Part shown: positions 1 through 64,000 of the stretch, piece after piece
Layout: each line of letters starts with the position of its first letter
Numbering within the stretch: the stretch's first letter is position 1
NCBI GenBank assembly: GCA_038883775.1
Contig: JAVZLM010000001.1
Location: forward strand, 1 to 64,000
Length of the DNA: 64,000 nucleotides
Source: Candidatus Bathyarchaeia archaeon
GTDB lineage: Archaea; Thermoproteota; Bathyarchaeia; Bathyarchaeales; Bathycorpusculaceae
Direction: 5' to 3'
Position numbers and translations under genes: made by a program
Notes under the pieces: generated by a model
What the model saw: only the letters and a program-made list of their open reading frames with translations
Databases searched by the model: none
Told to the model about the DNA's origin: nothing

Positions 1-181
1 ATAATGTGTAAACTGCACGGTGGACGTTTGCGTTGTGGTTTTCGTAAAAGTTTTTGATGGCTTCGATTACTTGTTTTGGTTTTTGCGTGGTTGCTGCATT
101 GTCAAAGTATATGAGGGGATTGTTGTTTATTTTCCGCTTTAAAATTGGGAAGTCTTCCCGAATTTTGTATGGGTCCAGCAT
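1..181 (-). CDS. sufS: SufS-type cysteine desulfurase, N-terminal part (runs off the window edge)
   Basis: Not in the ORF track. Manual translation from ATG at 181: [60 protein letters not shown], the classic SufS N-terminus (R-x-[22 protein letters not shown]). The start overlaps the iscU stop (TAATG). Confidence 0.93.
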
Positions 182-681
182 TATTTTTCCTCTGCTGTTT
201 TCAATCTTTTTTCGAGGATTTTGGCTAGTTCTTCTTCTTCTAAGGCTTGTTTTTCTTCGAAACTTAGATTTTCCGGCAGCCAAGAGGGGGAAACGCCTTT
301 GTTTTTATAATATTTTCTTATGGCTCTGTGGAGTGCACCGACGGCTAGGACGCCGCAGTGGAATTTTATGCTTGGCAATCCGCCGACGGCTTCGGCTACG
401 CTTTTCCATGAAGTTTTCCATGCATCTTCAAGTTTCATGCCTTTAATCATTTCGGTGAGGATGCTGGATGTGGCTATGTTTGCAGCACAACCATAACTTT
501 CAAACGAAGCCTTCTCAATAATTTCTTGCTCGTTTATTTTCAGATAGAAGGTTATCATATCTCCGCAGGCTGGGTTTCCAGCCACAGCCGTAACTGTGGC
601 GTCTTCCATTTTTCCAAGATTTTTCGGATTCCTAAATAGTTCAAGAACTTTTGGGTTGTAGGGTAATGGCATCCTCGACAT
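181..681 (-). CDS. iscU: IscU/NifU-type Fe-S cluster scaffold protein
   Basis: F-x-[21 protein letters not shown] and KFHC motifs give three Cys ligands; charged C-terminal extension. Confidence 0.93.
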
Positions 682-682
682 T

Positions 683-1909
683 CTATTCCACTCCAGTAGC
701 GCCCGTTATCCCCCTTATTCTTTCTACAGCCTTTGGAATTACTTCCAAAACATAATTTATGTCTTCCCGAGTGTGATACCGTGTAACTTTCATTAGGATG
801 CTGCCGTGGGCTTCACTGTAAACTCGCCCTATGGCGACGAGAACGTGGCTGGGCTGGAGAATCCTTCGGGTGCATGCGCTTCCGCTTGAAACATAAACGC
901 CGTTTAGGCTTAATTCTATTGTTAGGGCTTCTCCTTCGCATCTTAAAAAGCTAATATTCACGTTGTCAGGCGCCCTTTTTTCGCCTTTCGGTCCATTAAG
1001 CCTAACATCTGTTATTTTCTCAATTATGCCGTCAATGAGTTGGTCTCTCAAAGCCTGCATATGCTTTACGTTTTCCTCAAAATTTCGGAAGGCAAGCTCG
1101 GAGGCTTTTGCAAAACCAACAATTAGAGGAGTATTTTCAATTCCAGGCCAAAGCTTTTGGGTTCCAATCTGCCCTTCCAAAATCCTTTCTAAGTTAACGC
1201 CTTCCTTAACGTATAAGGCGCCTATTCCCCTCGGTCCCAAAATCTTGTAGCTGCTTATGGTGGCTAAATCCACTCCTAAGGATTTTATGTCGATGGGAAT
1301 TTTTCCAAAGGCGTCTGACATGTCAGAGTGAAAGATTGCCTCTGGATTTTTGTCTTTTACAATTTTTAGGGCTTCTTTTATTGGTTGTATTGTTCCAATT
1401 TCATGATTAACAGCCGACAAGCTCACGAGGATTGTTTCTTTGTCTATGGCTTCTTTTAATTTTTCAAGGTTTAGGAAGCCTTCACTGTCAACGGGGATTT
1501 TGGTTGTGCTATAACCATATTTTTGGAGCAGTTCAGTAGTGGTATGTAAAATGCTTAGGGGTTCAATTTCGGAAATCACAATCTTTTTTCCTTTGTTTTT
1601 CATGGAAAAGGCTGTTCCAAGAAGTGCTAAATTGTTGGCTTCTGTTTCTCCTGGAGTAAAATTAACCTCCTCAAGGCTTTTACATCCCAAAAAATTGGCA
1701 ATTTTTTGTGTTGACTCCATTATTGTTTCGAAGGCTTCCCATCCTGGTTTATGCGTTAATGTAGGGTTGCCATAAGCCTTTTGGTTAAAGTATGGCAGCA
1801 TTGCTTCCACTATTTCTTTGGGAACCATGCTCGAGTTTTCGATGTCTAGGTATACTTCCCTTTTTATTCCTTCATGGGCTTTGAGGAGTTCTTTAACGTT
1901 TTCAATCAT
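683..1909 (-). CDS. IscS/NifS-like cysteine desulfurase family protein with a divergent active site
   Basis: YGNP, TEANN, EIGTIQP, SSYK..GP and SSGSACT motifs; several PLP/substrate residues are substituted (see findings). Confidence 0.85.
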   Translation of the reverse strand: MIENVKELLKAHEGIKREVYLDIENSSMVPKEIVEAMLPYFNQKAYGNPTLTHKPGWEAFETIMESTQKIANFLGCKSLEEVNFTPGETEANNLALLGTAFSMKNKGKKIVISEIEPLSILHTTTELLQKYGYSTTKIPVDSEGFLNLEKLKEAIDKETILVSLSAVNHEIGTIQPIKEALKIVKDKNPEAIFHSDMSDAFGKIPIDIKSLGVDLATISSYKILGPRGIGALYVKEGVNLERILEGQIGTQKLWPGIENTPLIVGFAKASELAFRNFEENVKHMQALRDQLIDGIIEKITDVRLNGPKGEKRAPDNVNISFLRCEGEALTIELSLNGVYVSSGSACTRRILQPSHVLVAIGRVYSEAHGSILMKVTRYHTREDINYVLEVIPKAVERIRGITGATGVE

Positions 1910-2193
1910 AACCTTTCAAGTCCTATTTTTCAACAATTTATAGGCTTCAGCTTATAGAAAAGGCATTTGGCTCTGCACGATAGCTAAACATGATTTTTTT
2001 TATGGAATTTGGACAGTTTTCCAGCTTTATTTTCCCTACCCCTCCCCTCTATAGATTTCAATCGCGTACCAAGGTCAAGTTTAAAAAAACAGAGCAAAGC
2101 TAAATTGAATACCCCCTCTCTATAAAATTTTAACAACCAAACCCCAAAAAAATTAAAAAGAAAAATTTTAGATATATAAAAGAGGTAATTCGT

Positions 2194-2601
2194 TTGTCTG
2201 AAAGAGAATTAAGAAAATTATTTTTAGGAGAAGAAAAACGAAAAACTCGAGGCAAAATTCCTAGGCACATAAAAGACCAGGTCTGGAAGGTATATATAGG
2301 TGCAGAGAAAGCGGAAGGCAAATGTTATGTTTGTGGAAGAACGATACATATTACTGATTTTGAAGTAGGACATAATAAAGCTGTGGCTAAAGGGGGTTCT
2401 GACCACCTCGACAATTTAAGACCTATTTGTAGAGGTTGTAACTTAGCTATGGGAACTATGTCAATTGAAGCTTTTAAAAGGAAATACTTTCTAAAGCCTA
2501 CAAAGAAGAAGGTTTCAAAGAAAGGAGTAAAGACAAAAAGAAGAAACAAGAAAAGACCCGAAACGCTAATCGAGAAGGTGAGAAAAGATTTTTTCGGATA
2601 G
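2194..2601 (+). CDS. HNH endonuclease with a basic C-terminal tail
   Basis: CYVCG...FEVGH...GGSD..DNL.PICRGCN HNH/Zn motif; GAGGT RBS before the TTG start; AT-rich. Confidence 0.85.
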   Translation: MSERELRKLFLGEEKRKTRGKIPRHIKDQVWKVYIGAEKAEGKCYVCGRTIHITDFEVGHNKAVAKGGSDHLDNLRPICRGCNLAMGTMSIEAFKRKYFLKPTKKKVSKKGVKTKRRNKKRPETLIEKVRKDFFG

Positions 2602-2678
2602 CATTAAAACACAATTTGAATAAGCTGTCAGATAAATCAAACTGAAACTGTACTTAAACTCGGTTTAAATTCTCGGTG

Positions 2679-2852
2679 TTAGTTGTTTGGTTGGATGATG
2701 CGTGGAATCCTTTGTTCTCTTTCGTTTCTCAGATACTTTGCGAATGGTAGAGCTTCTTCATTTGTGAGTGTTTCTATTTGTTGTTTTGAGCCATGTCTTA
2801 TTCTGGATATTTGAATTTTGAAGCCAAACAGCCGATTAAAAGAATAGCCCAT
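2679..2852 (-). pseudogene. Probable remnant of the C-terminus of an archaeal stand-alone (casposon-type) Cas1
   Basis: 57-codon frame MGYSFNRLFGFKIQISRIRHGSKQQIETLTNEEALPFAKYLRNEREQRIPRIIQPNN. It resembles, from memory, the Cas1-solo tail (IPRIRHG.KQTIETLINEEALLFAKYLRNE...W.PRI). There is an in-frame stop just upstream. Confidence 0.5.
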
Positions 2853-2922
2853 TTGCGTAATGTTTTAAATTAGTGTTTTCTTTATTGTGCAGTAGAAAAG
2901 GCGTTGAAATAGGCGTGTTCAA

Positions 2923-5154
2923 GTGAAGATTGTAGATTTGCCAATTCCAGAGTCCGTTAAGGAAATTCTAATTAAGTCTGGAATTGTGGAGCTTTATCCA
3001 CCACAAGAAGAAGCCATAAAAGCCGGCGCCCTTGAGGGACGAAATCTTGTTTTGGCAAGTCCCACGGCTTCTGGAAAAACTTTGGTGGCGGAATTTTGCG
3101 CTTTAAAGCATATTCTGGAGAAAAATGGAAAAGTCATTTATTTAACGCCTTTGAGGGCTTTGGCTAACGAAAAATTTGACGAATTCAAAAAATACACAGC
3201 CATAAAAAAAGATGATGGCAGACGCTTGAGAGTGGGCATAAGCACGGGCGATTTTGACAGCAGCGACCCATGGCTAGAGCGCTATGACATAATCATAACC
3301 ACAAATGAGAAGGCTGATTCGCTTTTGAGGCATAGAGCCAAGTGGATGGATGAGATTTCGCTTGTTGTGGCTGATGAGGTGCACTTGTTGAATGATGCTA
3401 AGCGGGGTCCAACTTTGGAGGTGGTTTTGGCAAGGCTTATGCAGATTAATCCAGACATTCAAGTTTTGGCTTTAAGCGCAACAATAAACAATGTTGAAGA
3501 AATTGCAGAGTGGCTTAAGGCAGACTATGTCACAACAGAGTGGAGACCAATACTTCTAAAAGAAGGCGTCCTCCTACACGAAGAAATCCAGTTTAGGGAT
3601 GGAGACGCCCGCAAAATAGAAAAAGAAACCAGAAATCCAGCCATAAATTTGGCATTAAACACCATAAAGTCTGGCGGTCAAGCCTTAATTTTTGCTGCAA
3701 CCCGCAAGAACGCAGTTATGCTAGCCAAAAAAGTCGCGGGCGAAATTGAACAAGTTTTGTCTAAACCAATAAAACGTGCTTTGGAACATGAAGCAGAAAG
3801 GATTCTGGCGGCAGGCGAAAAAACTAGAATAAGCGAGTTGCTTGCTGAACTTGTTAAACGTGGCACAGCCTTCCATCATGCTGGTTTGGGCGGAACCCAC
3901 CGCAAATTAATAGAGGATTCTTTCCGAGAGGGAAAGATTAAGGTTTTAACTGCAACGCCGACTTTGGCTTTCGGCGTGAACCTTCCGGCAAGAACCGTTG
4001 TAATTCAAGATTATAGACGCTACGAGCCTGGATATGGTTACTATCCAATAAGCGTTTTAGAATACAAACAAATGGCTGGCAGAGCCGGAAGACCAAAATA
4101 TGACAAAGTCGGCGAAGCCATACTTACGGCAAAAACTGCAGACGAATCAGACTATTTAATGGAAAGCTACATCTTAGCAAAACCAGAACGCATATGGTCA
4201 AGGCTTGCTGTTGAAAGAATTTTAAGGTCTCATGTTTTAGCTACAATTGCCGCAGATTTCGCCCACACAGAACGCGGAATATACGACTTTTTCGGAAGAA
4301 CCTTCTATGCCTATCAATATGAAACAAGCACCATTAAGGGCATAATAGCAAAAATTCTCAAGTACCTTTACGATGAGGAAATGATAGACGTTAGCGGAGA
4401 AAACATTTACGCAACAAAATTCGGAAAACGAGTAAGCGAATTATACATAGACCCAGTTTCAGCAGTTATAATACGCAATGCACTACGAAGAAGACCAGCA
4501 TACATAACAGACTTAAGCTTACTCCACATGATCGCTCACACCCCAGACATGGGGCCAATAATGAGACCCTACTCTCGCGAGTTGGATGCAATAGCCGTTT
4601 TCATGGAAGAACACAAGCCAGAGTTTCTGATAGAAGTGCCAGACGAATGGGAAGACCGCATAGCATACGAACAATTTCTGGGCGAAGTAAAAACAGCCAT
4701 GGTTTTAAACGGATGGATAGAAGAGATGACGGAAGACGAAATAATCGAAAGATTCAGGACGCAACCAGGCGACCTATATAGGATAATTGAAAATGCAAAA
4801 TGGCTCTTGTACGCAACACATGAGTTAGCCTCACTTTTCGGCAACAAAGAAATCCTCCCAAAAACAGCAGAACTCATGGAAAGAGTCGAAAAAGGAGTAA
4901 AGAAAGAACTACTGCCCATAGTCAAACTTGAAGGCGTCGGCAGAATCCGCGGACGCATACTATACAATTCTGGATACAAAACAATAGAAGACATAAAACT
5001 TGCATCCATAGAAGACTTAATGAACTTACCGCTAATAGGACCCAAACTGGCAAAGAAAATAAAGGAACAAGTCGGCGGCTTCGTGAAAAAGGAAACATGG
5101 GAAAAACTTGAAAAAGAAGAAATATGGAAGCAGAAGGCTTTAACCGAATATTAA
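2923..5154 (+). CDS. hel308: Hel308/Hjm Ski2-like SF2 DNA helicase
   Basis: LYPPQ, PTASGKT, DEVH, LSAT, FHHAGL, QMAGRAGRP motifs; C-terminal GVGRIRGR HhH. Confidence 0.95.
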   Translation: MKIVDLPIPESVKEILIKSGIVELYPPQEEAIKAGALEGRNLVLASPTASGKTLVAEFCALKHILEKNGKVIYLTPLRALANEKFDEFKKYTAIKKDDGRRLRVGISTGDFDSSDPWLERYDIIITTNEKADSLLRHRAKWMDEISLVVADEVHLLNDAKRGPTLEVVLARLMQINPDIQVLALSATINNVEEIAEWLKADYVTTEWRPILLKEGVLLHEEIQFRDGDARKIEKETRNPAINLALNTIKSGGQALIFAATRKNAVMLAKKVAGEIEQVLSKPIKRALEHEAERILAAGEKTRISELLAELVKRGTAFHHAGLGGTHRKLIEDSFREGKIKVLTATPTLAFGVNLPARTVVIQDYRRYEPGYGYYPISVLEYKQMAGRAGRPKYDKVGEAILTAKTADESDYLMESYILAKPERIWSRLAVERILRSHVLATIAADFAHTERGIYDFFGRTFYAYQYETSTIKGIIAKILKYLYDEEMIDVSGENIYATKFGKRVSELYIDPVSAVIIRNALRRRPAYITDLSLLHMIAHTPDMGPIMRPYSRELDAIAVFMEEHKPEFLIEVPDEWEDRIAYEQFLGEVKTAMVLNGWIEEMTEDEIIERFRTQPGDLYRIIENAKWLLYATHELASLFGNKEILPKTAELMERVEKGVKKELLPIVKLEGVGRIRGRILYNSGYKTIEDIKLASIEDLMNLPLIGPKLAKKIKEQVGGFVKKETWEKLEKEEIWKQKALTEY

Positions 5155-5169
5155 GCTTTAAAACATAAC

Positions 5170-6573
5170 ATGTGGCGAGACAAGTTGTGGGCAGATAACA
5201 TTTATAAAAAATTATGTGATGTTGTTGGAAAAGATTTTGTTATAACCGATAAAGAAGCAATGTTAGACTATTTAGTTGATGAAACCTGTCCAACAGTACG
5301 CCCCAAACCAGCAGAACATTTGATTCTTGTTAAGCCTAAAAATGCCAACGAAATATCTAACATTATCAGGCTTGCCAATGAAGAGAAGATTCCAGTTTTT
5401 CCAAGAGGTTCTGGAACAGGACTTGTTGGAGGCGCTATCCCAACCGAAGACGGTATAATCCTTTCCTTAGAGAGGTTGGATAAGATTGTTGAAATAGATA
5501 AGGAAAACCTTATGGCAGTTGTTGAAGCTGGAGTGCCTTTCTCAATGCTTAATGCAGAAGCAGAAAAACACGGTCTATTCTTTCCCCCTCATCCAGGCGA
5601 AGAAAGTGCCCAAATGGGAGGCGTTACCGCCTGCAACGCGGGTGGAGTAAGATGCGTTAAATATGGGGTGATGAGGGATTACGTGAAAGGTATAGAAGTT
5701 GTGTTGCCAACTGGAGAAATACTAACTCTTGGAGGAAAACTGCTTAAGGATGTGACTGGCTACAGTCTCCTTCACCTTCTCATAGGAAGCAGTGGCACTT
5801 TAGGGATTATAACCAAAGTAGTTGTTAGACTCTATCCAAAACCCAAAACAACCGCATCGCTTCTAATATCCTATAACGATAGACGTGAAGCAGTCAAAAC
5901 CGTACCTGAAATTTTAAGAGGGGGGATAACACCGTTGGCTGTAGAGTACATGGAAAGGGAATTAATAGAATTCTCCGCAAGAAAAATTGGCAAAATATGG
6001 CCACTTACAAAGGGCACCGTTTTTCTCTACATAATTATTGAAGGAAATAGCGAAGAAAACGTTTACCACGAAGCCGAAAAAATTTACGCGATCTGCCAAA
6101 AACATAACGCCATGGACGGATTAATCGAAACAAGCAAAAGAAAACAAGAAGATTTGCTAGCCATAAGAAGCAACATATACACGGCATTAAAACCCAATTT
6201 AGTAGACATTCTAGACATATCCTTGCCAATAGCTAATATAGCTAAAATGTTAGACGCCTTAGACGGAATTGCAAGAAAACATCAAGTTCGCATTCTTACA
6301 TGTGGACATGTTGCAGATGGCAACCTCCACCCGCACATATTATGCGAAAAATTTGACGAAGCAAAAATGGAAGATTTTGAAAAAATAAAGAGAGAAATTT
6401 ACTATGAAGCTAAAAGTTTGGGAGGCGTAATAACTGGAGAACATGGAATAGGGAAAATTAGAACGTCATTTTTGTCCGAAATGTTAAGTGAAAAAGAAAT
6501 AGAGATTATGAAGGCGATTAAAAGGGTTTTTGACCCAAAGAATATACTTAATCCAGGAGCAGTCTTACCTTAA
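5170..6573 (+). CDS. FAD-linked oxidase/dehydrogenase (GlcD / D-lactate dehydrogenase family)
   Basis: PRGSGTGLVGG, NAGG...KYG, GH..DGNLH, GEHGIG, FDPKNILNPG. Confidence 0.9.
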   Translation: MWRDKLWADNIYKKLCDVVGKDFVITDKEAMLDYLVDETCPTVRPKPAEHLILVKPKNANEISNIIRLANEEKIPVFPRGSGTGLVGGAIPTEDGIILSLERLDKIVEIDKENLMAVVEAGVPFSMLNAEAEKHGLFFPPHPGEESAQMGGVTACNAGGVRCVKYGVMRDYVKGIEVVLPTGEILTLGGKLLKDVTGYSLLHLLIGSSGTLGIITKVVVRLYPKPKTTASLLISYNDRREAVKTVPEILRGGITPLAVEYMERELIEFSARKIGKIWPLTKGTVFLYIIIEGNSEENVYHEAEKIYAICQKHNAMDGLIETSKRKQEDLLAIRSNIYTALKPNLVDILDISLPIANIAKMLDALDGIARKHQVRILTCGHVADGNLHPHILCEKFDEAKMEDFEKIKREIYYEAKSLGGVITGEHGIGKIRTSFLSEMLSEKEIEIMKAIKRVFDPKNILNPGAVLP

Positions 6574-6576
6574 AAA

Positions 6577-7953
6577 TTAAGAGTATTTGGAAAGCTCTCT
6601 CGCCTTTCTTTCCTTCCTTGTTTTTTCAACAATAATTTCAACCTGCTCTATGGCTGTGCCCAAATAGTTTTTAGGATTCAAAACCTCATCAATTTCCTTT
6701 TCACTCAATTTTTCACGTACAACATTGTTTTCCAACAAAATTTCCCTAAAATGTCGTTTTTCTGCTTCGCTTTTTATAGTTAGTTTTCTTAGGAGTTCGT
6801 GAGCTTCTTGTCGGTTCATTCCCTTCCGTGTTAATGCGATCATAACTGCTTCAGACATGGCGCGCCCTTGAGTTAATTCGATGTTTTTTAGCATTCTTTT
6901 TTCGTCAACACGCAAGTTAGCCACAATGTTAGTCATTAAGAAAAGCATGTAATCAACTAAAATGCATGTTTCGGGAATTATGAAACGCTCTGCTGAGGAT
7001 TGGGTTAAATCCCGCTCATGCCAAGTCACAACATTCTCCAAGGCTGGAACAACGAGGCTTCGAACAATTCTTGCTAAACCGCAAATTCTTTCGCATGTTT
7101 CTGGATTCCTTTTATGAGGCATCGTTGAGCTGCCAACCTGCCTTTCCACCTCAAAGGGTTCGAAAAGTTCGCCGATTTCTGGTCTTTGAAGTTCCCGAAT
7201 TTCTGTGGCAAAATTGTCAAGAGACGAAGCAATCAAGGCTAATAAGCATACGAGTTCTGCATGGCGGTCTCTCTGCACAATTTGCGTGGAAATATCAGCC
7301 GCTTTAATGCCAAGCCTCTGCATAACAAGCTCCTGAATTCGCATGGCATTAGCGCCTAGACCAGCTTGAGTTCCAACAGCTCCGCTCATTTTTCCAGCTA
7401 AAACCCGCTCCTTACCTTGTCTAATTCTTTGAATGTGCCGTGAAATTTCCCGCATCCAAACCGCAAACTTGAAGCCTAACGTTATGGGTAAGGCATGTTG
7501 TCCATGCGTTCTGCCCATCATCAACGTATTCTTATACTGCAAAGCCTTTTCCAACAAAACCTTCTCAAACTCATCCAATCTTTTCTCAATCAATTCCAGC
7601 GCATCCTTTAGCTGGAGGGCTATGGCTGTGTCAACAATGTCATAACTCGTGGCTCCAAGGTGAACGTAAGCTCCGCTTGGTCCGCATGCTTCTGCTAGAA
7701 CCCTAACTAAAGCTGCAACGTCATGCTTTATTTCACGCTCAATCTCCTTTATCCTACCTAATTTAACATGCTTTAAGGAAGCCATAGCCGCAATTTTCTC
7801 TGCATCCTCTCGCGGTATGTTTCCAGCTTCAGCATGCGCCAAAGCCAAGGCTGCTTCAACATCAAGCATCTTTTGGACGCGCGTTTCCTCTTCAAAGATT
7901 TTTCTCATTTCAGCAGTTCCGTAACGTCCAGTGTCAATTGGGAGAATTGGCAA
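6577..7953 (-). CDS. purB: Adenylosuccinate lyase
   Basis: HLGATS.D, GRTHGQHA, GSSTMPHKRNP signature. Confidence 0.96.
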   Translation of the reverse strand: MPILPIDTGRYGTAEMRKIFEEETRVQKMLDVEAALALAHAEAGNIPREDAEKIAAMASLKHVKLGRIKEIEREIKHDVAALVRVLAEACGPSGAYVHLGATSYDIVDTAIALQLKDALELIEKRLDEFEKVLLEKALQYKNTLMMGRTHGQHALPITLGFKFAVWMREISRHIQRIRQGKERVLAGKMSGAVGTQAGLGANAMRIQELVMQRLGIKAADISTQIVQRDRHAELVCLLALIASSLDNFATEIRELQRPEIGELFEPFEVERQVGSSTMPHKRNPETCERICGLARIVRSLVVPALENVVTWHERDLTQSSAERFIIPETCILVDYMLFLMTNIVANLRVDEKRMLKNIELTQGRAMSEAVMIALTRKGMNRQEAHELLRKLTIKSEAEKRHFREILLENNVVREKLSEKEIDEVLNPKNYLGTAIEQVEIIVEKTRKERKARELSKYS

Positions 7954-8018
7954 ATTTAATCACCGTTAAGAATTAGTAAATTAAGGGATAAATGCTTATT
8001 TGATTTTAGTAAACGCTG

Positions 8019-9806
8019 TTATTTCAAATGTTTCATCATAAAGGTCACTACATGTTTATACTGCCTAACCATATTACCGATTTTTTGGGGTCCATGGCCC
8101 TCATTTTCTATCACATGGAATTCATGAGGTTTCTTCAACTCTTTTAGCTTTTTCACAAATCTTTCTATGGGTTTTAGTGGGCAGCGGGAATCGTTTGCCC
8201 TATGCCAAATGAGAATTGGGCTCTTAATTTGGTGAACAAAGTTTATGGCTGACCTATCTCGAAACAGTTCCGGATTTTCTTCAGGTTTACCGAGGAGCTC
8301 CTCGATGAAACCCCTAAAGGCTGCGTCAGAAAGCTCGTACATCTCCTTCCAATCTGTTACTCCTACTATGGCTGCTCCAGCTTTCCAAAGTTCCGGAACT
8401 TTTGTCATGGCTAGGAATGTCATAAAACCTCCATAACTAGCACCAGCAATAGCTATTTTTTCGTCTTCCACAAACCCGCTATTCAGCAAAAATTTGACCC
8501 CGAAAACAATATCTTGTAGGTCTCCACCACCCGGATCTTTGATATTCATCCTTTCAAACTCAGCGCCATAACCTGTACTGCCTCTAAAGTTGGGACAGAA
8601 AACATGGAAACCACCAACGCAAAGGGCTTGTATTGCTGCATTCCATTCATCAGCCACCTCCCACCATGGACCGCCGTGAGGCCAAATAATGCAGGGTCTC
8701 GGCTTTTTTGAACCTTTAGCAAAGAGCATGAATGCGGGTATTTCAAGTCCATCGAATGATTTGTAGGTGAGGAATTCGGCTTTTCCTAAAGGTATGTTTT
8801 CATCATATGCATATTTATACACGGTTGTTAACTTCTTTGTTTTCAGATCCAATTTTGAGAGGATGGGTGGTTGCGAAAGGGATGACCAGGAAAATATGAA
8901 GAAGGAGTCGGTTGGATCAAGTTTTATGTTGCTTATTCTTCCAGTTGGAATGGGAAGCTCGACGGGTTTGTCGCCTATTTTTTGTAAGTAAAGTTTTGTT
9001 CTGCCATTTTTGGCAGCCACAAACCATAAGGCTTTCCCATCATTTGTCCAATTATAGAAGGGAAAGTCGCCTCCAAGTTTAGACAATCCACAGTATGTTA
9101 GAGCCTTTGATGTTGCGTTGTAAATGGCTAAATCATAATAGCCAAGCGCATTTGTTTTGAAAAGAACTTGGTCGTTTTTTGGGTTCCATTTTGGCGACGT
9201 GTTTTCGCTGCCTGGTTTAGGCGTGTAAACGTCAGCTTTTTTGTCTGTCAAGTCTAAAAGGAGCAATTCAGCCGATTTTGGTTTGTCTGTGGTCTTTGCA
9301 GAAGCCACTACTTTTTTGGAATCTTTAGACCAGTAAGGCGAGAAGATCCAATCCTTATTCTTATATAACATTTGGCAGCTACGAGACTCAACGTCGAAAA
9401 GCCATAGAAAATTAGCTTCAAGTGTGGAGCCTGTTAGGGCTATTCCTTTTCCAGACGGAGACCATGCAAAATCGAAAACCCTCACATTTTCAAGTTTTGA
9501 AATTTGTTCTTCTTGCTTTTGACCTGTTATAGGCGCCAAGAACAATTGATGCCGTTCAGCACCGCCAAAATCCCTTGAAAACACTACGTTTTTAGAGTCT
9601 GGTGAGATTTCAGCGAATGCGACACGCTGGTCACCGTGAGAAACTTGGTTTGTGTCGCCTCTCTGTATGTCAATAGACCAAAGCTGGTAAGAACCAGAAA
9701 CATTAGAAAGGAAGAGGGCAAATCTCCCATTTTTTGAAAGGTCGACAAGCCCAAGGTCTGGAATCTTTAAAACTTTCTCCACATCATCAAGAATCTGTTC
9801 AGCCAT
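8019..9806 (-). CDS. S9 family (acylaminoacyl/prolyl oligo)peptidase with a beta-propeller
   Basis: HGGP, NFRGSTGYG, GASYGG nucleophile, D and H of the triad (NDSRC, EGHG). Start placed at the internal ATG (MAEQIL). Confidence 0.9.
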   Translation of the reverse strand: MAEQILDDVEKVLKIPDLGLVDLSKNGRFALFLSNVSGSYQLWSIDIQRGDTNQVSHGDQRVAFAEISPDSKNVVFSRDFGGAERHQLFLAPITGQKQEEQISKLENVRVFDFAWSPSGKGIALTGSTLEANFLWLFDVESRSCQMLYKNKDWIFSPYWSKDSKKVVASAKTTDKPKSAELLLLDLTDKKADVYTPKPGSENTSPKWNPKNDQVLFKTNALGYYDLAIYNATSKALTYCGLSKLGGDFPFYNWTNDGKALWFVAAKNGRTKLYLQKIGDKPVELPIPTGRISNIKLDPTDSFFIFSWSSLSQPPILSKLDLKTKKLTTVYKYAYDENIPLGKAEFLTYKSFDGLEIPAFMLFAKGSKKPRPCIIWPHGGPWWEVADEWNAAIQALCVGGFHVFCPNFRGSTGYGAEFERMNIKDPGGGDLQDIVFGVKFLLNSGFVEDEKIAIAGASYGGFMTFLAMTKVPELWKAGAAIVGVTDWKEMYELSDAAFRGFIEELLGKPEENPELFRDRSAINFVHQIKSPILIWHRANDSRCPLKPIERFVKKLKELKKPHEFHVIENEGHGPQKIGNMVRQYKHVVTFMMKHLK

Positions 9807-9927
9807 ATTAATCCCTATCATGTGGATTATGGATTTAATATTTAAGGGCTTACATACAAAGCTGGCGAGACAATAAAAGATTAATGTTAACAAAACAATA
9901 GTTCAACAAAAACATTAGGTTCTTCTC

Positions 9928-11391
9928 ATGGGAACAATAATAGCTCTGCTAAACAAAAAACACATGAATGCATTAAACACAGCCCTCGCAATTCTTCAAA
10001 TTTTCGAGTATAAGAACGCAGAAGCTTTCGGAATTGCATCCCCCAATCATGTGGAAATAGAAAAATCCACTGAAGCATTAAGAGGCAAGCCAATAAAATC
10101 ATCCATCATAATTGGATACATCTTCTCAAAAATCTTGAGATGGGACAAGCCTCAACCAATAATGCTGAAAAATGCAACGTTTGTTTTTGATGGAAGACTT
10201 TACCCACCTGTTGCAGACTTTTCTGACGCGGAGATTGCTGCAGAAAAACTTCCCAAAAATGAAGAAAATATTGAGAAATTCATCAAAAAAGAGGAGGGAG
10301 ACTTTGCCTTCGTAATAGCCAAACCTAAAGAACTTGTTGTTGGAAGAGATGCTATGGGGCTTCGCCCACTTTATTATGGTGAAAGTGCAAATTATATTGC
10401 GTTAGCCTCTGAACGCAAAGCCTTATGGAAAATCGGAATAAAAGATGTAAATTCTTTTCCGCCTGGGCACATGGCGATAATCAACAAAAATGGCTTCAAA
10501 TTTAAACCCATAAAAACACTTGTCCGCTCAAAGACAAAAACGGTATCCATGAAAGAAGCGCTAAAGAAACTTAAAATCATCTTGCAAAAAACGGTTGAGG
10601 AAAGAGTTTCTGGATTAGAGGAAGTTGCAGTAGCCTTCTCTGGAGGTTTAGACAGTAGCATAATCGCTCTTCTAGCTAAAAATTTGGGGGTGAATGTTAA
10701 GTTAATTCATGTAAGCCTAAAAAACCAGCCAGAAACCCAGCATGCAAAAGAGGCGGCAGAAGCACTGCAACTTCCAATTCACATCTACCTTTACGAAGAA
10801 GAAGCGGTAGCGGAAACCATTCCAAAAGTTCTTTGGCTAATTGAGGAGCCAAATCCCTTAAAGGTAAGCATAGGCATTCCATTTTATTGGATGGCAGAAA
10901 ACACCGCAAAAATGAAGCTTAAAATATTATTAGCTGGACAAGGCGCCGACGAACTCTTCGGAGGCTATAGACGTTACGTAAACGATTATAAACGATATGG
11001 AAGCGAAATGGCGCAAGAAAAAATCTTTAATGACATTGCTAAAATGTATGAGAATAACTTGGAAAGAGATTTCAAGATTTGCAACTTTCACAATGTGGAA
11101 ATGCGTTTGCCTTTTGCAACCTACTCTATGGCAAAATTTGCCATATCTTTACCACTTAAGTTAAAAATTAAGTTGGTAGATGAAGGAATGCGAAAGATTG
11201 TGCTGAGGCATTTGGGAGAAAAACTGGGGCTTCCAAAATGGATAACTCAAAGACATAAAAAGGCAATCCAATATGCGACAGGCGTAACCAAAACCCTCAA
11301 GAAATTAGCTAATGGTAAAGGATTATCTCAAAAAGCGTACTTGCAGCAAACATTCCAGACCATTCTAAAAAGGAAATTGGAAAATGAATAA
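9928..11391 (+). CDS. Asparagine synthetase-like (AsnB family) amide ligase lacking the N-terminal catalytic Cys
   Basis: RDAMGLRPLYY, FSGGLDSS, GQGADELFGGY, K.AIQY motifs; begins MGTII rather than MCGI. Confidence 0.85.
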   Translation: MGTIIALLNKKHMNALNTALAILQIFEYKNAEAFGIASPNHVEIEKSTEALRGKPIKSSIIIGYIFSKILRWDKPQPIMLKNATFVFDGRLYPPVADFSDAEIAAEKLPKNEENIEKFIKKEEGDFAFVIAKPKELVVGRDAMGLRPLYYGESANYIALASERKALWKIGIKDVNSFPPGHMAIINKNGFKFKPIKTLVRSKTKTVSMKEALKKLKIILQKTVEERVSGLEEVAVAFSGGLDSSIIALLAKNLGVNVKLIHVSLKNQPETQHAKEAAEALQLPIHIYLYEEEAVAETIPKVLWLIEEPNPLKVSIGIPFYWMAENTAKMKLKILLAGQGADELFGGYRRYVNDYKRYGSEMAQEKIFNDIAKMYENNLERDFKICNFHNVEMRLPFATYSMAKFAISLPLKLKIKLVDEGMRKIVLRHLGEKLGLPKWITQRHKKAIQYATGVTKTLKKLANGKGLSQKAYLQQTFQTILKRKLENE

Positions 11392-12448
11392 GACTGCGGT
11401 TATATTTTCACCCATATATTATCAGCATAATCCAGGCAGAAACCATCCCGAATCGGCAAGACGACTCAGCGCCATTATCACTGAATTAAAAAGGGGGCAA
11501 TTATCAAAAAGCAGAAATTGGCAGTTTGTAGAACCAGAAAAAGCCAGCATAGAACACATCAAACTAATCCACGACATAGAATACATTAGATTTGTTGAGG
11601 CTTTCTGCCGCTCTGGAGGAGGCCTACTAGACCCAGAAGACACCGTGGTTTCGTTGAAAAGCTTTGAGATTGCCCTTTACGCTGCTGGCGGAACATTAAA
11701 AGCAGTCGACTTGGTCATGAATGGCAAATATGAAAATGCTTTTGCTGTAGTTAGGCCGCCGGGTCATCATGCAGAAAGGTTTCGTGCTTTTGGTTTTTGC
11801 ATTTTCAACAATGTTGCCATAGCCGCAAAATATTTACTCAAGAATTATGGTTTAAAAAGAATCGGAATTCTAGACATTGATGCGCATCATGGAAATGGCA
11901 CGCAAGAAAGTTTCTACCAAACAGATAAAGTCTTATACGTAAGCTTGCATCAAGACCCCACAATTTTTCCAGGAACAGGGTTCAGTGACGAGATAGGGGA
12001 AGGTCAAGGTTTAGGCTTTAATGTTAATATTCCGCTTCCTTTTTGGACTGGTGACCGCTTATATTTGAAGGCATTGAGGGAGATTGTTGTGCCAATAATA
12101 CGGGAATACAAGCCTCAAATTATTCTTGTGTCGGCTGGTTTAGATGGACATTACACAGACCCTATTGGTAACCTTTCCCTTTCCGTATTGTGTTATCAAG
12201 AAATTTTTGAAACCGTAGTTAGATTGGCATCGGAAATATGCTATGGAAAGTTTGTATCCGTTTTAGAAGGAGGCTACAGTCTAAAGTTTGTTGGAAAGAT
12301 AACTGCAGCAGCCATCGCAAAAATGAGCAGAACATTTTATGCCATAAATGATAAGGCTCCACCAACCAGCAAGCATCGTGAAAGGAAAGGCGAAAAAATC
12401 ATAAAGGAAGTTACGAAAGCGCAGAGCAGCTTTTGGCGTTTAGGTTAG
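11384..12448 (+). CDS. Zn-dependent deacetylase (HDAC/AcuC/AphA family)
   Basis: HPESARRL, RPPGHHA, GFCIFNN, DIDAHHGNGTQ, SAGLDGH..DP, LEGGY. Confidence 0.93.
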   Translation: MNKTAVIFSPIYYQHNPGRNHPESARRLSAIITELKRGQLSKSRNWQFVEPEKASIEHIKLIHDIEYIRFVEAFCRSGGGLLDPEDTVVSLKSFEIALYAAGGTLKAVDLVMNGKYENAFAVVRPPGHHAERFRAFGFCIFNNVAIAAKYLLKNYGLKRIGILDIDAHHGNGTQESFYQTDKVLYVSLHQDPTIFPGTGFSDEIGEGQGLGFNVNIPLPFWTGDRLYLKALREIVVPIIREYKPQIILVSAGLDGHYTDPIGNLSLSVLCYQEIFETVVRLASEICYGKFVSVLEGGYSLKFVGKITAAAIAKMSRTFYAINDKAPPTSKHRERKGEKIIKEVTKAQSSFWRLG

Positions 12449-12482
12449 AAAATTAAAAGGAATGTTAAGAAGCAGGTACGCT

Positions 12483-12665
12483 TTATTCTATTACTTGTAT
12501 TGCGTTTTCTGGGCATTGAGCTTCGCATGCTCTGCAAACCAAACATTCTTCGGGTTTAACCGGAACAGACTTTCCATCTCTAATCTCGTAGACTCCAACG
12601 GGGCATGTATCCACGCAAGTGCCACATCCCGTGCATTTATGATTGTCAACTACTATTTTCACCAT
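12483..12665 (-). CDS. 2x[4Fe-4S] ferredoxin
   Basis: CTGCGTCVDTCP and CLVCRACEAQCP. Confidence 0.93.
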   Translation of the reverse strand: MVKIVVDNHKCTGCGTCVDTCPVGVYEIRDGKSVPVKPEECLVCRACEAQCPENAIQVIE

Positions 12666-12730
12666 ATTGCGCCCTCCTCTTTAACTAGATTTTCATTGAA
12701 TGCAAAGCGGTAGAATAAAAGCCTTTTGGG

Positions 12731-14470
12731 TTATCTGGCAGTTTCTTCACGTAACCTTAACAGAATTCCGTTAATAGTGGTTTCAGCCCGTTCTTTTCTG
12801 CGTTGATAATCAGCTAAAAGCTTTCGGTAAGCCTCTAGCGAGAGCTCACCTCTGCTGTGACGAGCTTCAATGCTTCGGCTGCTTGCTTCAACCTCATTTA
12901 TTTCAGTTTCTGCAACTTCAAGCTGCCGCATCAAATCCGCATACAAACCGCCAGCCCCACGCATCCGTTCTTTGTATTCCGCCAAACTCTTATTCAAACC
13001 GTTAAGGCGGGTTTCAAGGATTTTTCTTTGCACTTTATATCGGCGTCTGGGAATCTTTCCCTTACGCACTCTTATTTCAAGGGCTTCCAATTCCAAGACT
13101 ATTTTTCTTTTTTCTTCGTAAGCATTTACGAAAGATTTGACATATTCTGGACGAAGCCTTATAGCAGGCAAAGGAACAGCAACCCGAGCAGCAGCCCTTG
13201 GTCTCTTCCAAAAAACAACAACTGCAAATCCGAAAACAGCCAAAGCCCACATTATTAATGTAGGGCGGAATGATAACCATAAAGGGTTAAATTCGTACAT
13301 TATTTGCAAAACATTTTGCAAAGGAAGAATGCTTTCCAAATAAGTAACCCCTTGTTTGTTTATGGTTAGCCCCTCTTGAAAAACGCTTCTTGATATGTAA
13401 CAAGAGTAACCAATCAAGGTGTTCTCAGGAGTTAAAATCCTTGCGCCTTCTGGTAAAACAAAACTCACAGAGGCTGTCTGAATATAACAATTCGCATCTT
13501 TAAACAAAAGAGATGAGGCATTAAAAATATTAGTCCCTTTCTGTGTGCTGATGTAAATTTGGCTGGGCAAAGAGTATTTTATAGAAAACCTTGTGGACCT
13601 GTAGCTCTCTAAAGGCAGAGAGAGTGTGACTTTATACTGGTTTTTTTCTTTATTAACAATCACTAAATCCGACATTTTTCTGCCAAACTCATCTTCCGCT
13701 GTTGGGTTGGAAGCGTTTGGGGGTAAGACTATCTCAATGTAATTTATGGTGGTTGCTGATTTACTTGAAATGTAATAACTGTCTAAACCTTCTATTTCGC
13801 CTATACTACCTATTCTAATTTCACGTTTCAATTCCTTTACATCAATCAATCGCAATTCATCACCAGCGTAAGAGAACGTCACGTTTGCAGGTGAATAAGC
13901 AAAGGCGGAAAGCTCTTTGGAATATGTTGATGCATTAACGATTCCATCGTTCTTTATGACTTTCACATTACTTGCGCCCTTCGGCAAAACAATTGTCACA
14001 CTGCAATTGCTAACGCTTTCCGTAAAAGCGGGATAGGCTGGAAAATCTAGTGTATAACTTGATTGCGAAACCGTGAAGAGATTATTTGAGAGTACGAATG
14101 CAACCGTGAAAACTTGTGGTGCGCTCTGTGTAAGGTTTACTTCAACACCATAAAAACCCATCTTGCTTCCTAGGGGCACGTTAAGTTTTACTGGAAAAAT
14201 ATTATTTGAGTCGTAGGCTACACATTTGAGGATATGCAAACCATATTTATATGGAAACCCTATAAGAAACGTGTCAGGTGCTTGTCCAGCTAATTTAATA
14301 GTGTCATTTATTAAAATATAACCGTCATACAAAATTTCAACAGTATGATTTACTCTTGTTATGCTATAAGTTTGGGCAAATGTCAATTTGATGTTTTGCG
14401 AAAAGGAAGTCATAAAAAATAAAAGGACTATTACCGCGAACACTAAAGATATTTTCCTCATGGGTTTCAC
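12731..14470 (-). CDS. Ribophorin-I (OST1/RPN1)-like type I membrane protein
   Basis: Signal peptide, two tandem beta-rich extracellular repeats (RVNHTVEI..G.I.INDTI / ELKREIRI...G.I...DSY), many NxS/T sequons, one TM helix, cytoplasmic helical bundle. Confidence 0.6.
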   Translation of the reverse strand: MKPMRKISLVFAVIVLLFFMTSFSQNIKLTFAQTYSITRVNHTVEILYDGYILINDTIKLAGQAPDTFLIGFPYKYGLHILKCVAYDSNNIFPVKLNVPLGSKMGFYGVEVNLTQSAPQVFTVAFVLSNNLFTVSQSSYTLDFPAYPAFTESVSNCSVTIVLPKGASNVKVIKNDGIVNASTYSKELSAFAYSPANVTFSYAGDELRLIDVKELKREIRIGSIGEIEGLDSYYISSKSATTINYIEIVLPPNASNPTAEDEFGRKMSDLVIVNKEKNQYKVTLSLPLESYRSTRFSIKYSLPSQIYISTQKGTNIFNASSLLFKDANCYIQTASVSFVLPEGARILTPENTLIGYSCYISRSVFQEGLTINKQGVTYLESILPLQNVLQIMYEFNPLWLSFRPTLIMWALAVFGFAVVVFWKRPRAAARVAVPLPAIRLRPEYVKSFVNAYEEKRKIVLELEALEIRVRKGKIPRRRYKVQRKILETRLNGLNKSLAEYKERMRGAGGLYADLMRQLEVAETEINEVEASSRSIEARHSRGELSLEAYRKLLADYQRRKERAETTINGILLRLREETAR

Positions 14471-14600
14471 CGCAATATCGCAAGTTTTAGGCTTTTATTT
14501 AATAATAAGCCTATTTATTTACTTTTACGAATGTCGCCTCTCTCTTTTCTATGTGTTTGGAATAGAATAAAAAGAGAAGCACCTGCTTATGGTTTAAGTG

Positions 14601-14948
14601 TTAACGTGGCTCTCCATGTTTAAAGTAATAGTTCTCTTCTTTTTTAGGTCCAAAACTTCTTACGCCCTTCTCCCTAAGCTGCCTTCTCAGCTTTTTGGCG
14701 TATTGCTTTTCTATTTCGCCCCGTTTCTCCATAAAATCTATTATCTCTTTTGCTTGCTCCTCAGTGTCACATCGCCTAATGAAGTCTATCACGTCAGGCA
14801 TATAATGAGCAAATCTTTCACCTGAAGCCTTTTCTCCAGTTTGGATGTCTGTCCGCACAGAGTTTATTGCAACCTTATGCTCGTTAGAGTCCAATTCTTT
14901 GGCTAGGTTTGGAAAAAGCTTTTTGAACGTTTCTTTGTCGAATTCCAC
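14601..14948 (-). CDS. DUF2095-like conserved archaeal protein
   Basis: FKKLFPNLAKEL, PDVIDFIRRCDTEEQAKEIIDFMEKRGEI, GVRSFG.K...YY. Confidence 0.75.
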   Translation of the reverse strand: MEFDKETFKKLFPNLAKELDSNEHKVAINSVRTDIQTGEKASGERFAHYMPDVIDFIRRCDTEEQAKEIIDFMEKRGEIEKQYAKKLRRQLREKGVRSFGPKKEENYYFKHGEPR

Positions 14949-15032
14949 AATTGCACCTTCAACTGCGCTTGCATACCCATTTTTAATGTAATAAAACCCA
15001 ATATTTAAGCCTCTCCAAGACCTAACAACAAT

Positions 15033-15650
15033 TCACAAAGGAACAAAACGCTTTGTCGGATTTTCTCTGAGCAAAATTTCTAATTCCAACAGAGAAAGCC
15101 CTTTAATCTCATCTCCATAAACATCACATTTCACCTTGCGATACGCCTCTTCGGGGCTTCGAACGATAACTTCGAATTTTTCTCCACTTGAAGATTCGCA
15201 ATATATGTGAAAAGATGTTACTTTCCTTCCCTGTTCGGTAATGTTTGTCCATTCAGTTTTTAGCATTCTAAAGTTATTCTTTTCTAAGATTTTTTCAACC
15301 GCCTTCGGTTCATCGTGATACACTATTATGTCTATGTCGCTTTGGTGGTGTGCTGTTCCACGCCAGACACTTCCAACAAGAAGAGGCTTGTAGGCTTTCA
15401 ATATTTTCATTAGTTTTAAAGCTTCTTTTCGCCTTTGAATCAAACGTTCTTCTCTTGACTTGCCTTCGATTTCATCTGCTATTTTGTCAAGTTCCCTTAC
15501 AACTTCAAGGTTTGTTGGAAGAAATTTTACCCCAAACGTTTTTGCAGCCCTCAGTTTTGCCTGTTTATATTCCTTTTCAACACCAAAATAGAGAAGACTG
15601 GCGGCTTCCCTTGCAACCTTCGTTCTTAACTCTTTGGAACAACTTTTCAA
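15033..15650 (-). CDS. Pol-beta-like nucleotidyltransferase domain protein
   Basis: LVGSVWRG....SDIDI motif after a helical N-terminal domain. Confidence 0.8.
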   Translation of the reverse strand: MKSCSKELRTKVAREAASLLYFGVEKEYKQAKLRAAKTFGVKFLPTNLEVVRELDKIADEIEGKSREERLIQRRKEALKLMKILKAYKPLLVGSVWRGTAHHQSDIDIIVYHDEPKAVEKILEKNNFRMLKTEWTNITEQGRKVTSFHIYCESSSGEKFEVIVRSPEEAYRKVKCDVYGDEIKGLSLLELEILLRENPTKRFVPL

Positions 15651-15672
15651 GGGCTAACCCATAAAAGTTAGT

Positions 15673-16923
15673 TTAGCGTTTGATTATTTGCTCGTATAAT
15701 TCTATTGTTTTTTGTGCAGCCTTGTCCCATGTGAACTCGTTTAAAACCCTTTTTCTACCATTGTTTCCAAGCCATTTGGCTTTTTCAGGACTTTCTAGAG
15801 CGCTGGTTATTCCCCAAGCTATGTCTGCTGGATTATTTGGATTTATATGAAAGCCACATTGTTCTTCGCCGCATGGAACAACGATTTCTCGCATTCCGCT
15901 TATGCCTGCGGCGCCAACAACGACTGGACGTTTCATGCTCATGGCTTCGAGTGCTACTATTCCGAAGGGTTCGTAGAGGCTTGGGAAAACTGCAACATCG
16001 GAAGCAGCGTAATGGAGAATGCGCTCTTCTTCTGGGACAAAGTCGAAGTTAAACTTTACAGAGCCATTTAGCCTTATGGTTTTAACCAGATTAACCAAAT
16101 AGTCTTGTAAGTCGCCGATACCCACAATAACCAGTTTTGCTTTTGGTATTTTCTCTAAAACATGGGGCATAGCCATTATCAGTTTATCAACGCCTTTAAC
16201 GCCCACAAGTCTTCCCAAAAAGAGAATCATGGGTTCATCATCTTTTATTCCGTAAAAATCCCTTATCTTCTTAACTTGCTCTGGGTTCACGTTTTCTGGA
16301 TTATACTTTTGCGGGTCGACGCCGTTGTAGCATACTTGAATTTTTTCTTTTGGGAACCCAAGTTTTGTAAGTTCGTCTTTCATGGCATAGGAGACGGTTA
16401 TGATTAGGTCGGCTGCTTTGGCACCATGTAGCTCAATGTTACTTACAACTTCTGAACCGTTTCCGAGAGTTCTTCCTTTTTCCGTGGAATGTACATGGAA
16501 TGCGAAGGGCAATCCAACCTCTTTTTTGATGGTTATTCCGCTTATGGCTGAGAGCCAATCATGAGCGATTACAATGTCATACTTAAAATTCTCTTTCTTA
16601 ATCAATTCGTTAACGAGTTTTGAAGCGCTAAGGTAGTTGTAAACGAGAATTTTGGAGAAAAGTTGAATGCCTCTACCCCATTTTTTAACGTCTTCCGCAA
16701 GAACATCGGGCAGAGAATCCGAAATATCAATGTGTAATGGACGGTGAATTTCTATGCCCCGCCAGATTTCCCTTGTTGGAAGACTGCCTTCATCATCGTT
16801 CATTGTGAAAACTGTCACGTCATGATCCATTAAAACAAACTTTCGTGTAATTTCAGCGGCATAAGTCCCTAATCCACCAACAATTTTTGGTGGATACTCA
16901 TAAACCAACACAGCCATTTTCAT
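15673..16923 (-). CDS. GT4 glycosyltransferase (glycogen synthase-like)
   Basis: EYPP..VGGLG, HDW, FLGRL...KG, PSLYEPFGIVALEAM. Confidence 0.9.
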   Translation of the reverse strand: MKMAVLVYEYPPKIVGGLGTYAAEITRKFVLMDHDVTVFTMNDDEGSLPTREIWRGIEIHRPLHIDISDSLPDVLAEDVKKWGRGIQLFSKILVYNYLSASKLVNELIKKENFKYDIVIAHDWLSAISGITIKKEVGLPFAFHVHSTEKGRTLGNGSEVVSNIELHGAKAADLIITVSYAMKDELTKLGFPKEKIQVCYNGVDPQKYNPENVNPEQVKKIRDFYGIKDDEPMILFLGRLVGVKGVDKLIMAMPHVLEKIPKAKLVIVGIGDLQDYLVNLVKTIRLNGSVKFNFDFVPEEERILHYAASDVAVFPSLYEPFGIVALEAMSMKRPVVVGAAGISGMREIVVPCGEEQCGFHINPNNPADIAWGITSALESPEKAKWLGNNGRKRVLNEFTWDKAAQKTIELYEQIIKR

Positions 16924-17010
16924 TCTTTTTCACCGTCTTTCCGTTTAGGTTAATGGTGCTCTATGCTTACTAACCAAGTGCTTATTTACTTTCCTCATAA
17001 ATTTGAGCGC

Positions 17011-17642
17011 TTAAACTGTTGCAGTGAGTATCCAGCGGCTTGAAAGTTTTCCTTCAACTTCCCGCTCCCACAACTCCATTTTAACAATGTGAAAGTCTTT
17101 AAAAAGATGTCTTATTTCCTCTTCATCACTAAAATGGTGAAGAACACCCCTCTCTGCGCCTTCCTTGTGAATAAAGGTGTCTTCTTCCACTTTCTCGCCT
17201 ATACCATATCTGTAGTCCTCTTTGACAAAAGGTTGACGAGAAGAAAACCCTTTTTCTTTAAAATTCTTTGAATTTCGGAAATCGTTTCTTGCATATCCTT
17301 GAATTTTTGATGATAAAGGGTATGGAGACATATTACAGTGTCAAAGCAAGAATCCATGTAAGGCAAGAATTTCATGTGGCACTTTACAATTTGGGCTTCT
17401 AAATTTTGTTTTTTAAGCCTGCGTTTCGTAGTGTTTAATGCAGTTTCTGAAATATCTATTCCATGAGCTTCGAATCCTTGCTGGGCCATATAAATCAGAT
17501 GTCTTCCAGCGTCACATCCAAGGTCAAGCACACGTCCAACTTTTTTCTTCGTCTTTAGAAAAGCAGCAAAATTAACCACTAATTCGTCAGGTTCTTCTGG
17601 ACTGTATCTTTTTTTCCGTAATATTTGGTTCCATTCTGACAT
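17011..17642 (-). pseudogene. Class I SAM-dependent methyltransferase, frameshifted
   Basis: The N-part (MSEWNQ...VLDLGCDAGRH...LVNLLSK) and C-part (EDYRYG..VEEDTF...HHFSDEEEI..LF) are in different frames; one extra A at about 17221-17223 would join them. Confidence 0.8.
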
Positions 17643-17736
17643 TAACTTTTCCCGTTTAAACCTCTCATCGCTTATAGGAAAATATGAAAAATCTATTAAA
17701 TAACATATTTGTAAATTAAAAGAGGAGTGCAACAAA

Positions 17737-18291
17737 ATGAGTATTTCTCCTGTTAAAAGGTTAATTCTTGAAACTATGTGGATGCTTAACAAGCCGGCTA
17801 AAGCTTCTGAAATAGCGAAGGAGGCTGGTTTAGGTTTTCCATCCGTTATGATGCACGTGATTGGACTTACTCGCATGGGATACGCTGAAGCTAATGAAAA
17901 GGGATATTATTCCATAACAGAAAAAGGCAAAAGAGCGCTTGGTTTTCCAGAAATAAGCAGGGAAAAAGCTGAAGAAATTTTGGCTTATTTGCCAATGGAA
18001 AAATCATTTCACTTTTATGCGGATATCGGAAAACCTTTAAACATTCACGCTGCAAGTCTCCAAGACTTCTGCGACAAAATTTCCAAAATTGATATCGTCT
18101 CTTTAGAATTTCATTTTTACCGCGGGGATTTTGAGGCTTGGTTCATGGGGTTGGGCGATGTGGAGCTGGCAAGGAAAACGCTTCTCCTAAAAGAACAGAA
18201 AATTTTTGGCGAGGAAATCCGCAAAAGGCTTTATGAAGTTGTGAAAAATCGATGCGAAGAGCTAGCAAAAATCAGAAAGCAATCGCACTAA
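17737..18291 (+). CDS. Winged-HTH protein fused to a DUF5752-like domain
   Basis: N-terminal ASEIAKEAGL...GYYSITEKG wHTH; C-terminal FHFY...G.....AASL.DF...SLEFH..RGDF.AW. Confidence 0.7.
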   Translation: MSISPVKRLILETMWMLNKPAKASEIAKEAGLGFPSVMMHVIGLTRMGYAEANEKGYYSITEKGKRALGFPEISREKAEEILAYLPMEKSFHFYADIGKPLNIHAASLQDFCDKISKIDIVSLEFHFYRGDFEAWFMGLGDVELARKTLLLKEQKIFGEEIRKRLYEVVKNRCEELAKIRKQSH

Positions 18292-18314
18292 CCAAACCAA
18301 ATAGGTTTAAGACT

Positions 18315-19436
18315 TTATGTTGGCTTAAAGCGTTCCTTGAGTTTCTCTAGAATCTGCTGTAAAGTAGTATATTCCATCTCTTCCGGACCCAAACGCGCAG
18401 GCTCAAACTCCCCCATACGCCTAAGCATAGAAGCATACTCTAAAGCTTCCTTTCTAGCTAAAGCAAAGGCTGGATCATCAAACAAATCCGCTATCATGGG
18501 TTTTCCATCATCAGTGCTTGCAATTTTCCCATTGGAAACTTGAAAGCCCAAAGCAACTATTCTCGGCGGGCCATCAAAAAGCGTACACTTTGCATCCTTT
18601 AAGCCTACAGGCATTATGGGTCCCCAATGGCTTCCGCGCATCCACCCCTCAACAAGATAGCTATGCATGAATGGCGCGAGAATTTCGCCAACTGCTGGCA
18701 GTCCATGCTGGGCTCGGATAATCATGACTGGATCATCTTTTCCAACGTATTTTCCAGCAATCCGCGAAAGGCGTGTTACGCTGCCAACAGCACATATCAA
18801 GTCATCTCGTGCTCGCCAAACACGTGAAACCATGTAACGCTGAACTGTTCCGATCAAAGCTATTAACTCATACATTTCTTCTGGACATTTGAGCACAACG
18901 CTCTTGTTTTCGATGGTGTCTAAAACTTCAAATTTGAAGCCTCCCGCCATGTTAGGGTCTATGACTAATCCCGCCGTATTCATTGGGTCAGCAAAAATTC
19001 GGAAAAGGGGAAAGTTGAATGCTCCCCCAGAGGTTTTGTCAGCGGCAAAAACAACCACGGGGTCAGAGCCTCGCTCTTCTATTTCCATTTCAGCAACGCC
19101 AGGTCCCATTCCACGAATGTTTCCGCTGAAGGCTGTCTTCAATATGTCTTGTCCAGCACCATACAATTTTAACTCTAAAGCTTTGTCCGCTGCTTCTCGG
19201 AAAGTGTCCCATGCAACTTTATGAATGTCTGGGTTGGATTCGCCCCTTTCATGCACCATAAGAAGCTGCAAGTCATCTCCCACATTGAAAACGTAATAAC
19301 TATTAATCAAACCCTCTTCCTTCATTGCCTTAAGATTTTTCTCGGCAATATTAAGTAGCGGTTTTGGAACAACATGGTGACCCGCTAAAGAACCCACATC
19401 ACACTTGATTAGGGAAACTGTGGTCTTCTTGGGCAT
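18315..19436 (-). CDS. fbp: Fructose-1,6-bisphosphate aldolase/phosphatase (class V FBPase)
   Basis: K.DVGSLAGH, GDD, LYGAGQD, GN.RGMGPG.AE, YVGKDDP, GWMRGSH.GP, EMEYTT. Confidence 0.95.
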   Translation of the reverse strand: MPKKTTVSLIKCDVGSLAGHHVVPKPLLNIAEKNLKAMKEEGLINSYYVFNVGDDLQLLMVHERGESNPDIHKVAWDTFREAADKALELKLYGAGQDILKTAFSGNIRGMGPGVAEMEIEERGSDPVVVFAADKTSGGAFNFPLFRIFADPMNTAGLVIDPNMAGGFKFEVLDTIENKSVVLKCPEEMYELIALIGTVQRYMVSRVWRARDDLICAVGSVTRLSRIAGKYVGKDDPVMIIRAQHGLPAVGEILAPFMHSYLVEGWMRGSHWGPIMPVGLKDAKCTLFDGPPRIVALGFQVSNGKIASTDDGKPMIADLFDDPAFALARKEALEYASMLRRMGEFEPARLGPEEMEYTTLQQILEKLKERFKPT

Positions 19437-19561
19437 ATAAATCACTTAACCAAGTTTCGGTTTAGAGTTAGACTAGAGCTTTTAAAAGACTTGCGAAAGA
19501 AAACCCACAAATAAACCATACACCAATAAAAGTTCACTAAGGCTAACAAGGAAGGAGTCTT

Positions 19562-20062
19562 GTGGAGAAGTTAAGGGTTATCTCTGTAAAAATACCAGAA
19601 GAAGTCTACAAAGAAATGCTCTTACGGGTTCCAGAAGGAGAAAGAAGCAATTTTATTCGTGACGCTATAATCGAAAAACTTCAAAAAACACCAAAACCAG
19701 ACAAAATTCTCGAGTTAGAACAAAGAATTGAAAAAATGGAGAGGGAGCTTTCAGAGATAAGGAACTATCTTTCAGACTTGGAATTGCTAACGTATGAGAA
19801 GGGAAAAATTAATCCTCACGCATTTTGTATGGATGAAACAGACCAAAAAATAATCGATTACCTAATACACTACAAAGGCGCCACAACTCCAGAACTGGCA
19901 GAGTACCTAAAAACAAACAGATGGCTAATCCTAAACAGACTCAGAAAAATAGAAAAAGCATCAAGAAAACAGCTTGGAAAACCCATAATAGAATATTACG
20001 CAGGAGAAAAATCGGGCAAGAAAAAAGCTTGGTGGATAAACGAAGAACTAATCGAAACATAA
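19562..20062 (+). CDS. Putative regulator: ribbon-helix-helix, coiled coil and winged HTH
   Basis: VISVKIPEE...RSNFIRDAI RHH; ATTPELAEYL...R wHTH. Confidence 0.65.
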   Translation: MEKLRVISVKIPEEVYKEMLLRVPEGERSNFIRDAIIEKLQKTPKPDKILELEQRIEKMERELSEIRNYLSDLELLTYEKGKINPHAFCMDETDQKIIDYLIHYKGATTPELAEYLKTNRWLILNRLRKIEKASRKQLGKPIIEYYAGEKSGKKKAWWINEELIET

Positions 20063-20099
20063 CAACTAATTTTAGATAGACGCAACATAACTTTAGTTA

Positions 20100-20203
20100 G
20101 GGCCCGTAGCCCAGTATGGATTAAGGCGCCGAACCACAATGAGCCAAAAAGGTGCGCAAGCCTCCGGAGCCGGAGAACAGGGGTTCAAATCCCCTCGGGC
20201 CCG
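20100..20203 (+). tRNA. tRNA-Arg(CCG) with a 28-nt intron at non-canonical position 29/30 (intron 20132-20159)
   Basis: Acceptor stem GGGCCCG/CGGGCCC and T-arm GAGGGG-equivalent (AGGGG TTCAAAT CCCCT). After splicing the anticodon arm reads CCGGC CT CCG GA GCCGG. A BHB motif is present (GCGC/GCGC helix, CGA and AAG bulges). Confidence 0.92.
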
Positions 20204-20246
20204 CTTTTAGCAAATCTATGTTGTAATCATAGATGGAAATGGTGTT

Positions 20247-20897
20247 TCAGTTTTCAATTTTCTTGCCAAGGTAATAGATAATATCGTGATAGTGGGGCCT
20301 ATCATGAAAATCAAGTTCTAAACCTTTTAAATGGATGATTGTTTGCATGTCTGAAAACAATTTTTTGATTTCTTTATAAGTGAAGTAGTGAATGTAGGCG
20401 CCTATACGTGAAGAGTAAAAGGTATTTTCCTCGACGGGTACCAGTTGTTTCCTTGCTCTCTTGTAAGCTGAATCATTGGTTGATATGACAGAGACAAAAA
20501 CAAAACCATCTTTTTTAAGCCCGCCTTTAATTCTTTTTACAACATCTTCAACTTCACTCTTTTTTAAAAAATTAAGGGATGCTCCAGCAGCTATTATTAG
20601 CGAGTATTTCTGCTTGGCTATTTTGAAGTCTCTTAAATCGCCGACATATGCTTTTATATCCAATTTTTTCTCCCTAGCAAGATGGATGGCTCTGTCGATG
20701 GCAGTTCTAGATACATCGACGCCTTCAACATCGAATCCTTTCTCAGCAAGAAAAATAGCGTTCCTACCTTCGCCCATCCCTAAATCCAAAACCGGACCTT
20801 TTGGAAAAAGCTCAAGGAAATGCACCAATATAAAGTCTGGTTTAAGCCCCCATTTACAAGATGTTTCCACATATAACTTCTCAAAGTATTCTGTCAA
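20247..20897 (-). CDS. Class I SAM-dependent methyltransferase (TehB-like)
   Basis: VLDLGMGEGRNAIFLA..GF.V.GVD.S motif I. Confidence 0.88.
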   Translation of the reverse strand: MTEYFEKLYVETSCKWGLKPDFILVHFLELFPKGPVLDLGMGEGRNAIFLAEKGFDVEGVDVSRTAIDRAIHLAREKKLDIKAYVGDLRDFKIAKQKYSLIIAAGASLNFLKKSEVEDVVKRIKGGLKKDGFVFVSVISTNDSAYKRARKQLVPVEENTFYSSRIGAYIHYFTYKEIKKLFSDMQTIIHLKGLELDFHDRPHYHDIIYYLGKKIEN

Positions 20898-20970
20898 AGT
20901 TTTGCACCATACAAAACTATCTTATGACTTTATTAAAAATGATTGCATCCTATATATGGGGAATTTAAAC

Positions 20971-20997
20971 GGGGATTTGAATCTACTCGGGCCCGCT
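20971..20997 (+). repeat. Degenerate direct repeat of the tRNA-Arg 3' end (att-like)
   Basis: ggggatttgaatctactcgggcccgct versus tRNA ggggttcaaatcccctcgggcccgct; an exact 12-mer CTCGGGCCCGCT occurs at 20194-20205 and 20986-20997. Confidence 0.7.
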
Positions 20998-21011
20998 AAG
21001 ATAATTATGTT

Positions 21012-21457
21012 TTATGCCTTGCTGACTTGGAATTGGCAGTATGGGTCTCCTTTTGCTATGCATTTGGTTTCTTCTGCTTTCATTTCAGTTTTAAAGTATT
21101 GAGTGAATATGCCTGCTATGGCTCCCCTATAGAATTGGCTGTAGGCTTTTCCATAGCCTCTGGCGAGGTCGCATTCAAAACTTTCCTGTAGAGTGATTGT
21201 TGCGGTTTTTGCTTTTTCATTTATTTTTGCTTCTTTAAGGATGCTCCAGCCCAGAAGACTACTGCTTTAGCGGTTTCATCAGTCGGTTTTGGCATGGAAA
21301 TTTGAATGCACCGCACCATAACTCCATATTTTTCCACTAATTCGCCGAGTTGGCGCAAAACACCTTTTCCATAGCTTGCCTCTATGGCAAAACCGTAAAT
21401 TTTCCTTCCGCCAGTAACAATTATTCGACCAATGTCAAAAGGGTTTAAATCTTTCAA
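21012..21457 (-). pseudogene. ACT + V4R domain protein with an internal deletion/frameshift
   Basis: The N-terminal ACT-like part (GVLRQLGELV...) runs out of frame into LGWSILKEAKINEKAKTATITLQESFECDLARGYGKAYSQFYRGAIAGIFTQYFKTEMKAEETKCIAKGDPYCQFQVSKA*, a typical V4R C-terminus. Confidence 0.8.
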
Positions 21458-21571
21458 ATAATCAATGCTCCAAACTGAACGTTTCTTTTGAACTTCTATT
21501 TAAAATTGGTGTTAAAGTTACAGCTTAAAGCAACTTCAAACTGCAGTTTTTAAAGAAAAATTGTGTTGATG

Positions 21572-22945
21572 TTAATGGTACATGAGTTTTTCTTCATATT
21601 TTCTCAAATGCTCGCTGGCTTCGCCTATATCCATGAATAGGGCATCAACCCTCTCCACATCCTCAAGAGTGACACTTTTGCGTTTCATGGCTGTAGCGTT
21701 TTGGGCTGCTAAGCTGAGGAGCTGCACAGCATACCGCAACGAAGATTTTGCCCCAATATTTGTTAGTCTTTCTAGGGCGTCATTTTCTATTGTTACTTTT
21801 TCTTCTCTTGCTCTTATGCTTAAGATTTCTCTTATGCTTTCTGCATCATATTCGTGCGTGGCAATTATTACTGAGCGATCTAGAAGGTCTAATGGGAAAC
21901 CCATGGGGCTTTTCACGTCTGTCCCGCGGATTGTTGTTACGCCTCGGTTTGTGGCTAAAATGATTATTGGAACCAACTCGCTTTCTAAGGCTCTTCCCAA
22001 AAAGCTGAAGGCTTCCAAATCTAAGAGGTGGCTATCGTCGATGAATAGGACGCCTGGATGTATGAAGGCTTTTCCAGAATCCACCCACTCCTTTACTTGT
22101 TGGTCCACCGCCATGCGCACTTCTGTGTCTATCTCTTTTGATTCTGAACCTCCGAAAAACAGTGAGAAGAACCCCCCAGAACGTTGTCTCGCGTTAAGTT
22201 CATCTAAATCCGCCAACGTAAGCGAATAAACAAACTCTTTCTCCTTTAAAACGTCGCCCGTGGGTCTTGGAATTTTCTGGCTTGTGTCCACATCGTAGGT
22301 TTTGCCTTTTGTGCTTTCCAAGCTTAAACCGAGGTTTGCCACCCTTCCTGTTTCCGCGTCTATCTGGATGACATGTCCCTCGGTTATTCCTTGCTGAATT
22401 ATTTGTTGGGCAATGGAGGCTCCTGCTTCAATGGTTTTTTCCTGTTTTGTGGTTTTTAATGTTATTCGTACACTTTCTGGAACCTTTTGGTATGGATTGT
22501 AGGGATGCGCGGTTGTTCTTATGTCTATACCTACAACTTCGCCCTCATACACTTTACGCATTTCATGTATCTCAACGCCGATGCATTTTCTTATGGCTTC
22601 GATTAAAACTTCGGTTTTTTTGCGTTCGCTGCTGTAGATTTCGCTGCCGCTCATCTGTATGAAGGGAACGTTGGGTCCTAATTCTCTGGATATAGCAACG
22701 GCGATGGCGGTCTTGCCTGTTCCCGGCGGACCAGCCAAAATCACTGTTTTTCCGCTTAACTTTCCTTCCTTTATCATTTCAACAACTAAACCAGCGGCTT
22801 CCCTAGCCTTTTCTTGTCCCACCATGCCGTCTTTGACTTTTACCGCTTTCAAATTCTTGTCTAATCCTAAACCTTTAATGTGCGTATGGGCTCCTACTCG
22901 TTCAAAACGGCTGATTTTGGAGGGGACCTCCTTTATCTCAGCCAT
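21572..22945 (-). CDS. TIP49/RuvBL-like AAA+ ATPase
   Basis: AHTHIKGLGLD, GQEKAREAAG, GPPGTGKTA, GSEIYS.E.KKTE.L, PGVLFIDD.H, DLLDR, SLRYAVQLL. Confidence 0.95.
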   Translation of the reverse strand: MAEIKEVPSKISRFERVGAHTHIKGLGLDKNLKAVKVKDGMVGQEKAREAAGLVVEMIKEGKLSGKTVILAGPPGTGKTAIAVAISRELGPNVPFIQMSGSEIYSSERKKTEVLIEAIRKCIGVEIHEMRKVYEGEVVGIDIRTTAHPYNPYQKVPESVRITLKTTKQEKTIEAGASIAQQIIQQGITEGHVIQIDAETGRVANLGLSLESTKGKTYDVDTSQKIPRPTGDVLKEKEFVYSLTLADLDELNARQRSGGFFSLFFGGSESKEIDTEVRMAVDQQVKEWVDSGKAFIHPGVLFIDDSHLLDLEAFSFLGRALESELVPIIILATNRGVTTIRGTDVKSPMGFPLDLLDRSVIIATHEYDAESIREILSIRAREEKVTIENDALERLTNIGAKSSLRYAVQLLSLAAQNATAMKRKSVTLEDVERVDALFMDIGEASEHLRKYEEKLMYH

Positions 22946-23040
22946 TTATAAACCCTCTCGGCGAAAATATTTTGGAGAAATTTAAAAACTTATCGCTTCC
23001 ACTAAAAAGGAAATTAACAATGCAAATTTTTCATCAAAAA

Positions 23041-23892
23041 TTAGCGAGCTGACGTTTCCATTCCCTTTAACATTTGATCTATGTCTTTTCCAATGTTTTC
23101 GCCGTGGTAGCCACCTTCCAAAACGAAAAACGTGGGTTTTTTTAAAGATGCTATGCGTTTTCCTATTTCTCTATAAGTTTTTTCAGTCAAACCCAGAGAG
23201 GCCAAATCTCCAGCATGAGCATCAAATCCAGCGGAAACCGCAACAATCTCAAACCGTTTTATGTCAACTTTGCTTAAAGCTTCGTCTAATGTTTTTAAGT
23301 AAACTTCCTCTCCGCAGTCAGCCCATAATGGAAAGTTTAAGCAGTTTGCCTCACAACCATAACCGGTTCCAGGATAATGCGGATGCCTATGCAATGAAAC
23401 ATAAGTTACTTTTTGGTCTTTGGAGAAAATTTCCTGTGTTCCGTTCCCGTGATGCCCGTCAATGTCCAATATTAGAGTTGGCTTGTCTAAATGTTTCACC
23501 GCTATGGCAATGTTGTTTAAATAACAAAAGCCTCTTGTGTATGCGCCCATGGCGGCGCCGCTTCTGCCCGCATGATGCCCGGGTGGTCTCATGAGGGAAA
23601 AACCATTTTTTTCTGCTGCTAAAATGGCTCCGCCTGCGGAAAGTCTTGCGTATTCGTATATGTTTTCGTAGGCTGGTGTGTCTGCGTCTTCTACGAAGCC
23701 CTTTTTTAGGTTCCATAAATATTCGGCGTCATGAACCTTTAGCAAGGCTTCTTCTGGGGCTGGTTCTGGTGTTAAAAATTCATAGCCTTTCTGTTTCAAG
23801 ATTTCGTAGGCTTTTCTGACTCTTTCTGGGCTTTCTATGTGTGAAAATCCGTAGTTTAGGCATTTTTCTGAAAAGATTATTTTTGTTTTCAT
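23041..23892 (-). CDS. Zn-dependent deacetylase (HDAC family), short form
   Basis: HIESPERV, RPPGHHA, GFCYLNN, DIDGHHGNGTQ, SAGFDAH, LEGGY. Confidence 0.92.
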   Translation of the reverse strand: MKTKIIFSEKCLNYGFSHIESPERVRKAYEILKQKGYEFLTPEPAPEEALLKVHDAEYLWNLKKGFVEDADTPAYENIYEYARLSAGGAILAAEKNGFSLMRPPGHHAGRSGAAMGAYTRGFCYLNNIAIAVKHLDKPTLILDIDGHHGNGTQEIFSKDQKVTYVSLHRHPHYPGTGYGCEANCLNFPLWADCGEEVYLKTLDEALSKVDIKRFEIVAVSAGFDAHAGDLASLGLTEKTYREIGKRIASLKKPTFFVLEGGYHGENIGKDIDQMLKGMETSAR

Positions 23893-23975
23893 GGGATGCG
23901 CACGCTCATAAATGCATCTTTTATTGTTTTCAAATTAAAATATAACCTCAACCCTAAAAGGTTTAGAGCGTTGGC

Positions 23976-25940
23976 GTGATAGAGAAAATGATGATTTCAG
24001 AAAATCCATTCGCCATATTCCGCCTTGAGTGCCAAACCGTTTTAGAAGATGCTCTAAAGAAACTTTTTCCGAAAGTTGAAGTTGCACGTTTAACGTTGGA
24101 AAAACCGCCAAGCCCAGACTTTGGTCAACTTGCGTCTTCTCTATGCTTTGAACTTGCCAAAAACGTAGGCGAAAAACCTGCAGTTTTGGCTAACCGCATA
24201 GTTGAAGCCATGGACACGTCGAAGTTTTCTTTAATTGAGTGTGTTGCTCCAGCGGGAGGCGGTTACATAAACTTTTATGTTGATTTTGCAAAGTTTTCAG
24301 ATCTAGTTATTCAATCAATCGGGCAATCGGGCAAAGAGTATGGTTTCGTTAAAACTAGAAAGCCATCAAAAATAATTGTGGAACACACTAGCGTAAACCC
24401 ACTCCACCCCATACATATTGGACAAGCCAGAAATCCAATTTTAGGCGACGCCATTGCGAGCATGTTTAAAGCCATGGGACACAAGGTTTTTCGCCACTAT
24501 TATGTTGATGACGTTGGGCGTCAAACAGCAGTCATAGCCTACGGATACAAAAAATTGGGCAAACCAAAACCAGAAGGAAAACCAGACCATTTTATCGGGA
24601 AAATCTATACTATAACAAGCTGTCTCATTGAAATTAACCGCTTAAAAAAGGAGCTTGAAAAGGCAAAAAAGGCTTCGCTGAATGAGGAAGTTACGAAAAT
24701 TAACCGGGAATTGGACAATTGGGTGTCTGTGGCAGTAGAGCTTAAAGAGCGCTTTCCAAACCTTTTCGAAAAACTTTTGGATGCGGTTAGCAAGGATGAA
24801 GACCCAGAAAATGAGGTTAACAAGCTAAATCAAGCCTACGAGAAAGGAGAAGAGGAAGCAAAAGCACTGATAAGAGAAGTCAGCGAGTTATGCCTCCAAG
24901 GTTTTAGGGAAACTTTGGGTCGGGCTGGAGTTTTTTATGATTCTTGGGATTGGGAAAGCGATTTCGTATGGAACAAAAGCGTCAATGAAGCCCTTGAAAA
25001 ATTGAAGAAAACGCCTTACGTTTTCGTTTTAGGCGGAGTTTTAGAATTTGACGCAGAAAAGGCGGTTAAAGAGCTTAATTTGAAACAAAAACTTGGTTTA
25101 AGAGAAGATTATGAGGTTCCATCTTTGACGCTTATGCGTGCCGACGGTACAACACTTTATACCACGCGAGATATTGCCTACACTTTATGGAAATTTGAAA
25201 AAGCAGATAAGTTCGTTAATGTTATAGGTATGGAGCAAAGCCTTGCGCAGTTGCAGTTGAAAATAGCTTTACATGCTTTGGGCTATGGCGAGAAAGCGGA
25301 AAATTTGGTTCACTTTGCTTATAACCTCGTAACGCTTCCAGGCTATAAAATGTCAAGCAGAAGGGGGCGCTACATAACCTTTGACGAAGTTATGGATGAA
25401 GCGGTTGAGCGAGCTTATAAGGAAGTTTCGAAGCGTTCTCCACAATTGTCTGAAGATGAAAAGAGGAAAATTGCAGAGTTTGTTGGCATAGGCGCAGTCC
25501 GCTATGCGTTGGTGGAGGTTGACCCATCTAAGCCTGTTGTTTTCACGTGGGACAGGGTGTTAAATTTTGAAAAGAACAGTGCACCATACATTCAGTACAC
25601 GCATGCAAGAGCTTGCAGCATCCTACGAAAGGCGAAGAGAAAACCCGAAAACCCAGATTACGAGCTTTTGAAGGAAAGAATAGAACATCAAATAGTTTTG
25701 GATTTGGCAAACTTTCCAGAAGTTTTTGTTGAGGCAACCGATTTCCTTAAACCAAACATGATTGCAGATTTTGCAAATACCTTAAGCGACAAATTTAACA
25801 CTTTTTACAATGCCCTACCAGTCATAAAGGCTGAACCTAAAGAGCTCAGCGACGCAAGACTTGCCCTTGTGGATGCCGTAAGAATTGTGTTAAGAAATGC
25901 GCTTAATCTATTAGGTATAGTGGCTCCAGAAAAAATGTAG
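23976..25940 (+). CDS. argS: Arginine--tRNA ligase
   Basis: EHTSVNP..P.HIGQARN, RADGT.LY.TRD, KMSSRRG, YIQY.HAR..SIL, C-terminal PEKM. Confidence 0.96.
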   Translation: MIEKMMISENPFAIFRLECQTVLEDALKKLFPKVEVARLTLEKPPSPDFGQLASSLCFELAKNVGEKPAVLANRIVEAMDTSKFSLIECVAPAGGGYINFYVDFAKFSDLVIQSIGQSGKEYGFVKTRKPSKIIVEHTSVNPLHPIHIGQARNPILGDAIASMFKAMGHKVFRHYYVDDVGRQTAVIAYGYKKLGKPKPEGKPDHFIGKIYTITSCLIEINRLKKELEKAKKASLNEEVTKINRELDNWVSVAVELKERFPNLFEKLLDAVSKDEDPENEVNKLNQAYEKGEEEAKALIREVSELCLQGFRETLGRAGVFYDSWDWESDFVWNKSVNEALEKLKKTPYVFVLGGVLEFDAEKAVKELNLKQKLGLREDYEVPSLTLMRADGTTLYTTRDIAYTLWKFEKADKFVNVIGMEQSLAQLQLKIALHALGYGEKAENLVHFAYNLVTLPGYKMSSRRGRYITFDEVMDEAVERAYKEVSKRSPQLSEDEKRKIAEFVGIGAVRYALVEVDPSKPVVFTWDRVLNFEKNSAPYIQYTHARACSILRKAKRKPENPDYELLKERIEHQIVLDLANFPEVFVEATDFLKPNMIADFANTLSDKFNTFYNALPVIKAEPKELSDARLALVDAVRIVLRNALNLLGIVAPEKM

Positions 25941-25943
25941 TTT

Positions 25944-26624
25944 TTATGGTGCGCCCTCAATTATTGTTGTTGCTGTGCTTGTTCCTATGCGGTTTGCTCC
26001 CGCTTCGATAAAGGCTATTGCGTCAGCGTATGTTCTTATGCCCCCAGCAGCCTTAACACCCATGTCTTTGCCTACAGTCTGCCGCATCAATTTTACATCT
26101 TCAACGGTTGCTCCTTTTCCAAACAAGCCCGTTGATGTTTTAACAAAATCTGCTCTTGCTTCCTTTACAAGTTTGCAAGCAGTTATTTTCTCGTCTTTTG
26201 TTAGATATGCTGTTTCAATTATTACTTTCACAATTATTTCTTTAGATAATCGTTTAACATCCAAAACAGCCTTTATGTCCCGTTTAACAAAATCGTAATC
26301 ACCAGACTTTAAAGCACCCAAATTAATAACCATGTCCAACTCTTCGGCTCCATCCTCTACAGCCTTAACAGCCTCTAAAGCCTTTATCTCTGGCAGTGAA
26401 ACGCCAAAAGGAAAACCAACGGTAGAGCAAACTTTGACATCTGAACCTTTCAGCAGTTTTGCTGCAAACTTTACGTAATAGGGGTTAACAACGGCACATC
26501 TAAAACCATACTGTAAGGCTTCTTTGCAGAGTTTTTCAATCTCCTTTTTTGTTGCTGTGGCTTTCACGTTGGTTGAATCAATCATTTTAGCCAATTCTTC
26601 TCTTGACATCTTCAATCGCATCAT
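25944..26624 (-). CDS. deoC: Deoxyribose-phosphate aldolase
   Basis: VGFPFG, ELDMVIN.G, KVIIET, FVKTSTG, VKAAGGIR, RIGTS. Confidence 0.95.
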   Translation of the reverse strand: MMRLKMSREELAKMIDSTNVKATATKKEIEKLCKEALQYGFRCAVVNPYYVKFAAKLLKGSDVKVCSTVGFPFGVSLPEIKALEAVKAVEDGAEELDMVINLGALKSGDYDFVKRDIKAVLDVKRLSKEIIVKVIIETAYLTKDEKITACKLVKEARADFVKTSTGLFGKGATVEDVKLMRQTVGKDMGVKAAGGIRTYADAIAFIEAGANRIGTSTATTIIEGAP

Positions 26625-26732
26625 CCACCCGTTTAAACTGTGAACACAAGCATTTAGCAGTTTCTTAATATCAAACAGTTTTCGGCAAAAATTTCTTATA
26701 CTGCTTTTTAAATCCTAAAAAGGAGACCTAAA

Positions 26733-27794
26733 ATGTCAAGCTCATACTTTGAAAGAAAGGTTGAAGCCATCGAAGTTAAGGAAAAGAAGATATCTGAACT
26801 TTTGGCAGAAATGAGCAAAACCGCCTATCAAGGCAGAAAACTCGGAGAGGCTTTGGAAGTTTGGGAAACCATGCTAAAAGAAAAAGACTTAACAATAATC
26901 ATGGGCTTGGCTGGCTCCATGAGCACCGCTGGACAATGGAAAATTGTTAATTGGCTTATAGAAAAACGCTTCATAGACGTTTTGGTCTCAACGGGAGCCA
27001 ACGTTTCAGAAGATATCGTTGATGCAATGGGACTCGGTTATTGGCAAGGCACACCCTATGTTAATGATGCTGCTCTCGTGAAAGCTGACATTAACAGGTA
27101 TTATGACGTTTATGGAAAAGAGTCAGATTATAGGCAAATGGAGGAACTCATGACCGATTTCATGCTAACGCTAAAAACAAACTTTACATACTCCTCAATG
27201 GAACTACTCTACCTCTTTGGCAAGTGGCTAAGCAAAAAGGGAATAAAAAGCATAGCCGCTGCGGCTGCAGAAAATAATGTTCCAATATTTTGTCCAGCAA
27301 TAACAGACAGCGCCTACGGCGAAGCCTTCCTAATGGCAAAAAACAAAGGACACACCATCTTGTTAGATCAAGTGAAAGAATTCGACCAATTCGTTGGCAT
27401 AGGCGAAAAAACAAAAGACATAGGCGTCATCTACATAGGCGGAGGTGTACCGAAAGATTTCACACAACTCATAGCCATATCTGTCTCACCAAAAACAATG
27501 GACAAAGGCGTGCCCGGAAGAGAAGGCTTCCTTCGCAAAAGCGTAAAAGAATATTATTACCCGCATAAATATGCCATCCAAATAACTACAGACTCTCCAC
27601 AATGGGGCGGTTTATCAGGCTGCACCTTAGAAGAAGCCATAAGCTGGGGCAAAATCCACAGCCAAGGAAAAAGGGTGACCGTTTATTGTGATGCCACCAT
27701 TGCTTTTCCACTCATAACCCATGCCCTTAACGAAAGAATGAAAATTAAGAGAAAAGCTCCAGACCTTACATGGCTTTTCAAAAATGTTTCTTAA
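26733..27794 (+). CDS. Deoxyhypusine synthase-like protein (possible homospermidine synthase type)
   Basis: VSTGAN, GGGVPKDF, QITTD.PQWGGLSGCTL.EAISWGK, CDATIA.P. Confidence 0.85.
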   Translation: MSSSYFERKVEAIEVKEKKISELLAEMSKTAYQGRKLGEALEVWETMLKEKDLTIIMGLAGSMSTAGQWKIVNWLIEKRFIDVLVSTGANVSEDIVDAMGLGYWQGTPYVNDAALVKADINRYYDVYGKESDYRQMEELMTDFMLTLKTNFTYSSMELLYLFGKWLSKKGIKSIAAAAAENNVPIFCPAITDSAYGEAFLMAKNKGHTILLDQVKEFDQFVGIGEKTKDIGVIYIGGGVPKDFTQLIAISVSPKTMDKGVPGREGFLRKSVKEYYYPHKYAIQITTDSPQWGGLSGCTLEEAISWGKIHSQGKRVTVYCDATIAFPLITHALNERMKIKRKAPDLTWLFKNVS

Positions 27795-27799
27795 AAAGG

Positions 27800-28744
27800 C
27801 TAAAGCCTTGTTATTAGCGAACTCACCATAATTGGGAGAATCAGCGAAGCATCGCCCTCAATCATAACAGTGTCTGCCTTCTGGCTTATCTTACCCCAAG
27901 AAACTGCTTCTCTTGGTCTTGCGCCCGATAGGCTTCCATCCCACTCCTCAGCCGTACAAACATAAACCGCATAATCCAATCCTTCTCTAAATTGGTTCCA
28001 CCAAAGCGTGTGATGCTTCGAAATTCCGCCGCCCACAATTAATGCGCCCGTTTTCTTTGCTGTAAAAATAGCGTCGCTGAGTTCACCTGAATCCTTCAAC
28101 AAATTAATTTTTAAATCACGCTCTTGCGAGAAAAGCCAAAGTTGATAGCCAACCGCCCCATCGGTTATGCCAGGCACGTAAACTGGTATGTTGTTTTTGG
28201 CTGCCCAATAGAGGATGGAGTTTTCGTTGCATATGCGTTTTCCAATTTCACGGCACAGTTGACTTGTGGATAATTCTTTGACACCGTCATTCCATAAATT
28301 TTGGAGAAGCTCTTGCATTTTCTTTTCAATTATTATTCCATAACTCTCGTTTGGAACCAGCACATTTCCCAAACGGTTTATCTTTTTCCTGCGAAGTTCA
28401 GCATCATCCATAAAAAATGAACCTTTATAGTAGTTTTTCCAGCATCTAGCAATATCATGGTCGAGGGTTCCACAAGTTGTAATTATTATGTTAACAAGCT
28501 TTCGCTTTACAAGTTCTCTTAAGGCACCTCTTGTTCCAGTAGCCACAAGATTTCCAGTAAAAGAAAGAAACTTTACACATGTGCTATCCTTAACCATCCT
28601 TTCTAAAATGTTGACGCCTACAGCCAATTTTCCAGCAGTAAAACCCCAAGCTTTCTCCATCTGCAAAACAAGGTCATTAATAGATATGCCCTCAAAGAGG
28701 TTATAGTCCTCAATTTTCTCTAACATCGCTTTCGTCCTCATCAA
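27800..28744 (-). CDS. dys: Deoxyhypusine synthase (canonical archaeal type)
   Basis: SFTGNLVATG.RG, INRLGN, GGGISKHH, DGSLSGARPREAVSWGK. Confidence 0.92.
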   Translation of the reverse strand: MMRTKAMLEKIEDYNLFEGISINDLVLQMEKAWGFTAGKLAVGVNILERMVKDSTCVKFLSFTGNLVATGTRGALRELVKRKLVNIIITTCGTLDHDIARCWKNYYKGSFFMDDAELRRKKINRLGNVLVPNESYGIIIEKKMQELLQNLWNDGVKELSTSQLCREIGKRICNENSILYWAAKNNIPVYVPGITDGAVGYQLWLFSQERDLKINLLKDSGELSDAIFTAKKTGALIVGGGISKHHTLWWNQFREGLDYAVYVCTAEEWDGSLSGARPREAVSWGKISQKADTVMIEGDASLILPIMVSSLITRL

Positions 28745-28780
28745 GCTAAATTGTAATGTAAAAGATAAATAACTGTCGAG

Positions 28781-29659
28781 CTAGTTGACTAGGTAGGCTA
28801 TGATTTTTTCATATACATCCTTGTTTCTTAGGTCTTCGTTGCCCGCATAAATGCTTGGATTATCGTTAACCTCTACAACCACATAATTGCCGTTGACTTC
28901 TTTAATGTCAACTCCATAAAGCCCATGCCCAACCACACTGCAAGCTTTCAAAGCTGTTTCCTTCAACTCAGCGGGGGCATTCTCTCTTTTTAAGGTAACA
29001 GTTCTTCCCCAAACAAAGCTTGGTTTGCCTCTCCTTTTTGCACCGTGTTTCCATCTGCCCTTCGGCACCATATACTTACAAACGTATAAGACTTCGCCGT
29101 TTAAAACTCCGACTCTCCAGTCAAAGGCTGTTGGCATAAACTCTTGAACCACCAAAACGTCAGACCTTCTGAAAAATCTTTTTGCCACTTCTCGGAAACT
29201 TGTTTCGCAAGCCACTTTCTCCACATACCTTGAAAAACTTGTGTATGGCGCTTTCACCACAACAGGTCTTCCAAAGATTTTGAAAATTTCCATTATGCGC
29301 TTGTGATGAAACTCTTCCTTGTTTAAGAAAATTGTTGGAATATGCGGAACATTATATTTTTTGAAAAGAGAATACAAGTGGATTTTGTTTCCGCAGATTT
29401 GGATGGATTTTGGGTCGTCAACAACATTTAAACCCATTTCCCAAGCCGATTTAGAAACTATGTAGGCAGTGTAGAGCGGATCGGTTGTGGCTCTAATAAA
29501 AACTGCATCATATTTAGGAATTTCTTGGAGATGCTCTCTAAACAAGAAGTTGAAGGTGTGATCCATTCTCTCCGCTGTTCTTTTAAAGTTCTGCAGCGCC
29601 ATTGCCTCCTTTGGGTCGGAAAAGTTGTACCTTTCAACAAAGCATGCTATTCTAGACAA
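28781..29659 (-). CDS. RimK-family ATP-grasp ligase
   Basis: FIRATT, VVDDP.SI..C.NK, PVVVKAP..SFS..VEK, QEFMPT.FDWRVGVL, YGVDIKE, EVNDNP. Confidence 0.9.
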   Translation of the reverse strand: MSRIACFVERYNFSDPKEAMALQNFKRTAERMDHTFNFLFREHLQEIPKYDAVFIRATTDPLYTAYIVSKSAWEMGLNVVDDPKSIQICGNKIHLYSLFKKYNVPHIPTIFLNKEEFHHKRIMEIFKIFGRPVVVKAPYTSFSRYVEKVACETSFREVAKRFFRRSDVLVVQEFMPTAFDWRVGVLNGEVLYVCKYMVPKGRWKHGAKRRGKPSFVWGRTVTLKRENAPAELKETALKACSVVGHGLYGVDIKEVNGNYVVVEVNDNPSIYAGNEDLRNKDVYEKIIAYLVN

Positions 29660-30344
29660 TTAAATGGTCACCATCATTAAAAATTCGAGAAACTTCCTCA
29701 GAAATCATTCTCAAATCTTGTGAGGATATTTCTTCCCTCTTTAAGGGTTGAAGCCCACACAAATACACGCCATTTTCAATGCGCTGCACATGCAATTTGC
29801 AAATGGGTATCTTAAACACTTCGTAAACCTTAGCCGAAATTCTCCTCACATTTTCTTCTAGATCGCATTTTCCGAAAATAGACTTGAATGAAAGCATTTT
29901 TCCCCTTAAAGGTTGTACGCAAACATCAAATTTGTAGTTCATACCCAAACTTTTTATGGCTCTGTAAAGGGCGCTTCTATTCTTTGCAATTTTGTACCCA
30001 TCATAAGAGAAGGGGTTGACCGCGAAAACAATGACTGGAAAATTAAATTGGGAAATTATTTGTTTCACCGAATCCGTTATAATATAGGGAGTCGTTGGAA
30101 TTCCAGCCTTCGAAGCTCTAAGCAACAAAAGAGGAGTTCTATAAGCGTCTAGAATGCTTTCGCTTGGTGGAATAACTGGGTTGCCCAAAACTTCAGCGTG
30201 TAATGAAACGTAATATCCAGTTTTTAAATACCTATAATCATTGTTTATGTTGAGAGTGAAGTCTTTAACTGAAGATTCAAGGAAAGTCGACGGTTTCATA
30301 ATGGGCAAGTTTGTCGTTAGGTCGACGTTTGATACGACCAACAC
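29652..30344 (-). CDS. RimK-like ATP-grasp N-terminal (RLAN) domain protein
   Basis: NINNDYRYLKTGYYVSLHAE..G..V.P RLAN signature followed by a degenerate ATP-grasp-like region; overlaps the next gene by 8 nt. Confidence 0.8.
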   Translation of the reverse strand: MLVVSNVDLTTNLPIMKPSTFLESSVKDFTLNINNDYRYLKTGYYVSLHAEVLGNPVIPPSESILDAYRTPLLLLRASKAGIPTTPYIITDSVKQIISQFNFPVIVFAVNPFSYDGYKIAKNRSALYRAIKSLGMNYKFDVCVQPLRGKMLSFKSIFGKCDLEENVRRISAKVYEVFKIPICKLHVQRIENGVYLCGLQPLKREEISSQDLRMISEEVSRIFNDGDHLIV

Positions 30345-30376
30345 GCATATGACACCAGATTATTGAATGCACGGTA

Positions 30377-31645
30377 TTGCACCAGTCATATTTAAAATTA
30401 ACTGTAATCTTATATCACCATTTCAGAACCAAATATAATGAAGAGGAGCAGAATACGTACAAAACCCTAGAAGTCTTGGGTCCAGAACACGAATTTTCAC
30501 TCGTCAACGAAGAATTTAAGGCATTACCAATAGTGGACAAAGTCATAAAGGACTTTCGCGGGCGCATAGTAAACTTTGTAAAACAATCCTACTTCACCTT
30601 TGGAAAAGAACTCCAACTGCACGTTATGGAAATCAAACCCAACATGCCATTCAAATCTCCAATACGCTTCGAAGAAACGATGCATAAAGCAGTTTTAACC
30701 ATCGCAGACTTTCTAAAAAACAAATATGGAGCATACCTCTTAGGAACAGGAATGCACCCATTACTCATGCTTGAAGAAACCATGATCTGGCCCCATCGCC
30801 ACAGACAAATTTACCAAGCTTACAGCAAAGTTTTCAACCTTAAACAGCACGGATGGCTTAACATTCAAAGCTTCCAACTAAACATTCCATATTTTAATGA
30901 GAAAAAGGCTGTTTTAATGCATAACATTCTTGCGGAAGTTTGTACGTATCTGCCAGCAATTTCAGCGGCATCGCCCATTTATGAAGGGAAATTTGGCGTC
31001 TACGTGGATAACCGATTACATTTTTATATGATAAACCAGAAGGAAGTAAATTCGGTAACAGGCGACGTAATCCCAGAATACGTATCCTCTTTTGCCCAGT
31101 ATAGGAAAGAAATTATAGAGAAATACTCCATGGAATTAGCCCAAAAAGGCGTAGGCAGATGCCTTCTCAATAAAGACTGGGTTAACTCCCGCGGAGCAAT
31201 TTTCCGATTTGACAGAAAAGCCATCGAAATAAGAATTATGGACGAGCAAGAATGCATAAAATCAGACGTTGCCTTAAGTTGCTTTTTAAGGGCGCTATTA
31301 AGAGGGCTAATGAAGAGTGAACCTAACCTTTTGCACCATGAAATTCTTGTGAAAGATTTTAACTCCGTTATAGCCGAAGGATTAAACGCAAAGGTCTCGC
31401 ATCCAAAGGGAAAAACTGCCAAACAAGTATGTGAACACTTTTTCAAAATTGCGTTGGAAAATGCTTCAAAAGAAGAAAAGAGATACCTTCCACTGATACA
31501 GAAGAGGATTGAACGCGGCAACTTATCCGAAATTATAAGGGAAAGAGTTCAAAGAAAAGCGCAAAAAACAGATTTAAAAGAAGCAATCATAAGCATTTAC
31601 TCAAGTCTCGTGAAAAGCCTTATGAAGAATCAACCCTACTTCTGA
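30377..31645 (+). CDS. Glutamate--cysteine ligase family 2 (GCS2) protein; start uncertain
   Basis: GPEHEF, KELQLHVMEIK, GTGMHP, HGWLNIQS.QLN, SAASP.YEG, NSRGAI.RF.R.AIEIR..D.QEC. Confidence 0.88.
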   Translation: MHQSYLKLTVILYHHFRTKYNEEEQNTYKTLEVLGPEHEFSLVNEEFKALPIVDKVIKDFRGRIVNFVKQSYFTFGKELQLHVMEIKPNMPFKSPIRFEETMHKAVLTIADFLKNKYGAYLLGTGMHPLLMLEETMIWPHRHRQIYQAYSKVFNLKQHGWLNIQSFQLNIPYFNEKKAVLMHNILAEVCTYLPAISAASPIYEGKFGVYVDNRLHFYMINQKEVNSVTGDVIPEYVSSFAQYRKEIIEKYSMELAQKGVGRCLLNKDWVNSRGAIFRFDRKAIEIRIMDEQECIKSDVALSCFLRALLRGLMKSEPNLLHHEILVKDFNSVIAEGLNAKVSHPKGKTAKQVCEHFFKIALENASKEEKRYLPLIQKRIERGNLSEIIRERVQRKAQKTDLKEAIISIYSSLVKSLMKNQPYF

Positions 31646-31649
31646 AACA

Positions 31650-32204
31650 TTGGAGGAAATCTCTCTCATGATCAGCAAAAGACAAGAAGACTTCTATAAC
31701 GTTTGCGCCAACTGCAAAATTAGTTGTTGTCAGAACGCAAGACCACCAATAACGGGTGAACGCAAAAAAATTATAGAGGAATACCTAAAAGCGCAGAAAA
31801 TTCCCATAAAAAACCCCTTCACAAAAACAGCGTATACTTTTCCAAGTGAAGATGCGGAAGGATATTGCGTATTTTATGATAAACAAACAAGAAAATGCAA
31901 AGTCCACCCAGTAAAACCAGAAACCTGCGTGGCTGGACCGATAACCTTTGACATAAACATGCAAACACAAAAAATCGAGTGGTATCTTAAAATGGAAAAA
32001 ATATGTCCTCTCGCCGGTGTTCTATATAAAAATGGTGAAGTGCTTAAAAAACATCTGGAGTCAGCTAAAAAAGAAATCCTTAGACTTGTGTACGAACTTG
32101 AGCCAGAAGCTTTGAGAACTATACTAAAAATAGAAGAACCTGAAACTTTCAAGGTAGACGAGAACACAATTGGAAATGACATCCTTTACAAGTTGAAAAG
32201 TTAG
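31650..32204 (+). CDS. YkgJ-family (CxxCxxxCC) Zn/Fe-chelating protein
   Basis: CANCKISCC...C.FYD....C.VH..KPETC..GP...CP. Confidence 0.85.
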   Translation: MEEISLMISKRQEDFYNVCANCKISCCQNARPPITGERKKIIEEYLKAQKIPIKNPFTKTAYTFPSEDAEGYCVFYDKQTRKCKVHPVKPETCVAGPITFDINMQTQKIEWYLKMEKICPLAGVLYKNGEVLKKHLESAKKEILRLVYELEPEALRTILKIEEPETFKVDENTIGNDILYKLKS

Positions 32205-32340
32205 CGGTTATACAAGATTTTAGCCTCTTGATAAAAACTTTTGGCAGGTTCAACTGGATTAGCCGCGGAAAGTTTAGGTCAGATTCGAATTTTGAATTCA
32301 TAACTTATTTATCCGTTTCATTAGCTCTTTAAAAGCAAAG

Positions 32341-33039
32341 GTGAACCGCGTGTCCATAGAGAAAATTAGTGTAGAAAGTCGTCATGAATTGGAGCAAATG
32401 ATAACGAATGAGATAAATCAGATAGAAAAGGGTTTAACGGTGATTTGCAGCAACGTCCCTATAAACGAAAAGGCATCATTAGACATTTTATGCCATGACA
32501 ACAATGGGCAACTCGTCATTCTTCAGTTGGATGTGAAGGAAGATGACATTATGCTTTTGCATGGAATACAAAGCGTAGACTATGTTGACAAGTTTAAATC
32601 ATTTCTGAAAGCCACATACAACAAACACAAAATTGATGACAAGGAAAAACCAAGACTGATTTTGATTGCTCCAAGCTTTTCCGATGCTGTGCGCCGGGCA
32701 GTTGAAGGCATGAAAGGAATACGCATAGACTTATATGAGTGGGAATACCTAAAACTCGGAGACCATAAAGGCCTCCGTCTCCAACCCATTTTTACATGGA
32801 AGCCGGTTGAAAAACCAAAGGAAGAAAAGCCTGTAGAAAAAAAGCGTGAAGTAAAGCCTTTAAAGAAAAAGGAGCATGAATCCGAACTAGGCGAAAAAAA
32901 GGAAGAGGCAGAACAGTCAAAACCCCCATTGGAGCCACCAAAGGAGGAGTTTCCACCGCCTTTGCCACCAGAAAAACCAAAGGAAGAACCCTTAACGCCA
33001 CCGAAGGAAGAGCCTAAAAGGAAGCTAAAACTATTCTAA
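32341..33039 (+). CDS. NucS/DUF91-like PD-(D/E)XK-fold protein, probably inactive, with a Pro/Lys/Glu-rich tail
   Basis: E..LE..I......IEKGL, DILC.D..G.LVIL, Q...Y, PRLILIAP.FS; the ExK motif reads QLD. Confidence 0.65.
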   Translation: MNRVSIEKISVESRHELEQMITNEINQIEKGLTVICSNVPINEKASLDILCHDNNGQLVILQLDVKEDDIMLLHGIQSVDYVDKFKSFLKATYNKHKIDDKEKPRLILIAPSFSDAVRRAVEGMKGIRIDLYEWEYLKLGDHKGLRLQPIFTWKPVEKPKEEKPVEKKREVKPLKKKEHESELGEKKEEAEQSKPPLEPPKEEFPPPLPPEKPKEEPLTPPKEEPKRKLKLF

Positions 33040-33104
33040 AACCGCTCAGTTCCATCATCATGTTTGCTATAAAATTCTAAACGCAGAATTTTACTGGTGA
33101 TTTT

Positions 33105-34403
33105 TTGAGAATTGGCTTTTTTGTCTGGGAATACCCACCTGCACTTGTGGGTGGTTTAGGCACTTATGCCGAATACATAACTCGAGAATTTGTTTCTATG
33201 GGAAATGATGTAACTGTTTTTACGCTTAATCCTGGAAACTTGAAAACCAGAGAAATAATTAAGGGTGTGGAGGTTCACAGACCCCTTATTGCGGATGCGA
33301 GCAATGTTTTCCCCATGTTCGTTATTGACGACTTGAAAAAGTGGGGAACAAACATTCGCCTTTTTAATGACATTTTCATTTACAACATATTGAGCGCAAC
33401 AAAATTCATAAATAGCATGCTAAAAAAGGAAGGATGCAACTACGACGTAGTCTGCGTCCATGACTGGCTCAGCAGCATAGCAGGCATTATAATAAAAAAT
33501 GAGACAAAAGTTCCCATGATTTTTCATGTTCACAGCACAGAATGGGGCAGAAGCGGAGGAACAGGTTCCGAAGTTGTCTCCTATCTTGAATGGGCAACAG
33601 CCCAACGAGCTGACAAAATAATCACGGTAAGCCATGCCATGCAAGAAGACTTGGTGAGACATGGATGGCCAAAATCCAAAATAAGCGTTGTCTGGAACGG
33701 GGTTGACCCAGCTCGTTACAATCCGAAAAACTGCAAACCCGAAGAAGTGGAAGCCATTCGGAATAGGTATGGCATTAAACCCGACGAAAAAATGCTGCTT
33801 TTCCTTGGAAGGTTGACGTGGGTTAAGGGTGTTGGAAACTTAATTCAAGCAATGCCCATGGTTTTAGAGGAGTATCCAAAAGCCAAACTTGTGGTTTTGG
33901 GAAAAGGTGAACAGCAAAACGACATAATTGAAACTGCAAATAGGCTTGGAATAAGCAACAAAATTGCCTACAGATTCGATTTCGTTCCAGAAAAAGAACG
34001 CATCTTACACTACGCAGCAGCTGACGTTTGCATCTTCCCATCTACATACGAGCCTTTTGGAATAGTAAGCTTAGAAGCTATGGCTATGGCTAAACCATTA
34101 GTTGTAGGAGCCCAAGGCGTTGTGGGCTTCAGAGAACAAGTCATCTCATGCGGACCAGACCAAAACGGCGTCCACGTAAATGGTGGCAATGCGGCTGATA
34201 TTGCATGGGGAATAAAGGAAGTGTTATGCGATTCTGAAAGAGCCAAAAAATGGGGAGAAAATGGCAGAAAACGGGTGCTGCAATACTTTACATGGAAAAA
34301 GGTTGCAGAGCAAACCCTACAAATATACCATTCGCTCCAACACCCGCAAGAAGAAGGAGAACCAAAAGTCGTAGATTTAATGGAGAAATTGACAAAGACA
34401 TAA
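33105..34403 (+). CDS. GT4 glycosyltransferase (paralog of 15673-16923)
   Basis: EYPP..VGGLG, HDW, FLGRL..VKG, PSTYEPFGIVSLEAM. Confidence 0.9.
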   Translation: MRIGFFVWEYPPALVGGLGTYAEYITREFVSMGNDVTVFTLNPGNLKTREIIKGVEVHRPLIADASNVFPMFVIDDLKKWGTNIRLFNDIFIYNILSATKFINSMLKKEGCNYDVVCVHDWLSSIAGIIIKNETKVPMIFHVHSTEWGRSGGTGSEVVSYLEWATAQRADKIITVSHAMQEDLVRHGWPKSKISVVWNGVDPARYNPKNCKPEEVEAIRNRYGIKPDEKMLLFLGRLTWVKGVGNLIQAMPMVLEEYPKAKLVVLGKGEQQNDIIETANRLGISNKIAYRFDFVPEKERILHYAAADVCIFPSTYEPFGIVSLEAMAMAKPLVVGAQGVVGFREQVISCGPDQNGVHVNGGNAADIAWGIKEVLCDSERAKKWGENGRKRVLQYFTWKKVAEQTLQIYHSLQHPQEEGEPKVVDLMEKLTKT

Positions 34404-34416
34404 AAAAGGGAGAGCT

Positions 34417-35646
34417 TTAGGCTTTTCTAGCTGCAGCCTTTTCTAGGGCTATAACGCCTGGCAACTTTTTACCCATCAGAAACTCTATTAGTGCTCCACC
34501 TGCTGTGCTAACATAGGAGATTTTGTTTGATAAACCAAGTTTTTCTAGTGATGATATTGTATGACCGCCTCCAGCAAGCGAGAAGGCTTTTGATTTAGCT
34601 ATTTCTTCAAAAACCCTTTTTGTCCCATAGATGAATTCGCTGTTTTCAAAAACTCCCATGGGTCCGCTGACTACAATGGATTTTGCAGCCTTTATTGTGG
34701 TGGCGTAATCCTCAACCGTTTTCGCTCCAATGTCAAAGATTTGATAGTTTACTGGCAATTCATTGATGGAAACTTCTTTCCTTTTTCCATCAACCTCAAC
34801 AGCCACATCCTTCGGGGTTTTAATCTTGTCCGGATATTTCTGCATCAGCTCTTTTATGCCTGGCACTAAGCCCATGAGCGCTTTCTTTTCTAAAAATTCC
34901 ATGTTGGGTTTGCCAAGGTTTATGCCCTTTGCTGCGAGGAAGACGTGTCCAACAACGCCGCCTGTTAAGACATAATCTGCTATTTTGTTGTTTAATACGT
35001 ATCTTGATATTTCCAGCGAGTCGTCAGCCTTTGCTCCTCCAAGAATGAAAACGCATGGTTTTTCTGGGTTCTCTAAAACTTTGCTTAGGGATTTGAGTTC
35101 TCTTTCCATTATGCGTCCTGCGGCGCTTGGCAAAACAGCCGTAAAGCCTATTATTGAAATGTGGGCTCTGTGAGCTGCTGCAAAGGCATCATTTACGAAT
35201 AGTTGGGCTAGTGGAGCCAAATTTTTGACAAAATCCGTTTTTGCATGTTCTTCCGGCGTGCCCTCTTTTGTTTCGTTTGCATATGTTCTAACGTTTTCTA
35301 GGACGAGGATTTCGCCGTTTTTTAAATTTTTTATTTCAGTTTTGGCTTTTTCTCCGAAAACATCATCCACATATTTTACTGGTTTTCCCAAAATTTTGCT
35401 GAGGATTTCGGCGTGCTGTTTTAATGGTATAAAATCTGGGTCGCCCTTTCGTCCTTGATGAGCCAAAACCACAACTTTCGCGCCTTTATCCGCCAACTCT
35501 TTTATGGTTGTTTCGCCGTGGGCTCGAATCCTCACATCTTCCAAGATTTTTTTGGTTTCTGGATCCACAGCTGAGTTAAAGTCCACTCGAACAAGAACGA
35601 CTTTACCTTTCACTTCCACGTCATCCAATGTGAGAAACTTTACCAT
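34417..35646 (-). CDS. pgk: Phosphoglycerate kinase
   Basis: VRVDFN, AHQGR, LENVR, NDAFAAAHR, LGGAK, GPMGVFE, GGGH, STAGGA. Confidence 0.96.
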   Translation of the reverse strand: MVKFLTLDDVEVKGKVVLVRVDFNSAVDPETKKILEDVRIRAHGETTIKELADKGAKVVVLAHQGRKGDPDFIPLKQHAEILSKILGKPVKYVDDVFGEKAKTEIKNLKNGEILVLENVRTYANETKEGTPEEHAKTDFVKNLAPLAQLFVNDAFAAAHRAHISIIGFTAVLPSAAGRIMERELKSLSKVLENPEKPCVFILGGAKADDSLEISRYVLNNKIADYVLTGGVVGHVFLAAKGINLGKPNMEFLEKKALMGLVPGIKELMQKYPDKIKTPKDVAVEVDGKRKEVSINELPVNYQIFDIGAKTVEDYATTIKAAKSIVVSGPMGVFENSEFIYGTKRVFEEIAKSKAFSLAGGGHTISSLEKLGLSNKISYVSTAGGALIEFLMGKKLPGVIALEKAAARKA

Positions 35647-35688
35647 TCTTCCACCTCACATTAAAAAGAAAATGAGGGAGGTTGAAGG

Positions 35689-36702
<1,014 letters not shown>

Positions 36703-36798
36703 TTACTTTTCACCTACTCTCCAATTTTGAATTATCTAATCGAAGTTTTCCCCTAATTAATTTTCCGACTGCCTTTTTAGAGGAAATATGAATTAGAT

Positions 36799-38145
36799 TT
36801 AGCGTAGCTTCATCAGAACCATTTCTGCAGCCAAAACCAATGGCTCCCAAGTTTCGCAAACCGGCGGCGCATAAGCAGTATCTGCCTTAGCAAGTTCTCG
36901 CACTGTCATCTGTTTTTGTATGGCAAAGGATATGGCATTTATGCGTTGGGTTACCTCTTCACCGCCTATGATTTGGGCGCCTATTATACGCTGAGACTCT
37001 TTTTCAACAACCAATTTCACTTTTATCGGCAAAGCACCAGGATAGTAGTCAGCCCTAGTCTTTGAGGATATAGTGCCAGTAACAGTTTCTATTCGTGCCC
37101 TTTGGGCTGCTGCCTCTGTCAAGCCTGTTACGCCAACTTGTGTGTCATATAACTGTGTCACAGCAGAGCCTAAAACACCGGTGAAAAGGGCATAGCCTCC
37201 AGCAGCGTTTATTCCAGCAACTTTTCCTTGCCTTACAGCCACAGTTCCCAGTTGTTGAAGGGCTGGTTTTTGTGTTACTATATGAGTAGATTCTGCACAA
37301 TCGCCAACTGCATAAACATCTTTCATATTTGTTTCCATTCTGGCGTTGGTTTTGATGGCTCTTGTTTCTCCTTGGGCTATTCCAGCGTCCACGGCAAGTT
37401 GTGTGTTTGCTCTAACGCCGAAGGCGCTGACGAAAAGATCTGCGTTTATCTGTTCTCCTCCAGCCATTATGCCCGTAACTTTTTCTGTGCCGAGAAATTC
37501 TTCAACTGGCTTGTTTGTAAGGATTCTTATTTCTTTTTGTTCTAGCATTTCCTGAACCATTTTTGCTATGTCTGTGTCAAGCATTGCTGGCAAAATTTGA
37601 GGCAGCATTTCCACAACAGTCACTTTTAGCCCTCTTTCTTGTAGGGCGACGGCAGTTTCTAAGCCTATGAGTCCAGCGCCCATGACAACGGCTGACTTTG
37701 CACCTTCTTCGACTGCTTGGTTTATTCTTTGTCCGTCCTCTATTGTTCTTAGGGGAATTATTCCAGGTTTTTCTCTTCCCTTTATTGGCGGTGTGAAGGC
37801 GCTTGCACCAGTGGCTATTATTAGGCTGTCGTAGGGAATTTCGTCTGTTTTCCCAGTTTTATCGGTTGTTAAAACAACTTTTTTGGTTGCATCTATTTTT
37901 GTCACTTTTGTTTCTGTTTTTAGGTTAAGTTTCATCATTTGGAAGTAGCTTGACGGGAAAACTATTAAGTCGTTAAAGCTTGGTATGTGTCCGCCTATGA
38001 CGAAAGGTAAGCCACAGCGGGAATAACCAGCATGTCTCTCATCTGTTATTAGGGTTATTTCTGCTGTGCGATCTGTTTTTCTTGCTGCAGATGCTGCGTC
38101 AACTCCAGCGGCGTGAGCCCCTATTATGACTATGCGTCTAGGCAT
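36799..38145 (-). CDS. FAD-dependent pyridine nucleotide-disulfide oxidoreductase (NADH oxidase / CoA-disulfide reductase family)
   Basis: IIGA.AAG, YSRCGLP (single redox Cys), ATGA, GAGLIGLE, AVGDC, YAPP. Confidence 0.9.
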   Translation of the reverse strand: MPRRIVIIGAHAAGVDAASAARKTDRTAEITLITDERHAGYSRCGLPFVIGGHIPSFNDLIVFPSSYFQMMKLNLKTETKVTKIDATKKVVLTTDKTGKTDEIPYDSLIIATGASAFTPPIKGREKPGIIPLRTIEDGQRINQAVEEGAKSAVVMGAGLIGLETAVALQERGLKVTVVEMLPQILPAMLDTDIAKMVQEMLEQKEIRILTNKPVEEFLGTEKVTGIMAGGEQINADLFVSAFGVRANTQLAVDAGIAQGETRAIKTNARMETNMKDVYAVGDCAESTHIVTQKPALQQLGTVAVRQGKVAGINAAGGYALFTGVLGSAVTQLYDTQVGVTGLTEAAAQRARIETVTGTISSKTRADYYPGALPIKVKLVVEKESQRIIGAQIIGGEEVTQRINAISFAIQKQMTVRELAKADTAYAPPVCETWEPLVLAAEMVLMKLR

Positions 38146-38157
38146 AAGTTTCCATCT

Positions 38158-38568
38158 CTACTTTATCAGTGTCTTATGCCACTCCACTGCTTGGTTAAAG
38201 TTCATTAGGTTTGGCAGTTCTCCTTGCAAGTTTGATGGTTTTATTATTAGCAACCAGCCTTTTCCATAAGGGTCTTCGTTTAATAGTTCAGGTTTTGATT
38301 GGACTTCCGTGTTTACTTCTAATATTTCTCCGCTTATTGGCGCGACCAAGTCTGAAACGGCTTTTACTGATTCCACTGTTCCGTATGGCTCGTTCTGTTT
38401 TGTCATGGTTCCAGGGCTTGGCAGTTCCGCATAAACTATTTCTCTTAGTTGTTTTTGGGCGTAGTCTGTTATGCCTACGCGAACTTTGTCTCCTTCAATT
38501 TTTAGCCATTCAAAATCTTTTGTGTAATACAATCCCTCTGGCACTTCATATCCGTCTACTTTCACCAT
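38158..38568 (-). CDS. gcvH: Glycine cleavage H-like lipoyl carrier protein
   Basis: EW......VRVGITDYAQ, VESVKAVSD lipoyl-Lys motif, N.DPYG.GW. Start placed at MVKVDG (GAGGTGG RBS). Confidence 0.92.
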   Translation of the reverse strand: MVKVDGYEVPEGLYYTKDFEWLKIEGDKVRVGITDYAQKQLREIVYAELPSPGTMTKQNEPYGTVESVKAVSDLVAPISGEILEVNTEVQSKPELLNEDPYGKGWLLIIKPSNLQGELPNLMNFNQAVEWHKTLIK

Positions 38569-38812
38569 ATTTCCACCTCTAATTGGTGCTAATTCTTTTA
38601 CGTTTAAACGTTTAAAATTAACTGTTAAAACAATGTTCACTTATCATAATAAACGAAGAAAATTATATTACAAGCTGATTTTTTCGTCAAGTTTAACTTA
38701 AATAAGCGATAAAATGTTCTTCTTATCAATTAAAGATGTTGAAGATTAATCTTTGAACCATAAAACTTAAGGTGAAAATCTGATTATACATGAGGCGTTA
38801 GGTGTAAATGTT

Positions 38813-39349
38813 ATGGGGAAAACAGCCCTAATAACGCCATTATACATTTCAGTGGCGTGGACATTACTTGTTAGTTATCAGCTTTTCACTCAAACAGCGG
38901 TTTCCACTGTTGTATCCTATATTACTATGGTTTTGCCTGAAATAGGGTGGTGGATGAGTTACCGAATAGACATGTTGGTTTTTGTTCATGCTTTTGCATG
39001 GATTTTTCTGCTTTCCTCTGCTATTCCATCGGTTCTGTTGGGAAAACAGAGAAGCGTACTAATTCAGTTTGCAGTTTGCTTAACATTGACGTTTCTGGCT
39101 TTCATAATACAAGATTTACTGAAAGTTTATGAAATAGAACCAATAAGTCAGTTGCTCGGCCTTTGCTTTCTATTTCAGAATCCTATTTTTGCTACACTCT
39201 ATCTTTCTACTCCATACGTTTTCATGCTATTACTTGACATAGGTTTAAGGAAGAGACGTCGCGAAGACGTTGAATTCGAAAAAATCAAAACAATCTACAA
39301 GGAACAAGTCGTAGCTGAACAAAAAACGAACTCAGCAAACAATAAATAA
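38813..39349 (+). CDS. Hypothetical multi-pass membrane protein
   Basis: About 4 hydrophobic segments; AGGTG RBS. Confidence 0.7.
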   Translation: MGKTALITPLYISVAWTLLVSYQLFTQTAVSTVVSYITMVLPEIGWWMSYRIDMLVFVHAFAWIFLLSSAIPSVLLGKQRSVLIQFAVCLTLTFLAFIIQDLLKVYEIEPISQLLGLCFLFQNPIFATLYLSTPYVFMLLLDIGLRKRRREDVEFEKIKTIYKEQVVAEQKTNSANNK

Positions 39350-39355
39350 TTCAGT

Positions 39356-40435
39356 TTATGTTTTTCTTTTTCCTTGTATGTATTCTTCCACCCATTCTTT
39401 TGCAGTTGAATCTGGCACTTGTATTGGTGGATGCTTAAATGCGTAAGAAGATATGCTTATGAGGGGTCCAGCTATTTTTCTGTCCAATGCGATTTTCACA
39501 GCCCTTATAACATCAATCACTACTCCGGCGCTGTTCGGCGAATCCTCAACCTCAAGTTTTACGCTTATGGTTAATGGTCTGTCGCCAAACTTTCTGCCCT
39601 TAAGCCACAAGTAACAAATCTTCTTATTTCCAAGAAAATGTACGTAATCCGATGGTCCTATTCTTGTTGGCAAATCATATGGGACAAGGCTTTTAACGGC
39701 TTCCGTCTTGCTTATGCGTTTAGTCTTTAAGCGTTCTTCAACGGTCATATTCAAAAAGTCCGTGTCTCCGCCAAGGTTTAACTGATAAGTTTCGTCAACA
39801 ATTACTCCTCTATCTACGCATAGCTTAACCAAGTTTCGATGGAGAATTGTTGCGCCTAACTGGCTTTTAACGTCGTCTCCTGCCACTGGTAATCCCTTTT
39901 CTTCAAATTTTTTACTCCATGAAGGGTCTGAGGCTATGAACTCTGGTATGCAATTTATGAAGGCGCATCCAGCATCCAAGGCTGCTTGTGCATAAAACTG
40001 TGTGGCGTTTCGGCTTCCAACAGGCAAATAATTAATGAGCATATCTGCGTCAACTTTTTTCAAAGTTTCAGCTATATCCATAGTCTTAATTTCACCGCCA
40101 TTGTAAACGTTAAAGGGCTTTTTCATGTGTTCTGCTACGCCATCAAGAATTGGTGCAGGCGAAACTTTCACGCCTAAGTGTGGTACATCGGCAAATTTGG
40201 CGACACAATTTGGCTCTGTGAATATGGCTTCTGACAAATCTTTCCCGATTTTATTTTTGTTGACATCGAAAGCGGCGACAAATTTTATATCCCTTATATG
40301 ATATCCGCCGAAGTTTACATGCATGAGCCCCGGCACACGTTCTTTTTCTTCAGCGTTTTTATAATATTCTACTCCTTGAATTAGGGCGGATGCGCTGTTG
40401 CCTACTCCAGTTATCGCTACACGAATTTCAGTCAA
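39356..40435 (-). CDS. ino1: Inositol-3-phosphate synthase
   Basis: GVGN.ASALIQG, NYLPVGS, GDDVKSQLGAT, YQLNLGG.TDFLN, KRISKT, DSPNSAG. Confidence 0.95.
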   Translation of the reverse strand: MTEIRVAITGVGNSASALIQGVEYYKNAEEKERVPGLMHVNFGGYHIRDIKFVAAFDVNKNKIGKDLSEAIFTEPNCVAKFADVPHLGVKVSPAPILDGVAEHMKKPFNVYNGGEIKTMDIAETLKKVDADMLINYLPVGSRNATQFYAQAALDAGCAFINCIPEFIASDPSWSKKFEEKGLPVAGDDVKSQLGATILHRNLVKLCVDRGVIVDETYQLNLGGDTDFLNMTVEERLKTKRISKTEAVKSLVPYDLPTRIGPSDYVHFLGNKKICYLWLKGRKFGDRPLTISVKLEVEDSPNSAGVVIDVIRAVKIALDRKIAGPLISISSYAFKHPPIQVPDSTAKEWVEEYIQGKRKT

Positions 40436-40555
40436 TTTTAGTTTTCTCCTTTAAGCTTTCGTTAAGGCTTTTAGAAGCTGTCTGCTCTATAACTTTTTCT
40501 GGAATCATAGCAAAATTAAAAGGGAACCTTAAATTATACACAATTTTCGGAGCGC

Positions 40556-40930
40556 ATGTTTATGGGCGAAAATGAAGTGGACGTGAAATATGAGCCTTTT
40601 AAAGAAATTGTGGTTATGGAACGCAACTTCTTCTCCACGCCAGACGAAATAGCAAGGTTCACCTCTATAGTTGCTGGAGGAAAACCCGCAGGATTATATT
40701 GGGCTGAAGGCGTCGTATTCCTATATTTTCCGCTTCCTGCATCCACCGAGATAGCTGCAAAAGAATTAATTGAGAATGGTAGGGTTTACTGGACTTTTGT
40801 TGGTTATGCACTTATGCCAAAATACCAGTCAACAATCGAAACTAAAGAGAAAATTATAGTTCCGGTAATTGACATGTCTTCTAACCCCATGTTCCGAAAG
40901 GTTGCAAATTGGCTAAAAGAACAAAAATAG
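40556..40930 (+). CDS. Conserved archaeal hypothetical protein
   Basis: Coherent 124-aa ORF (YEP.KEIVV.E, LYWAEGVVF, IPVID) overlapping ribK. Confidence 0.65.
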   Translation: MFMGENEVDVKYEPFKEIVVMERNFFSTPDEIARFTSIVAGGKPAGLYWAEGVVFLYFPLPASTEIAAKELIENGRVYWTFVGYALMPKYQSTIETKEKIIVPVIDMSSNPMFRKVANWLKEQK

Positions 40931-41322
40931 CCCCAATACAGTTTGAAGGCAAAATTTTCTCAGGAAGCGGAGAAGCAGCAAAATTCATTAGTCTTCCATG
41001 GGTGAAAGAGCAAATAGCAGAAAAGTTGTGTTTCACCCCATACAATGGAACCCTAAACATAAGACTAGACGAAAACAGTGTAGCCCTTAAAAGGCACATT
41101 CTGAACAACGCAAAAGCCATAAAAATACTTCCATCAGAAGGATTCTGCCAAGGAACACTTTTAAAAGCAGTTTTTATGGGCAAAATGGAATGTGCAATTG
41201 TTGTTCCAGAAGTTGATGGCTACCCAGAAGATGTCGTCGAAATTATAGCTCCAATAAATTTAAGAAAGAGATTTCAGCTAAAAGACGGCGACAAAGTCAA
41301 AGTAAAAATTTTGCTTAGCTAG
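40909..41322 (+). CDS. ribK: CTP-dependent riboflavin kinase
   Basis: G.IFSG.GE..KF, PY.GTLNI, EIIAP.NLR....LKDGD.V. Confidence 0.9.
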   Translation: MAKRTKIAPIQFEGKIFSGSGEAAKFISLPWVKEQIAEKLCFTPYNGTLNIRLDENSVALKRHILNNAKAIKILPSEGFCQGTLLKAVFMGKMECAIVVPEVDGYPEDVVEIIAPINLRKRFQLKDGDKVKVKILLS

Positions 41323-42821
41323 ACCGTCACTTTTCGTTTTTCTTTAAGAAAATTTTTGACATACTCTTTTAGGCAATTATTCTTTTTTAGGTATTCGCCG
41401 TATTTTACAAGGGCGTTCATAGCTCTTGCAGCATCTTCTGGCGAGGCGTAGGCTGGTATTCCAAGTTTGTCAAATCTAAAGCGTGTGTGCAAAGCCATTT
41501 CCGTTTCTCCAATATCGCATACCACTATTGGCTTATCATATTTGCTTGCTACTCTTGCTACTCTGTCAATGTAGTCTTCTTGCAAGGCTGGTGTGTGGTG
41601 TAAACCAAGCAATATTATGCCGTGAATCTCCTGGTCTTGAAAGAGAATCTCAACCGCAGTTTCAAACATTTCAGATGTTCCAGAACCAGTTATATCAACT
41701 GGATTGAGATTTGTTGCAAATTTGGGAAGCCGCCCTTCCTCTTTCAATTTTTCAAACTTTTGTATAGTGGCTTCAGAAAAGCGTTTAACAGTTAAACCTC
41801 TCAATTCACATTCGTCAACAGCCATTATGCCCGGACCACCCGCATCGGTAACTATTCCGACATTTTTTCCAGAAGCGGGTGGCTGCATAGCCAAGGCTTT
41901 TCCAGCGTCAAAAAATTCTTCCATATCCTTTGCCCTTATAACGCCGGTCTGGGCAAAAACAGCATCGTATATTTGGTCTGAGCCAGCCAAGGCTCCAGTG
42001 TGCGAAGCGGCTGCTCTGGCTCCGGCTTCTGTTCTGCCCGCTTTTAGGGCTATTATAGGTTTTTTCTTTGCGACTTCTCTGGCTATTTTTATGAATTCTC
42101 TTCCCGCCTTTATGTCTTCGATGTATAGCATTATGACTCTGGTTTCTTCATCATGCAAAAGGTAGCGTAACATTTCTGCCTCGTCCACATCACATTTGTT
42201 TCCAAAACTTACGAACTTGCTGACTCCAATCTGCCGCCCAGCTAAATAATCGAGGGCTGCAACGCCGAAGGCGCCGCTTTGTGTTACCATGGCTATGTTT
42301 CCAGGCATTGGCCGCGGTGTTGCAATAACCTCCTCTCCTGTTGTCAAAACTTTTGTTTCTGGAAGGAAAAGCATGTCAACGCCTGTTTTTGAATCATAAA
42401 CTCCAAGGCAGTTTGGTCCTAAAATGCGTATTCCAGCTTTTTTGGCTATTGTTAAAACCCTATTCTCAAGTTCATGTTTACCAATTTCGCTGAAACCCGA
42501 ACTGATTATGACAATTGCCTTCACTTTCTTAGCGGCAGCATCCTCCATTATTTTCGGCACAATTTCTGCTGGAACAACAACTACAACCAAATCCAACTCT
42601 ACGGGAATCTTGGTCACTGAAGGGTAACATTGAAACCCTAAAATGGAATCCTCGTAAGGGTTTACTGGAAAAACTTCTCCCTTGAAGATTCCTCTCTTCT
42701 TGTTTTCGACAAAATTTTTGAAAATCACGTGCCCAGCCTTGTTTATTTTTTTGGTTGCTCCTACAATGGCGACTGATTTTGGAGAGAAAAACGCATGCAA
42801 GTCTTCTATTTTTGTCTTCAT
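41319..42821 (-). CDS. acdA: Acetate/acyl--CoA ligase (ADP-forming), alpha subunit
   Basis: PKSVAIVGA, GPNCLG, QSGA, SFGNKCD, AASHTGALAG phospho-His, NPVD. Confidence 0.92.
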   Translation of the reverse strand: MKTKIEDLHAFFSPKSVAIVGATKKINKAGHVIFKNFVENKKRGIFKGEVFPVNPYEDSILGFQCYPSVTKIPVELDLVVVVVPAEIVPKIMEDAAAKKVKAIVIISSGFSEIGKHELENRVLTIAKKAGIRILGPNCLGVYDSKTGVDMLFLPETKVLTTGEEVIATPRPMPGNIAMVTQSGAFGVAALDYLAGRQIGVSKFVSFGNKCDVDEAEMLRYLLHDEETRVIMLYIEDIKAGREFIKIAREVAKKKPIIALKAGRTEAGARAAASHTGALAGSDQIYDAVFAQTGVIRAKDMEEFFDAGKALAMQPPASGKNVGIVTDAGGPGIMAVDECELRGLTVKRFSEATIQKFEKLKEEGRLPKFATNLNPVDITGSGTSEMFETAVEILFQDQEIHGIILLGLHHTPALQEDYIDRVARVASKYDKPIVVCDIGETEMALHTRFRFDKLGIPAYASPEDAARAMNALVKYGEYLKKNNCLKEYVKNFLKEKRKVTV

Positions 42822-42829
42822 TTATGCTT

Positions 42830-43672
42830 TCACCTTTTGGTTCTTACGATAACTATGGGTTTATGTTTTACCGTTTCAAGCATCTCCCAGCTTACCTCAT
42901 TTAATCCAACCTTAAACTTTTCAGCCATATCCCAAACTGTTCTTCCAGCACCAAAACCCCTTGAACGATTTGCAATTTCAGCTATTTCCAATGCCTTTTC
43001 AACCGATATTTTATATCCAACCGCTGCAATGGGCGTCGCTCTTTTCCTCAACTTAAACATTCGCCCAACAACATAAGCCATAAACCCCCCAAAAGAATGA
43101 ATGCCACTAATCGGTTTTGGGCGGTGTGTGAAATGAAAATTTTTGAACGAAAAGGTTTTGTCAGTATCAACGATCATCACAGAAACTTTCTTTCCCAACC
43201 GCAGCCGAATTTGTTTGCGTATTCCTTCAGCTATGCTAACAGTGTCGGTTAGTGGCAAACTCACATAGGAATAAGCCAAATTGCTTCCATCTATGCCGCC
43301 TTCGGAACCAAACATTAAAGCTTGCAAAAACCCAGCATACTGCAAGGCAACTTGTTTGTGGCGGCTTCCCATTTCCAATGGGTAATCCCGCAAATAATAA
43401 AGCAGTTTTCCTCGAAAATGGCATAATGGTCCAAGAAAATAGCCCCAAACTATGCGCATCCAATATTTAGCGATTAACTTTGCGCTCCATTTTGGCTTAA
43501 CCTTGCTTTCGTCAATGATGTTGTTTAAGGCTGTTGAAATTGCCTTTTCAGATATAACAACAAAGTCTCCATTCCTTATTTTGCCCTTAACGTTTTCTAA
43601 AATTTCTTCTAAATAATTTTCTCTTGGTCTCCAATATTTTGTGGTTATGGCTGAGACTTTGTATTTAACCAT
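42830..43672 (-). CDS. CofE/F420-0:gamma-glutamyl ligase-like protein
   Basis: DFVVISEKAIS, GGIDGSN, V.IVDTD, TP. Confidence 0.7.
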   Translation of the reverse strand: MVKYKVSAITTKYWRPRENYLEEILENVKGKIRNGDFVVISEKAISTALNNIIDESKVKPKWSAKLIAKYWMRIVWGYFLGPLCHFRGKLLYYLRDYPLEMGSRHKQVALQYAGFLQALMFGSEGGIDGSNLAYSYVSLPLTDTVSIAEGIRKQIRLRLGKKVSVMIVDTDKTFSFKNFHFTHRPKPISGIHSFGGFMAYVVGRMFKLRKRATPIAAVGYKISVEKALEIAEIANRSRGFGAGRTVWDMAEKFKVGLNEVSWEMLETVKHKPIVIVRTKR

Positions 43673-43705
43673 ATCAAATGCCTAATCTAAAAGCTTTGTA
43701 AACGC

Positions 43706-44416
43706 TTAAAGGGCTTGGAATTGTTTCTTTATTTCTTCCACGTTGCATTCTGGAGGTTTCATTTTTCCTTCTGGACAGTAGCCAAGTTCAACACAGGATG
43801 GTCCAGCATTCTCAAACAGTATAGGCGCAGCCTCTTTTGCTTGTTTGAGCATTTCAATTGCCACCTCTCTTATTTCCCATTGGGAGCGCATGCAGCATCG
43901 CAAATTAAAGAAATGGCGCAGTTCTCGGGCGTTCATGGTTACAATTATGTTTGTTTTGGCTGCGTTTGGAAGAATGAACCTTGCATCCTCCTTTTGAATC
44001 CCTAATGCCAAAAGTTCTTTGTAAGTTTCGGAAATCCTCTCCAATGTCTCATCAAAAATTTTCTTTGCTTCTGGTTTATTTGCTATGCTTGGCGGCGTCA
44101 CATACTTCTCCAAAGTGTCATAGGTGACATAACGTTGGCTTTGCTGCGTGTATGAGGCTATTCTGTGTCTGACGAGCTGATGGGTCATAGCTCTGGATAC
44201 GCCTTCAATGCTGAATGTGAAGGATGCATGTTCAATAACTGAAACATGACCATAACCAGTAACCCGCCTTATAATACGCTTAGCCGTTTCCCCATCCATT
44301 TTTTCAAAGATTTCTGAGGGGCTTCCACTTTTTGATGATGTTAAGGCTGCAGTTCCACAAAGGAGTTCAGCGTCTGCTGTATAGCGGAGAAGCTTAACTT
44401 TCAATTTAGACCCCAC
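43706..44416 (-). CDS. thyX: FAD-dependent thymidylate synthase
   Basis: GH.SVIEH, QLVRHRIASYTQQSQRY signature, EDARFILP, NARELRHF..LR, QWEIR. Confidence 0.96.
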   Translation of the reverse strand: MGSKLKVKLLRYTADAELLCGTAALTSSKSGSPSEIFEKMDGETAKRIIRRVTGYGHVSVIEHASFTFSIEGVSRAMTHQLVRHRIASYTQQSQRYVTYDTLEKYVTPPSIANKPEAKKIFDETLERISETYKELLALGIQKEDARFILPNAAKTNIIVTMNARELRHFFNLRCCMRSQWEIREVAIEMLKQAKEAAPILFENAGPSCVELGYCPEGKMKPPECNVEEIKKQFQAL

Positions 44417-44477
44417 TTCACTTTAGCATGAAAGTAATAAATCTGTTTTGCCCAGAAAAAGCTGAGGGCGATATTAA

Positions 44478-45101
44478 ATGTCAAGAATTAAAAAGGCTAT
44501 TGATTACATAAACGAACTAAGTTCAAGCAATAACCAAAAGAAACAATTGCTTGGGAAGGAGCTTGCGGTTAAATATGCCAAATGGACAAAAACTTTAAAC
44601 TTGCAAGATATTTTAACTTTCGTAAAAATTATAAAAGATAACAAAACTGAAATCGGCGCTGCCCAGTTTTTCGGAAAATTCCGCGCCTACGCTTTCGAAG
44701 AATACATTTACCGTTTACTCCAAGCCAAAGTTTGTCTACCTAAACCTTTGCAGATTTTTTGGGGAGAAAAATGCTTGGTTTGGCAGAAAGGCGATGAAGG
44801 TTACGCTATGGAGTTTGATGTTGCCATAGGAGAAAAAGCAAAAGACGTTGTTGAGCCAAAAATTGTTTTCGATGCCAAACTGGAACTTGACTCTGCAAGG
44901 TTAAAAACGGCTTTGGCTTCTTTTGCAATTTTAAAACGTTGGAATGCGGAAGTTAAATGCCTCCTTGCGTATATGGTTAAAGATGTTAATGCTGCGCTCA
45001 TGAAATTGGCTCATTATTGGGTTGACGGGCTTTTCTGCTTAAGCCTTGAAAAAGATGAGACAAAGGCTTTGCTTGATTATGTCTCTAAATGTATTAGTTA
45101 A
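44478..45101 (+). CDS. Hypothetical protein, possible PD-(D/E)XK restriction-endonuclease fold
   Basis: FEEYIY..., EFDVAIG...IVFDAK spacing resembles E...D...(D/E)xK. Confidence 0.5.
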   Translation: MSRIKKAIDYINELSSSNNQKKQLLGKELAVKYAKWTKTLNLQDILTFVKIIKDNKTEIGAAQFFGKFRAYAFEEYIYRLLQAKVCLPKPLQIFWGEKCLVWQKGDEGYAMEFDVAIGEKAKDVVEPKIVFDAKLELDSARLKTALASFAILKRWNAEVKCLLAYMVKDVNAALMKLAHYWVDGLFCLSLEKDETKALLDYVSKCIS

Positions 45102-45104
45102 AAG

Positions 45105-46169
45105 TTAAATGTGCGCATATATGCGGTCTGCGGTGTATCTTCCACTTTCCATTTCCCTCTCTATCTCACGTAACAACAAGATTCGCTTAAACGTGGGCGG
45201 GTGTGTTGCAAACCACGTATTAATCTTAACCCATGTGGATTTAGCCTCTTTCTCCATGGCTATTTCCAATTCTCTTTCATCAAGCACCCCATCCTTGTCC
45301 AAATCGTATTCCGCCTTTTTCTCAATTATTGGCTGGATCTCCTGTTTTGCCAATGCTGGATCCTCTATGTAGAAGGCTCTTGCTCCAGACGGCGGTTTAG
45401 GCGAAAGCGATAAGCCATAAGTGATTTTTGTTAATGCACTTTGCAAGTTTCGGGGCGAGCCAGTTACGTAGGCTGAGTATGCGTCTGCGTAATGTTCGCG
45501 GAGTCTGCTAAGCCTCATAATACACAAAAGCGAAATTATGTAAACTACATAGGAGATTATTGCAATGACGAAAAAAGCCGCTTTTATGCTGCTCTCTTCC
45601 TTCTTCTTTGATGATGCAGGCGCCCATCTTGCTGCTTCCCAGGTTCCCCGCGCAATTAAGTAGGCAAGTAATGGCAAGGCGGAAACTATTGTCATTATTA
45701 TGTAATCCTTATGTTTTATGTGCCCCAACTCGTGACCAATCACGCCTTTAACTTCTTCTTGATTCAATTTCCGCAAAAGTCCTTCATGAACCGCAAGGGT
45801 GGCGCTGTTTGCTGTTCTTCCAAAAACAAAAGCGTTAGGCGTTTCATCTGGCACAATGGCTAGTTTTGGCATTGGTATGCCACTTTTGTCCGCCAATTCT
45901 TTCACTGTTGATTCAAGCCATGGATTTTCGCCGGGCTTTAAATATTGTAGGCGTGTGGAAGCGCTGACTATGGCTGGTCCTATGAGGTATTGAATTAGTA
46001 TGAAAAAGATTGTGCCAATTACTGCGTAAACCAAAGAAAGCCCTATAATAAACATTATTACTGATAAGAAGAGGGCAAAAATTAAGGCTACAAAAAATAT
46101 GGAGGTTCCCATTGCCAACTTTAACTCGCCAAGCCTCGCCATAACATTCCCATATAGTTCAAATGACAA
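45105..46169 (-). CDS. htpX: HtpX-type M48 membrane zinc metalloprotease
   Basis: PNAFVFG, GVIGHELGHI, SRLREHYAD, FATHPP..KRI; TM helices. Confidence 0.93.
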   Translation of the reverse strand: MSFELYGNVMARLGELKLAMGTSIFFVALIFALFLSVIMFIIGLSLVYAVIGTIFFILIQYLIGPAIVSASTRLQYLKPGENPWLESTVKELADKSGIPMPKLAIVPDETPNAFVFGRTANSATLAVHEGLLRKLNQEEVKGVIGHELGHIKHKDYIIMTIVSALPLLAYLIARGTWEAARWAPASSKKKEESSIKAAFFVIAIISYVVYIISLLCIMRLSRLREHYADAYSAYVTGSPRNLQSALTKITYGLSLSPKPPSGARAFYIEDPALAKQEIQPIIEKKAEYDLDKDGVLDERELEIAMEKEAKSTWVKINTWFATHPPTFKRILLLREIEREMESGRYTADRIYAHI

Positions 46170-46334
46170 AGGCTTATTTAATTAAAGCTTTCTAACGCCT
46201 TATCCATTACATGATTTGGTGAAAGTGAATTCAGAATCCGACTTTCAAATATGGAAAATCCATACCCAAAATTCACACCTATTAAATACTTCAAATCCTT
46301 GACAATTCTAAAAGGAGGCTGTTGAGGTTCAACC

Positions 46335-46487
46335 ATGAGTAAAAAGTATCGATGCATCATTGAGGTGGAAGTCCCAAACGGTTCAAAAGGTTGGCAAGAA
46401 GTGGCAACCGTAAAAATGAGACAAGCTATTGAAAAATTGAAGTTGGCGATGGAAGAGTTAGGTGGCAAAGTATACGTAAGATACTGA
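46335..46487 (+). CDS. Small hypothetical protein (50 aa)
   Basis: Below the ORF-track cutoff: MSKKYRCIIEVEVPNGSKGWQEVATVKMRQAIEKLKLAMEELGGKVYVRY*. GAGGT RBS upstream; it fills an otherwise empty gap and converges on the next gene. Confidence 0.55.
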   Translation: MSKKYRCIIEVEVPNGSKGWQEVATVKMRQAIEKLKLAMEELGGKVYVRY

Positions 46488-46496
46488 ATGCGATAT

Positions 46497-46901
46497 TTAT
46501 TTTTCTGTGATTTGTGGATGAACCAGTTGACGACAATGCGGACAATGGACGAGAGCTTTGTCCCCGGTTGACTTCCACTTCTTTTTGCAAAAGGGACATT
46601 GATACCACACAGTTTTTCCTGGAATAACGAACCATTGTCGGCTCAAAATCCACAATATCACAGCCGAAACCAGCATCACGTCCCCAAAAATAAAAAGGTA
46701 TATGAGTCTAAATTCAAATCCCGAAATTAGAGTTATTTTTTCTGTCCAGAGAAGTGATAAAAAAGTTGAGAACGGATTTTCATTTGAAGAGAGGTAAGGG
46801 TATGTTTTCCACAAAGCGCCTAAAAAGGCCATTATTCCCAATAGGCAAAATATTAAACTAAGCGCATATGCAGATTTCTGCTTCCGAAGAATTTTCCTCA
46901 T
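46497..46901 (-). CDS. Two-TM membrane protein with a C-terminal zinc ribbon
   Basis: Two hydrophobic helices, then CPFC...CPHC. Confidence 0.7.
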   Translation of the reverse strand: MRKILRKQKSAYALSLIFCLLGIMAFLGALWKTYPYLSSNENPFSTFLSLLWTEKITLISGFEFRLIYLFIFGDVMLVSAVILWILSRQWFVIPGKTVWYQCPFCKKKWKSTGDKALVHCPHCRQLVHPQITEK

Positions 46902-46931
46902 TCAAACTCTAACCATTACAACAATTCTCAA

Positions 46932-47264
46932 CTACATTGGCGTAATGGCTTCGGCAATTCGCGCTTCCACTTCAGCGTAGCGTTCTCTGATTTCGCTTTT
47001 GAGAACATCAATTTCCAAGCGAAGTCTTCTTTTGGATTCTGGCGCTAAGTCTTTGGATTTTACTATGTCATTTTCTATTTTCGCAACTTCGTGCTCAGCG
47101 TCATGCTTCATCTCTTTGGTCTTCTTCAGCAAATCCACCTTAGCCTTTTCAATCTTTTCAAACTGCTTTCTGACATCTGCAACTTTCTGATTTAATTTCT
47201 GTTTTATCTTGCCAAGCTTCTCTGCATATTCGCGTTCTGAAGGTCCTCCCAAGGTTAACACCAA
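46932..47264 (-). CDS. Hypothetical coiled-coil protein
   Basis: Lys/Glu-rich heptad pattern over 110 aa. Confidence 0.65.
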   Translation of the reverse strand: MVLTLGGPSEREYAEKLGKIKQKLNQKVADVRKQFEKIEKAKVDLLKKTKEMKHDAEHEVAKIENDIVKSKDLAPESKRRLRLEIDVLKSEIRERYAEVEARIAEAITPM

Positions 47265-47342
47265 AATGTCTTTTATCGCAATACTTAATATAAATTTTGT
47301 TATCTACAAATAAATACAAACACCATCAATATACAACCAATT

Positions 47343-47420
47343 TGGTGCTCCGGCCGGGATTTGAACCCGGGTCCGTGGCTCGAGAGGCCACAATACTTGA
47401 CCGGACTATACTACCGGAGC
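47343..47420 (-). tRNA. tRNA-Glu(CTC), intronless, CCA encoded
   Basis: GCTCCGG...GTGGC CT CTC GA GCCAC...CCGGG TTCAAAT CCCGG CCGGAGC A CCA. Confidence 0.96.
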
Positions 47421-47502
47421 CTCTAATTTATAGTACTTTGTTTCTTGTATTTAGCCACATTGTTTCTTATGCTATAATAAATAAATTAAAAGCCTTCGGA
47501 AG

Positions 47503-48009
47503 TTAAAGGCGACTTGTAAAAACATATTTTCGGTAGAAGTTATCTATCTCTAATTTGCTCCAATTTTCCCATTCACTTTTAGGAATAAAATTTCGCAAGC
47601 CTTTCGTTTTAAGTCTTCTTTTTAATGAATTATTTTCATATAACATGTTAGGCAGCCTCATAATCATGGCTTTATTTTCCATGAAGAACTCATAGGTCTG
47701 AAATTTCATAATGGCGTATTCTCTCCATAACTGTCGTATCTCTTTTGACTCTATTTCTAGTTTTAGCTTTTCTATTTCTTCCTTGCTTTCCATTGAAAGG
47801 CCATATCGAATCAGAAGAGGAATGCCCTGATTTTCAAGTATCCCTTTCTCTTTTAGAAAGCAGCTTAGTTCCTTGCCAAATTCGTAGGGAACGACGATTT
47901 TTAAACGGACTTTTTCGTGGCTTTCAATAGCCTCTAAAGCACTTATAAGGTCATTTTTGCGAGGCTCTTGAGAACGTTCTTTACGGAAAAAATTACTGTT
48001 AAGCTTCAT
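47503..48009 (-). CDS. Hypothetical protein (gene 4 of the riboswitch operon)
   Basis: 168-aa ORF overlapping the upstream gene by 11 nt; possible RHH-like start followed by a coiled coil. Confidence 0.65.
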   Translation of the reverse strand: MKLNSNFFRKERSQEPRKNDLISALEAIESHEKVRLKIVVPYEFGKELSCFLKEKGILENQGIPLLIRYGLSMESKEEIEKLKLEIESKEIRQLWREYAIMKFQTYEFFMENKAMIMRLPNMLYENNSLKRRLKTKGLRNFIPKSEWENWSKLEIDNFYRKYVFTSRL

Positions 48010-48328
48010 GTTTCATTCTCCGATGGTCTTTTTCTTTCATAATCTTTCTCAACCGTATGTTTTCTTTCTCTAAAGCCTTCAGGATTTCGTTGTCTTTTTT
48101 ATATTCTTTGAACAGTTTCTTCATATGCATGTAACTTTCTTTCATTTGTTTAAATTCCTGTAACCAATAGTTTGCCATTCCACGCTTCATTGTTTTAACT
48201 AATGCACCGCTTTCGTCTAATTTGTTTTCAGCGATATATGCTTTGAATTTTTCGTAGGTTGATTGATCAAGAAATACATCTAAAATTGCTGTTCCGTCTT
48301 TTTTATTAAAAACTATGCGGCTGAACAT
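47999..48328 (-). CDS. Hypothetical protein (gene 3 of the riboswitch operon)
   Basis: 109-aa ORF with GAGGG RBS; beta-helix-helix start followed by a coiled coil. Confidence 0.65.
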   Translation of the reverse strand: MFSRIVFNKKDGTAILDVFLDQSTYEKFKAYIAENKLDESGALVKTMKRGMANYWLQEFKQMKESYMHMKKLFKEYKKDNEILKALEKENIRLRKIMKEKDHRRMKHEA

Positions 48329-48345
48329 TGTTTTCCCTCATATGG

Positions 48346-49068
48346 TTAAACAGAAACATTTCTAAGTTTCAATCCTCGTCTGCCAACCATCTTTTGAACG
48401 CTTCTCAAGAGCACATCTTCTACTGCTCTGCGGTCTTGGTTTGAAAATTCATAGCTTTGCCTTCTTATGTACTCAGCAAGTTCGAAACCCAGTCGACGAA
48501 GATTTTTCTCTTCAATTTCTATAATAGTTGCAATGACCTCCCTGCTTTGGCTATGCGATGTTTCCTTCAACGCGTTGATTAATGCTGTAAAGTGTGGTAT
48601 GCATAGTCCTTTGGAATTTTTAAAAAGCATAAGAAACTCTTCATGGTTTGATAAGAAAAGTTTCACGATTTCTTTGTTGCAGATTTCCATGAGATTGGCT
48701 ATATACACGCAAGCTGGGCAGTTCTTTGCGTCTTTTTGATAGAAACTTTTATGGTTTTTCCTAAGTTTGTGCAAATCTTGAATGAGTCTTTCAATGGTGT
48801 CTTGGCTGATTAGAGCTATTCCATGTCCGTCAGGGCTTTCTGGTTTGCTTGCAGCAATTAGCATTCTGTAAAAGTGGTGATTGCAAAATCCTCTACTCTC
48901 GACGATATTTTCTCTTGCTTTAGCATCCATTACAAGCTCAGAAAGATGAGCGTCAATGTATTTTCTTTCAACTTCATCTTCTAGTGCGCATAAGAAACAT
49001 TCTGCACCGCTTTTGATTATCCTTTCAATGTGGAAATACGTTACATCAACGCTCACGCAAATCATCAC
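48346..49068 (-). CDS. DUF6062-like duplicated CxxC...CxxH zinc-binding protein
   Basis: Two repeats: CFLC...GFCNHH and CPAC...GLCIPHF; 4-nt overlap with the upstream gene. Confidence 0.75.
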   Translation of the reverse strand: MMICVSVDVTYFHIERIIKSGAECFLCALEDEVERKYIDAHLSELVMDAKARENIVESRGFCNHHFYRMLIAASKPESPDGHGIALISQDTIERLIQDLHKLRKNHKSFYQKDAKNCPACVYIANLMEICNKEIVKLFLSNHEEFLMLFKNSKGLCIPHFTALINALKETSHSQSREVIATIIEIEEKNLRRLGFELAEYIRRQSYEFSNQDRRAVEDVLLRSVQKMVGRRGLKLRNVSV

Positions 49069-49925
49069 TGCTCACTGATTGTTTTTAATACATTAACGGC
49101 GTAGAAAGTGTCTTCAAAAGTGGATATTCCAATGTCAGACCTTGCAAATCCGCCGTTTGCATTTTGGCATTTAAGAACGAATTCTGCTGTTTGCTTGGGG
49201 TATCTCAGGTGTTCGTCAAGAAGATTAAGTGTTGACGTTCCATAGTATATGTGTTCCATGTATGGAGTAGAAGCATGTGGCACAACAGTGAAGCCTCCAA
49301 ATGGCTTTTCACAAGCTCTAACATAACTCAAAGTATCCTTGAGAGATTTGACTGGATAACCAAGATTAAAAAGTGAAGCCACAGCATGATAGGTGGAATT
49401 CAAATTTGAGTGTCCATGGGCTCCAAAACCACCGTTCTTATTTTTGAAGCTTAACAACCACTCTGCGAGTTTTTTGCTTTCAATCTCTATGCCAACAATT
49501 TTAACAAGCTCGGTTGTCATGAAAGTGAGGAGAAATTCTGAAGCAACTTCAACATAAACATCAACTGTTCCAAAATTCCCTTTGGCACAAAGTAGAGAAA
49601 GGATAAAATTTTTAAGATTTTTTTGAGGTTTTTCACCGCACAATTTTAAGGCTTTAGTCACATAATAATGTGAATAAAGATTGTCTGGAACAAAGTCATG
49701 TAACCACTTGACAGTCTTTTTAACATTTGGAAATGGAACGTTTAATAAGTTCAAAATTGCAAGTCCATAGTAGGTATCTTGTGCATTTGATTCTGTACCT
49801 TGACAGAAAGTATACCCACCGTCATCGTTCTGTCGATTCACTATGTAGTGGACAACACGTTTAATCCATAAAAAGTTTGCAGACTGCCCAGATTCTAAAT
49901 CATCGAACCGCCCCACTTCACGCAA
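49065..49925 (-). CDS. Prenyltransferase/squalene oxidase repeat protein (alpha/alpha barrel)
   Basis: Repeats QNDDGGY, KNKNGGF, EKPFGGF and QNANGGF, each followed by TYY/TYH/TFY-type helices; GAGGG RBS 8-9 nt before the TTG. Confidence 0.85.
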   Translation of the reverse strand: MREVGRFDDLESGQSANFLWIKRVVHYIVNRQNDDGGYTFCQGTESNAQDTYYGLAILNLLNVPFPNVKKTVKWLHDFVPDNLYSHYYVTKALKLCGEKPQKNLKNFILSLLCAKGNFGTVDVYVEVASEFLLTFMTTELVKIVGIEIESKKLAEWLLSFKNKNGGFGAHGHSNLNSTYHAVASLFNLGYPVKSLKDTLSYVRACEKPFGGFTVVPHASTPYMEHIYYGTSTLNLLDEHLRYPKQTAEFVLKCQNANGGFARSDIGISTFEDTFYAVNVLKTISEQ

Positions 49926-49956
49926 TCTAACATACCCTCTTACGCTTTAATGTTGA

Positions 49957-50020
49957 GTAGAAGCTATCAGCCCCTGCGCATGCAGAAGCAAGGGCGGTTA
50001 AAGGCGAGCTTCATCGCCCT
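49957..50020 (-). ncRNA. Fluoride riboswitch (crcB motif)
   Basis: Transcript AGGGCGAUGAAGCUCGCCUUUAACCGCCCUUGCUUCUGCAUGCGCAGGGGCUGAUAGCUUCUAC. P1 GGCGA/UCGCC with the GAUG core, AACCG linker, P2 GCCCUUGC/GCAGGGGC, GCUGAU, pseudoknot GAAGCU/AGCUUC and terminal UAC all match the crcB consensus layout. Confidence 0.9.
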
Positions 50021-50049
50021 TATATTTCTGGAAAAGTATGATAAAAAAG

Positions 50050-50065
50050 TAAATAAACATTTCTC
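50050..50065 (-). promoter_or_regulatory. Putative BRE/TATA promoter of the riboswitch operon
   Basis: GAGAAATG-TTTATTTA about 30 nt upstream of the riboswitch 5' end. Confidence 0.5.
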
Positions 50066-50147
50066 AATATAGGTTAAATTTTCTGTATACGTTTCTACAA
50101 TATTATTGATGGATTTTAGTTTATAGAAAAATTTGGGGTTTATAGGT

Positions 50148-51797
50148 TTAGTATTCTTCGCCTTCTTCGCTTGGTGGTTTTTCTGGTGCTTTTTCTTCTT
50201 TTGGTTTCGTTGCTGCTATTACATCGTCTATGCGGAGTATCATTGATGCTGATTCTGCAGCGGATTTTACTGCTTGTTCTTTGACTATTAAGGGTTCTAC
50301 TACGCCGTTTTCTTGCATGTTTTCAACTTTTCCTGTAAAAACGTTTACGCCCATAGCGTTTCCATCTTTTTTCTCGTGGGCTGCTCGAAGTTCTACGATT
50401 ATGTCTATTGGTTCGAGTCCAGCGTTTTCGGCTAGTGTTCTTGGCACTATTTCTATGGCGTCGGCGAAGGCTTCTATGGCTAGTTGTTCTCTTCCGCCGA
50501 CTTTTGTGGCGTAATCGCGGAGTTCTTTTGCGATTTCTACTTCTACTGCGCCGCCGCCTGCGACTATTTTGTTGTTTTCTATTACATCTGAGACTACGGA
50601 TAGGGCGTCTGTCATGGCTCTTTCTGCTTCGTCGACCATCCTCTCAAGCCCAGCACGTATGAGAACAGCTACCGAACGCGGGTCTTTGCATTTTTCCACG
50701 AAAATCATTTTATCTTCGCCAATTTTGCGCTCTTCAACAATGCCAGCTTCGCCTAAGTCTTGGGCTGTTAAGTCGTCTAAATCTGTGATTATTCTTCCGC
50801 CTGTGGCTCTTGCGAGTTTTTCCATGTCTGATTGTTTTACGCGTCTTGCGGCTAGAATTCCTTCTTTTGCTAGGAAGTGTTGTGCCATGTCGTCTATGCC
50901 TTTTTGGCAGAAAACTACGTTTGCGCCTACTGCCTTTATTTTGTCTACCATTTCTTTGAGCATTTTTGTTTCTTGGTCTAGGAAGGCTTTCATTTGGTTT
51001 GGGTCGCGGATGCGGATTTCTGCGCTGAATTCTGTTTTTTCAATTTCTAGTGGGCAGTCGAGCAAGGCGATTTTTGCGTTTTCTAGTTTTTTGGGCATTC
51101 CTGGGTGGACGACTTCCTTGTCTATGATTAAGCCTTTTACGAGTTGCGACTCAAGGAGGCTTTTTCCTGTTTTCTTTATTATTTGTATGTTGTCTATGTC
51201 TGCGATTCGTTTTTCTCCACGCTTTTCTGCTATTTGTTTGACTGCGTCTATGGCTATTTCCGCCAGATGCTCTTTTGCTGGGCCGACAGCTTTGCTTGCC
51301 ATGGACGTTAATGCCACTTTCTTTAGGGTTTCTCTGTCTTCTATGTCTACTGGTGTAGCGATTTTGTTTATTGTTTCTACTGCCTTTTGGGCTGCTTTTC
51401 TGTAACCGCTCACTATTATTGTTGGGTGAATGTTCTGGTCTAGGAGTTCTTCTGCCTTTTTGAGGAGTTCGCCTGCTAAGACTACGGCGGTTGTTGTGCC
51501 GTCGCCTACCATGTCGTCTTGAGTTTTCGCTATTTCAACCATCATTTTTGCTGCTGGGTGTTCAACTTCTATTTCGTCTAGGATTGCTGCGCCGTCGTTG
51601 GTTATTGTTATGTCTCCTAGGCTGTCGATGAGCATTTTGTCCATTCCGCGGGGTCCAAGGGTTGTTTTTAGTACTTCGCCTATGATACGTGCTGCCATGA
51701 TGTTGTTTCTTTGGGCTTCTCTTCCTCTGCTGCGTGTTGTTCCTTCTTTTAGTATTAGGACTGGTTGTCCAGACTGGGTTGTTGTTAAGTATGCCAT
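50148..51797 (-). CDS. ths: Thermosome (group II chaperonin) subunit
   Basis: [33 protein letters not shown]. Confidence 0.97.
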
Positions 51798-51832
51798 ACA
51801 AATTCCTCCATTTTGTTAGAATGTTATTTTTA

Positions 51833-51868
51833 GCTATTCCGAATAGCAAAAAAGCCCTAAAATATAAA
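51833..51868 (-). promoter_or_regulatory. Thermosome promoter (TTTATATT box) with a palindrome GCTATTC-C-GAATAGC over the predicted start site
   Basis: TATA at 51861-51868 preceded by a purine-rich BRE; perfect 7-bp inverted repeat at 51833-51847. Confidence 0.45.
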
Positions 51869-51954
51869 CTTTTACTTTCGTTTTTGCGAATACGCCATCG
51901 GCTTGGTAACAGTTTAAATTTTGGCTTGCCAAATTTTGATTTGGGTGGTTTAGC

Positions 51955-52248
51955 ATGCGGGTTTCGGTGCGCTTCTTCACAAGCCTACGAGAGATTGTTG
52001 GTAAGCGAGAAGAGACTTTAGAGTTTTCTGACAGCGAAAAGGTTACTATAGATAGTGTTCTTAAGCGTTTGAGTGAGCGTTATGGGAAGGATTTTGATGA
52101 TTACCTTTATGATAGTAGGACGGGCGAGGTTAAGGGTTTTCTGCAGTTTCTAATTAATGGTCGAAGCGCTTCTACGCTTAAAGGTTTGGCGACTGAACTT
52201 TCCAATGGAGATGTTTTGGCAATAATTCCACCTGTTGGCGGCGGATAA
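51955..52248 (+). CDS. MoaD/ThiS/SAMP ubiquitin-like sulfur carrier
   Basis: V.VRFF..LREI.G, LING, DVLAIIPPVGGG C-terminus. Confidence 0.92.
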   Translation: MRVSVRFFTSLREIVGKREETLEFSDSEKVTIDSVLKRLSERYGKDFDDYLYDSRTGEVKGFLQFLINGRSASTLKGLATELSNGDVLAIIPPVGGG

Positions 52249-52341
52249 CCTTGGGAACTTGGATTGTTTTCAGTTTTATTTTCTCTACCCTCTCCTCTAG
52301 GTTTTTAGGCTTGTTTGCCCTAGTTTATTTTTGAGTTTGTT

Positions 52342-53454
52342 ATGGGAAAATGCAGGATTTGTGGTGAAAGTTCGCCTACAATATCGGAGAATTTGGGTGC
52401 CTGCCTTAAATGTATAAGAGAGAAGCCGGAAGAGGCGCTTGTGATTGCAAATGAAGCACATGCGAAAAGTCGGGCGGTTTATGGTTTGCCTTCTAAGCCG
52501 CCGAGGGATGAGGGTGGGCTTGCATGTGGGGTTTGTGCTAACAATTGTGTTATTGGTGTTGGCAATAGCGGTTTTTGTGGTTTGGTTTGGAATGTTGGTG
52601 GGTGTTTGGTGCGTTTTGGCGGCACCATTGACAAGGGCGTTTTGGAATGGTATTATGATGGTTTGCCAACCAACTGCGTAAGCTGGTGGTTTTGTCCAGG
52701 CTGCACTGGAAGCGGTTATCCAAAATACGCCTATAAGCCCGAGCCAGAGTATGGTTATTATAATTTGGCGGTTTTTTACGGCGCCTGCAGCTACGACTGT
52801 CTCTTCTGTCAGAACTGGCATTACCGCAACCTATCAGCCAAACACAAGCCTGTCATGAGCGCTGAAGCTCTAGCCTCTCGCGTGGAAAAGCATGTTTCTT
52901 GCATATGCTATTTTGGCGGTGACCCTTCGCCTCAAATGCCTCATTCATTGGAGGTTAGTCGCATAGCCTTAGAAAAGGCAAGGGCTGAAAATCGTATTTT
53001 GCGGGTTTGCTGGGAAACAAACGGCTATATGAACCCGAAACTGGCTGAACGGGCGGCGGAATACGCTTTAGCAAGCGGAGGCAACATAAAATTCGACTTA
53101 AAAGCCTATACTGAAGAGTTGGCATTGGCGCTCTGTGGAGTATCCAACAAGCCTTCCTTGGAAAATTTTCGCCTAATAGGAGAAAAATATTACAGTAACC
53201 GTGAAGAATTACCCATGTTAACGGCTAGTACTCTGCTTGTGCCTGGTTATGTGGATGCTGAAGAGGTTGAAAACCTTGCCAAATTCATAAGTGAAGTAAA
53301 CGTGAATATTCCGTATACGCTTTTGGCTTTTTATCCATGCTATGTGATGAATGATTTGCCAACAACCACCAAAAAACAAGCTTTAGAATGCCAAAAAGCC
53401 GCACAAAAACACCTAAAAAACACACGCATAGGAAACATACACCTACTAACATGA
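52342..53454 (+). CDS. Radical SAM protein (PFL-activating / AmmeMemoRadiSam-like)
   Basis: CSYDCLFCQNW motif, extra N-terminal Cys clusters, GGDP, ETNG, FDLK. Confidence 0.9.
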   Translation: MGKCRICGESSPTISENLGACLKCIREKPEEALVIANEAHAKSRAVYGLPSKPPRDEGGLACGVCANNCVIGVGNSGFCGLVWNVGGCLVRFGGTIDKGVLEWYYDGLPTNCVSWWFCPGCTGSGYPKYAYKPEPEYGYYNLAVFYGACSYDCLFCQNWHYRNLSAKHKPVMSAEALASRVEKHVSCICYFGGDPSPQMPHSLEVSRIALEKARAENRILRVCWETNGYMNPKLAERAAEYALASGGNIKFDLKAYTEELALALCGVSNKPSLENFRLIGEKYYSNREELPMLTASTLLVPGYVDAEEVENLAKFISEVNVNIPYTLLAFYPCYVMNDLPTTTKKQALECQKAAQKHLKNTRIGNIHLLT

Positions 53455-53572
53455 GACAATAAACCAAATAGTATGGCTCTCGCTTTTTCGTTCACGGCAC
53501 CTTCAAACAGTGAATGTATTGTTTCTCTCTTGTGGTTCTTGGAATATTAAGCCACACGGCACTATTATTCAA

Positions 53573-54649
53573 TTACTTGAAACTTAAGTTTTTCTTTATT
53601 TTTTTGATCGTGGCTGTCAAAAGTTTCACGGCGTTAACGACGTCATTAACGTCCAAAACCTCGTAAGAATGCGCATACCTAGTTGGAATGGATATCACTC
53701 CACTTGGAACCCCTTCCCTCGTCAAATGAATTGTAGCTGCATCCGTAGAACCTCTAGGTAAAACTTCCATTTGATACGGGATCTTCTCCTCCTCAGCTGT
53801 CGAAATCAGAAGCTCCCTCACTTTTGGATGAGAAATCAAACCCAAAAAACCACCAGCTTCATCCATGACTTTAATGGCTGGGCCAGCACCAAGTTTCGTG
53901 ACTTGATCCTTCTCGGCGACGCCCGGAATGTCCCCCGCAAGCGTTATGTCAACAGCAATAGCCATGTTAGGAGCAATCCTATAAGCTGCAACTTGCGCTC
54001 CACGACAACCAACCTCTTCCTGCACGGATGCCACACCATAAACATTCGCTTCAAGGTTTTCTTTCGCTAATTTTTTCATAGTCTCGATAATAACACAAAC
54101 ACCCACACGATCATCAAACGCCTTACTCGCAATGATATTTCCCGAACCCAAAACCTTAAACGGACGCTCAAAAGTAACTGGATCCCCTATTCGCACGCCC
54201 AACTTTTCAACATCATCCCTGTTCTTAGCGCCAACATCGATGAAAAAAGCCTTCAAATCAGGCATTTTATTGGCTTCTTCGGGCGTTTCCGGCGGCTTAC
54301 AGTTTATTAAACCAGATATAGGGCCTTTCCTGCCATAAACTACTATGGGCTGAGAGAACAAAACTCGAGGAGAAATTCCGCCCACTTTCTCAAAATAGAG
54401 AAAGCCCTTGTCATCGATGTGCTTAACGATAAGTCCAATTTCGTCCATATGAGCTGCAAGCATAACCTTTGGAGCATCTTTTACAGAAGCATTCTTAAGC
54501 GATATCACGTTTCCAAAATTATCTATCTCAATCGAGTCAGCATACTTTTCAAGTTGACGATAGACAACTTTTCTAATATCAATCTCATATCCGGAAACCC
54601 CAGATGCGCTTGTTAAAGACTCCAAGAGACGCTTAATTTCCTCTTCCAA
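53573..54649 (-). CDS. M42 family aminopeptidase (TET-like)
   Basis: GVSGYE, AAHMDEIG, KAFDDR.G, QEEVG.RGA, VD, G.TDA, RYAH. Confidence 0.93.
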   Translation of the reverse strand: MEEEIKRLLESLTSASGVSGYEIDIRKVVYRQLEKYADSIEIDNFGNVISLKNASVKDAPKVMLAAHMDEIGLIVKHIDDKGFLYFEKVGGISPRVLFSQPIVVYGRKGPISGLINCKPPETPEEANKMPDLKAFFIDVGAKNRDDVEKLGVRIGDPVTFERPFKVLGSGNIIASKAFDDRVGVCVIIETMKKLAKENLEANVYGVASVQEEVGCRGAQVAAYRIAPNMAIAVDITLAGDIPGVAEKDQVTKLGAGPAIKVMDEAGGFLGLISHPKVRELLISTAEEEKIPYQMEVLPRGSTDAATIHLTREGVPSGVISIPTRYAHSYEVLDVNDVVNAVKLLTATIKKIKKNLSFK

Positions 54650-54775
54650 CCCTTTTCACCCAATACCTCAAGAACTTTGCACTATACCTCTCTCATCAAT
54701 AAAAGATTTTTCTATAAACAAGCAACGCACCCTATCAACTCAAAATACATAGCTAAAGACCCTACAAGCACATGT

Positions 54776-54970
54776 TCAAGATATCCAAAACGATGTTTTC
54801 TTTTTCATTATGTTAATGTACTCATTTAATGCTTCCTGCTCCTCCACACTCAACTTATCCATAAACATAGTCTGCAAAGCCTTCGCATGTTGCTCTGGCA
54901 CCTTCACATACAAGATATCCTTCTCAAAAAGTGTCTACCCACCATAGGCTTGTCAAAGCTTATGGCAACC
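54776..54970 (-). pseudogene. Diverged duplicate of the aIF5B 3' end
   Basis: VAISFDKPMVGRH(frameshift)FEKDILYVKVPEQHAKALQTMFMDKLSVEEQEALNEYINIMKKKTSFWIS* versus intact VAISLDKPMVGRHIFEKDTLYVKVPEAHAKALLKDFMDKLTPDEQEALNEYVGLMRKKMPFWAA*. Confidence 0.9.
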
Positions 54971-55050
54971 GCAAGCAGAAAACAAGCCATGGAATGCCAA
55001 AAAGCAGCGGAAAAACACCTAAAAACACCCGCATAGGAAACATACTATAA
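54971..55050 (+). pseudogene. Diverged duplicate of the radical SAM gene 3' end
   Basis: aaaacaagccatggaatgccaaaaagcagcggaaaaacacctaaaaacacccgcataggaaacatac versus aaaacaagctttagaatgccaaaaagccgcacaaaaacacctaaaaaacacacgcataggaaacatac at about 53373-53440. Confidence 0.88.
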
Positions 55051-55110
55051 TATTAGGGAGAATAGTTAACCGAGACGCCAATATTTTTAAATTTGCCAAG
55101 CAGCACTTTA

Positions 55111-56235
55111 CTAAGGCTTTTGCAGCCGCTTTTGAATAGCCCTTGCTTTCCTATAGTTTAAGGCTGTAAACACAGCCAGCACCGCTATTGCCACTGCTTC
55201 GGCTATAATGCCAACCGCCATGTAAGTTAACAGCTTCTCCGTTGCAGCTGTAGATGTTTCTCTGTTGTGGAGCCATTCGCTGGCGCTCCAACCGCCAAGC
55301 CTTAACGTTCCATCATCATTTGCCAGCCCCCAGCCCCCGTCTCCATCATACATGGCAAAGTAGGTTATTATTTCGAAGCGACTGCTTGCAAATTCAAAAT
55401 ACTGTTTAATTAGCTCCGCCTTAGAGGCTTCGCATGAAGCCATGCCGAAATCCCAGTGATGGGCGGGCTTCCACATTCTAAAACCGTATTCGCCTATGAA
55501 GACTTTTTTCCCGCTCTTTTCAAAATACGCTGCGTAATCAAGTATATGTTGAGTGTCAATGTCATCTTTTATGGTGGAATAGGGTTGAATGAAGTAGGCA
55601 TCAGCGTTTTCAATAAACCTAACTGGAAAGTCTCGCGGGATTCCTTCGCTTTCCACAGCACATTTTACGCCGAAGCTTTTGACAAAAGCTACAATATCCT
55701 TGATGGCGTTGTTGAATTCTGTGCTGTTTATACGCTGCAAACACTCCTCATAGGTTATGCCAGCCACCGCTGGAAACGGGATTGGATAAAAGACCGAAAC
55801 ATAAAGCACATGCGAATATTTTGAAGAGGCATTGGCTATTACGCGCAATTCTGCCTTATAGCTTTGCACAATAGTCTCGTTTGGAAAATCCCTAGTTGAA
55901 AACTTGTTATTCCAGTAGGTGGCATGTGTAGCCCAAATAACCTTCAAACCCAAACGCTGCGTATACTCCAGTATAAGCTCAACCAAATCAAGCTCAACCA
56001 CATACTCGTAATGAATGCGGACGCCGTCAAAACCCATAAGCTTAATCAGTTCAAGGTCTCGGGCCACCTGTGTCCAATTGTTGCCTTTGTGATACTGGAA
56101 CCAGTAAGGTGAATACGCCAAAAACACAAGCGTTTTGGGCTTGGAGCCGAAAAAGCAGTAGAAACTAAACCCAAACTGGGAAACCGACAGTAAAACAGCC
56201 AATTCTAAAACCGCAAGGCTATTCGCTAAACCCAC
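55111..56235 (-). CDS. Membrane-anchored clan GH-A-like (GH5/GH2 TIM barrel) glycoside hydrolase-like protein
   Basis: N-terminal signal, DLELIKLMGFDGVRI, GLKVI, FIQPY, VFIGEYG nucleophile, WGL..DDGT; C-terminal TM helix with basic tail. Confidence 0.7.
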   Translation of the reverse strand: MGLANSLAVLELAVLLSVSQFGFSFYCFFGSKPKTLVFLAYSPYWFQYHKGNNWTQVARDLELIKLMGFDGVRIHYEYVVELDLVELILEYTQRLGLKVIWATHATYWNNKFSTRDFPNETIVQSYKAELRVIANASSKYSHVLYVSVFYPIPFPAVAGITYEECLQRINSTEFNNAIKDIVAFVKSFGVKCAVESEGIPRDFPVRFIENADAYFIQPYSTIKDDIDTQHILDYAAYFEKSGKKVFIGEYGFRMWKPAHHWDFGMASCEASKAELIKQYFEFASSRFEIITYFAMYDGDGGWGLANDDGTLRLGGWSASEWLHNRETSTAATEKLLTYMAVGIIAEAVAIAVLAVFTALNYRKARAIQKRLQKP

Positions 56236-56306
56236 GGCTTCTCCCTAGTTCATAAGGTTAGGTGGCTGGCTCAATTTTAATGTTTACTCAAAGTCGCGGT
56301 TAACTG

Positions 56307-58088
56307 CTAAGCTGCCCAGAAAGGCATTTTCTTCCGCATCAAGCCAACATACTCGTTTAATGCTTCCTGCTCGTCTGGTGTTAGCTTGTCCATAAAGTCT
56401 TTCAACAACGCCTTAGCGTGGGCTTCTGGCACCTTAACGTATAGTGTGTCTTTTTCAAAAATGTGTCTTCCGACCATGGGCTTGTCTAGGCTTATTGCTA
56501 CTTGCATACCCTTACCCGCTTCTGATAACGCTTTACCTTTTTCTTGAATCTGCTGTATCTCACCCACTTCTTCGCCGTCCTCAGCCCTTACCAGCGCAAG
56601 TTTAGGCTTAATCTTTCCAGCCAAAACTTCCACGCCAACTATCGCTGGCTTAGCCCTTCTAAAAACGTAGCCTTCCATTATCTGGATTTTGGCGGGTTTA
56701 ACAAGATTCGCAAATTCCTGCTCAATCTTTGCTTCCCGTTGACTCTTAAGCCAAGACAAATAATTATCTATCAAATGGTAAATTATTTTCTCTTGAAAAA
56801 TTTGAACACCTTTAGCATTTGCTTCTTCTTGGGCGTCTGGCAAAATTTTAACGTTAAAAGCCAAAACAACCCCAAAATAAGGCTCGTGCTCCTTAACAAC
56901 AGAAGCTTCAGTAACATCCCGCTTTGAAACGTCGCCAACATCCGCAAGCCGAACAGGCACATTATTACGTTTTAGGTTTTCGGCAATAGCCTCCAAAGAG
57001 CCCAGCGTATCCGCCTTCAAAACAATCCCCTCAACATCCGTCGCAATCCTAATACGCTCAATCTCCTCAGAAACCACCCTAACATAATCATCCACTTTTT
57101 CGCCTTCACCAACAGCATACAAAGGCGCCCCAGCTAAGGCACCTTCCAAACCAGGCGCAACAATCTTCACTCCTGCCGCAGCAGAAACAGAATCCACAGA
57201 AGAAAAACGGTCCCGCGGATCCCTAATCTCGTCTAATGGTTTGGGAACCAAAATAGCCCTAATCCGCGTTACGATTGGCTTTTCCTTGCCGCCAACAACA
57301 ATCAAATCATCCTTCCGCAATATTCCATCGTAAACGATAGTGTTAAGCGTCAAACCTAAACCGGGTTCTTCCTTAACCTCCAAAACCGTGCCTTTCGCTG
57401 GTCCCCTTGTTGTCTGCAGTTCCTTCTTCAAATACTGCTGTGTCAAACCAACCAAAACCATGAGAAGCTCTGTTATGCCCTCGCCGGTCTTTGCGCTTGT
57501 GGGCACAATCGCTATGGTTTTCGTAAAATCCCTTATGCGGTCAAAACGGTCAGCCCTAAAACCCTGACGCGAAAAAACCCCAATAATGTCGTATATCCTA
57601 TTATCCAAATCTTGCTTCACATAAGTATCTTGCATTTGATAAGCCTTCATGAAAGGCGTGTCCGGATAAGAATTCCATCCGGGAATGCGGTCTATCTTGT
57701 TGGCTGCCACCAAAAAAGGAGTTTTGCGCGCCTTCAGTATCTCGATACACTCATAAGTTTGAGCCTCAAAACCCCTCAAAATGTCAATGACAAGAATGGC
57801 TATGTCGGCGACGCTTCCACCCCGCTTTCGCAAATTAGTAAAAGCCTCATGCCCAGGGGTGTCAATAACAAGCAAACCTGGAATCTCCAACTCACCCTTA
57901 ACCATGGATAAAAGCGGGCCAACAAGCTGCTTAAGCGTGTCAACTGGAAAGAAGCTTGCGCCAATATGCTGTGTTATTCCACCCGCCTCGCGGGCTTGAA
58001 CGCTTGTCTTGCGAATTTTGTCCAAAAGCAAAGTCTTACCAGTATCCACATGCCCCAGAACGCAAACAATAGGCTGACGAATAGACAT
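56307..58088 (-). CDS. infB: Translation initiation factor aIF5B (IF2)
   Basis: RQPIV.VLGHVD.GKT, GGITQHIGA, DTPGHEAF, NKID, SAKTGEG; start placed at MSIRQP. Confidence 0.97.
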   Translation of the reverse strand: MSIRQPIVCVLGHVDTGKTLLLDKIRKTSVQAREAGGITQHIGASFFPVDTLKQLVGPLLSMVKGELEIPGLLVIDTPGHEAFTNLRKRGGSVADIAILVIDILRGFEAQTYECIEILKARKTPFLVAANKIDRIPGWNSYPDTPFMKAYQMQDTYVKQDLDNRIYDIIGVFSRQGFRADRFDRIRDFTKTIAIVPTSAKTGEGITELLMVLVGLTQQYLKKELQTTRGPAKGTVLEVKEEPGLGLTLNTIVYDGILRKDDLIVVGGKEKPIVTRIRAILVPKPLDEIRDPRDRFSSVDSVSAAAGVKIVAPGLEGALAGAPLYAVGEGEKVDDYVRVVSEEIERIRIATDVEGIVLKADTLGSLEAIAENLKRNNVPVRLADVGDVSKRDVTEASVVKEHEPYFGVVLAFNVKILPDAQEEANAKGVQIFQEKIIYHLIDNYLSWLKSQREAKIEQEFANLVKPAKIQIMEGYVFRRAKPAIVGVEVLAGKIKPKLALVRAEDGEEVGEIQQIQEKGKALSEAGKGMQVAISLDKPMVGRHIFEKDTLYVKVPEAHAKALLKDFMDKLTPDEQEALNEYVGLMRKKMPFWAA

Positions 58089-58185
58089 TTCCGCAGCATC
58101 CTCTTTTTCTAGCAGTGAACAAACTAACGGTTTAATAGGCATTCAATAATAAATAAACCATTCCCAATACACATACGGCTTAGTG

Positions 58186-58386
58186 CTATTCTGTTTTGGC
58201 AGTTAACATTAAAACGCCCAACGCTAACAAAACAATGCTTAGGAATCCGAAAAGTCCAGTGTAGGCTCCCAAATCATTAAAACTCGTAAACGTGAAGTAT
58301 GTAGCCAAGGCGCCAATAATCATAATTAACAAACCAAAGAATCTTTCAGCCAATGCCATTCCGAAACCAGCTTCTCCTTCACTCAT
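58186..58386 (-). CDS. Small two-TM membrane protein
   Basis: 66 aa, two hydrophobic helices, GAGG RBS. Confidence 0.65.
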   Translation of the reverse strand: MSEGEAGFGMALAERFFGLLIMIIGALATYFTFTSFNDLGAYTGLFGFLSIVLLALGVLMLTAKTE

Positions 58387-58462
58387 ATCTTTAGCCTCTT
58401 CTTCGTTTCTAATGGCTTTTACATAAAGACATAAACGGTTATTTTAAATTTCCCTTAGGGCT

Positions 58463-59554
58463 TCACTTTTCCTCTTCAAGTTTTTCTGGCAAATATTCAT
58501 CAACTATGTAGGTTAATCCATATCTGCTGAAGGCTTCTTGCTCAGCCTTCTTCCTAATTTTCATAAAGGTTTTGATTTCCCTTTGCCACAGGGGGTCTTT
58601 GTAGCGGGGGTCTCGCTGCAATTCATAAAGCCTCTTCATATCCACCTCGTCCAATGGGTCTGTTGGCAATTTATAATTGACTATGTCTGTTGCCCAAACA
58701 CCGCTCCATTTTGCGTCTGGTGTATTTAGTTCTCTTAGGTGGGCTGCGTTGGCTGAACCAGAGATTATTACCATGGCTATGTGCATTCCCCATGGGTCGC
58801 CATCCGTAAAAATGTAAACTGGAAGATTCAGTTCCTGATTTAGTCTTCTAATGAAGTGTCTTGTGGCTCTTGGTGCTTGTCCCGCCGTTAAAACGAGTAT
58901 AGCATTAAACTTTTTGTGCACGTTTTCTTCTATAAAGCGTGTGAATAAGCCGCCCTTCTCTATGGCTATGACCTTGTCTGCTGTTGTTTTCACGAATTCC
59001 GCAGAAGTCAATGCTGGTCCAATGAGGACGCCGTCTGGATGCGAAGTCAAATTTAGGGTTCTTCCCTCATAGCCTGGCACCGTATATTCTATAGTTAAGT
59101 CGCCGAAAACAGCCGAACGTTCCTCTGGGAAAATGCTGAAATCTTCTCTTGAAAATCCTAAAACTGTTTCCAAATCTGTTACAATATTATTTGATTCTTC
59201 CTGATCTGTAAATGTCATCTCATAGGCTTGGGCTGAATAATAAACATCCCTTAAAGTGGAAGTTTTCCTCTGCGAAGTGAGTTCATGAGAGAAGAGCGCC
59301 GCCCAAATGAGTTGTGTGAAGGGTTTTAAGTGGCGGATGTTGCGGGCGCTTCTTCGAACAGTCTTATTTCCTAAAATGTATTGTCTCAGTTGCGGGTCAT
59401 AGTGGATGTTTTCTGTTGAGCGGCTTGGCATTGTTATTGATGGGAAATATCCGCTATCAAGCTGCTCATAGGTTTTAAGCCCGAGGTTTTCTAAGCTTGC
59501 TAAGACTTCTTTCCGCTTTTCCATAATGCTGATTTTATGTTTCTTCTGCTCCAA
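58463..59554 (-). CDS. top6A: DNA topoisomerase VI subunit A
   Basis: TLRDVYY catalytic Tyr, IEK, G...RATR, TDGDPWG TOPRIM, KAEQEA. Confidence 0.96.
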   Translation of the reverse strand: MEQKKHKISIMEKRKEVLASLENLGLKTYEQLDSGYFPSITMPSRSTENIHYDPQLRQYILGNKTVRRSARNIRHLKPFTQLIWAALFSHELTSQRKTSTLRDVYYSAQAYEMTFTDQEESNNIVTDLETVLGFSREDFSIFPEERSAVFGDLTIEYTVPGYEGRTLNLTSHPDGVLIGPALTSAEFVKTTADKVIAIEKGGLFTRFIEENVHKKFNAILVLTAGQAPRATRHFIRRLNQELNLPVYIFTDGDPWGMHIAMVIISGSANAAHLRELNTPDAKWSGVWATDIVNYKLPTDPLDEVDMKRLYELQRDPRYKDPLWQREIKTFMKIRKKAEQEAFSRYGLTYIVDEYLPEKLEEEK

Positions 59555-61064
59555 ATCGTCTCACACTCCTCAACAACTTATCAATATCTGGAAGTTTCTC
59601 TTTACCCGCTAATTTGGCTGAAAACTGGGCTATTTTTGGCAAATACTTACTAAAAACGCCCAATCTTTTCTTTTCTCTATCCACATGCTCTATTCTTGTT
59701 AAGAAATGTTGGATTTGGCGGGCAACCTCTCTGAGGCCGTTGGCTATTTCCCTTCTAACCTCTGGTCTGTCAGCGATAAATTCTTTGCCAACGGTTTTGT
59801 ATGGAACCTTTGTACTGCAAATGTGAACCATTATGGCGATGGGCATGTCTGGCGTCACTTTGTATCTGCGCCAATTCATTGCCTCTATCACTTTAACTGA
59901 AACATCGCTGGCTTCATCATAAAGTAGTGGAATCCTATTAGCAAAACGGTAAATTAGGAACCCATCCTTTTTTGGAATTTCTCCGCCGTAGGCTATTCCA
60001 ACTTCAACAATGAAGGGATGTCCCGCATAAGTTGCTGGTTTGCGCTGGTGAACAGCCACAAACTCTGGTTTAAGCTCCTTCATTATCCCCGCTTTTAGCA
60101 ACTCTTCACCCAAAGGCGATAGACAGCTTGCATCTGGCGCCAAGAAATCCTTGAACCTTTTGAGCATGTGCATTAATCTAACAATTTCTTCGTGAGTAAG
60201 CTTCTTGGGGTTTTTTGAGGGGCTTATGTTGCTGAACTCCAAAAACTTTTGGGCTGTGACTTCTCCGACTCTGTGGAAATGGTTTTTCAAAAAATCAAGC
60301 ATATTTTTGTGGGGGGTTATCTGTATAAGCCTTTGAAGGAGTTCCACATCAACACCGTAAGGATGCGGTTTCGTCTCTTTTGGTGGTTCCGGCATCTCCT
60401 TTGTTACTCTTGTAAACTTGTAAAGCCTTCCTTTTGGGTCAACAAAGGTCAAATTTGCGTATGGGTTCACCATAGCTGTCTGTTTAAAATAATCCAAAAT
60501 TTTTGGCATAGCCCTGAAATAGTCGCCTTCTAAGGTGAATTCAACGATGGTTCCCCGCCACGCTTCCTTGTTTAACAAGATTTTTCTGTCAAGGATTATG
60601 GGGCGGTTTCTTTGTATGTCAATCATAAGCTTATACATGTAAATTTTCGTTATGCCAGTGCTTGAAATTATGGTGGCTGGCTGATGAGTCGTAATTTGAC
60701 CATACAAAAGCGCCATTTTCCCGCCTAAACCAAAGGTTCCCCTCTGCTGCTTCAGCTTATACTTTGAGCCGTAAAGCACCTGTCCAAAGGCGGATGGAAT
60801 ATGCCGTGGAGGAACCCCAATGCCATTGTCCTCAACCCTCAATCGGTAAATTTGGGTTTCTTTGCTGGCTTCCCCCTCATAAGAAAGCCTCACGTAAATG
60901 TCTGGTGGTATTTTTAGGCTTTCGGCGGCATCCAAAGAGTTTTCGACTAACTCTCTTATGGCTGCAAAAATTGCTCTGGATGGGTTGGTAAAGCCAGCAA
61001 TATCCCGATTACGGTAGAAAAAGTCGGAAGCGCTAATTTCTTCGAAGGTTGTTTGAGCCACCAC
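59535..61064 (-). CDS. top6B: DNA topoisomerase VI subunit B
   Basis: ELVENSLDA, DNGIG, QQRG.FGLG, PHP.G, RFANRIPL, STKVPY...GKE. Confidence 0.96.
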   Translation of the reverse strand: MVAQTTFEEISASDFFYRNRDIAGFTNPSRAIFAAIRELVENSLDAAESLKIPPDIYVRLSYEGEASKETQIYRLRVEDNGIGVPPRHIPSAFGQVLYGSKYKLKQQRGTFGLGGKMALLYGQITTHQPATIISSTGITKIYMYKLMIDIQRNRPIILDRKILLNKEAWRGTIVEFTLEGDYFRAMPKILDYFKQTAMVNPYANLTFVDPKGRLYKFTRVTKEMPEPPKETKPHPYGVDVELLQRLIQITPHKNMLDFLKNHFHRVGEVTAQKFLEFSNISPSKNPKKLTHEEIVRLMHMLKRFKDFLAPDASCLSPLGEELLKAGIMKELKPEFVAVHQRKPATYAGHPFIVEVGIAYGGEIPKKDGFLIYRFANRIPLLYDEASDVSVKVIEAMNWRRYKVTPDMPIAIMVHICSTKVPYKTVGKEFIADRPEVRREIANGLREVARQIQHFLTRIEHVDREKKRLGVFSKYLPKIAQFSAKLAGKEKLPDIDKLLRSVRRFGAEET

Positions 61065-61157
61065 TTGTTTTTCACCGGCACTCTTGCGTCAACAACATTT
61101 CTAATGGTATGGTTCAGCTATCTATTTAATTTAACTACGGTTTTCGGTTGTTTTTGT

Positions 61158-61580
61158 TCATTTTCTGAAGGGATTGGGCAAGAGCGCTTCGAGACTTTTT
61201 ACTTTAACGGTTTCAAACAAGATTTTGCCTCTTTCTGTTTTTGCCGTAACAATTTTAATTTTGGGATTTTTTGCAAAATCACTGATGTATTGAAGGCAAG
61301 CACCGCAAGATATTGGTTCATTTTTGTTTTCTTTATCCATGACTATGGCTATTTCTTCGATTTTTCGGTTACCATGGAGAATGGCGTGGTCGATGGCGCA
61401 TCTTTCAGCACATGTTCCAAGTCCAGAAATCCAGCTTTCAACATTGCAGCCTTCATAAATTTTGCCGTCCTCTACAAGCACAGCAGCTCCCACCTTAAAG
61501 CCCCAAAGCACATAAGCCCTATCCATCGCTTTGGAAGCAGCTTCCAACAATTCTTTTTCGTTTTCTCTTATTTTCTTCAT
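61158..61580 (-). CDS. cdd: Cytidine deaminase
   Basis: FKVGAA, G.NVE, CAERCA, CGAC.Q; 4-nt overlap with ABCE1. Confidence 0.88.
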   Translation of the reverse strand: MKKIRENEKELLEAASKAMDRAYVLWGFKVGAAVLVEDGKIYEGCNVESWISGLGTCAERCAIDHAILHGNRKIEEIAIVMDKENKNEPISCGACLQYISDFAKNPKIKIVTAKTERGKILFETVKVKSLEALLPNPFRK

Positions 61581-63385
61581 GTTTTACCAAGCCATTTCAT
61601 TGGTGCAGTGAAACGCACATAATAGTATTCCCCAATTTCCTTTTGAAACTTGTCAAGCTTCGAGCCATCCTTATTAACTCTTGGTCTCTTCGTTGTCGGG
61701 TCTCTTCTGAAAGTAACTTCCATTTCCTTCAAAAACATGTTCATTCCATCTCTTAGGCTTGTTGGCGAATTTGCAGTGCCCTTAATTCCGGGGGTTCCAG
61801 TAAAAACCATGAGGTGGTCGGCTATGAAGTCTTGGGCAACCACATCGTGTTCAACGACGAAGGCTGCTACATTGTGGGTTTCGATAACTCTTCGAATCGC
61901 TCTTGCCATGTTTAATCTTTCTTCCACATCCAAATAGGCGCTTGGTTCGTCTAATAAGTAAATTTCAGCCTTGCGGGATAGGCATGCAGCTATGGCAACT
62001 TTCTGCAATTCGCCTCCGCTGAGTTCCATGACATTTCTGTCTAAAAGCACATCTATCTTTAATGGTTGGAGGATTTCCGTTCTGTACCAGCTTGAGGAGA
62101 AATTTTCTTTTGCAACGCTCATTAAAAGTTCTTGAACTGTGCCTTCATATTCTGCGGAGATGTACTGAGGCTTATAGCTCACTTCTAATTCGCCAAATTT
62201 CACTCCACCATCAGCTTCTTCTACTCCAGCCAAAATTTTTACGAAGGTAGTTTTTCCTATTCCATTAGGTCCCAAAATTCCGATGATATCTCCTCTTTTT
62301 ATTTCTCCAGATTGAACCTCAAGCCTAAACCCTTCATAGGATTTGGTCATTTCCTCCCATTTCAGTAAGGTTTCGCCGGCGCCAAAACTTACGGTTGGTG
62401 GCTTTTCATGGAATATTACGGCTTCTTTTCTAAAGCGGACGTTTTCGTCTGGAATGTAGCCTTGCAGGTAAATGTTTATGCCTGTTCTAACGCCGTGAAC
62501 GTTTGAGACAACGCCATAAACGCCTGGTTCTCCATAGAAGATGCAGATTTGGTCTGACAAATAATCCAGTATTGCCAAATCGTGTTCTGCCACAATTACT
62601 GTTTGTTCATCGTTTTTTAGGCTTCTTATGGCTTTGGCAACTTCCAACCTTTGTTTTACGTCTAAATAGCTTGATGGTTCGTCGAAAAGGTAAACGTCGG
62701 CTTCGCGGCAAATTGCTGCGGCAACTGCTACACGTTGCAGTTCGCCTCCGCTTAAAACTTCCAGGGGTCGGCTCCAAAGCCGTTTAAGTTCAAGATGCTC
62801 TGCGATTTTTTCCAGTTTCTTTCGTTCATCCACTTTTTCCAGCAGTTCTCCGACGTTTCCAGAAACAACTTTCGGAATTTTATCCACATACTGGGGTTTG
62901 TGCGAAACCTTAAGTTTGCCTTCAGCCATTTTTTGAAAATATTCCTGAAGGGTTGAGCCTCTAAAATGGCGGATAATTTCGTCCCAGTTTGGCGGTTGGT
63001 TGTAGTTTCCAAGATTTATTTTAATCTCGTTTGAAAAAATTTTGAGGGTTGTTGTTTTGCCTATTCCATTCTGTCCAAGCAACCCCAAAACTGTGCCAGG
63101 CGAAGGCGTTGGAAGTCTATAAAGTTTGAAAGTGTTTTCTCCGAAGCGGTGGCTGCACTCCTTTTCTAGCTCGTCTGGAAGGTTTACTATGGATATGGCT
63201 TTGAAGGGACACTTTTTTACGCATATTCCGCATCCAGTGCAAAGAGACTCCACAATCACGGGTTTGTCTTTTTCAAATCTTATGGCTTCCACGTGAGTGC
63301 GGACTATGGGGCAGAAGCGATGGCATAATCTACCGCAACGTTTTGGTTTGCACTTGTAAGCGTCTAATACTGCAACTCTCGTCAT
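61577..63385 (-). CDS. rli: Ribosome recycling ATPase ABCE1 (Rli)
   Basis: N-terminal 2x[4Fe-4S] Cys motifs, two ABC domains (GIGKTT, LSGGELQ), RPRVNK..S.LD. Confidence 0.97.
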   Translation of the reverse strand: MTRVAVLDAYKCKPKRCGRLCHRFCPIVRTHVEAIRFEKDKPVIVESLCTGCGICVKKCPFKAISIVNLPDELEKECSHRFGENTFKLYRLPTPSPGTVLGLLGQNGIGKTTTLKIFSNEIKINLGNYNQPPNWDEIIRHFRGSTLQEYFQKMAEGKLKVSHKPQYVDKIPKVVSGNVGELLEKVDERKKLEKIAEHLELKRLWSRPLEVLSGGELQRVAVAAAICREADVYLFDEPSSYLDVKQRLEVAKAIRSLKNDEQTVIVAEHDLAILDYLSDQICIFYGEPGVYGVVSNVHGVRTGINIYLQGYIPDENVRFRKEAVIFHEKPPTVSFGAGETLLKWEEMTKSYEGFRLEVQSGEIKRGDIIGILGPNGIGKTTFVKILAGVEEADGGVKFGELEVSYKPQYISAEYEGTVQELLMSVAKENFSSSWYRTEILQPLKIDVLLDRNVMELSGGELQKVAIAACLSRKAEIYLLDEPSAYLDVEERLNMARAIRRVIETHNVAAFVVEHDVVAQDFIADHLMVFTGTPGIKGTANSPTSLRDGMNMFLKEMEVTFRRDPTTKRPRVNKDGSKLDKFQKEIGEYYYVRFTAPMKWLGKT

Positions 63386-63406
63386 GGTTAAACCGCTAAT
63401 GAATGC

Positions 63407-63664
63407 TCATGAGAATAAAAAGTGTTTTGTTTCGTTTCTTTTAGATAATATCCTTAATCTTCCTAAATACATTATTCCAACTACTAACAAAACAGCAAAG
63501 ATAACAGTTCCAAGTATGGAAAGGTAAAAGATTAAACGAAATTCTTCTGGTGCCGGATTTTGCTCACTTCTAAACAAGGCGATACCGATGAGAAACAGAA
63601 TAAGACCAACCATGAGAAAACTAAAGAGTAACAAGTGGCGTTTCTTTACTTTGTTTGCAATCAT
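63407..63664 (-). CDS. Small two-TM membrane protein
   Basis: 85 aa with two hydrophobic helices. Confidence 0.6.
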   Translation of the reverse strand: MIANKVKKRHLLLFSFLMVGLILFLIGIALFRSEQNPAPEEFRLIFYLSILGTVIFAVLLVVGIMYLGRLRILSKRNETKHFLFS

Positions 63665-63781
63665 CCTTAACTCACATACCAGAATTACTTCTTTTACTTC
63701 TGCTTAAAATTAATTGCTGAAAAATTACACATGATTACAGTAATAAAGAAAAGTGCAAAAACTTTTACAAGCTTGTAATTC

Positions 63782-63859
63782 TCACCATTCCTCTTCTTCC
63801 CACTCTTCCTCTTCTCCTTCTTCCCATTCTTCCTCTTCCCATTCCTCTTCCTCTCGCAT
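63782..63859 (-). CDS. 25-aa acidic micropeptide MREEEEWEEEEWEEGEEEEWEEEEW
   Basis: Perfect GGAGGTGA RBS at 63864-63871, 4 nt before the ATG; TTTAAAAT TATA-like box near 63910-63917; mixed GAA/GAG codons. Confidence 0.65.
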   Translation of the reverse strand: MREEEEWEEEEWEEGEEEEWEEEEW

Positions 63860-64000
63860 TTTTTCACCTCCCTACCAGTTTTGGTGCTTTAGGAAACATG
63901 CCTAACGATATTTTAAACGTTTTTGTTCGGCAGGCGTCGAGAATCAAAACCAATAAGTCCTGTTTCTCCATGCCTTTAAACGCTTATTTTACTATTTTAG

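Follow-up and report, generated by a model that had tools for sequence, protein, structure and literature searches.

Fluoride resistance relies mainly on export, through Fluc/CrcB, CLC-F or FEX, and on extra copies of fluoride-sensitive enzymes. The commonest associates of fluoride regulons include CrcB, DUF190, pyrophosphatase, the Na+/H+ exchanger and enolase, as listed in a 2024 review (PMC11139923). In Thermococcus kodakarensis, the crcB RNA precedes TK0513, and the exporter TK0514 is the next gene (PMC4247193). The locus described here resembles the T. kodakarensis arrangement, as given in that source, in that the gene straight after the aptamer is not an exporter, and differs from it in that TK0513 is followed by one. 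We analyzed a locus in a 64,000-nucleotide stretch of DNA from a Candidatus Bathyarchaeia archaeon (the whole stretch being the window), which carries a fluoride riboswitch aptamer ahead of four tightly packed genes, g1 to g4. We think it likely that these form a fluoride-inducible operon in which a translational ON switch controls a module for cytoplasmic mitigation of fluoride damage. The features of the locus are the following.

50050..50057, minus strand: TATA-like box TTTATTTA, ~25 nt upstream of the aptamer 5' edge (read from the sequence)
49951..50027, minus strand: fluoride riboswitch aptamer, crcB motif, RF01734 (covariance match)
49985..49999, minus strand: 5' strand of the proposed OFF-state helix, AACCGCCCUUGCUUC, comprising the aptamer linker and the P2 5' strand (RNAfold)
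49934..49939, minus strand: Shine-Dalgarno-like GAGGGT, 8 nt before the TTG start (read from the sequence)
49923..49925, minus strand: TTG start of g1 (read from the sequence)
49906..49919, minus strand: 3' strand of the proposed OFF-state helix, GAAGUGGGGCGGUU, g1 codons 3-8, mimicking the P2 3' strand (pair counts)
49065..49925, minus strand: g1, 286 aa, soluble alpha/alpha-toroid, prenyltransferase-beta-like (PF00432, AlphaFold2, Foldseek)
48346..49068, minus strand: g2, DUF6062 protein, 236-240 aa, all-helical, two Cys3His motifs (PF19538)
47999..48328, minus strand: g3, 109 aa, N-terminal ribbon-helix-helix (RHH)-like domain and coiled coil (profile match 2kel_A)
47503..48009, minus strand: g4, 168 aa, distant g3 paralogue, RHH-like with coiled coil (hhalign to g3)

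The aptamer was matched by the RF01734 covariance model at 49951-50027 (-) with 51.1 bits (gathering score 34, E 3.1e-11), over the full length of the model (positions 1-64), and a whole-genome Rfam scan found it to be the single RF01734 copy in the window's own genome (1.69 Mb, 91% complete, 28 contigs). In the RF01734 alignment, P1 is GGCG/CGCC, P2 is GCCC/GGGC, and the conserved single-stranded blocks fit the consensus. The pseudoknot strands GAAGC (P1 loop) and GCUUC (3' tail) are complementary, and compared with the Rfam consensus GGAGU/ACUCC, two of their pairs differ in both partners. Related leaders have a similar A/T-rich box at an equal distance from the aptamer. As judged from its sequence, the RNA is confirmed as a genuine member of the fluoride-switch class. 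A first-pass annotation of this DNA had placed a complete crcB-type aptamer at 49957-50020 (-), between a TATA box and a ribosome binding site (RBS), and had proposed a search with the Rfam fluoride model; the significant match, 17 bits above the cut-off, and the positions of the TATA-like box (50050-50057) and GAGGGT (49934-49939) bear this out. The same annotation gave operon junctions of -4, +17 and -11 nt for g1/g2, g2/g3 and g3/g4, and we found the same values, with -1 (ATG in TGATG) or +8 (a GTG fitting the N-termini of homologues) as alternatives for g1/g2. It was also right that the four proteins have no transmembrane helices, given that the maximum Kyte-Doolittle 19-residue mean of g1 to g4 is <=1.26, compared to 2.2-2.4 for the CrcB and MFS controls. 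All four reading frames are intact in the window. No reads of the one raw-read RNA run mapped to the locus, and two further runs that cover it probably consist of DNA contigs.

The linkage between these genes and the aptamer is conserved. Across 61 related genomes, all of them metagenome bins, every intact copy of g1 (11/11, in 10 genomes) lies directly behind an aptamer scoring above the cut-off. The one internally broken g1 copy having upstream DNA (G009, with an in-frame TAG) sits behind a decayed aptamer of 19.7 bits in which P1 is disrupted. All nine DUF6062-bearing genomes among the 61 relatives also have the aptamer. In species genomes, 32 of 37 DUF6062 loci have a same-strand aptamer upstream; of the five misses, three lie where a contig end cuts the locus and two belong to bacteria, and for assessable Bathyarchaeia loci the count is 31/31. 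Five of the 12 bacterial DUF6062 genomes examined carry a fluoride aptamer in front of the gene and seven show none. The five are one Spirochaetota genome with the order aptamer, DUF6062, enolase, and four of the 10 Bacteroidota genomes having DUF6062, all by the Rfam model. Our own covariance model R1, trained on Bathyarchaeia, missed a Cytophagia aptamer that Rfam found, and its misses are not read as absence. In three Bacteroidota genomes the aptamer is followed by a dynamin-like GTPase gene and then DUF6062, with one of these running on into enolase; in one Bacteroidota genome DUF6062 comes directly after the aptamer and the last of the further genes encodes enolase. In one Bacteroidota operon, the gene after DUF6062 encodes a zf-C2H2 protein, and the Bathyarchaeia operon L059 ends with a dynamin-like GTPase gene. 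In two further families within the order, g1 has a different, Cys-free partner instead of DUF6062, and in bacteria DUF6062 occurs without g1; thus, g1 and DUF6062 need not form a complex. Taken together, these counts support the view that the operon is a conserved fluoride-regulon module and not a chance juxtaposition, and one that is apparently undescribed. We found no relevant report linking a fluoride riboswitch with a prenyltransferase, Bathyarchaeota or dynamin in the literature searched. The earlier proposal of an undescribed cytoplasmic fluoride-response module is upheld as regards conserved linkage (11/11 for g1, 31/31 for DUF6062), while its biochemical role is a matter of interpretation.

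The product of g1 matches Pfam Prenyltrans (PF00432) with 87.5 bits (cut-off 26.5), and the repeats are present. Its AlphaFold2 model has a pLDDT of 88, with the N-terminal 16 residues disordered, and the top Foldseek match is the beta subunit of GGTase3/RabGGTase (6o60_B, 3dsu_B; TM 0.75, E 1e-7). The alpha/alpha-toroid fold and the PF00432 repeats are shared with these protein prenyltransferase beta subunits, but g1 is only 16-18% identical to them, is shorter (286 aa) and does not appear to keep the catalytic Zn and diphosphate ligands. We take the Zn ligands of RabGGTase beta to be Asp, Cys and His, and its diphosphate binding to involve Arg/Lys. In the phmmer alignment, segment GRPEKLPDVCYSWW of g1 lies opposite VVPHASTPYMEHIYYG, and g1 has Y, E and V/S where RabGGTase beta has its Zn-binding Asp and Cys and the Arg/Lys that bind diphosphate. 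RabGGTase and GGTase-III beta subunits pair with a PPTA-repeat alpha subunit, whereas no match to PPTA (PF01239) at E <=0.01 was found in the window's 91%-complete genome. The prenyltransferase-type alpha/alpha barrel named in the first-pass annotation therefore stands as a fold, but the lipid- or isoprenoid-modifying activity suggested with it is not favored, given the ligand-aligned residues Y/E/V and the genome without a PPTA match.

The second gene encodes a clear member of Pfam DUF6062 (PF19538), a family without a described function, scoring 114.7 bits (gathering score 27) over profile positions 10-239 of 243. The CxxC...CxxH motif occurs twice, forming predicted Cys3His sites at C24,C27,C62,H65 and C117,C120,C156,H159, as anticipated by the earlier description of a duplicated CxxC/CxxH, DUF6062-like protein. 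The motif columns are invariant in 27 archaeal homologues, and both motifs are kept in bacterial homologues. In the structure model (pLDDT 81.5), the sites lie at helix N-termini. A BLASTP comparison of the two halves matched the SxGxCxxHF motif alone (E 0.07). Foldseek of the model against the PDB gave no match at E <=1e-3, a wide VIA-align search gave a best Z of 6.2 over the C-terminal helical hairpin alone, and an Atlas search with DUF6062 clusters left out gave no usable match. No fused or longer DUF6062 protein turned up when 8000 candidates were scored, although this evidence is weak. Complex prediction for g1 with g2 returned a score of 0.00, which counts neither way on binding. The name DUF6062 is absent from the literature searched, and a link between DUF6062 and the fluoride aptamer was not found in print there; the gene lists of Baker et al. 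2012, which lie outside that scope, may include these genes as hypothetical proteins.

The remaining two genes appear from profile comparisons to encode RHH-like, coiled-coil paralogues. A g3 profile built from 13 homologues matched PDB 2kel_A with E 1.9e-5 over residues 4-48 and 3gxq_A (ArtA) with E 0.2. We take 2kel ("protein 56B") to be an RHH regulator of an archaeal virus. The g3 and g4 profiles are related by hhalign (probability 87%, E 3.8e-6). The g4 profile gave nothing meaningful against the PDB, and its structural neighbors in the Atlas (RHH_1, Arc-like and NikA-like clusters) all have TM <0.5 and serve as leads only; g4 would thus be tied to the RHH fold via g3 and these weak neighbors. 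The g3 profile can be aligned to 2kel_A over its N-terminal 45 residues, but unlike the RHH regulators 2kel_A and ArtA, both g3 and g4 bear long C-terminal coiled coils and match no Pfam RHH model. The possible RHH-plus-coiled-coil architecture suggested for the two small proteins is thus still putative: g3 is linked to the fold through 2kel_A and g4 through its relation to g3, with no match to the Pfam RHH families. The pair is found in 12 of 31 archaeal DUF6062 operons, and small proteins designated sA and sB stand in for g3/g4 in seven loci. We detected no relation of sA and sB to g3/g4 (hhalign probability 9.6% and 1.3%; otherwise coiled-coil noise).

We propose that the leader acts as a translational ON switch. 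The mRNA would start just upstream of the aptamer, and without fluoride AACCGCCCUUGCUUC would pair with GAAGUGGGGCGGUU (g1 codons 3-8), so that this OFF helix would lock both the RBS and the TTG start into a stable fold. Fluoride would lock the aptamer and hold the strand in P2, opening the initiation region for translation of the coupled genes. The OFF helix (14 bp) is part of the RNAfold minimum-energy structure in the window and in most relatives' leaders. Across 27 distinct leaders, 91.5% of 378 cells are paired (14 pairs) compared to 37-49% in slid controls, and both partners have changed in three pairs (9 cells), a number attained in 0/500 shuffles. Pairing persists even where the 3' strand specifies different amino acids (V/A, G/R). 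The majority of pairs show one-sided variation or none, and given that the 3' strand is coding, the conservation could partly be protein constraint. The computed unpaired probability of the Shine-Dalgarno sequence rises from 0.40 in the free ensemble to 0.82 with the aptamer fold imposed, and the g1 start codon is paired in both computed states. The computed energy favors the OFF structure over the aptamer state by ~14 kcal/mol, with pseudoknot and ligand not counted, so the switch would have to act kinetically. On this sequence comparison and modeling, translational control is most likely, and its ON direction is one that we infer. The first-pass annotation had also suggested translational control, and in this respect it agrees with the helix AACCGCCCU.GCUUC with g1 codons 3-8; the pairing that it had put forward, between the P2 strand and the RBS (GCCCUU:GAGGGU), was rejected, as it is 65% paired over the 27 leaders versus 63-67% in slid controls and shows no covariation.

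Neither CrcB (PF02537; no match) nor CLC (PF00654; nothing above the cut-off) was found in the window's whole 91%-complete genome, and none of g1 to g4 matches the Fluc/CrcB or CLC-F families. The MFS type seen in related operons has no close homologue in this genome, the best match being 26% identical. The description of an exporter-less operon thus applies to both the operon and the assembled genome, but this state is less special than it had seemed, given that 52 of the 61 related genomes searched also have neither CrcB nor CLC. Both are likewise missing from 6 of 12 aptamer-bearing relatives (87-98% complete). Exporter absence is seen here in metagenome bins and is putative, not proven. 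The earlier annotation had reasoned that if homologous operons normally included crcB, this one would be a truncated copy of a described operon. In 31 archaeal homologous operons we found crcB in six, MFS in nine, either in 13 and neither in 18, some of these 18 being cut by contig ends; crcB is not normally included, although the module often travels with transporters. Relatives' operons include CrcB, DUF190, pyrophosphatase, the Na+/H+ exchanger and enolase, and in one relative (G026) the module is followed directly by a second aptamer, crcB and DUF190.

We hypothesize that the cargo is a cytoplasmic module with no transporter, made up of a noncatalytic prenyltransferase-beta-like toroid, DUF6062 and two RHH/coiled-coil paralogues. 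In this model, g1 and g2 would probably work intracellularly to limit the harm done by fluoride. DUF6062 could be a factor that depends on a metal and protects or adapts fluoride-sensitive metal enzymes, such as enolase, and g1 its archaeal binding or scaffold partner. The g3/g4 pair would probably be DNA-binding and pass the fluoride signal on to other promoters. The proposed function of g1 and g2 is drawn from gene neighborhood, and their partnership, the identity of the metal and all biochemical roles are likewise suggestions. A broader reading, which we offer tentatively and regard as doubtful, is that DUF6062 is the core of a hitherto unrecognized, export-independent fluoride defense in archaea and bacteria, a metalloprotein that captures fluoride or sustains fluoride-sensitive enzymes. 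It would work with the toroid partner in archaea and with enolase or dynamin-like GTPases in bacteria, and would be the main defense in exporter-less Bathyarchaeia, where the riboswitch-driven RHH pair would carry the response to a broader transcriptional regulon.

We considered several other explanations. It is hardly credible that the RNA is a fluoride-aptamer look-alike, nonfunctional or sensing another ligand: although its identity here is known purely from sequence, the match spans the whole model and scores well over the curated threshold, every conserved block is present, the pseudoknot is compensated, and near-identical aptamers precede crcB in related genomes. It is unlikely, too, that these are ordinary accessory genes whose exporter is unassembled or of an unrecognized family, the operon being a remnant of larger crcB/MFS operons. 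An assembly 91% complete in 28 contigs leaves room for a missed exporter, and the MFS and/or CrcB genes downstream in 13/31 homologous operons, as well as the second aptamer with crcB and DUF190 directly after the module in G026, would fit such an origin. However, both exporter families are missing in six aptamer-bearing genomes, including 97-98% complete bins, and 18/31 operon runs (some cut by contig ends) have no transporter. Given that the four frames are intact here and the sole decayed aptamer goes with a broken g1, the module seems to be kept for its own sake.

The prenyltransferase/terpene-cyclase fold of g1 raises the idea of membrane or lipid remodeling, in which g1 would bind or modify isoprenoid lipids and would change the membrane together with DUF6062, so that less HF enters or damage is repaired, dynamin-like GTPases serving the same end in bacteria. 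Such GTPases do stand beside DUF6062 behind aptamers in three Bacteroidota genomes and at the end of L059, and MFS transporters occur in 9/31 operons, but we find this improbable given the residues Y, E and V/S at the aligned ligand positions, the PPTA alpha-subunit gene not found in the genome, the four proteins having no hydrophobic segment, and the loci where DUF6062 adjoins enolase with no membrane-related gene. Little credence is likewise due to a purely regulatory cascade in which DUF6062, as a zinc-finger-type regulator or anti-factor, and the RHH pair relay the signal with no protective chemistry. The two Cys3His sites at helix N-termini, the RHH-like character of g3 and g4 and the zf-C2H2 gene after DUF6062 in one Bacteroidota operon are consistent with that idea, and with a single aptamer in the genome, other fluoride-responsive genes would need a relay; yet no DNA-binding family or fold was matched by DUF6062, an abundant-looking toroid partner would be superfluous for a regulator, and g3/g4 occur in only 12/31 operons.

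In summary, our analysis favors a fluoride-inducible module for cytoplasmic mitigation. It gives DUF6062, which recurs behind fluoride aptamers in two bacterial phyla, a first functional context, and it makes g1 and DUF6062 clonable candidates for a cytoplasmic fluoride response. How an archaeal order copes with fluoride when 52/61 genomes searched lack known exporters is a further question that it poses. The leader offers a clean archaeal translational platform, with the anti-aptamer strand in coding sequence, that could serve fluoride-inducible tools. Compared with the RF01734 operons of bacteria and archaea, the aptamer and the gene-activating logic of the leader are the same. The locus differs in that neither the operon nor the assembled genome holds an exporter, in that the anti-P2 strand is formed by codons of the first gene, and in its cargo, four soluble proteins of families not named among the commonest associates in the 2024 review (PMC11139923). 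Collectively, our findings suggest that what is new here is the cargo of a known switch, and that the g1 and DUF6062 families found behind fluoride aptamers are candidates for an unstudied defense.

An Rfam scan of the whole window returned two matches above the gathering score, one tRNA and the fluoride riboswitch RF01734 (51.1 bits versus a gathering score of 34, E 3.1e-11, model positions 1-64); scanning the genome to which the window belongs (1.69 Mb in 28 contigs, 91% complete with 5% contamination) turned up no second RF01734 copy. The elements of the leader and its neighbors on the same strand are as follows:

50148-51797, minus, thermosome subunit gene, ending 120 nt upstream of the aptamer
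50050-50057, minus, TATA-like TTTATTTA, read from the sequence
49951-50027, minus, fluoride riboswitch RF01734, Rfam match
49934-49939, minus, Shine-Dalgarno-like GAGGGT, read from the sequence
49923-49925, minus, TTG start of g1, read from the sequence
47343-47420, minus, tRNA-Glu(CTC), 82 nt downstream of g4, past a T-rich spacer

The aptamer alignment contains both helices, P1 (GGCG/CGCC) and P2 (GCCC/GGGC), as well as the conserved joining blocks, and a pseudoknot is possible between the loop GAAGC and the tail GCUUC. The first-pass annotation had described a complete crcB-type aptamer between a TATA box and the ribosome binding site of four tightly coupled genes without transmembrane helices. 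The Rfam score and flanking elements bear out the former, ORF calling returned the same junctions for the four minus-strand genes g1 to g4 (-4, +17 and -11 nt), and no hydrophobic stretch was found in their products (maximum 19-residue Kyte-Doolittle mean of 1.26 versus 2.2-2.4 for CrcB and MFS controls). Alternatively, the second gene, g2, could start at the ATG in the TGATG overlap or, in agreement with the N termini of its homologues, at a GTG located 12 nt downstream of that ATG. The summed contig depth from two community runs was 117-186 at 49926-50026 versus about 20 over the genes. This rise, approximately five- to eightfold and confined to the aptamer, would fit with several community members carrying near-identical aptamers.

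Genome comparisons showed that the placement of g1 and DUF6062, the family of g2, behind a fluoride aptamer is, at the level of predicted features, a conserved arrangement. The aptamer scored over the cut-off in 12 of the 61 genomes of the window's order (its own counted), and a g1 homologue was the first or second gene in 11 of 15 fetched downstream stretches; the remaining four led to CrcB, were weak or were cut. Matches to the g1 profile occurred in 14 of the 61 genomes. Every intact copy (11 of 11, in 10 genomes) lay directly behind a same-strand aptamer scoring over the cut-off, with three contig-end fragments left out of this judgement; genome G046 has a fragmented copy with an intact aptamer. 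In G009, an in-frame TAG splits g1 into two pieces (L102:2150-3117, corresponding to G009:C33:43152-44116) and the aptamer ahead of it is decayed (19.7 bits, P1 disrupted); here the switch and g1 appear to degenerate together. DUF6062 was detected in nine of the 61 genomes, each aptamer-bearing, and was the gene after g1 in 9 of its 10 places. The other copy (G047:C79:4011-4727, 82 bits, 307-aa open frame) lies away from the detected aptamers of that genome. A wider scan of species genomes yielded 37 DUF6062 loci (34 Bathyarchaeia, three bacterial), 32 of which had a same-strand upstream aptamer by our own covariance model, trained on 13 of these aptamers. Two of the five misses were bacterial and three were cut by contig ends (<900 nt upstream); given that the only archaeal misses were cut loci, the aptamer was present at all 31 assessable archaeal loci.

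The constant core of these 31 loci is g1-g2, with the g2 frame interrupted in the ORF calls of L046 and L062. Counted as lower bounds, given that several loci are cut by contig ends, the core was followed by the g3-g4 pair in 12 loci and by sA-sB, a small coiled-coil pair unrelated to g3-g4, in 7, and the loci included NUDIX hydrolases (8), MFS transporters (9), CrcB (6, one with DUF190), a pyrophosphatase (1) and a dynamin-like GTPase (1). Two other families of the order carry g1 followed by a Cys-free protein of ~215-223 aa that has no Pfam match and is not DUF6062. Extra aptamers were observed in three loci, including a Bathyarchaeota contig with two in tandem (L059:2128-10347), and a protein of ~108 aa without a Pfam match directly precedes the operon-type MFS in four of the nine MFS loci (52-63% mutual identity) and may act as that transporter's partner. 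These features are located as follows:

L020:1466-2148, Cys-free protein after g1, frame interrupted by stops
L022:1509-2180, Cys-free protein after g1
L025:1524-2171, Cys-free protein after g1
L059:2128-2211, first aptamer, precedes a P-type ATPase
L059:4069-4151, second aptamer, then on one strand g1, g2, the 108-aa protein, MFS, inorganic pyrophosphatase, NUDIX and dynamin-family GTPase
L055:9697-10687, stretch with an extra aptamer preceding a Na+/H+ exchanger
L066:3684-5202, stretch with an extra aptamer preceding an MFS transporter
L038:5969-6292, L049:5833-6159, L055:7068-7388 and L059:5709-6035, ~108-aa protein

Among bacteria, a Spirochaetota genome has an aptamer (Rfam, 54.8 bits) directly before DUF6062 and then enolase, and in a Cytophagia genome a dynamin-family GTPase separates the aptamer (47.8 bits) from two DUF6062 genes that lie 1.9 kb downstream of it; the Rfam model found none in a Sumerlaeota genome with DUF6062. 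The family was present in 10 of 167 Bacteroidota genomes, four of which have a same-strand aptamer no more than 2 kb ahead of the gene. The order is aptamer, dynamin-like GTPase, DUF6062 in G063, G110 and G200 (followed by enolase in G200) and aptamer, DUF6062, zf-C2H2, two small ORFs, enolase in G176. DUF6062 of G222 has its closest aptamer 3.4 kb downstream, with a score below the cut-off, in G069 the two are on separate contigs, and the aptamer was absent from four of the ten. In total, the link was seen in five of the 12 bacterial genomes surveyed, and gene order places DUF6062 in the fluoride regulon of both archaea and bacteria. Enolase is among the textbook targets of fluoride. PMC11139923 also names it as a fluoride-riboswitch associate. 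The GTPase is ~600 aa long in three Bacteroidota genomes with the order aptamer, GTPase, DUF6062 (L071:2293-5576, L098:3497-6102 and L099:569-3063), an association not found in the literature searched.

The RNAfold minimum-energy structure of the window leader and most of 30 related leaders was a long helix, with a 5' strand made of the aptamer linker and the P2 5' strand (AACCGCCCU.GCUUC, 49985-49999) and a 3' strand within g1 codons 3-8 (GAAGUGGGGCGGUU, 49906-49919). Of the 378 cells that the helix spans across 28 aligned leaders (27 distinct), 91.5% were paired, versus 37-49% in controls with the 3' strand slid by 1-3 columns. Double-sided changes occurred at three pairs (nine cells), matched by 0 of 500 shuffles, and one-sided changes at four. 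This covariation supports the helix without proving it, given that the 3' strand is coding and the shuffles ignore relatedness. The residues it encodes vary (V/A, G/R) with pairing retained, and this N-terminal segment of g1 is disordered in the AlphaFold2 model. In two more distant families, RNAfold paired the P1 3' strand with a GGGUGGG Shine-Dalgarno. With the aptamer fold imposed, the window's Shine-Dalgarno had an unpaired probability of 0.82 instead of 0.40, and codons 3-8 had one of 0.45 instead of 0.18; the start codon remained paired. The OFF structure was 14 kcal/mol more stable than the aptamer state (pseudoknot and ligand not counted), and the leader has no oligo-T tract. Given that the Shine-Dalgarno opens with the aptamer fold, that the OFF state is the more stable and that an oligo-T tract is absent, we infer that the leader probably acts as a kinetically controlled translational ON switch. 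Translational control, as suggested in the first-pass annotation, is favored by the folding and the conserved helix; the pairing proposed for it, GCCCUU of P2 with the GAGGGU ribosome binding site, did no better than slid controls (65% paired versus 63-67%, no double changes).

The product of g1 (286 aa) matched Pfam Prenyltrans at 87.5 bits, and its model (pLDDT 88, N-terminal 16 residues disordered) resembled the GGTase-III/RabGGTase beta subunit (TM 0.75, E 1e-7, 16-18% identity). In the phmmer alignment, VVPHASTPYMEHIYYG of g1 falls on the RabGGTase beta stretch with the Arg/Lys that bind diphosphate and the Asp and Cys that ligate Zn, positions not kept in g1. Given this alignment, the absence of a PPTA alpha-subunit gene from the window's own genome (91% complete) and the status of g1 as its sole Prenyltrans gene, we treated g1 as a predicted prenyltransferase-beta fold that is not a prenyltransferase. 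The g2 protein (DUF6062, 114.7 bits) is predicted to be all-helical (pLDDT 81.5), and structure searches found no solved structure resembling it. Its two CxxC...CxxH sets have spacings of 35 and 36 residues; C24, C27, C62, C117, C120, C156 and H159 were invariant and H65 nearly so in 27 archaeal homologues, and both motifs were kept in seven bacterial ones. The g3-family profile matched PDB chain 2kel_A over its N-terminal 45 residues (E 1.9e-5), the g3 and g4 profiles matched each other (hhalign probability 87%, E 3.8e-6), and the weak Atlas neighbors of g4 were RHH, Arc and NikA-like clusters. Coiled-coil-like segments lie at the C-terminal ends of g3 and g4.

The operon had been described as exporter-less, and the search of its genome agreed, with no CrcB match in the 91% complete bin, a CLC-like match of 12 bits at most and, for the operon-type MFS, nothing closer than a match at 26% identity. 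CrcB and CLC were both missing in 6 of the 12 aptamer-bearing genomes (G000, G001, G004, G033, G046 and G047, 87-98% complete). This point is tempered given that only 9 of the 61 genomes of the order carry CrcB or CLC (CrcB over the cut-off in five, CLC in seven). In these genomes, all metagenome bins in which exporter absence is not proven, lack of a known fluoride exporter is apparently the rule, and this scarcity across the order is notable in itself.

We infer a cytoplasmic, non-transport role for g1-g4. In our preferred reading, DUF6062 would be a metal-dependent protective factor, g1 would be its archaeal toroid partner, and the putative RHH pair g3/g4 would relay the fluoride signal to other promoters. 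That the operon is instead accessory to a missed exporter seems rather unlikely; MFS and/or CrcB share the run with the core in at least 13 of the 31 archaeal loci, several of which are cut by contig ends, and neither was seen in 18. A purely regulatory cascade, for which the RHH-like matches of g3 and g4 and the presence of this pair in just 12 of the 31 loci both have to be considered, we regard as quite improbable. The same holds for a membrane-remodelling module, to be read beside the dynamin-family GTPases and the low hydrophobicity of g1-g4.

The literature searched contained no mention of DUF6062, no link between fluoride riboswitches and prenyltransferase-like proteins, and no report of a fluoride riboswitch in Bathyarchaeota or with dynamin; older gene lists may include the genes of this operon as hypotheticals. 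Riboswitch associates named in PMC11139923 include exporters, Na+/H+ antiporters, pyrophosphatase, HAD phosphatases, enolase, formate hydrogen lyase and chorismate mutase. Against the literature searched, the operon represents a known switch with a new, conserved cargo.
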